Below, piece by piece: positions 1 through 20,000 of a DNA stretch of 20,000 nucleotides; position 1 is the first letter of the stretch; the number at the start of each line of letters is the position of its first letter. The DNA is taken from NCBI GenBank assembly GCA_031835245.2, contig JAVKOQ020000048.1, positions 236,066 through 256,065 of the forward strand, given 5' to 3'. Below the pieces are notes generated by a model, which saw only the letters and a list, made by a program, of their open reading frames with translations, was not told the origin of the DNA and made no database searches. The translations under genes and the position numbers were made by a program. The DNA is from Balamuthia mandrillaris. Lineage: Eukaryota.

Positions 1-2055
1 TTTCTGCAGAGTGCCTCGTGTTGTACGAAATTATTTGTCTGCCAATGTCATCAAACATCACAGAGCGGGACTCCAGATTGGTGAAGATGCCTTTTGGTCA
101 CATGAATATGAGTTAGCACAGTTGTTTTTATAGGCAGCCAGCAGAATCACAAAAAAAGTACTGCACGCCACGAGAATGCGAAGACGAAGACGAAGAAGAA
201 GAAGAAGAAGAAGAAGAAGAAGAAGAAGAAGAAGAAGAAGAAGAAGAAGAAGAAGAAGAAGAAGAAGAAGAAGAAGAAGAAGAAGAAGAAGAAGAACAGG
301 AGGAACAAGAACAGAAACAACATACTGGATTTGAGCTGATTTTTTGCTCGCGTGACTTCTTCCTCTTGCAAACGGTGGGCCATCTCGGCTAATTGCAAGC
401 ACATGACTTGAACCATATCTCCGAGGTGGGAATGGTCCGCTTTAGCGTAGATGCCAAACATCCCGGTATCTTCATAAAAGGTATTGAAGGCGCTGGCGGC
501 ATCAACGTAGTGAAATTGGTTGAGGACATTGCGGTAGAGGCGAGAGTACATGCCTTTGCCAGGGCCACCAGGACTGAAAGAGCTTCCACCACCCATTAAT
601 GTTTGCAGCACGCAAGCCCCATAGAGGTCCTCGTCTTGCAAGCTCACGCCCTCAAAGGCTAGAACCACGTGGCTGGGATAGGGCTTGTCCAGTTGAGACA
701 TGGCGTGCAGTTTGTCTTCCACTTCAGGAGTCATGACCTCCAGATGTTCACCTCCCTTGTAGATTGGGTGAGTAGGAGGACTCACCACCGGTGATGATGT
801 AGAGCTTTTTCTCACATCCGCAAAGTGCTTTTCTGCCATCCCCACAAATTGCGCATGTTCCACACCTACTGCAGCAACAACTACACGGGGACCCACATAA
901 AACCGCTCTACGAACTGCAAGAGGTGTTCTCGGGTGATGGCCGAGATGTTGCTTGGAGGTACTAATTGACTCAAGCCTAGGCCTTCCTTGCCGTAGGCTA
1001 GCTCGTGCAGAACCTCCGATATCCATGTATCTGGGTCATATTGTATCTCCTCTAATTTCTGGGCCAACACTTGTCTCTGTTCTTCCATGTCCTCTTCCAA
1101 GAATTGCGGCGACTTGATGTTGTTGGCAAGTATCTCCAACACCTCTGGTAGATGGTCTTGGATAGTATCCACCTGGTAGACCATCAGCTCTCTCATGCTT
1201 GATGAGAAAGCTCCTGTGCCAAGTTCTTCTAAGCGTTGCACTATGTGTTGTGTAGTGTTTGTGGCGGTAGCCTGGGATAAGACCCAACATTCGTTATACA
1301 GAAAGCACGAAACAGCCACCTTGCAATCAACCAAGAAACAAACACAACAATACCTAGATACAAACCTTGTAGGCCATTCGCTGAAGGAAGTCTGTAACAC
1401 CATTGGTAGCAGGGGTTTCATATCTGGATCCAGCATTCACAAAGACGCCGACGGTGCTGACCTGGCCGTAACATTCCTCGCTGGCAACGCGAAGGCCGTT
1501 AGGCATGGTAGTCACCCGTGTAACCGGCCGTTTGAGTGCAGAGAGAGGAAGCGGCTCTGGTGTTCCTGGGAACGGCTCACGCATTGAGACAGTGGGTTGC
1601 CGTTGCGAAGTGAGATTCTTCGACTCTTCTTGCAGCCTCTGTTTTTTTTCCGCCCTTCGCTTGGCAACAGCAGGATCCAAGGGTGGCGCTGCAAAGTATG
1701 TCACTGGGAGGTGCGGTGTTGCTGTCACTGGTTGGCTGTGCGGTTGCCGCAGCTCCTCCCTAAAGGTCATGCTGCCGCGGAACCAACGCCGAGACATGCC
1801 TGTGTCACAGGGGTCATTGTCATTGTAAGATGAGTGAAACGCTGTTTTTCTCTCACTCAACCACTGAAGAAACAAAGCAGTACCTGGAAGGAGGCCCCCC
1901 ACCCCTCCACCGTCGCCACGGGGACTCACCAAGGCAGAGCCGTGTTGGCTGAAGTGCCGCAAGGTCGGGTCCCAAGGAAGAAACCGTGCTCCCAGTAACC
2001 GATGAATGGTTGATGGTCGTGAAAGGTTTTGGCGAAGCCCTCTGATCCCCTCCAT
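1..2055 (-). CDS. PMPCA: Mitochondrial processing peptidase alpha subunit (M16 family, non-catalytic); 3' end lies beyond the window. Exons approx. 2055-1930, 1863-1366, 1271-326, 90-<1
   Basis: TRVTTMPNGLRVASE...VGVFVNAGSRYE; HxxEH replaced by DFLQR; alpha-specific glycine loop GGGSSFSPGGPGKGMYSRLY. GT-AG splicing of 325..91 restores QLKSS-IFTNLESRSVMFDDIGRQI. Arg-rich presequence-like N-terminus. The first intron (1929-1864, in frame) is less certain. Confidence 0.93.
192..296. repeat. (GAA)35 microsatellite in an intron of the MPP-alpha gene
   Basis: Pure GAA run read directly; it explains the spurious poly-F and poly-L ORF translations. Confidence 0.97.
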
Positions 2056-2228
2056 GTTGTTGTTGCTGCTGCTGCTGCTGCTGTTTTTTGTCGTTCTTTT
2101 TCCTTTTGCGATTTCTTCTTCTGTTCTCTCTCTCTCTCCCTCCCTGCCGCTCCCCTCTTAGTGCCAGGAAAAGAGAGGAGCACGAGGGGTAGAAAGGTGC
2201 CCACCCACTTTTTGGGGCAACACCCTTT

Positions 2229-2254
<26 letters not shown>
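2056..2254. repeat. Oppositely oriented triplet repeats in the short divergent intergenic region: (GTT)3(GCT)6 at 2056-2083 and (CAG)8 at 2231-2254
   Basis: Read directly; each tract reads as CAG on the sense strand of the gene it precedes. Confidence 0.85.
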
Positions 2255-2259
<5 letters not shown>

Positions 2260-2293
2260 CAACAGGACAAGAAGGAACAAGTACCACCCAACC

Positions 2294-3664
2294 ATGCTGG
2301 AGAGCGGCGAGCTGGCAACCTCCTCCTCTTCTGGTGGCGAGGTGCCCCAAACCCTGCAGGCCTATAACCGTCTTGTTGATTGCCACTTTTTTGTGGCGGG
2401 GGAACACGGCTGTTCCAAAGGCCAGGAGTGTGAGTTCAGGCACTCACAGGCGGCCAAAGACAACCCCAAAGTTTGCAAGTTCTGGTTGCAGGAGGATTGC
2501 CTCAACCCCGACTGCAAGTTCCGTCATCCTACCCTCCCTCGCCAGGTTTTTTCCTTCCCTTCCTTCTTCTCTTCCTTGGCTTGCTGCCGTGGTGCGCAGA
2601 GCTAACGAACGCTTCACTGGCAAACCACACAGAAAGATGGCAGCAGGACATTTTGCTACTACCAGTCAACAGGGCAGTGCACACGGCGTGCTGTCTGCGC
2701 ATTTTACCATGGGGATGAGCCTCCGGGCAAGCTGGTGTATGCTGCTTTGTTGCAGCCAGAGTCAGTCGAACTGCCAACCCAGCTGCCCTTACAAAGACAA
2801 TCAGCTCGAGGCGCAGCAGCAACACTGACTCCCTTGCCATCCACACAGAGCTCCTCCTCTTCCACGTCAACAACTCCAGCAGCAGAGAGCACGAACAATA
2901 ATCCCTCCAAGAAACGTAAATTTGTAAAGTCGCTAGAAGAGCTCTTACAAGAAAAAGGTGAAGCTCAAACCACTGCCCCCACTTCACCTTCACCGTCCCC
3001 CAAAGAGGATCGGAAGGGGAAGGCCAAAGCTGACACTGAAATAATGACCCAGAGCACTGCCAAAACCGAGGAGTCGCAATCCAACAAAAAGCCTAGACTC
3101 GCACAGCAACAGCGAGAACAAGCGGCTACTGGACAGAATGCTGCCTCCACTTCTGGTGGTGGCCGTAAAGCCGACGGGAGAGTTGCCCGTCGTGCCAAAT
3201 CGCCTGCTACAAATGGCGGCGGTACGCGCCCTTCCTTTGGTGTAAAGTCTTTGAACGAGATACTGAAGGAGAGGGATCAAACCAGCACGCCTTCCTCCGC
3301 TTCCTCTTCCTCTTCTTCATCTCTCCCTTCAAATAACCGGATAGCAGAAGCCTATTCGAAAGCAGATGAGACACGAAAGGGAGTTCCAAGGCCAGCACCC
3401 TCAGATCCAATATCACCTGATACATCAGAGCTCGCATTACCGTCGTCGACATCGAGTGCAGTGGAACGGAAAGGAATTGGTATTAGGGCAGAGCAGCAGC
3501 ACAAGGAAGAGAAAGATGAAAGTGTAGATATTGATGTGGATGTAGACTTGGAAGTGGACGTGGATGGAGTGGAGGTGGACGTGGATGGAGATATTGACGA
3601 CGCAGAGTTGCAAGAGATCCTTGGCGCTGATGTGACATCTAGCGGCGGTGGTGCTGATATGTAA
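2294..3664 (+). CDS. ZC3H11A-like protein with three N-terminal CCCH zinc fingers; exons 2294-2545 and 2633-3664
   Basis: Fingers CHFFVAGEHGCSKGQECEFRH, CKFWLQEDCLNPDCKFRH and, after a GT-AG intron (2546-2632, GCTAAC branch site), CYYQSTGQCTRRAVCAFYH, in frame with ORF 2735-3664. Repeated VKSL(E/N)E(L/I)L motifs resemble those of ZC3H11A. Acidic C-terminus. Confidence 0.8.
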
Positions 3665-4337
3665 CAGTGGCGATAGGACTCTTGCCAGGTTTTTCCAGAA
3701 AAAAAGTTTAAAATTACAGAGATCATCTTGGATGGTTGGTTATAGTCTGAACTTAAATTTTTATGATATATAATAGCCATGTACTACGTCCTTGAGTAAG
3801 TAGGTGAAGCGGCTGGCCAGTGGGCTAGTTGACCAGTTTAACCATGCGAATAATCACGCGGGTACGTGGAATTCTTGAGTTTGGGGAAAGGGGAGATAAA
3901 AAAATTCATTGCCATGAATTTTTGTCGACGAACATCTCCTCGCGAGAGATGAGAAGTTGGACAAGCAAATACCACATTCCACTAACCCCTGTCTCTTAGG
4001 GTAGGTCTTTTTGAAACGCATAGCCTCTGTGCGTTACAACTCTGCTATGAATGACTCCGCCTTGCGTCGTGCTCTCCTTTCGAACGACAACGACATTCTT
4101 CACGGTGGCCTGCTCCCTTGTTTTTGGGGGGGGTTCAAAGATAGAAAGTTGGGCCTGTCCATGGCAGCCTTGCTGACCAATGTCGCCCTTCAGAAGGGGA
4201 CTCCATCCTTGTACTTTCGACAACCATCCCACCAAAAAGTTTACTTAGTACTACTCTAGTGGTGACAATTGTCTTTCTGTTCACTTGAAAGTGTTCCTAC
4301 TAAACACCATAAACACATTGTTCGATGTGGCAGCCTT

Positions 4338-5167
4338 TTACGTCCTTTGCTTCTTCTTAGGGGAGCGGGATTCCTTGTGACGGTCATGGCCGTTATGTGA
4401 TGGTTGTTGAGGATGGTTGCTTTTGCTGACGGCGGCTGTTGTCGGCGCTAAAGAAGGGGAAGAAGGACGGCCCTTCCCTGGCTTTTTGCTGCTATTATTT
4501 TTTGCAAGGGCTTTGCGCTTGGTGGACGCACCGCTTTGTGGCTGATCACCTTGTTCGTTCTGGTCGCTGGGCCGAGTCTTCTCAGTGGAACTGGGTGCAC
4601 GAAGGGAGTGTCGTATGAACCTCTCAGCAGCCTCTTGGTTTAACCGGAGGTTGGGTTTGTAGTCCTCGTTGGTGGACTGGTCAACTGTTAGCCCACTGGC
4701 CAGCCGCTTGACCTTCTGGATGTAGCTCTTCACTCTGTCCTGGTGGAAAGGGGATACCCCCGAGTGTGAAAAAAACAAACACAAGAGGAGGGCAAACAAA
4801 AACAAAAACAAAAAAGAAAAGGGTTTTTGCTGAGCAAATGCCTGCCTCTTACCAATTCAGCTTTGACAGGGTGACCTTGTGGGCTCACCCCCTGAGTTTT
4901 TAAATAGACTGGTTGCAGGAGGTGGTGGTTAGTACGCAAGCGCGGAGCCAACAAAATAAAGGGGGCAGGTGCCCTACCATAGTACAGCGAGTTGAGGGTA
5001 TAGCTGAGCATGACGTGCAGCTTGGCCCTTTCAACTTCGGAGAGACCAGCGTGGACGTCCTCTTGCGTGGCTCTAAGAAACGAACCCACCAATTCCTGCA
5101 ATGTTTGTACAGTTTGCTCCAGCGCCTCAACCGTAGAGTACACTTCCAACGGAACCTCGTCTGCCAT
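4338..5167 (-). CDS. C1D: C1D/Rrp47 nuclear exosome cofactor (Sas10/Utp3/C1D domain); exons 5167-4978, 4908-4853, 4739-4338
   Basis: The spliced product reads ERAKLHVMLSYTLNSLYYVYLKTQGVSPQGHPVKAELDRVKSYIQKV...LRLNQEAAERFIRHSL with a basic tail. Both introns are GT-AG with consistent phases. Confidence 0.88.
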
Positions 5168-5224
5168 TCTGCCGAATATAGCTGCTTTGAGGTGCTTAGT
5201 TTCTTCCTTCGTTTTCTTTTCTCC

Positions 5225-5335
5225 CTGTCGACAATAAATTTACTCACGGGGCGCTTGATCTTTCTTGACAACGGTGCCGGCACCCAAGCAACCTTACCGC
5301 CTACCGCCCCCCGCCCCCTCAGAGAGGAGGAGGAG
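5225..5335 (-). ncRNA. Candidate omegaRNA scaffold/right end of the Fanzor element (tentative)
   Basis: Lies immediately 3' of the nuclease ORF. Pairable segments on the minus strand: CCTCCTC/GAGGGGG, GGGGCG/CGCCCC, GCTTGG/TCAAGC, plus the palindrome GGTGCCGGCACC. Boundaries not determined. Confidence 0.3.
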
Positions 5336-5339
5336 GTGG

Positions 5340-5965
5340 TGGTAAGTGCTTGCAACGTGAAAAAGCGGATCAAGATGTTTCGGGCGGCGTTGGCACTCGA
5401 TCGGCCTATTGGTAGCCACACTCGGGTTGAGGGCACCGAAAGGTCTTGTTTCCCCCCAACCGGTGGTGGACTTGGCCGCACTTGCCGCAGGTCTTGGAGG
5501 TGCATTCCTCATCGCAGAGGCAGACCGTACAGGACGGAAATTGCTTGGCCTTGTTGAGGAGCCTCTGCCTGAAGCGATAGTGAACCAGGTGAGCATGGCT
5601 CTGGCCGTTCGCGAGCCAATGCGGCGGTGGCCTCGCCGCACCATCTGCTGGCTCCTGAACTCTGGCAGAAGGATGAGGGAGAAGTTCCTGACCAACCAAG
5701 ACACAAGCTTCTTGTGGAGGTCCTCCACCAGGTTGCGGATCCTCTGGCGAAGCTGAGCAGCGGCCCTTCGGAGACGGCGCCGTTGCCTGTGGTTGCCCTT
5801 GGTGCCCTTACTCTGCATGCGATCCAGGCGGCGGCACAGCTTGCCTATCTCGTTGATGTCCGCTTTGCCCCACTCGGTGACCTCCCCGCAGCCGTTGTAG
5901 GTGGTCATGAATGTGCGCACTCCTGGATCCAAAGCGATGATGCCTGCCTCTCTCCTTCGGTGCTT
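5340..5965 (-). pseudogene. Fanzor2/IS607-type TnpB RuvC + zinc-ribbon fragment, 5'-truncated and frameshifted
   Basis: RuvC-I GIIALDPGVRTF; ILLPEF with P in place of the canonical E; shifted E in DEECTSKTCGKCG; second Zn pair CPQPEC; RuvC-III ADR[D]ANAARNIL. Lesions: 1-nt deletion at ~5583 (W[S]HYRF), TAG at 5406-5408, 1-nt deletion at ~5395 in the catalytic Asp codon. REC/WED half absent. Confidence 0.9.
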
Positions 5966-6301
5966 AAACTATTGGACTATTTTTTTCTAACCCTTCTTTT
6001 CTTTCTTTACACCATTCAAGGAAGCATCATTCCTACATTTATTTAACTACATTAGGATATGAGTGGCAATCCTCCTCCCCGCCACCTTGCCCTCACAGAC
6101 GTGGGAGAAGGAAGGGTTGTTTTGGCGGGAATCATGCTCATTGGCCCAAAAGACTAATTCGTGGTTTCTTTTTTTTGTGTCCTTAGATCTTATGATCTTG
6201 GCGCCGCCTGGATCCAGCACTTCACTGTCAAGTGTGAGAAGAGAGAAAGACCGAGAAGAAAGAAGCAGAGTACTGGTCCCCCCCCCCCCGTCCGCTGAAA
6301 G

Positions 6302-8759
6302 ATGGAAATCACCAAAGAGAACCTCCAGGCGCAACTTCCGTCCTTGGAAGAGGCGATAGAGCGCTGCGAGTTTTTGAGTTTTGACGGTGAAATGACGGGA
6401 ATCACGCTGGACTACAAAGAGGAACGCCTCCATGCATTGGACACAGTGGAGCAACGATATCAAAAGTTGTGTGCCTCTGCGCAAAACTTCCTCACAATAC
6501 AGTGGGGTCTTTGTGCGTTCATACCAGAGGGGGATGGGTAGGTAACACAGTTAAAAACTGGAACAACAACCAAACGGAGACTAAAGCTAGCTTCTTCCCA
6601 AAAGGTACAAAGCAGAGCCTTTTAACTTTTATCTTTTCCCAAAACCATTTCGCAAGGGAGCGGAGCAATATTTTCTGTCTCAAGTCTCTTCTATTCACTT
6701 TTTAGCCTCAAATGGCTTTGACTTTAACAAGCTGATATACCACGGTAAGCCCCTTGAAGAGACTTATCTTTGTTGCTTCCCAAGGTCACTCAAACAGTAA
6801 TACTTCTTCTTTGTTCCCTTGACAAGGTATCCCTTGGCTAACACGCGAGGAAGAAGAACGACAACGACCAAAACAGGAGCCCACTTCACCATTGCCTCCT
6901 AGTGATATTGTTTTAAACGAGAAAGATAAAGAGTTCCTGAAGCCAATTCATACTATGATAGAGGAATGGTTGCAATCCTCAACAGAGCAAGCTCTCCAGC
7001 TTGCTCCTTGCAACTCCTATCAACGGCGTTTGCTCTACCAAGAAATAGGAAAGCGGTAAAAGAAGTCGTCTATTCTGTTTCAGTTTCTGTTTACAAACCC
7101 GTTCTTCACTTAAAGCTTCGCTGACTTGTTACTACATTTTAATTTTGCCTCTGTCAGCTATAATAACCGTTTGCATGTGGAGGCTCACAGTGTTGAAAAC
7201 ACTCACCTTCGTAGCGTGAGTATCAGTCGCATGACGGAGGAAGAGAAAAGCCAACGGCAAAGGGAACAACTACAGCACTCAATGGTTTGTTTAGCCACAT
7301 GAAATCTATTCCTCTGCCTTAACCGTCATTCTCACAACTTGAAGGATGAGCTAGAGGAAGCAATTGGCTTTCGCAAAGTCTTGGAGATGCTCATCAGGCA
7401 TCACAAACCTCTTGTTGGGTATTTCTTCCTTATTGTTCCCTTCCCCAACGTTTTGTTTCTTGCTTTTGGTTTTTCCTGTATTGAATAGTTTTCTTTGCCA
7501 CTATGGAACAGGCATAATATGCTTCTTGATCTACTTCACCTCTTTTCCTTTATTTATCAACTGCCTTCAACTGTGTTTGATTTCAAGGCGAAGGCTACTG
7601 AGCTCTTTCCTTGGTATGTGCACATTCTACGAAGGGACACTAGGTCGTTTTTTTGTAGTTATTAATTGTTTCTCATGAAATATTTTTGACAGCATTCTGG
7701 ATACTAAGTACCTAGCTACTGCTTCTAACCATTTTAAAGTAAGAAGCACAGCCCCTTAAACCCTTAAATTCTGAAGCCTTCAGAATAATTCAATTTTTGT
7801 AATACATAGGATTTATTGCCTTCCACCTCATTGGAAGATTTATATCGAACCTTCAATAGTCTAGAGTATCAGTCCAAACCGACTGTTGAATTATCGGATA
7901 GGTGTGCTGAATTTAATACCTACAGCATTGACACATCTCGATTCCATGAAGCAGGCTTTGATGCCTTTATCACAGGATTATCTTATATTAGAATGCTGCA
8001 TAAAATAGGTAGACAGTTAATAATCCTTTTTTTTTGGTACTCATTAACATGAATGGATCAATAGCATTGGAAGAGAATTGGCAAAGTCCTTTTACTCCAG
8101 CTTCTGGTAGGGTTTAAGTATTGTCCATATCACTTCAATATTAACTCACCATTTCAATTTATAACATTGCAGGGTTATTAGATCAGTATGTCAACAAATT
8201 ATATTTAATGCGTTCTGATATCCCATATTTTCAGATGAATGGTCTTCAAGGTAACATTATTTTATTTTTCACCAATTTAGCTTTCTTTTCACATCAATCC
8301 ACAGAACCACCAGATAGATCCAATGTTTTTTATGTTTTTGGCTTTGATAGTGCATTACAGACAACAGACATTGTGAGACACTTTGAGGACTTCAGCAGAG
8401 TATTTGTTACCTGGCTGGATAGCACATCCTTATTAGTTGCTTTAGAAGATAAAGAACAAAGCCAGCAGGTTATACCACATTTTCAGACCCTTCCCAGTCC
8501 TCCTTTTCATATTCTTGATTATGACACCTATCAACACATGTTTGCTCAGCATTCTGCTAGCCACTCCTCTTTCATGTCTATAACTAATGAAGTGAAACAG
8601 CATTTAAACTACAAAAGAAAAAGAAACACATTGTCTACAAATGAAAAAACAGAATTTGCACAGCCAATAAGGAAAAAAGTAACTTCAAACATTAATGAAG
8701 AAAAGGAAGAAGGAGAAATTGTTGAAGAACAACAACATAATGATGTTAAAGAAAAATAA
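6302..8759 (+). CDS. PARN: Poly(A)-specific ribonuclease (DEDD/CAF1 nuclease + R3H + RRM), multi-exon; first exons 6302-6537, 6605-6744, 6827-7055
   Basis: Motifs in the expected order across GT-AG introns: MEITKENL...FLSFDGEMTGI, PFNFYLFP, SSIHFLASNGFDFNKLIYHGIPWL, R3H CNSYQRRLLYQEI, GHNMLLDL, DTKYLA, HEAGFDAFITG, RRM PPDRSNVFYVFGF. Confidence 0.93.
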
Positions 8760-11599
8760 ACAAAATACCTTTAATATTCAGTCTCAATACCTATCTTTTT
8801 CTTTCTTCTTTTCTATTTTTTACATCACTTCAAAAGATTGATGGAATATAAAAAATAGTTTTGAATACAACATGGTCTAAACTTATAATATTTTAAAAAA
8901 ATGATTTATAATAATTAAAAAACCTATAAATAAAATAAAAAATAACCCTAATTAACTTTACTTTTTTCTATTACCGTGCACAATCAAGTTTTTCCAAATT
9001 TCTGGGTTTATCCGTATTTTCTCACACAGAACAAGTGGGAAAAAAAGTATTTTGGAAAAACTTGAAAGTGCTGGGTAATATTCCTTAAACTCTATTTTTT
9101 ATTTATTTTATAATATACTACTTTATTATAAGGGAAAAAAAACAAATATATTTTATAATTAATTACTTTTTTTAAGGGAGCATACTTGTTTTTGTCCCAT
9201 AATTCGAGGGTATTTTGTTTTGCCCTCTTTCTGCACAAAAAAAGCATTACATCAAAAAAAAAAAAAAAAACAAAAAACAAAAAACAAAGAACCTCTTCAA
9301 AACAAAAAAGGGTGTTCCTTTTTGGAAATTATTTTTGATAAATAATGAATAAACATTTTTCTATTGAATATAAAACATTTGAAATTAATTTTGTTCATAG
9401 TTATTGACAATCAAATATCTGTAATGGAAATAAAAAAATGAAAAAATTAAGGAAAAAAAAAACAGAAAAAAGAAACTATTATACTTGAGTAGAAATAGTA
9501 AATTCTAGCAAAGTTAAAAAAACGTTTATGAAGCTTGATCTAATAGAAAAACAAAAAAGTGACCAAACCAAAGTGTATTTTAAATGAAAAAAAGAAAACA
9601 ATAAAGAATCTTTAGTGTTGCTTAAAAAACACTTTATAGCTTTATGAAGTTGGTAACAGGTTAGATCAACCAGGTATTATCCCTTTTGATAACATTTGTG
9701 TATACATAACACTGAGTTGGGCCAAAATACCTGTTTTTATAACATTGCCTAGAAAGCAATTTGTAAAACCTTCAAATATAATACTACCAGTGTAGTTCTT
9801 TACAAAAGCAGTTTTTCACTGGGATGTTGGCCAGAATCAGAAGTCCTGGTCTGTGTTGTACTAGCTGATAGGACAAGGACCTGTCCTGAGAGAGCAAAAG
9901 GCCTGAGTCTCCAAGGGCCTTGCTAACAGGAAGGAGAGGGTAGGAAGAGGCTAGTCAAGGCCTTGTTGATAGCTACCAGGAGATAAGCAGTGACTTACAT
10001 TTTTTTTAAGTGCAGTGATCTCCTGGTCATGGACAGGGAAAACTAGTAAATGCCTGAGATGTGGAAAAGAATATGGCAAGAGCACAAAAACGAGAGAAAG
10101 AGAGAGAGAGAGAAAGAAAAAAGAGAAAGAGAAGAGAAGAGAGAATAAGAGAGAAAAGAAAGAGAAAATAACACAAACTATAAAAAGAATGAGGAGTGCT
10201 GGTTCTATCATCAGCGCCATAGCCATGAAGCCACTGATGAATGTCATCAGGAAAAAATAAAGGATTGGCAGGTCGCTACATGCTTCCATTGATAAGTGGG
10301 CCTGTTGGATTTTTGTTGACATAAGCAAAAGAAAAAAACATGCTTCAGTTGTCTGCTGTCCACTGCAAATTTCAAGTTAGTGAGGTGATCTTTTTCTGCA
10401 AGCTATATATGTGCACTTTCGTTTATCTTCAAGCTGCACACATGTGTGCACTTCTAATACTTTTTTTTTTCATCAGTCTGTACATATGTGCTCATGTTGA
10501 TCATTGTCTTTTCCCATCTTTTTGTTTTTCTTCTTTCTTCTAATAAATCATTTTCTTTCAATCTGTACCTACAAAGAGAGATGATTAAGCAACCATTCTA
10601 CACCATTATATAGTCTCTTTTATCACTATCATCAACTATGATGATAGTTTTTCTGTGTAGGTCTTTGCTTGCTTACTGGCCAAGTAGTAGTAGTAATAAG
10701 AAGTTTATTTGCTCTAAGAGCAACACCTGTCTATATAAAAAGTAAGCATTGTACATACATAGTACTGGCCAAGTATTTTTTTGTAATCCTTTCAAAAATT
10801 TTTCTTTATATGGCTGAGATCATGCACCACCTTCACTGAACTAAGCCTTGGATCTTCTTGTTGTTGGGAGATGTTAGAAAGGGAATAGGACCAAGAAAAA
10901 AGACAACAGAGTGATGAGAGCCCAATGTAATTTAATGCATAAAAAGAAAAAAGTGTGTGAGTGTGTGTATATTTGTCCTCTTGTTTTGTGAACTGCAACC
11001 TTAGTGAGGAAAATGAAAGAAGAACCCAATTTATAGTTAGGAAGGGAACCTTAAGAGCCAGAGATTGAGGGTTCGTCAGTAAAATTGCCAATTCTCAATT
11101 TCTGAACTTGAAGAAACTTCACAGGAAATGACCAGGAACAACAAGTTGATCTTTGGTGTCAAAAAGATTAATTAACAGAGTGATATCAGTTGTCAGCAGA
11201 AAAAGATCAAGGAGAAAGAAGGAAGAAGGGAGGAGAAAAGAGTTGATTATGTTGGCAGTTGCCCACAGAGATATAAACCCTGCAAATCAAGAAAGGATGG
11301 CATGTAGGTGACTCTTCCTTTTGTTTATTTTCCCCTTCTCTTTGTTTAAAAGCTCATTCAACACCTTTCACTTGTAAACAAAAAACAATTAGGAAGGCAT
11401 TGAGGATAAGTGAGTAAGAAATTTTCCTCTTTTCTTGCAACATATTCAAAGCACACACTTTGGTTCACCCAAAGATGACTGTAACATGTTTGACAAAGAT
11501 CTGTGTGTTAAGCTTCCTCTCAACATTGCTCAAGATTGCTGAAGGCATCCACAATACACTCCAACACAACCAGCAAGTGCCTCATGGTCCCAGCAGTAC

Positions 11600-12330
11600 T
11601 CTTCCAGAGAGTGTTATCTACCTTAATGCTGGTGATGCTAAACCTGTTTTTCATAAGCAATATACCATTCCTCACGTGTATCATAGCCCTCTCTTCACTG
11701 TTCGCTCCTTTAGCAACTGAATTTCACTGTAGACATGGAGTTGTCAACCAAAGCAAAATCACATCCCTTCTTTCTCTGAACAAAAACGCCTCCTGCAGCT
11801 GTTTCACACAAAAGGACATCATGGAGCAGAAACCTTGTTCATCAAGATCTGAAATAAAGGCTATTATGGCCTACTTTCCATGCTGACTGTTCTCACACTT
11901 GCCTGCAACAACTGCCTTAAGCATAACATTACCAAACACAGCTTTCATCCCCTGAAAACTATCCATGCTACTTACTCCTTCATCACAACATCACCATCAA
12001 TCTGTTTGGCCCACTTCCCACTTCCTCCAAAGGCTTCAACTATGTTCTGATTACCACAGACATTGCTACCTGGTTCACTTTTCTCTTCCCAGTCCACGTC
12101 AAGACTTCCAAAGATGTGACCTCTACTTTCTATCACTTTGTCTCTGATTTTGGTCTTCCTAAGATCCTTCAGTAAGACAATGAGCACTGAGTTTGTCAAC
12201 ACAGTCATCAAAGCTCTTGACCCACTCTCTGGCTTTGAGCACCAATTCATCTTGGCCTATCATCCTGAAGCTGACAGAGCTGCAAAAAGCCACGGTAAGC
12301 TGGCCTGCAACACTCTTGATATACATTGTG
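11600..12330 (+). mobile_element. Degenerate Ty3/Gypsy-type pol relic (pre-RT segment plus integrase Zn/core), internally deleted
   Basis: VIYLNAGDAKPVFHKQYTIP (pre-RT motif); CNNCLKHNITKHSFHPLKTI; LFGPLPTSSKGFNYVLITTDIATWFTFL; LPKILQ*DN..TEFVNTVIKAL; AYHPEADRAAK. Spread over several frames with stops. Confidence 0.8.
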
Positions 12331-12899
12331 AACAAAATTGCAAACTGCCTCAAGTATTTTATGCTCAACAGTGGTCTTAGCTCAAAGGCAACAACACACC
12401 AAGCCTGAAAAGGTCAAAGAAGGCAAAAAGAGCCTCTTTTTTGACAGTACACCTCATGTAACAGACACCCCCTACTGTGTAGCTGGTCTATCATTTATAG
12501 AGCACCCATTACTTCTCCAGACTCTGTTTTCCTCTAAGATTCCAACTGGTCTACTTGCTCACAACCCTGAATGTGATGGCCACCTGGAATCCTTTTGTTG
12601 GCAACTGGAGAACAACTAGCATTCCAACTTGTGGAATATGGCCCTAGCAAAGTACACACATGTAAAACTACTTCCAGTGGAACAATATAGTTGTACCTTG
12701 CTATGGTATCAGGCCAGAGATTTCTACACCGCCCACTTCAGCAGTAATGCAGAACTTCAGACTTGTCTCTATGACGACTTCTTCAAGCTGAATGTTCTTA
12801 TTTCACAACAAAGCAAAGTGTTATTACAATAAACTAAACAGTGAATTCATTGTTGTTAACCATTGTAATGATAAGTGTTGGTGATTTTTACCATAATGC

Positions 12900-13120
12900 T
12901 CCTTCTCTTAACACTATTATCAGACTTGCCAACAAGACATTGGAGGAAGAAGCAAAGAAATACCTTGATTCCTCAGATGAGGAGCTTGTCTTAGGCAGTG
13001 ATGGAGTATGGAGTCAACAAAGAAATGCCAGCTTGATTGGCTGCAAGAGATGGACTTACTCTCCTAAGTGACAATGTTTGTCTATGACCAAGACTCCTCA
13101 GTGCTAAAAATACTGCAAGG
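12900..13120 (+). mobile_element. Probable Mutator-like DDE transposase relic
   Basis: LVLGSDGVWSQQRNAS resembles the DGxWxxR first-Asp motif. MFVYDQDSSVLKIL follows in another frame (from 13074) and resembles the DGDSS second-Asp motif. The intervening sequence appears deleted. Confidence 0.5.
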
Positions 13121-13839
13121 TCTATTCATACATAAAAGCAAATAATAAAATGGTGTATACAGCTTTTATAAAGTCAGTGAAAGTTGAAGAAGCCAACACA
13201 GCTGCCAAAGAAGATGATAGAGGTTTGTAGGGAAAAGCTCTCATTGTTAGAAACAAAAAGTTCCATATAAGAGCTAGGAAGAGCAGAAGATTTCTTGTGA
13301 AAAGAACATAGCTTCTTGTGTCATCAACCAGAAGAATGTTAGAAAGGGTGAATAACATAAACAGACAGGGTCAAAACGTATTATTCAAAGAGGGAACAAG
13401 GAACAAATGGTGTCAAGAGAGAAAGGTGGGATATGAATGAAACAAAACTAATTAACTAAAAGAAAGAAAAAAGGAAGCAACAGAATAAAAGAAAGAAGTC
13501 TGGCCAATACTTTTGGAACCTGTTGACTGACATAGCAAAAGTCAACTTATTTTAGCTATTCATTAAAAACATATATCCATAAATTTAAATGTCTATTTCT
13601 TAATCTTGGTCATTTATAAAGACATACTGCAAAATTTTATGTTGGATTTTTTGTGTTGCTAAAGACATAATTCACTAATGTCTAGAAAACAAAAAAGGAG
13701 ATTCTCCTTTTAGAAAGTTGAAAAGGCAAAAGATATTTTTTTTTCTCTGAATTTTATTATTTTTATAAAAAGCAAAATCATTTAACCAAAAAGAACAAAT
13801 AATTAATTATTATTATCTTTTTAACCAAAGTTAATTTGC

Positions 13840-14090
13840 TCACACACTGGGCTCTCATGATTCTCCATTATGACTTCAAAGTTTTCCACTAGCCTGGAAT
13901 TCACCATATCCTAAAGGACTCCCTTTCACAGTGTACCCACTTAACAAATATTAACAAATCTTGGAGCAACTTCACTTCAGCCAAAACAAAGGTGCTGAAA
14001 GCCTTCTTCATAAAGTTCTCAAGGAAGGTTACAGTTAACTTGTGGAAGATTTCTTCCCTGGATTTGTTTTAACCACTAGTTCATCTTTTC
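13840..14090 (+). mobile_element. Second Ty3/Gypsy relic (RNase H C-terminus and start of integrase)
   Basis: HWALMILHYDFKVFH*PGIHHILKDSLSQ matches the RWal.l..ydF.i.hrpG..n..aDaLSR consensus. It is followed by QILEQLHFSQNKGAESLLHKVLKEGY, which resembles the integrase Zn-finger His region. Confidence 0.7.
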
Positions 14091-14307
14091 AGATTACCTA
14101 TGAGCCAACATAATTTTTTTTTCAAATTTTATTAATAAGGAAAATCATAAATTATTTTTTATATGAATGGAATAGTATTTTATAATATTAAAGAAAACAT
14201 TTTTATTATTGTTATTTGAAAGTTGATATTTCAAAAACAGAATTTAATTGTCTAATTTGTCTTTTCCTTTATCTTTTTTTGATTTAGTTGATTGAGAAGA
14301 TGTGTTG

Positions 14308-17300
14308 CTATAAAAATCTGAAAAATCCTAAATCACTATTATTATTGTTCTTTTTACTTTCTGTATCTTCTTGTTCTTCTTCTTCTCTTTCTTCTTCTTC
14401 TTCTTCTTTTTCTTCTTCTTCTTCTACTTCTTTACTTTTATCTTTTTCATTTTGTTGTGCTTTTGATTTTTTGTGGTTTTTGGAGGTAAGCTTTGGAAGT
14501 TCTTCATCTTCCTCTTCAGATTGATTATTATCTTTTGGAACTTCATCATCTTCATCATCTGCATTTTTTGGTACTAAATCTTCTTTCAGAACTTTTTGTT
14601 TTTTCTTCCAAGCAACTAAGCCTTTTTGCACCTTGTTTCTATCCAACACAGTGGTTGCTAATAATTTTGCATGCTCTGCTAAGTTTGTGGCTCCAGAACC
14701 AGGAAACAAGGCCACAAAATGACGCATTGCTAACATTTATAAATGTTTTAGTTCATTACCAAAAGAAACAAGGAAAGGAAAAACAAAAGGATGAACTTAC
14801 TTTCCAAACAAACAGGCAAACAACCTGTTGTGGGATTAAAGGCCAACACCACATCTTTAGGCTCTGTGAATGTGTTCAGCAAATAACGATACACATTTAA
14901 AGGAGGAACAGGAGAAGAAGAGAGATTCGCCTGATCAGCCACTTGTCCTTCCTGAGCTTGAGGTCCCTTGATTGGAATCACCACTGAAGTTGGTTGCCAT
15001 GTCTCCAAGGCCAACAGAGAAGAAGTAATCGAACTAGAATCATCCTGCAACTGTGTTTGGCCTTTGTTCCACACTGCCACAAAGATGCCATTCTCACACC
15101 ATTGTGGTTTGTTGTTATGGTTGGAATGGTGAGGTTTGTACCCAAAAACAAGAACTGTTTCTAGCTTCAAGTTAATCAAAAGCTGACGTTGCTTTTGTTT
15201 ATAGGCATTGATTTGATTCATGGCCAAGTGCAAGTGATTATAACGGGTAGTTATCAACAAAACCCTTTCCACATGATGATCTGGGAAGAATGAGAGAAAA
15301 TTAGACAGACAGCAATCTGAGTTCTTTGGAAAAAATAACCCAAAAAAGACTTACTTTGGCAGTGTACTCCCAAGGAATCAAGCATCAAGGGAGCATGTGT
15401 TGGTAAATTATCATAAATGATCACTTTGAACTTGGTAGGAGGGGAATGAGAAGCAAGCACGTCCTTTCCCCATTTGTTGAGTTGGTGGGCCAATTGTTTG
15501 GAGGGTTGAGGAGGAGTGTTGAGTTTGGGTCTGCCACGATGATGGTTTTTTGCTTTTTTGGCCTGGTGTTTGGAAGAGGTCTTTGGTTGTTGTTTTTTGC
15601 TTTTTCTTTTTTTTTTCCTTTCAATATCATGAGATGGTTTTGGTGAAGGAGGTGGAGAGGGTTGAGGTGTAGTGGTGTTTGAGTGGAATGGAGGAGAAGC
15701 TGGTTCATCGGAGGGTATGTGTTGCTAGCAGCAAGGAATGAATAAATGAATGAAAGATAGCAAAAGGAAATGTTAACTAAACTTCAATGCCATAGAAATC
15801 AATACACTTTAGAAAAGGCATACTTGAATTGCCTGGTGAAAAGCAGTATCTCCAGATAAGCCTTGTTTCTCAAAGAACTCTTCATCATACTCGCCACTGT
15901 TCACCTGATCTTGGACTTCCTCCAAGTGGGCTAAAGGAATCTCTTTTTCAGTATGATACAATTCCAGTTCTTCATGCATAGCTTTTCGACCAATGTGTTT
16001 CCACATCTGCATGTATGCACGTTTCATGAGGAAAAGTAGTAGTGACAAGATAGAGAAAGAAAAGATTGCAATGCAGCTTACCAATCTTTTGAAGTTGGTT
16101 ACAGAACATTCTTCCTTGGGATCCTCGAGGTGCCTTGCCCATATCTCTTTCAAGGCTGCCAACAAGGTTTCATCTGATAAGGAGCTTGGCATTTTCTCTC
16201 TGAAGTGGTAAGGAGTAAACACCCAGCCCCCCTTCTCTTTGTCCTTCTCCTGAATATAACTCCAAGACTCTGGGAATTTCTGCATTTTGTTTGCCACTGT
16301 TTTCAAACGTCAAACACGATCAAAGGTAAGAGCATTATGGGCATCTTGGGAGGCAGTTTTTGAATTCTAAAATACAAAACCCACCCAACACAAAAGAGAA
16401 AAAATGAGCAATCATTTTAGAAAGCTTGCCTGCAACCAAAGAAGGCCTACCAGATAATGGAACAGCTCCTCTGGTGTTTTCGTGAGATGATTGTACACAA
16501 AACGGACCATATCCCATTCTGTCTCTTGATTGACTCCTTCGAACAACACCAGGTTGTCCCAGGCAGACAACTTCCAAGAAATATAAGTAAGTCACCTTGT
16601 TAAAAAACAGAAAAAGCAACAGAAAACTCCAAGGTATTGTACCTTGTCCAAGACAGCCACACTTGGAAGTTGTTTGCCATCAAATGGCAGCACTTTGGCC
16701 CTCCAAGTTAACTCCTTCAGCTTTGGGGAGTTTTCACAGTACAATACGTGGGCTGCTGCACATCGATGGTTACCTCCAAGACATACATATTCTTGTTGAT
16801 TGCTTTCTGGATGCACCCACAGAGCTGAAGGCAGTTCCATCAATAATAAAGAAGAGCGTTCATCAAAAGACAAAATGCCGCCTGAGTTGAATGTGGCCAG
16901 CAGCTTGTTCAACCCCTCTGGTTTTAGAGGTTGATGCCAACCTGATAAAACAAACGAAGTTAATGACAGTACAAAGTTAAAAGAAGGCATGAAAAACTGT
17001 GGAGGGTATTCGCTGCACCATATGGCGCAGCCAATGCCCTTCAACTAGTCAACAAGAGAGAAAAAGGCCAAAGGCATGAGCTGTGCCGTACGGCGCAGCC
17101 TATAACCTTTTCTTGCCAGCCAAACAAGAAATTAAGGCAGCAGTTGTGATCTGCGCCATATGGCGCAATCATTACCCGAACTATAAAAGGAAAGTGTTGA
17201 TCTGAAGGGCAGATCTGCGCCATATGGCGCAGCCAACACCCTTCCTTCAAAAATACCAGAGGATTTGAAGGGCTGAACTGTGCCGTCCGGCGCAGCAAAT

Positions 17301-17924
17301 GAGCTGAAGGGCTGATCTGCGCTGTACGGCACAGTCAACACCATCCCTTCAAATAATAATTTGGATGAGAGAAGAGAAAGGGCAAAAGTAGGATGGAGCT
17401 GGACTGGCCCTTCTCCCTTGAGGAAGAAAGAAGCAAGGCGAATAGTGGCCGTTCAGCTGTTGACTATAACACAAAAATAAAAGCACAAACCTTTCATAGT
17501 GATAGCTTTCAACGGAACCAAACGAGTCCCCTCCTGAAGCCGAGTTTTACAAAGTTCTGCCACCTCTTTGGTTTCCTTGTCTGCGCCATCCGGTGCACAA
17601 AATAGACGCACAGCTTCCAAGTCGCTCTCGCGCAAAATCCAATCATTTCTTGTTGGAGTGCTATCATAAAAAACCTCAATCACTCACCAGAAAAACCAAA
17701 ATGGAGAGCAAGTTGTTTTACCTGTTGGATGGGGAGGAAGATGAGCCTTCATCTGTTTCCGAGAGGTCCAATGGTTGGTTGGAAGAAGGATTCAACGTAG
17801 GAGTTTGTAGCATTTGCAATTTGTGCGACAAGACAGATTTGGAGTCCTTGGTGGTCCATTGTCCACTGAGGTCATCGATCCTTTGCCGCAGTTCTTTCAC
17901 TGTCAATCTCTTGTTGTCCGACAT
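14308..17924 (-). pseudogene. Nine-exon gene: SAP/HeH-like + ParB/Sulfiredoxin-like + AT-hook + degenerate beta-class N4C/N6A DNA methyltransferase-like domain + acidic tail; mildly decayed
   Basis: Exons 17924-17722, 17660-17491, 16941-16643, ~16580-16451, 16366-16082, 16006-15824, 15724-15355, 15280-14801, 14729-14308. Seven of eight introns are GT-AG with matching phase; the exon 4 acceptor is unresolved. Motifs: LTVKELRQRIDDL..TKDSKSVLSHKL; RLVPLKAI..YVCLGGNHRCAAAHVL; HRGRPK; FKVIIYDNLP; PPLNVYRYLLNTFTEPKDVVLAFNPTTGCLPVCLETMRHFVAL. In-frame TGA at 16312-16310. Confidence 0.75.
17013..17334. repeat. Cluster of six 18-bp palindromes separated by largely unrelated spacers, inside intron 2 of the ParB-like gene
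   Basis: Copies start at 17013, 17081, 17151, 17215 (perfect CTGCGCCATATGGCGCAG), 17278 and 17317; spacers 50, 52, 46, 45 and 21 nt. Confidence 0.9.
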
Positions 17925-18361
17925 AACCACAACAGCAAAAATAAAAAGCAAGGAATATGTGTGAACGGTGTGAATGGTTGTGCACTTTTGTGACAAACTA
18001 AAATTTTGGGAGTTTGTTTTGCTTTTGGCCCTCTTTTTTTTCTTTCAAATTTCGTTTAATTGGTAGTCAAATCGTTGTGGTTTGCTGCAGACTTTGTGGA
18101 GGGCAACCAATGACAGAGAGCATCGCTGATATGGTGCTGGAAGAAGTGACAGCAAGTTGAAGGAAATTCAAAAGCGTTTTGTTCCCATGATTCTTTCTTT
18201 TGAGTTCAACTTGTGAAAGGACTGTGAGGCATAACGGTTTGTATTGTTCTCAGTTGTCAAATCTGTTCAGCCTGCATTTTGTTTGAAAGAGAGACCAGCA
18301 TTGCTATGCCATTATCCCTTTTTCTTTTGTTTTTTTGCTTGCATTCAATTTTCGAGACTAG

Positions 18362-18940
18362 CGCGTTGGCTGCACCATACAGCGCAGATCAGCCCTTTCC
18401 CACTCTCTTTTCTTTTGTATGGCTGGCATTGGCTATGCCGTGCAGCGCAGATCAGCCCTCTTCTGCTTTCTTTTCTTTTGTATGGCAGGCATGGGCTGTG
18501 CTGTACGGTGCAGATCAGCCCTTTTCTGCTCTCTTTTCTTTTGTATGGCAGGCATGGGCTGTGCTGTACAGCGCAGATCAGCCCTTTTCTGCTCTCTTTT
18601 CTTTTGTATGGCAGGCATGGGCTGCACTATATGGCGCAGATCAGCCCTTTTACTCAATTTTTTTCTTTTGTTTGGCAGGCATTGGCTGCGCCATATAGTG
18701 CAGATCAGCCCTTTCCAGCTCTCTTTTCTTTTGTATGAGAGGCATGGGCTGCGCCATACGGCACAGATCAGCCTTTTTCCGCAATTTTTTCTTTGATAGG
18801 CAGGCATGAGCTGCACCATACGGTGCAGATCAGCCCTTTTCTGCTCTCTTTTCTTTTGTATGGCTGGCATTGGCTACGCCATACAGTGCAGATCAGCCCT
18901 CTTCAGCTTTCTCTACTGTTGTATGAAAGGCATTGGCTAT
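18362..18940. repeat. Tandem array of ~9 x 63-bp units, each carrying the same 18-bp palindrome
   Basis: CAGATCAGCC recurs at 18385, 18448, 18511, 18574, 18637, 18701, 18764, 18826 and 18889 (period 62-64). Unit consensus is approx. GGCAGGCATGGG-CTGCGCCRTAYGGCGCAG-ATCAGCCCTTTTCTGCTCTCTTTTCTTTTGTAT. Confidence 0.96.
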
Positions 18941-19224
18941 CCTTCCTATCCAATGAAAAGCAAATTTTTTCAAATTTTTCTAGCAAGCAAGAATGTTGAG
19001 TGTGTCATATGATGCAAAAGCGCCCTTTCCTTTCAACAAAGAATTTAGCAACCTTCATTGTGAAGGGCAGATCTTGTGTCATACAGCACAGCCAATACCC
19101 TCTTATACCCTTTTGATTATTTATCTATTCTGCCACCATTTTTTTTCTTGTAAAGTGTTGATTCTTCTGCCTGACTTATGAGGTTTCTTTAGATAGGACA
19201 TCATTGCAGTAGAAAAAGAGCACC

Positions 19225-20000
19225 ATGGCCTTCCAACCACCATCCAAACTGAAAAGCACTGCACGTCGGTTTTTTTCAGAGTAACATATCCAGACTTCAA
19301 AGCACAGTTACTGCTGTCAACAATACTGTCTTTCCAGCATTTCATCAGAGGATTTCAAGAGATGCGCACCTATTATTGGACACTGGACTCAGAACAAGCC
19401 AGAACCAAATTTCTTGGGGATTGCTTGCTTTTTTCTTATGGTCCTTATCAAGAGACCAGAGCTGTCAGGCCCTCCAAGCAACGATTGCTTTTGGCTGGTC
19501 ATCTGGTTTGTTACAAAGCAATCCAATTATGGCTGGCCCTTTCCAATAAGAAGTTTTATGCCTGCATGGACTTGTGGAAAACGGGAGTCACTTTACCTCT
19601 TCATCGCAATCATGGCCTGGTTTGGCACTTCACCACCTATTTGCAAACCAAAGCCTGGCTTACAGTGTACTTTGCCAATATGGGAGAATCCTTGCCAAAC
19701 TCTGAAGTCATTCAGATTCCAATGATATTGAATCGAAAAGCCTTGTATCAAGAAATGGTATTAAGCCTGGGACATGATCAAAGCATCAGTTATGCACGCT
19801 TTTTGCAAATGTTGCATGAAGATTTCTCTTATGTTCATTTTTTCCAAGGTAAGCTTTGTTTGTTGAGAGAGTTTGTCAAAAGAAAGGAATGATTCATTGT
19901 TTTTATTCTAACAACCTGTTGATGAATAATTGTTATTGCTTTCTGTATTAGCAAACCAGATTAGGAAAATGTGATCAATGTGCTCAGCTTCTAGTTCGTT
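19225..20000 (+). pseudogene. N-terminal part of a Sola-like (DUF7869-type) DNA transposase, decayed; continues beyond the window
   Basis: ATG at 19225 in CACCATGG context; TAA at 19282; CCQQYCL..FKRC[frameshift ~19365]RTYYWTLDSEQARTKFL; VCYKAIQLWLALS; IQIPMILNRKALYQEM..ISYARFLQML..FSYVHF; intron 19849-19951; QTRLGKCDQC. The splice phase needs one fewer T in the run at 19838-19843. The catalytic core is not in the window. Confidence 0.6.

Follow-up and report, generated by a model that had tools for sequence, protein, structure and literature searches.

The window analysed here, a stretch of 20,000 nucleotides from Balamuthia mandrillaris, holds a decayed multicopy element in which two divergent genes lie back to back: a passenger gene on the minus strand, starting at ATG 17924, and a transposase-like gene on the plus strand, starting 1.3 kb away at ATG 19225. 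This multicopy element is likely a Sola-like cut-and-paste transposon; the original prediction had spoken of a eukaryotic DNA transposon, which is supported. All named homologues of either gene are from B. mandrillaris only. The features of the locus are the following:

14244..17924, minus strand: passenger gene (splice model, public gene models, tblastn)
17924-17722, 17660-17491, 16941-16643, 16570-16451 and 16366-16082, minus strand: passenger exons 1-5 (splice model)
16006-15824, 15724-15355, 15280-14801 and 14729-14308, minus strand: passenger exons 6-9 (splice model)
16451..16941, minus strand: predicted ParB N-terminal (ParB/Srx) fold, exons 3-4 (ESM Atlas structure matches; motifs across copies)
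14560..15499, minus strand: predicted N6/N4-methyltransferase-like fold, exons 7-9 (ESM Atlas structure matches; motifs in models)
19225..20000, plus strand: gene for a Sola-like DDD transposase with DUF7869 (PF25273), 5′ portion only (homologues P0001, P0002; tblastn)
17013..17334, no strand: array A, six palindromes (at 17013, 17081, 17151, 17215, 17278 and 17317) in passenger intron 2 (549 bp)
17581..17598, no strand: single degenerate palindrome in coding exon 2 of the passenger (two CpG-type and two other mismatches)
18368..18938, no strand: array B, nine palindromes, one in each unit of a 63-bp tandem repeat (9.1 copies), between the start codons
19074..19091, no strand: one degenerate palindrome, some 130 bp upstream of the transposase start

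The splice model of the passenger comprises nine exons with GT-AG introns and 843 codons in frame, with one internal TGA at codon 283. From ATG 17924 it agrees with the public gene models P0003, P0011 and P0014, as the start of the transposase agrees with P0001, P0002 and P0010, and the arrangement originally proposed, a spliced ParB gene with a GGNHR motif facing away from a transposase-like gene at this distance, is upheld by both kinds of model. The passenger stop at 14308 comes after a frameshift near 14325, and the relatives continue to about 14244 by tblastn. Both genes are broken in the window copy, the passenger by a stop and a frameshift and the transposase by two frameshifts, one near 19352 and one near 19838, neither of them present in other copies. 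Contigs of run X7 present a GT..AG skip at 17417-17490 and the exon-2/exon-3 junction, within one base of the splice model, features absent from the three other runs compared, and to judge from these sequences some passenger copy is probably transcribed and spliced. In two raw RNA runs, just 4 and 8 reads matched per 12.9 million records each. A profile search of 1.84 billion representatives returned seven proteins, all of them close copies.

On the transposase side, the homologues P0001 and P0002 (96% and 89% identity) both carry PF25273, and full relatives match DUF7869 at E values of 2e-42 and 5e-44. After about 19848 comes an intron, and the exon that follows it opens at about 19952; the part with the catalytic residues is outside the window. 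The relatives present the motifs IxMDY, QADNCxKENKN and GHTHEDVD, with a CxxC upstream, a layout that by eye parallels the Sola2 alignment (PMC3627910, file 2), except that the third motif differs from the SHGK of Sola2. No transposase relative was found among the viral contigs searched, nor did a literature search find a paper on DUF7869.

Pieces of the passenger are dispersed over nine contigs and the transposase over six. Whether the two genes are linked in further copies too was a check proposed from the outset, and it came out in favour: with contigs matched by their length, passenger and transposase occur together on four of the six transposase-bearing contigs, three of them besides the window locus, and in these three further copies the protein accession numbers follow directly on one another in two cases and are three apart in the third. 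Five of the nine passenger contigs and two of the six transposase contigs showed no partner, all partner counts being drawn from searches of annotated proteins only. Neither a terminal inverted repeat nor a target-site duplication was found within the window; the right end of the element lies beyond it, and the left side merges with retroelement-like debris near 14110. An inverted pair at 17002-17043 and 19061-19102 was considered as a pair of terminal inverted repeats and rejected, being two copies of the palindrome repeat unit without a flanking duplication.

The passenger had been described as a cargo with ParB and methyltransferase-like parts, and both folds are indeed predicted from ESM Atlas models, themselves of modest confidence (whole-protein pLDDT 0.61 and 0.42). 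Residues 70-265 of P0014 match ParB_N clusters in the Atlas structure search with TM 0.50-0.59. The GxxR motif, in exon 3, reads GGNHR in five of six gene models and GGNHQ in one, and a D-N pair comes further on. The 95 residues after the ParB core are predicted to form six helices (pLDDT 73.7); Foldseek gave no match to this region at E 0.001, and the best VIA Z, 5.8, was to unrelated chains. Searches of Pfam, PHROGs and NCBIfam with the passenger gave no ParB, methylase, HTH or SAP match, although its residues 7-37 may look SAP-like, and PDB sequence searches and a phage tblastn gave nothing significant.

About 300 residues separate this ParB-like domain from the methylase-like one, which in the Atlas matches N6_N4_Mtase and MT-A70 clusters (TM 0.56-0.59), with clusters bearing both PF02195 and PF01555 among the neighbours; the methylase feature score of 0.81 is taken as a lead only. 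An acidic low-complexity tail comes after this region. N6/N4 methylases (PF01555) carry a catalytic motif, (D/S/N)PP(Y/F/W), and a SAM-binding motif, FxGxG. When these are placed by eye against the consensus motifs, the catalytic (DPPY-like) position reads DNLP in all six models and the SAM-binding (FxGxG-like) position AFNPTT or AFNSTT in all four models that reach it, neither expected motif appearing in any copy read. Because of this DNLP and AFNPTT, the methylase domain of the passenger is probably inactive, as far as its sequence tells.

Around the two starts an 18-bp palindrome, whose consensus is perfect and contains four CpGs, is present in 17 copies, allowing for CpG decay plus up to two other mismatches, all of them within 17013-19091 (2.1 kb). 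The stretch 1-16900 contains none (100 shuffles gave a mean of 0.02 and a maximum of 1), and a count with up to three mismatches gives 11 matches against none in any of 200 shuffles. About 18 copies confined to this part of the window had been anticipated, which the count matches closely. They had also been said to surround both starts; they do cluster there, 10 of the 17 lying between the start codons, but none lies past 19225 in the window. The core forms part of a longer unit, about 38 bp in length, whose outer arms are imperfect, and the units of array B are inverted relative to those of array A. Array A is not a subterminal repeat, since it lies about 2.8 kb inside the passenger 3′ end. 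Elsewhere, the exact 18-mer is found in 71 metagenome stretches (median GC of all 71, 0.64), of which 67 have one site and one has two; the remaining three, animal-like contigs, carry 4-6 degenerate sites that overlap and belong to another repeat of short period. None of the 71 stretches has a tblastn match to either gene, and all were set aside.

Given the predicted folds, the 17 palindromes are likely candidates for binding sites of the passenger protein. Our preferred explanation, to which we would grant an even chance, is that of a decayed Sola-like element whose ParB/methylase-fold passenger binds these palindromes near the divergent starts, regulating the expression of the element itself. 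A passenger dimer would be loaded onto the symmetric sites, with an NTP perhaps controlling this step in the manner of bacterial ParB; once loaded, it would spread over the promoter region, keeping the promoter active against host CpG methylation. Having lost the usual motifs, the degenerate methylase domain would serve for DNA binding or for sensing methylation, not as an enzyme. Were the host to methylate the four CpGs of a site, the passenger would no longer bind there and decay of the copy would follow. The predicted folds, the linkage in three other copies, the clustered sites, the kept core and the algal precedent all support this explanation. Against it count the sequence searches, which found no ParB, methylase or HTH family, the modest confidence of the Atlas models, the contigs on which no partner was found, the few RNA reads, and the X2 contig and unlike flanks described below. 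The idea that the element is shielded from CpG silencing does not hold for the present copies: the palindromes have lost 42 of their 68 CpG sites, and CpG-type changes make up 44 of the 53 mismatches, so that any shielding has failed here, even if it could have been effective in the element's active period. A broader version, which we regard as rather doubtful, would see an entire bacterial parS/ParB switch brought into the nucleus by a eukaryotic transposon, in which an NTP-gated sliding clamp loads at its own sites of 18 bp and from there covers a bidirectional promoter while the dead methylase reads CpG methylation, as a sequence-specific anti-silencing device shared by Sola-like elements of amoebae, algae and probably animals and mosses.

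The palindromes could instead be internal transposase sites, serving autoregulation or as an internal enhancer of synapsis, with the ParB-methylase gene doing something else. DDE transposases commonly bind repeated motifs within their own elements, and array B and the 19074 copy immediately precede the transposase start. Such sites are as a rule found at the ends of an element or close to them, however, whereas the palindromes are central, seven of the 17 being inside the passenger gene. We consider this possibility unlikely, also in view of the red-algal arrays reported beside a ParB gene (bioRxiv 10.1101/2025.02.11.637652).

Similarly unlikely in our judgement is that the arrays are neutral or separate, either a minisatellite or tiny hairpin element amplified in the transposon or an RNA hairpin that works within the 5′ UTR or intron. 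In its favour, array B is a simple tandem repeat with a period of 63 bp, five of five units folded give a hairpin (z -2.0 to -4.2), and 15 of the 17 units have the same orientation relative to the direction of transcription, the exon-2 copy having no matching flanks. Furthermore, exons 2 and 3 are at most about 51 letters apart in one diverged contig of run X2, too close for array A to fit, and on several contigs (loose ends at 17150, 17158, 17195 and 17212) the palindrome stands between unlike flanks, so that it is not confined to the exact layout of the window. Nevertheless, hairpin folding adds little, since any palindrome folds in this way, and the five Rfam matches are all far below gathering scores, with no family at its threshold. 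Moreover, the core is kept while the flanks diverge: compared with the majority unit of array B, array A departs at 45 of 120 positions in the near flank and at 98 of 144 in the far flank, and its core departs from the consensus at just 2 of 60 non-CpG positions.

A host transcription factor might also be recruited by the palindromes, which would then act as the enhancer of the element for both genes. Placed around a divergent promoter region and having a core that is symmetric and rich in CpG, they would suit a dimeric, methylation-sensitive factor; yet 18 bp is long for most eukaryotic factors and no copy lies near host genes in 1-16900, and we hold this to be quite improbable. Finally, we see very little chance that the passenger still works as an N4-C or N6-A methyltransferase and marks its own sites, or serves as a plasmid-partition-like tether of excised copies: the predicted fold does match N6/N4 methylases, including ParB-fused ones, and for the Ectocarpus protein self-modification has been proposed (PMC12477816), but the catalytic and SAM-binding positions, as placed by eye, are altered in six of six and four of four models, and, with no ParA-like gene among the 16 reading frames scanned in the window (the rest of the element lies outside), nothing supports the tethering once envisaged.

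Two algal genome papers of 2025 propose that ParB-bearing accessory proteins bind and modify their own transposons, with no binding test in their accessible parts; the present locus would allow a direct one, with a sharp 18-bp candidate site containing four CpGs, few close copies and a naturally uninterrupted N-terminal half. It extends the ParB-methylase transposon design to Amoebozoa and suggests that a methylase can persist as a non-catalytic module. Should the ParB part be an NTP-gated clamp, a ParB that slides on DNA would be at work in the nucleus of a eukaryote; among eukaryotic proteins with the ParB fold, a survey of ParB folds gives sulfiredoxin as the most frequent.

The design had been put forward as a candidate new system, a claim that has to be given up: going by the accessible parts of the two sources, the gene pair is known in Sola1-1_Ec32 of Ectocarpus, and ParB with repeat arrays in Plavaka elements of Bostrychia. 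As far as our searches show, what is new here is the amoebozoan host, the defined site, the partly intronic arrays and the probably dead methylase. Literature searches for DUF3723 with ParB and for ParB-like, transposase and methyltransferase genes together in amoebozoa found no paper, and one on Balamuthia transposable elements and methylation found just one general review.

Sola1-1_Ec32 is described in the accessible text as a brown-algal element of 21.5 kb with a 282-bp imperfect terminal inverted repeat and a 4-bp target-site duplication, carrying on the opposite strand a gene for a 1104-aa protein with ParB-like and N4-C/N6-A methyltransferase domains; neither "palindrom" nor "subterminal" occurs in the main text (PMC12477816). 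The likeness, a (in Balamuthia probable) Sola-type transposon with an opposite-strand ParB/methylase gene, is one of description. Both features of the gene are present in Balamuthia, namely the two domains in one protein (in predicted models only) and the strand opposite the transposase (as oriented in the window copy), whereas the amoebozoan host and the protein of about 843 aa set it apart; its methylase motifs are degenerate. In Bostrychia and other red algae, the accessory gene PAG3 encodes a ParB beside tandem inverted-repeat arrays across Plavaka families, and its product is proposed, in the part of the preprint available, to bind its own element (bioRxiv 10.1101/2025.02.11.637652). The Balamuthia locus likewise has a ParB-like accessory gene of a DNA transposon adjoining inverted-repeat arrays. 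As far as that source describes them, however, the Plavaka elements fuse ParB to a 2OG oxygenase, keep the methylase separately in PAG2 with SET and have a Plavaka/EnSpm transposase, whereas in Balamuthia the predicted ParB and methylase folds share one protein and the array is partly intronic.

Outside eukaryotes, ParB-N6N4 methyltransferase fusions of phages and bacteria, prophage-enriched by the available accounts (bioRxiv 10.1101/2025.10.10.680097, PMC4738411), have in the same order the two folds that are predicted for the passenger, but the Balamuthia gene is spliced, places its long spacer between the domains and has lost the catalytic motifs. Orphan ParB folds may bind CTP, ATP, GTP or none, as stated in the accessible part of the same survey of ParB folds. 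With bacterial ParB-parS the locus shares a predicted ParB_N fold with GxxR and palindromic sites clustered near the gene, and it differs in that no ParA is seen among the window's reading frames and the 18-bp site stands in a eukaryotic transposon. The VANDAL anti-silencing proteins belong to an unrelated protein family, encoded by Mutator-like elements. In eudicots they bind motifs in their own element and counter host methylation (as related in the accessible part of bioRxiv 10.1101/2025.02.11.637652), and by analogy they offer the closest functional model, for an activity shown there and putative in the Balamuthia passenger.

The 18-bp palindrome of this region matches 11 times in the window at up to three mismatches, against none in 200 shuffles. 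A scan allowing CpG decay and up to two other changes raises the count to 17 copies, which are confined to 17013-19091 (shuffle mean 0.02); the same scan gives no copy in positions 1-16900. The original prediction, which had counted about 18 copies near the two gene starts and none elsewhere, is thus confirmed with 17; the feature is real and its anatomy had been read correctly. The genes and palindromes are distributed as follows:

14244..17924, minus strand: passenger gene (ATG at 17924)
17013..17334: array A, six palindromes in passenger intron 2
Passenger exon 2: one palindrome
18368-18938: array B, nine palindromes in a 63-bp tandem array
19074: a single palindrome
19225 onwards, plus strand: transposase gene, 5' part

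The core is better kept than its surroundings. In array A, 2 of 60 non-CpG core positions differ from the consensus, but set against the majority unit of array B, the near flanks differ at 45 of 120 positions and the far flanks at 98 of 144. In the likeliest reading, to which we give about an even chance, the passenger protein would bind the palindromic sites, putatively forming a dimer and using an NTP; once bound, it would regulate the shared promoter region of the element, probably countering host CpG silencing, with its methylase fold acting as a non-catalytic module. This reading is favored by the central arrays bracketing the passenger start, by the ParB fold predicted next to them and by a red-algal precedent. 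Against it count the heavy decay of the palindromes, the lack of array A in one diverged contig, where at most about 51 letters separate exon 3 from exon 2, and the presence of the palindrome with unlike flanks.

Elsewhere in the window lie host genes for an M16 peptidase (150-2157, minus strand) and for a ribonuclease of the CAF1 family that also has an RNA-binding domain (6302-8759, plus strand). Amid host genes, a minus-strand reading frame (5297-5968) matches OrfB_IS605 (TnpB/Fanzor-like; E 2e-6, below the curated cut-off), and an AT-rich spacer holds a small MITE-like inverted-repeat element (8969-9080) with 35-nt arms, 83% complementary and 42 nt apart. Outside this genome, the exact 18-mer occurs within CpG-rich short-period repeats on three animal-like metagenome contigs (L020, 739-924; L058, 159-260; L071, 2715-2904), which resemble transposon ends by eye; no link of these repeats to passenger or transposase was found.

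All named homologues of both genes belong to Balamuthia mandrillaris, and the stretch was recovered in DNA of four studies. Passenger pieces lie on nine contigs, which differ in length, and the transposase on six, with both genes together on four, one apparently the present locus. Co-occurrence of the two genes in other copies, part of the check proposed, holds for the three further contigs, with gene accession numbers that are consecutive (two contigs) or three apart (one), but for five passenger and two transposase contigs no partner was found among annotated proteins. Full-length transposase relatives carry DUF7869 and three acidic motifs with a CxxC upstream, a layout that parallels by eye the Sola2 alignment (PMC3627910 supplement); since the third motif differs, we call the transposase, by eye, Sola-like without naming a subgroup. 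This copy bears two frameshifts lacking in other copies, and element ends were not found within the window. That the palindromes, which are central and not subterminal in the element, would be bound by the transposase is unlikely, although it is the foremost of the alternatives.

The passenger 3' side is adjoined by a stretch (11400-14110) resembling by eye a decayed retroelement, with integrase-like and RT-like fragments and an LTR-like end (14101-14110); three of its fragments had no match in Pfam. In P0016, a public protein model of another passenger copy, an RT RNase H domain is fused at the corresponding 3' end.

In contigs of X7, a sequencing run whose type is only guessed, exon 2 is joined to exon 3 at a junction one base shorter than modelled, and a second, 74-nt GT..AG skip (17417-17490) starts at the exon-2 donor and ends within intron 2, by which array A would enter an RNA; neither was seen in the other three runs compared. 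In two raw RNA runs of 12.9 million records each, 4 and 8 reads matched, and transcription of the element family is probably weak at best. The arrays might instead be neutral, or repeats acting at the RNA level, which we likewise hold to be unlikely and place second among the alternatives.

Regarding decay, the palindromes have lost 42 of their 68 CpG sites, and changes from CpG to TpG or CpA account for 44 of their 53 mismatches to the consensus. Other copies differ mostly by transitions. Among the 40 differences listed for them over 16960-17620, 24 fall within array A palindromes, 23 of these 24 at CpG positions. CpG observed/expected is 0.64 over host genes (1-7900) vs 0.10 over repeat debris (9000-14100). 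The element, at 0.21 (passenger gene body) and 0.29 (transposase), is CpG-depleted relative to host genes; the overall pattern fits CpG methylation by the host that targets repeats. Binding of the palindromes by a host factor appears improbable.

The passenger, to which the favored reading assigns the binding, has nine exons with GT-AG introns and 843 codons, a single internal stop at codon 283 and a late frameshift that leaves its tail shorter than in other copies. Every profile library searched failed to recognize it, and among 1.84 billion representatives a profile search returned only seven matches, all close copies. In the ESM Atlas, on predicted models of modest confidence, residues 70-265 of the passenger model P0014 group with ParB_N clusters (TM 0.50-0.59) and residues 415-625 of another, P0004, with N6_N4_Mtase and MT-A70 clusters (TM 0.56-0.59); two methylase-matching clusters also bear ParB_N, and a GxxR motif is found in five of six passenger models. 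A helical region C-terminal to the ParB core (predicted fold, pLDDT 73.7) gave no clear match to any solved helix-turn-helix in fold searches. By features (0.94-0.95), P0014 70-265 (window 16451-17660) lies nearest in the Atlas to cnidarian and molluscan clusters without names and to one fungal cluster, in which 31% of members carry DUF3723. As a lead, DUF3723 may be ParB-like and the passenger ParB-fold family widespread; a literature search found no paper that mentions DUF3723 together with ParB.

Taking the methylase motifs DPPY and FxGxG as guides, the positions placed by eye read DNLP at the catalytic site (6/6 models) and AFNPTT or AFNSTT at the SAM-binding site (4/4), which points to an inactive methylase domain. 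An active methylase, or a tethering role, is the least probable alternative and very doubtful.

The original prediction had proposed a new system; one of this kind has already been published from algae. In Ectocarpus, the 21.5-kb Sola1-1_Ec32 has a gene on the opposite strand that encodes a 1104-aa protein with ParB-like and N4/N6-methylase domains, and a class of accessory proteins binding and modifying their own transposon was suggested (PMC12477816; for cases in green algae it refers to a 2011 chapter). In Bostrychia, ParB-like PAG3 genes adjoin tandem arrays of inverted repeats, and the preprint draws the parS comparison too, as for the present arrays (bioRxiv 10.1101/2025.02.11.637652). 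Fusions of ParB and methylase have been described from phages, and orphan ParB folds as varying in their NTP use (bioRxiv 10.1101/2025.10.10.680097; PMC4738411), and the Sola background is covered elsewhere (PMC5751038; PMC4455052; PMC3985635; PMC3627910; bioRxiv 10.1101/2021.09.26.461848). A literature search, thin on subscription papers and without Repbase, found no such element described from an amoebozoan. As far as this search shows, the locus is a new variant: the host is an amoebozoan, the predicted ParB and methylase folds are fused and share one element with the arrays, the site is defined, and the methylase is probably dead. It makes the open proposal of accessory proteins that bind or modify their own transposon testable.

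Follow-up and report, generated by a model that had tools for sequence, protein, structure and literature searches.

ParB-plus-methylase accessory genes have only recently been noted in algal transposons, where their activity is predicted. As far as the element Sola1-1_Ec32 of Ectocarpus is described in PMC12477816, it carries, on the strand opposite to its transposase, a gene with ParB-like and N4/N6 methylase domains; the role proposed for the protein is binding and modification of the element that encodes it. In the available part of a preprint on Bostrychia (bioRxiv 10.1101/2025.02.11.637652), Plavaka PAG2/PAG3 represent a similar arrangement: the gene for a ParB-like accessory protein adjoins inverted repeats in tandem arrays, and its cassette also includes a PF01555 methylase. 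In phages, fusion proteins place a ParB domain with its GxxR motif ahead of a permuted N6/N4 methylase (PMC12704722; PHROG 498); the same survey, in the sections available to us, names sulfiredoxin as the common eukaryotic member.

Here we describe a gene resembling these systems in a 20,000-nt stretch of Balamuthia mandrillaris DNA (the window). It is a passenger of a multicopy Balamuthia element, head-to-head with a DDE-type DUF7869 transposase gene, and is very probably the cargo of a transposon, encoding a ParB-like domain together with a methylase-like one.

Structure and copies of the cargo gene

The cargo gene lies on the minus strand and, as originally predicted, joins in phase into nine exons (Table 1), from the ATG at 17924 to the TAG at 14308. 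Its eight introns (61, 549, 72, 84, 75, 99, 74, and 71 nt, from first to last) all have GT-AG borders, and the NCBI models of the locus agree with this structure, P0007 being identical to residues 1 to 264 and P0001 to residues 292 to 420. A contig from public run X6 covers 14813 to 15278 together with 14457 to 14729 with 15 letters between the two segments, versus at least 83 expected in unspliced sequence; therefore, intron 8 had been removed. RNA support for the junctions, a check suggested with the original prediction, thus holds for this intron; spliced junctions of introns 1 to 7 were absent from the read matches listed. The GNHR and RGRP motifs also lie where the original prediction placed them. 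An alternative donor at 14824, used in some NCBI models, was rejected: it removes the SAM-loop region, with loss of the methylase score (P0001, −2.2 bits), and conflicts with the X6 contig.

The window copy is broken. Codon 283 is an in-frame TGA, a frameshift near 14330 puts the last codons off-frame relative to other copies and shortens the tail (the tail of those copies matches on to 14247 and extends to about 14244), and one codon present in runs X1, X2, and X3 is missing at 14812. Splicing to an acceptor farther on, at 16279 or later, would bypass the stop and keep the frame, but we rejected it: a pyrimidine tract is lacking there, and sequence that aligns with a metagenomic relative, L215, would be deleted. 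The NCBI annotation instead implies two separate genes, one ParB-like and one methylase-like; three or more contigs have models divided at this place (P0007/P0001, P0022/P0004, and P0019/P0018), no full-length model was found, and no read or contig among those listed spans exons 4 and 5. However, a contig from run X1 and one read from run X15 have a sense codon at the stop position, L215 has a single open frame of 697 amino acids that aligns ungapped across it, and X6 coverage runs without a gap between 14213 and 17901, so that two genes appear very improbable.

Table 1. Features of the cargo gene and its surroundings (window positions)
Feature	Positions	Strand	Remark
Exon 1 (aa 1-67): short module of two helices, resembling SAP/HeH only by eye, plus a linker rich in Ser and Pro	17722..17924	-	Equals P0007
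Exon 2 (aa 68-124): start of ParB-like domain	17491..17660	-	One degenerate palindrome inside, 17581-17598
Intron 2, 549 nt: six 18-bp palindromes	16942..17490	-	Starts 17013, 17081, 17151, 17215, 17278, 17317
Exon 3 (aa 125-224): core of ParB-like domain	16643..16941	-	GxxR motif GNHR, 16774-16763
Exon 4 (aa 225-264): end of ParB-like domain	16451..16570	-	Conserved Asn238
Exon 5 (aa 265-359): helical region	16082..16366	-	Codon-283 TGA, 16312-16310
Exon 6 (aa 360-420): helical, acidic region	15824..16006	-	Equals P0001
Exon 7 (aa 421-543): Pro/Lys-rich linker, first methylase-like strand	15355..15724	-	RGRP core, 15538-15527
Degenerate catalytic motif of methylase-like domain (exon 7)	15415-15401	-	
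Exon 8 (aa 544-703): permuted N6/N4-methylase-like domain	14801..15280	-	Codon missing at 14812
Degenerate SAM-binding loop (exon 8)	14840-14823	-	
Exon 9 (aa 704-843): rest of methylase-like domain, then acidic tail	14308..14729	-	X6 spliced contig; frameshift near 14330
Tandem array, 63-bp unit x 9.1	18368..18938	.	18-bp palindrome in each unit
Further degenerate palindrome copy	19074-19091		
DUF7869 (PF25273) transposase-like gene, 5' part, head-to-head with cargo gene	19225..20000	+	Extends beyond window

About 4 to 8 near-identical copies of the cargo gene (85 to 100% identity) are present in B. mandrillaris, and NCBI models for both of its halves occur on eight contigs within one assembly. 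In run X2, single contigs over the gene reach depths of 92 to 128, versus 15 to 16 for host genes; in run X3, the depth is 495, versus 81 to 139. Four of the eight contigs, three with neighboring accession numbers and the window's own, also have a DUF7869 model, and the transposase gene, at a depth of 99 in X2, agrees with the cargo gene in depth. Profile matches of the DUF7869 gene to PF25273 have E values of 5e-44 and 2e-42, and all 18 aligned relatives share D275, D310, D352, and a GH motif without variation; this acidic triad lies beyond the window and was read from other copies. The window's own copy of the transposase gene is interrupted by a stop at its 20th codon and frameshifted near 19350. 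The motifs presumably resemble those of Sola1 transposases. We consider the DDE-type transposase to be probably Sola-like and the element likely to be a Sola-like cut-and-paste DNA transposon. According to PMC3845634, Sola-type elements carry terminal inverted repeats, and a 4-bp target of the AWWT type is duplicated; ends, inverted repeats, and target duplication of the Balamuthia element were not found, its right end being outside the window. A remnant at 12838 to 13200 was rejected as the element's transposase, having no Pfam match and near single-copy depth. Relatives of DUF7869 were not found in viral contigs, and our literature search, which left most subscription journals outside its reach, returned no paper naming DUF7869 or treating the Balamuthia element. 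The annotation can be corrected accordingly: the models on the eight contigs, now mis-split and mis-named, belong to one element.

The original prediction suggested an old horizontal acquisition of prokaryote-type domains, followed by adaptation to chromatin. The first part is supported by the evidence for ParB-like and methylase-like ancestry, and a domesticated chromatin gene would fit the eight introns, the basic and acidic stretches, the transcription and splicing of some copy (X6), and the better-kept CpG of exons 1 and 2 (observed/expected ratio of 0.63). However, the gene is multicopy and adjoins a transposase gene, the window copy has the stop and frameshift, and decay is of the CpG type (19 of 34 transitions listed, against a background of 0.19) within a CpG-depleted repeat block; it is therefore mobile-element cargo rather than a host chromatin gene. 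In addition, a phmmer search of 1.84 billion proteins found no relative outside Balamuthia (12 matches, of which 6 were checked and all came from Balamuthia, while the other 6 hit only an unrelated insert in the query), and the relatives found elsewhere are likewise transposase-linked and intron-rich. The chromatin-gene reading is thus already largely refuted, with only a slight chance of being correct. RNA runs X14, X15, and X16 have 2, 2, and 0 reads on the cargo gene; X15 also barely covers a PARN-like host gene.

Relatives and predicted domains

Among 79 metagenome DUF7869 loci, two (L169 and L215) have a gene rich in introns that faces the transposase gene head-to-head from the other strand; the remaining 77 showed no such cargo gene, most of the contigs being only 1 to 6 kb. 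The two come from unrelated contigs with the same layout, are compact (about 5.5 kb), and each has its own palindrome. L215 appears to be intact and has a 25-nt inverted repeat that begins like the Ectocarpus terminus, with no matching 4-bp duplication, while the spliced frame of L169 reaches 402 amino acids before the contig end cuts the gene. Both align with the N-terminal half of the window protein (z of 6.9 for L169 and 8.9 for L215, 0 of 1,000 shuffles each, controls below 0). Weak tblastn matches of P0007 in phages and plasmids were rejected as tape-measure proteins or opposite-strand artifacts.

Of the predicted ParB/Srx domain, the motif stands, and profile recognition comes from the relatives rather than from the window protein, whose ParB-like part has no direct profile match in Pfam, NCBIfam, PHROGs, or PDB sequences. 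The Box II motif GxxR, as defined in the available part of PMC12704722, reads GNHR in the window, L169, and L215 in alignment with six ParB proteins, and a downstream Asn aligns in all three families. The Box I Arg is more variable, being Arg128 in copies P0022 and P0002, Gln in the window copy, Arg-rich in L215, and absent in L169. ParB-family or DndB proteins account for 19 of 21 weak plasmid matches of the L169 GxxR exon, 7 of its 26 phage matches, and 5 of 7 PHROG families (best E of 0.005); in the PDB, its top match is to NHL repeats (E of 0.0013). An 11-sequence ParB profile scored L169 at 28.9 bits, L215 at 7.2, and P0022 at 3.4, each above all 1,000 shuffles, although P0022 only barely so (best shuffle 3.3), and the seed sets of this and the methylase profile were picked from hits to these families, which inflates the scores. 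A search of the ESM Atlas gave a lead to ParB_N; AlphaFold2 modeled P0007 with very low confidence (mean pLDDT of 33.5). Overall, a ParB-like domain with a retained GxxR motif is likely, mainly by way of L169 and L215.

The SAP/HeH module proposed for the N terminus was not confirmed. No profile supports it, residues 1 to 41 match no SAP/HeH chain in the PDB at E values up to 10, and their only match is to a tape-measure family (E of 0.0025, below that family's cutoff). Helices are predicted at residues 9 to 21 and 29 to 37 (AlphaFold2 pLDDT of 39 to 48), the likeness to a SAP/HeH two-helix module being otherwise by eye, and the module is absent from L169 and L215. Of the AT-hook, the RGRP core is present, but as a core motif only, with no Pfam match; L169 has GRP at the equivalent position.

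The methylase-like domain is supported by profile matches: it has the permuted order, with the SAM-binding region at the C terminus, and its elements follow permuted N6/N4 methylases in order and spacing over about 230 residues. It matches PHROG 18293 (E of 1.4e-4), of 18 weak phage matches, 16 cluster in a single stretch (14 of these being annotated DNA methylases), and a methylase profile gives 16.6 bits versus 8.6 for the best of 2,000 shuffles. In Pfam, the domain stays below the cutoff. AlphaFold2 modeled the second half of the protein with very low confidence (mean pLDDT of 34.0), and Foldseek found nothing for this model at an E value of 0.001. However, the catalytic motif, which consists of [DNSH] followed by two prolines (PMC4738411, in the part available to us) and an aromatic residue, is missing: the best candidate is DNLP in Balamuthia copies, and L215 has none. 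The SAM loop reads FNPTTG rather than being glycine-rich, and the acidic position after the next strand is hydrophobic, in comparison with three phage enzymes. Both motifs are replaced in all aligned Balamuthia copies and differently in L215. The originally predicted enzymatic nature of this half is therefore doubtful, and we regard the methylase as probably inactive. Loss of activity across the whole family would draw on two sequences and an alignment by eye, because the C-terminal half of L215 scores −1.7 bits with the methylase profile and aligns with the Balamuthia domain at a z of 3.5 (6 of 1,000 shuffles). An active methylase with unusual motifs, writing N6-methyladenine or N4-methylcytosine on the element, would agree with the permuted architecture, with the activity predicted in the available text of the algal papers (PMC12477816; bioRxiv 10.1101/2025.02.11.637652), and with the commonness of ParB-methylase fusions in phages (PMC12704722, likewise), but the replaced catalytic motif and SAM loop make it improbable.

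Palindromes and possible function

An 18-bp palindrome occurs in 17 copies in the long intron and between the two genes, versus 0.01 expected. Only 26 of the 68 CpG positions in these palindromes are still CG; therefore, they have not been protected from decay. L215 has nine copies of a different palindrome, which there even provides a splice donor; all five within the cargo gene are intronic, although introns make up only 21% of its length (P = 4e-4). In L169, a third palindrome occurs four times. Of the 79 DUF7869 loci, a strict scan, which missed L169, picked out 3 with at least three copies and 7 with at least two; the corresponding figures were 0 and 2 for 80 phage loci, and 0 for shuffles.

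Our overall reading, to which we assign a probability of roughly 0.5, is that this passenger gene of a Sola-like element encodes a ParB-type switch joined to an inactive methylase fold that binds the element's own palindromes; for the binding step itself, we judge the odds to be about even. A protein dimer would recognize the 18-bp palindrome via the helical region behind the ParB domain, the location of the DNA-binding unit in ParB proteins. The retained GxxR and Asn residues may bind NTP and lead to loading and spreading over the element, while the dead methylase fold may serve as a DNA- or protein-binding module. The nucleotide-binding motif is kept and the methylase motifs are lost, which argues that binding, not methyl transfer, is conserved in this branch. 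The element would likely benefit by being marked as self, and would stay transcribed against host CpG methylation or be organized for transposition.

DNA transposons commonly contain repeats to which their transposase binds, and the palindromes of the same element might instead be such sites, with the ParB-methylase-like gene having another job or none. A palindrome array in L203 adjoins a DUF7869 gene whose 1.9 kb of upstream sequence is free of any ParB-like gene, and therefore the transposase may be the palindrome binder; L182 has three palindromes at a 63-bp spacing at a contig edge. Conversely, the L215 palindromes do not cluster at the ends but are scattered over introns, those of the cargo gene and, as judged by eye, also those of the transposase gene, the window palindromes flank the cargo gene 5' end, GxxR and Asn are retained in all three families, and the Bostrychia arrays, as far as described, adjoin the ParB-like gene. 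We consider transposase-binding repeats unlikely and favor binding by the cargo protein. A broader proposal, that eukaryotic DNA transposons include a widespread class with private ParB-parS systems, each family having its own NTP-gated sliding clamp, a repurposed dead methylase fold, and intronic palindromic loading sites, is tentative and fairly unlikely; if true, the clamp would coat the whole element, evading host methylation or preparing transposition, and a bacterial partition-type clamp would be at work on eukaryotic chromatin.

Comparison with known systems

The plant anti-silencing protein VANC differs from the cargo protein in being unrelated, as is its transposon family, and its activity has been shown. 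As an accessory protein acting on its own element's tandem sites, VANDAL/VANC may nonetheless be a functional parallel (bioRxiv 10.1101/2025.02.11.637652, as described in the available part). The inactive methylase domains of DIRS1 (PMC4738411) are similar in being a transposon-borne methylase fold with substituted catalytic residues, but, as described there, they are of the PCIF1 type, unpermuted, and part of a retroelement polyprotein without ParB. The phage ParB-methylase fusions, as surveyed in PMC12704722, are prokaryotic and intronless and have intact methylase motifs. In Bostrychia, the available description (bioRxiv 10.1101/2025.02.11.637652) gives an EnSpm/Plavaka transposase and separate genes, one combining ParB with a 2OG-oxygenase and the other a methylase with SET. 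Sola1-1_Ec32, which we liken to the Balamuthia element by description, differs in its brown algal host and in its size (21.5 kb, with a protein of 1,104 amino acids); the loss of methylase motifs and the intronic palindromes occur in the Balamuthia gene or its relatives and are not part of the description available to us (PMC12477816).

The design is therefore already known in algae from the Ectocarpus Sola1-1 and Bostrychia Plavaka genes, as far as these are described, and what appears to be new is the amoebozoan host, the apparently dead methylase, and the family-specific palindromes in introns. Balamuthia, L169, and L215 represent three families, each of which contributes a protein together with its matching palindrome, and with these pairs the question of self-binding and marking is directly testable.

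A broken transposon cargo gene

The nine-exon gene of the original prediction is real but was partly misread: it travels as cargo of a transposon and is not a chromatin gene domesticated by the host. The adaptation to chromatin once proposed for it is not supported. Its exon chain was correctly drawn, with 843 codons, eight GT-AG introns, and consistent phase, and residues 1-264 and 292-420 of the spliced product match exactly two NCBI Balamuthia proteins (NCBI proteins among the search matches name Balamuthia mandrillaris as host). However, the window copy is a pseudogene, because codon 283 is an in-frame TGA, the tail is frameshifted, and one codon present in other copies is missing. Position 283 is a sense codon in one read of run X15 and in a contig from sequencing run X1, there at 31.4 of 31.4 in depth, and the difference is a CpG-type transition.

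Head-to-head with this gene lies a gene for a DUF7869 (PF25273) protein, a probably Sola-like transposase. Three aspartates and a GH motif do not vary in an alignment of 18 relatives drawn from animals and metagenomes, and the window's transposase copy is likewise broken. Halves of the cargo gene were modelled on eight contigs, four of which carry both genes, and read depth indicates roughly 6 to 8 cargo gene copies in run X2 and 4 to 6 in X3. The Balamuthia element is a candidate member of Sola1: DUF7869 may correspond to the Sola transposase, and the element's termini were not found. On a metagenome contig of 4.6 kb (L192), two DUF7869-like segments are inverted, with 430-nt arms that are 77% complementary.

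Run X6, labelled probable DNA, behaves as RNA, because it contains spliced joints in a neighboring host gene and pieces ending at exon ends; the C1D-like host gene is spliced in both X15 and X6. X6 depth is 5 to 16 over 14213-17901 and about 1 or less immediately beyond (0.32 to the left, 0 to 1.2 to the right). Intron 8 is missing, and thus spliced, from one X6 contig, which derives from another copy or allele because it has the codon that the window copy lacks; no other cargo gene junction was seen among the X6 joints listed. In runs X14 to X16, reads of the organism's genes at this locus are too few to be informative.

CpG-type changes account for 19 of the 34 transitions among the 40 window-X1 differences listed (background, 0.19). 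Young transposons are reported to be methylated in the related amoeba Acanthamoeba (PMC12344493), and by analogy those of Balamuthia may be as well. In the PARN-like host gene, CpG depletion and falling GC look as if methylation had spread into the 3' part from the adjacent repeat block. Situated between two host genes, the TnpB/Fanzor-like segment is polymorphic as an insertion, since an X3 contig lacks 5170-6296.

Features of the window and of two metagenome contigs (CpG, observed/expected)
Position	Feature	CpG	Remarks
1-8000	Host genes	0.63
1-8760	Host genes, by eye		Mitochondrial processing peptidase alpha-like, CCCH zinc-finger, C1D-like, PARN-like
5294-5968 (-)	TnpB/Fanzor-like frame		PF01385, E 2e-6; frameshifted, high-copy
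7500-8760	3' part of PARN-like gene, beside repeat block	0.21	GC dropping
8944-9080	Start of multicopy segment		35-nt hairpin; first letters resemble L215 terminus; possible left end of element with nested insertions behind
9000-14200		0.10
~10500-11050	Repeat		Very high copy number
11400-12450 (+)	Decayed LTR retrotransposon (Ty3/Gypsy-like)		Protease and integrase remnants, by eye from translations
12838-13200 (+)	DG-W motif remnant		Motif as in Mutator- or Kolobok-like transposases; depth near single-copy; no match in Pfam search
17924-14308 (-)	Cargo gene	0.21 (exons 3-9)	Frameshift near 14330; codon absent at 14812
19190-20000	Transposase gene	0.27	DUF7869 frame from 19197 on (+)
L215 1503-5947	Region whose palindrome holds, on both strands, a splice-donor consensus		Donor of introns 3 and 7
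L182 10-155	Three 20-bp palindromes		63-bp spacing, the period of the window array; upstream of DUF7869 gene

Domains and distant relatives

A direct protein search with the cargo product found no protein from outside Balamuthia, and a search with the transposase instead gave 79 metagenome loci. At two of these (L169 and L215), an intron-rich gene lies head-to-head with the transposase gene, and GT-AG splicing yields open frames of 402 aa (L169, ending at the contig edge) and 697 aa (L215). Against the N-terminal half of the window protein they score z 6.9 and 8.9, respectively, both exceeding all 1,000 shuffles, and the L215 alignment is ungapped across codon 283. The cargo gene was not found at the other 77 loci, where most contigs are too short.

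The ParB domain originally proposed is partly borne out. The window protein itself gives an ESM Atlas lead, and a Balamuthia model from another copy (P0022) gives a weak ParB profile score of 3.4 bits. For L169, ParB-family or DndB proteins make up 19 of 21 plasmid matches, 7 of 26 phage matches, and 5 of 7 PHROG families, although its top PDB match, to NHL repeats, is contrary to ParB. A GxxR motif and a downstream Asn are retained in all three families (window, L169, and L215). A ParB-like domain is thus predicted weakly from the window protein directly and well through L169.

The methylase-like fold keeps its permuted order and its profile matches but lacks the catalytic and cofactor motifs. 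It matches PHROG 18293 (E 1.4e-4), 14 of 16 weak matches on one stretch are annotated DNA methylases, and a profile whose seeds were chosen from those matches scores 16.6 bits, compared with 8.6 for the best of 2,000 shuffles. In alignment with three phage enzymes, the catalytic motif and glycine-rich SAM loop are absent, and the window protein does not qualify as an active N6/N4 methylase. L215 looks degenerate at the same places, but its match is weak (z 3.5) and the phage profile gives it no score. The AT-hook is a core of four residues, and no profile supports the SAP/HeH module, which L169 and L215 lack.

Palindromic sites and a putative role

An 18-bp palindrome occurs in 17 copies between and within the two window genes, where 0.01 would be expected. 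Intron 2 holds six of these copies and exon 2 a single one; a tandem array with a 63-bp unit accounts for nine, and the last lies past the array. CpG positions are decayed at 42 of 68 places in these palindromes, which shows that the window copy was not protected from CpG decay. L169 and L215 have palindromes of their own (26 bp, 4 copies, and about 20 to 24 bp, 9 copies, respectively), and all five in the L215 cargo gene are intronic. Two short palindrome-bearing introns in the L215 transposase gene are alike, which prompts the question whether such sites generate introns.

This anatomy fits a DNA transposon carrying a site-specific DNA-binding accessory protein. Because the sites are palindromic, a dimeric binder is implied, and ParB proteins are described as using an NTP-gated clamp to load at sites of this kind (PMC13229309, PMC12704722). 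We suggest, at roughly even odds (about 0.5), that the cargo protein binds the palindromes and then spreads along its own element, where it would resist silencing or organize transposition. This reading is favored by the palindromic sites, ParB clamp loading, the retention of nucleotide-binding residues with loss of methylase residues, and the placement of the sites, which are strewn along the element where no coding sequence is sacrificed. At another DUF7869 locus (L203), palindromes are present and no such cargo gene lies in the 1.9 kb upstream. The main rival, that the transposase binds the palindromes, appears less likely to us.

The Balamuthia cargo gene has counterparts in two systems. 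In Ectocarpus, Sola1-1_Ec32 is described as carrying, like the Balamuthia element, an opposite-strand accessory gene with ParB-like and N4/N6 methylase domains (PMC12477816), and PAG3 of the Bostrychia Plavaka elements is described as similarly ParB-like and located beside inverted-repeat arrays (bioRxiv 10.1101/2025.02.11.637652). The Balamuthia cargo gene is a variant of this recently described accessory-gene design.
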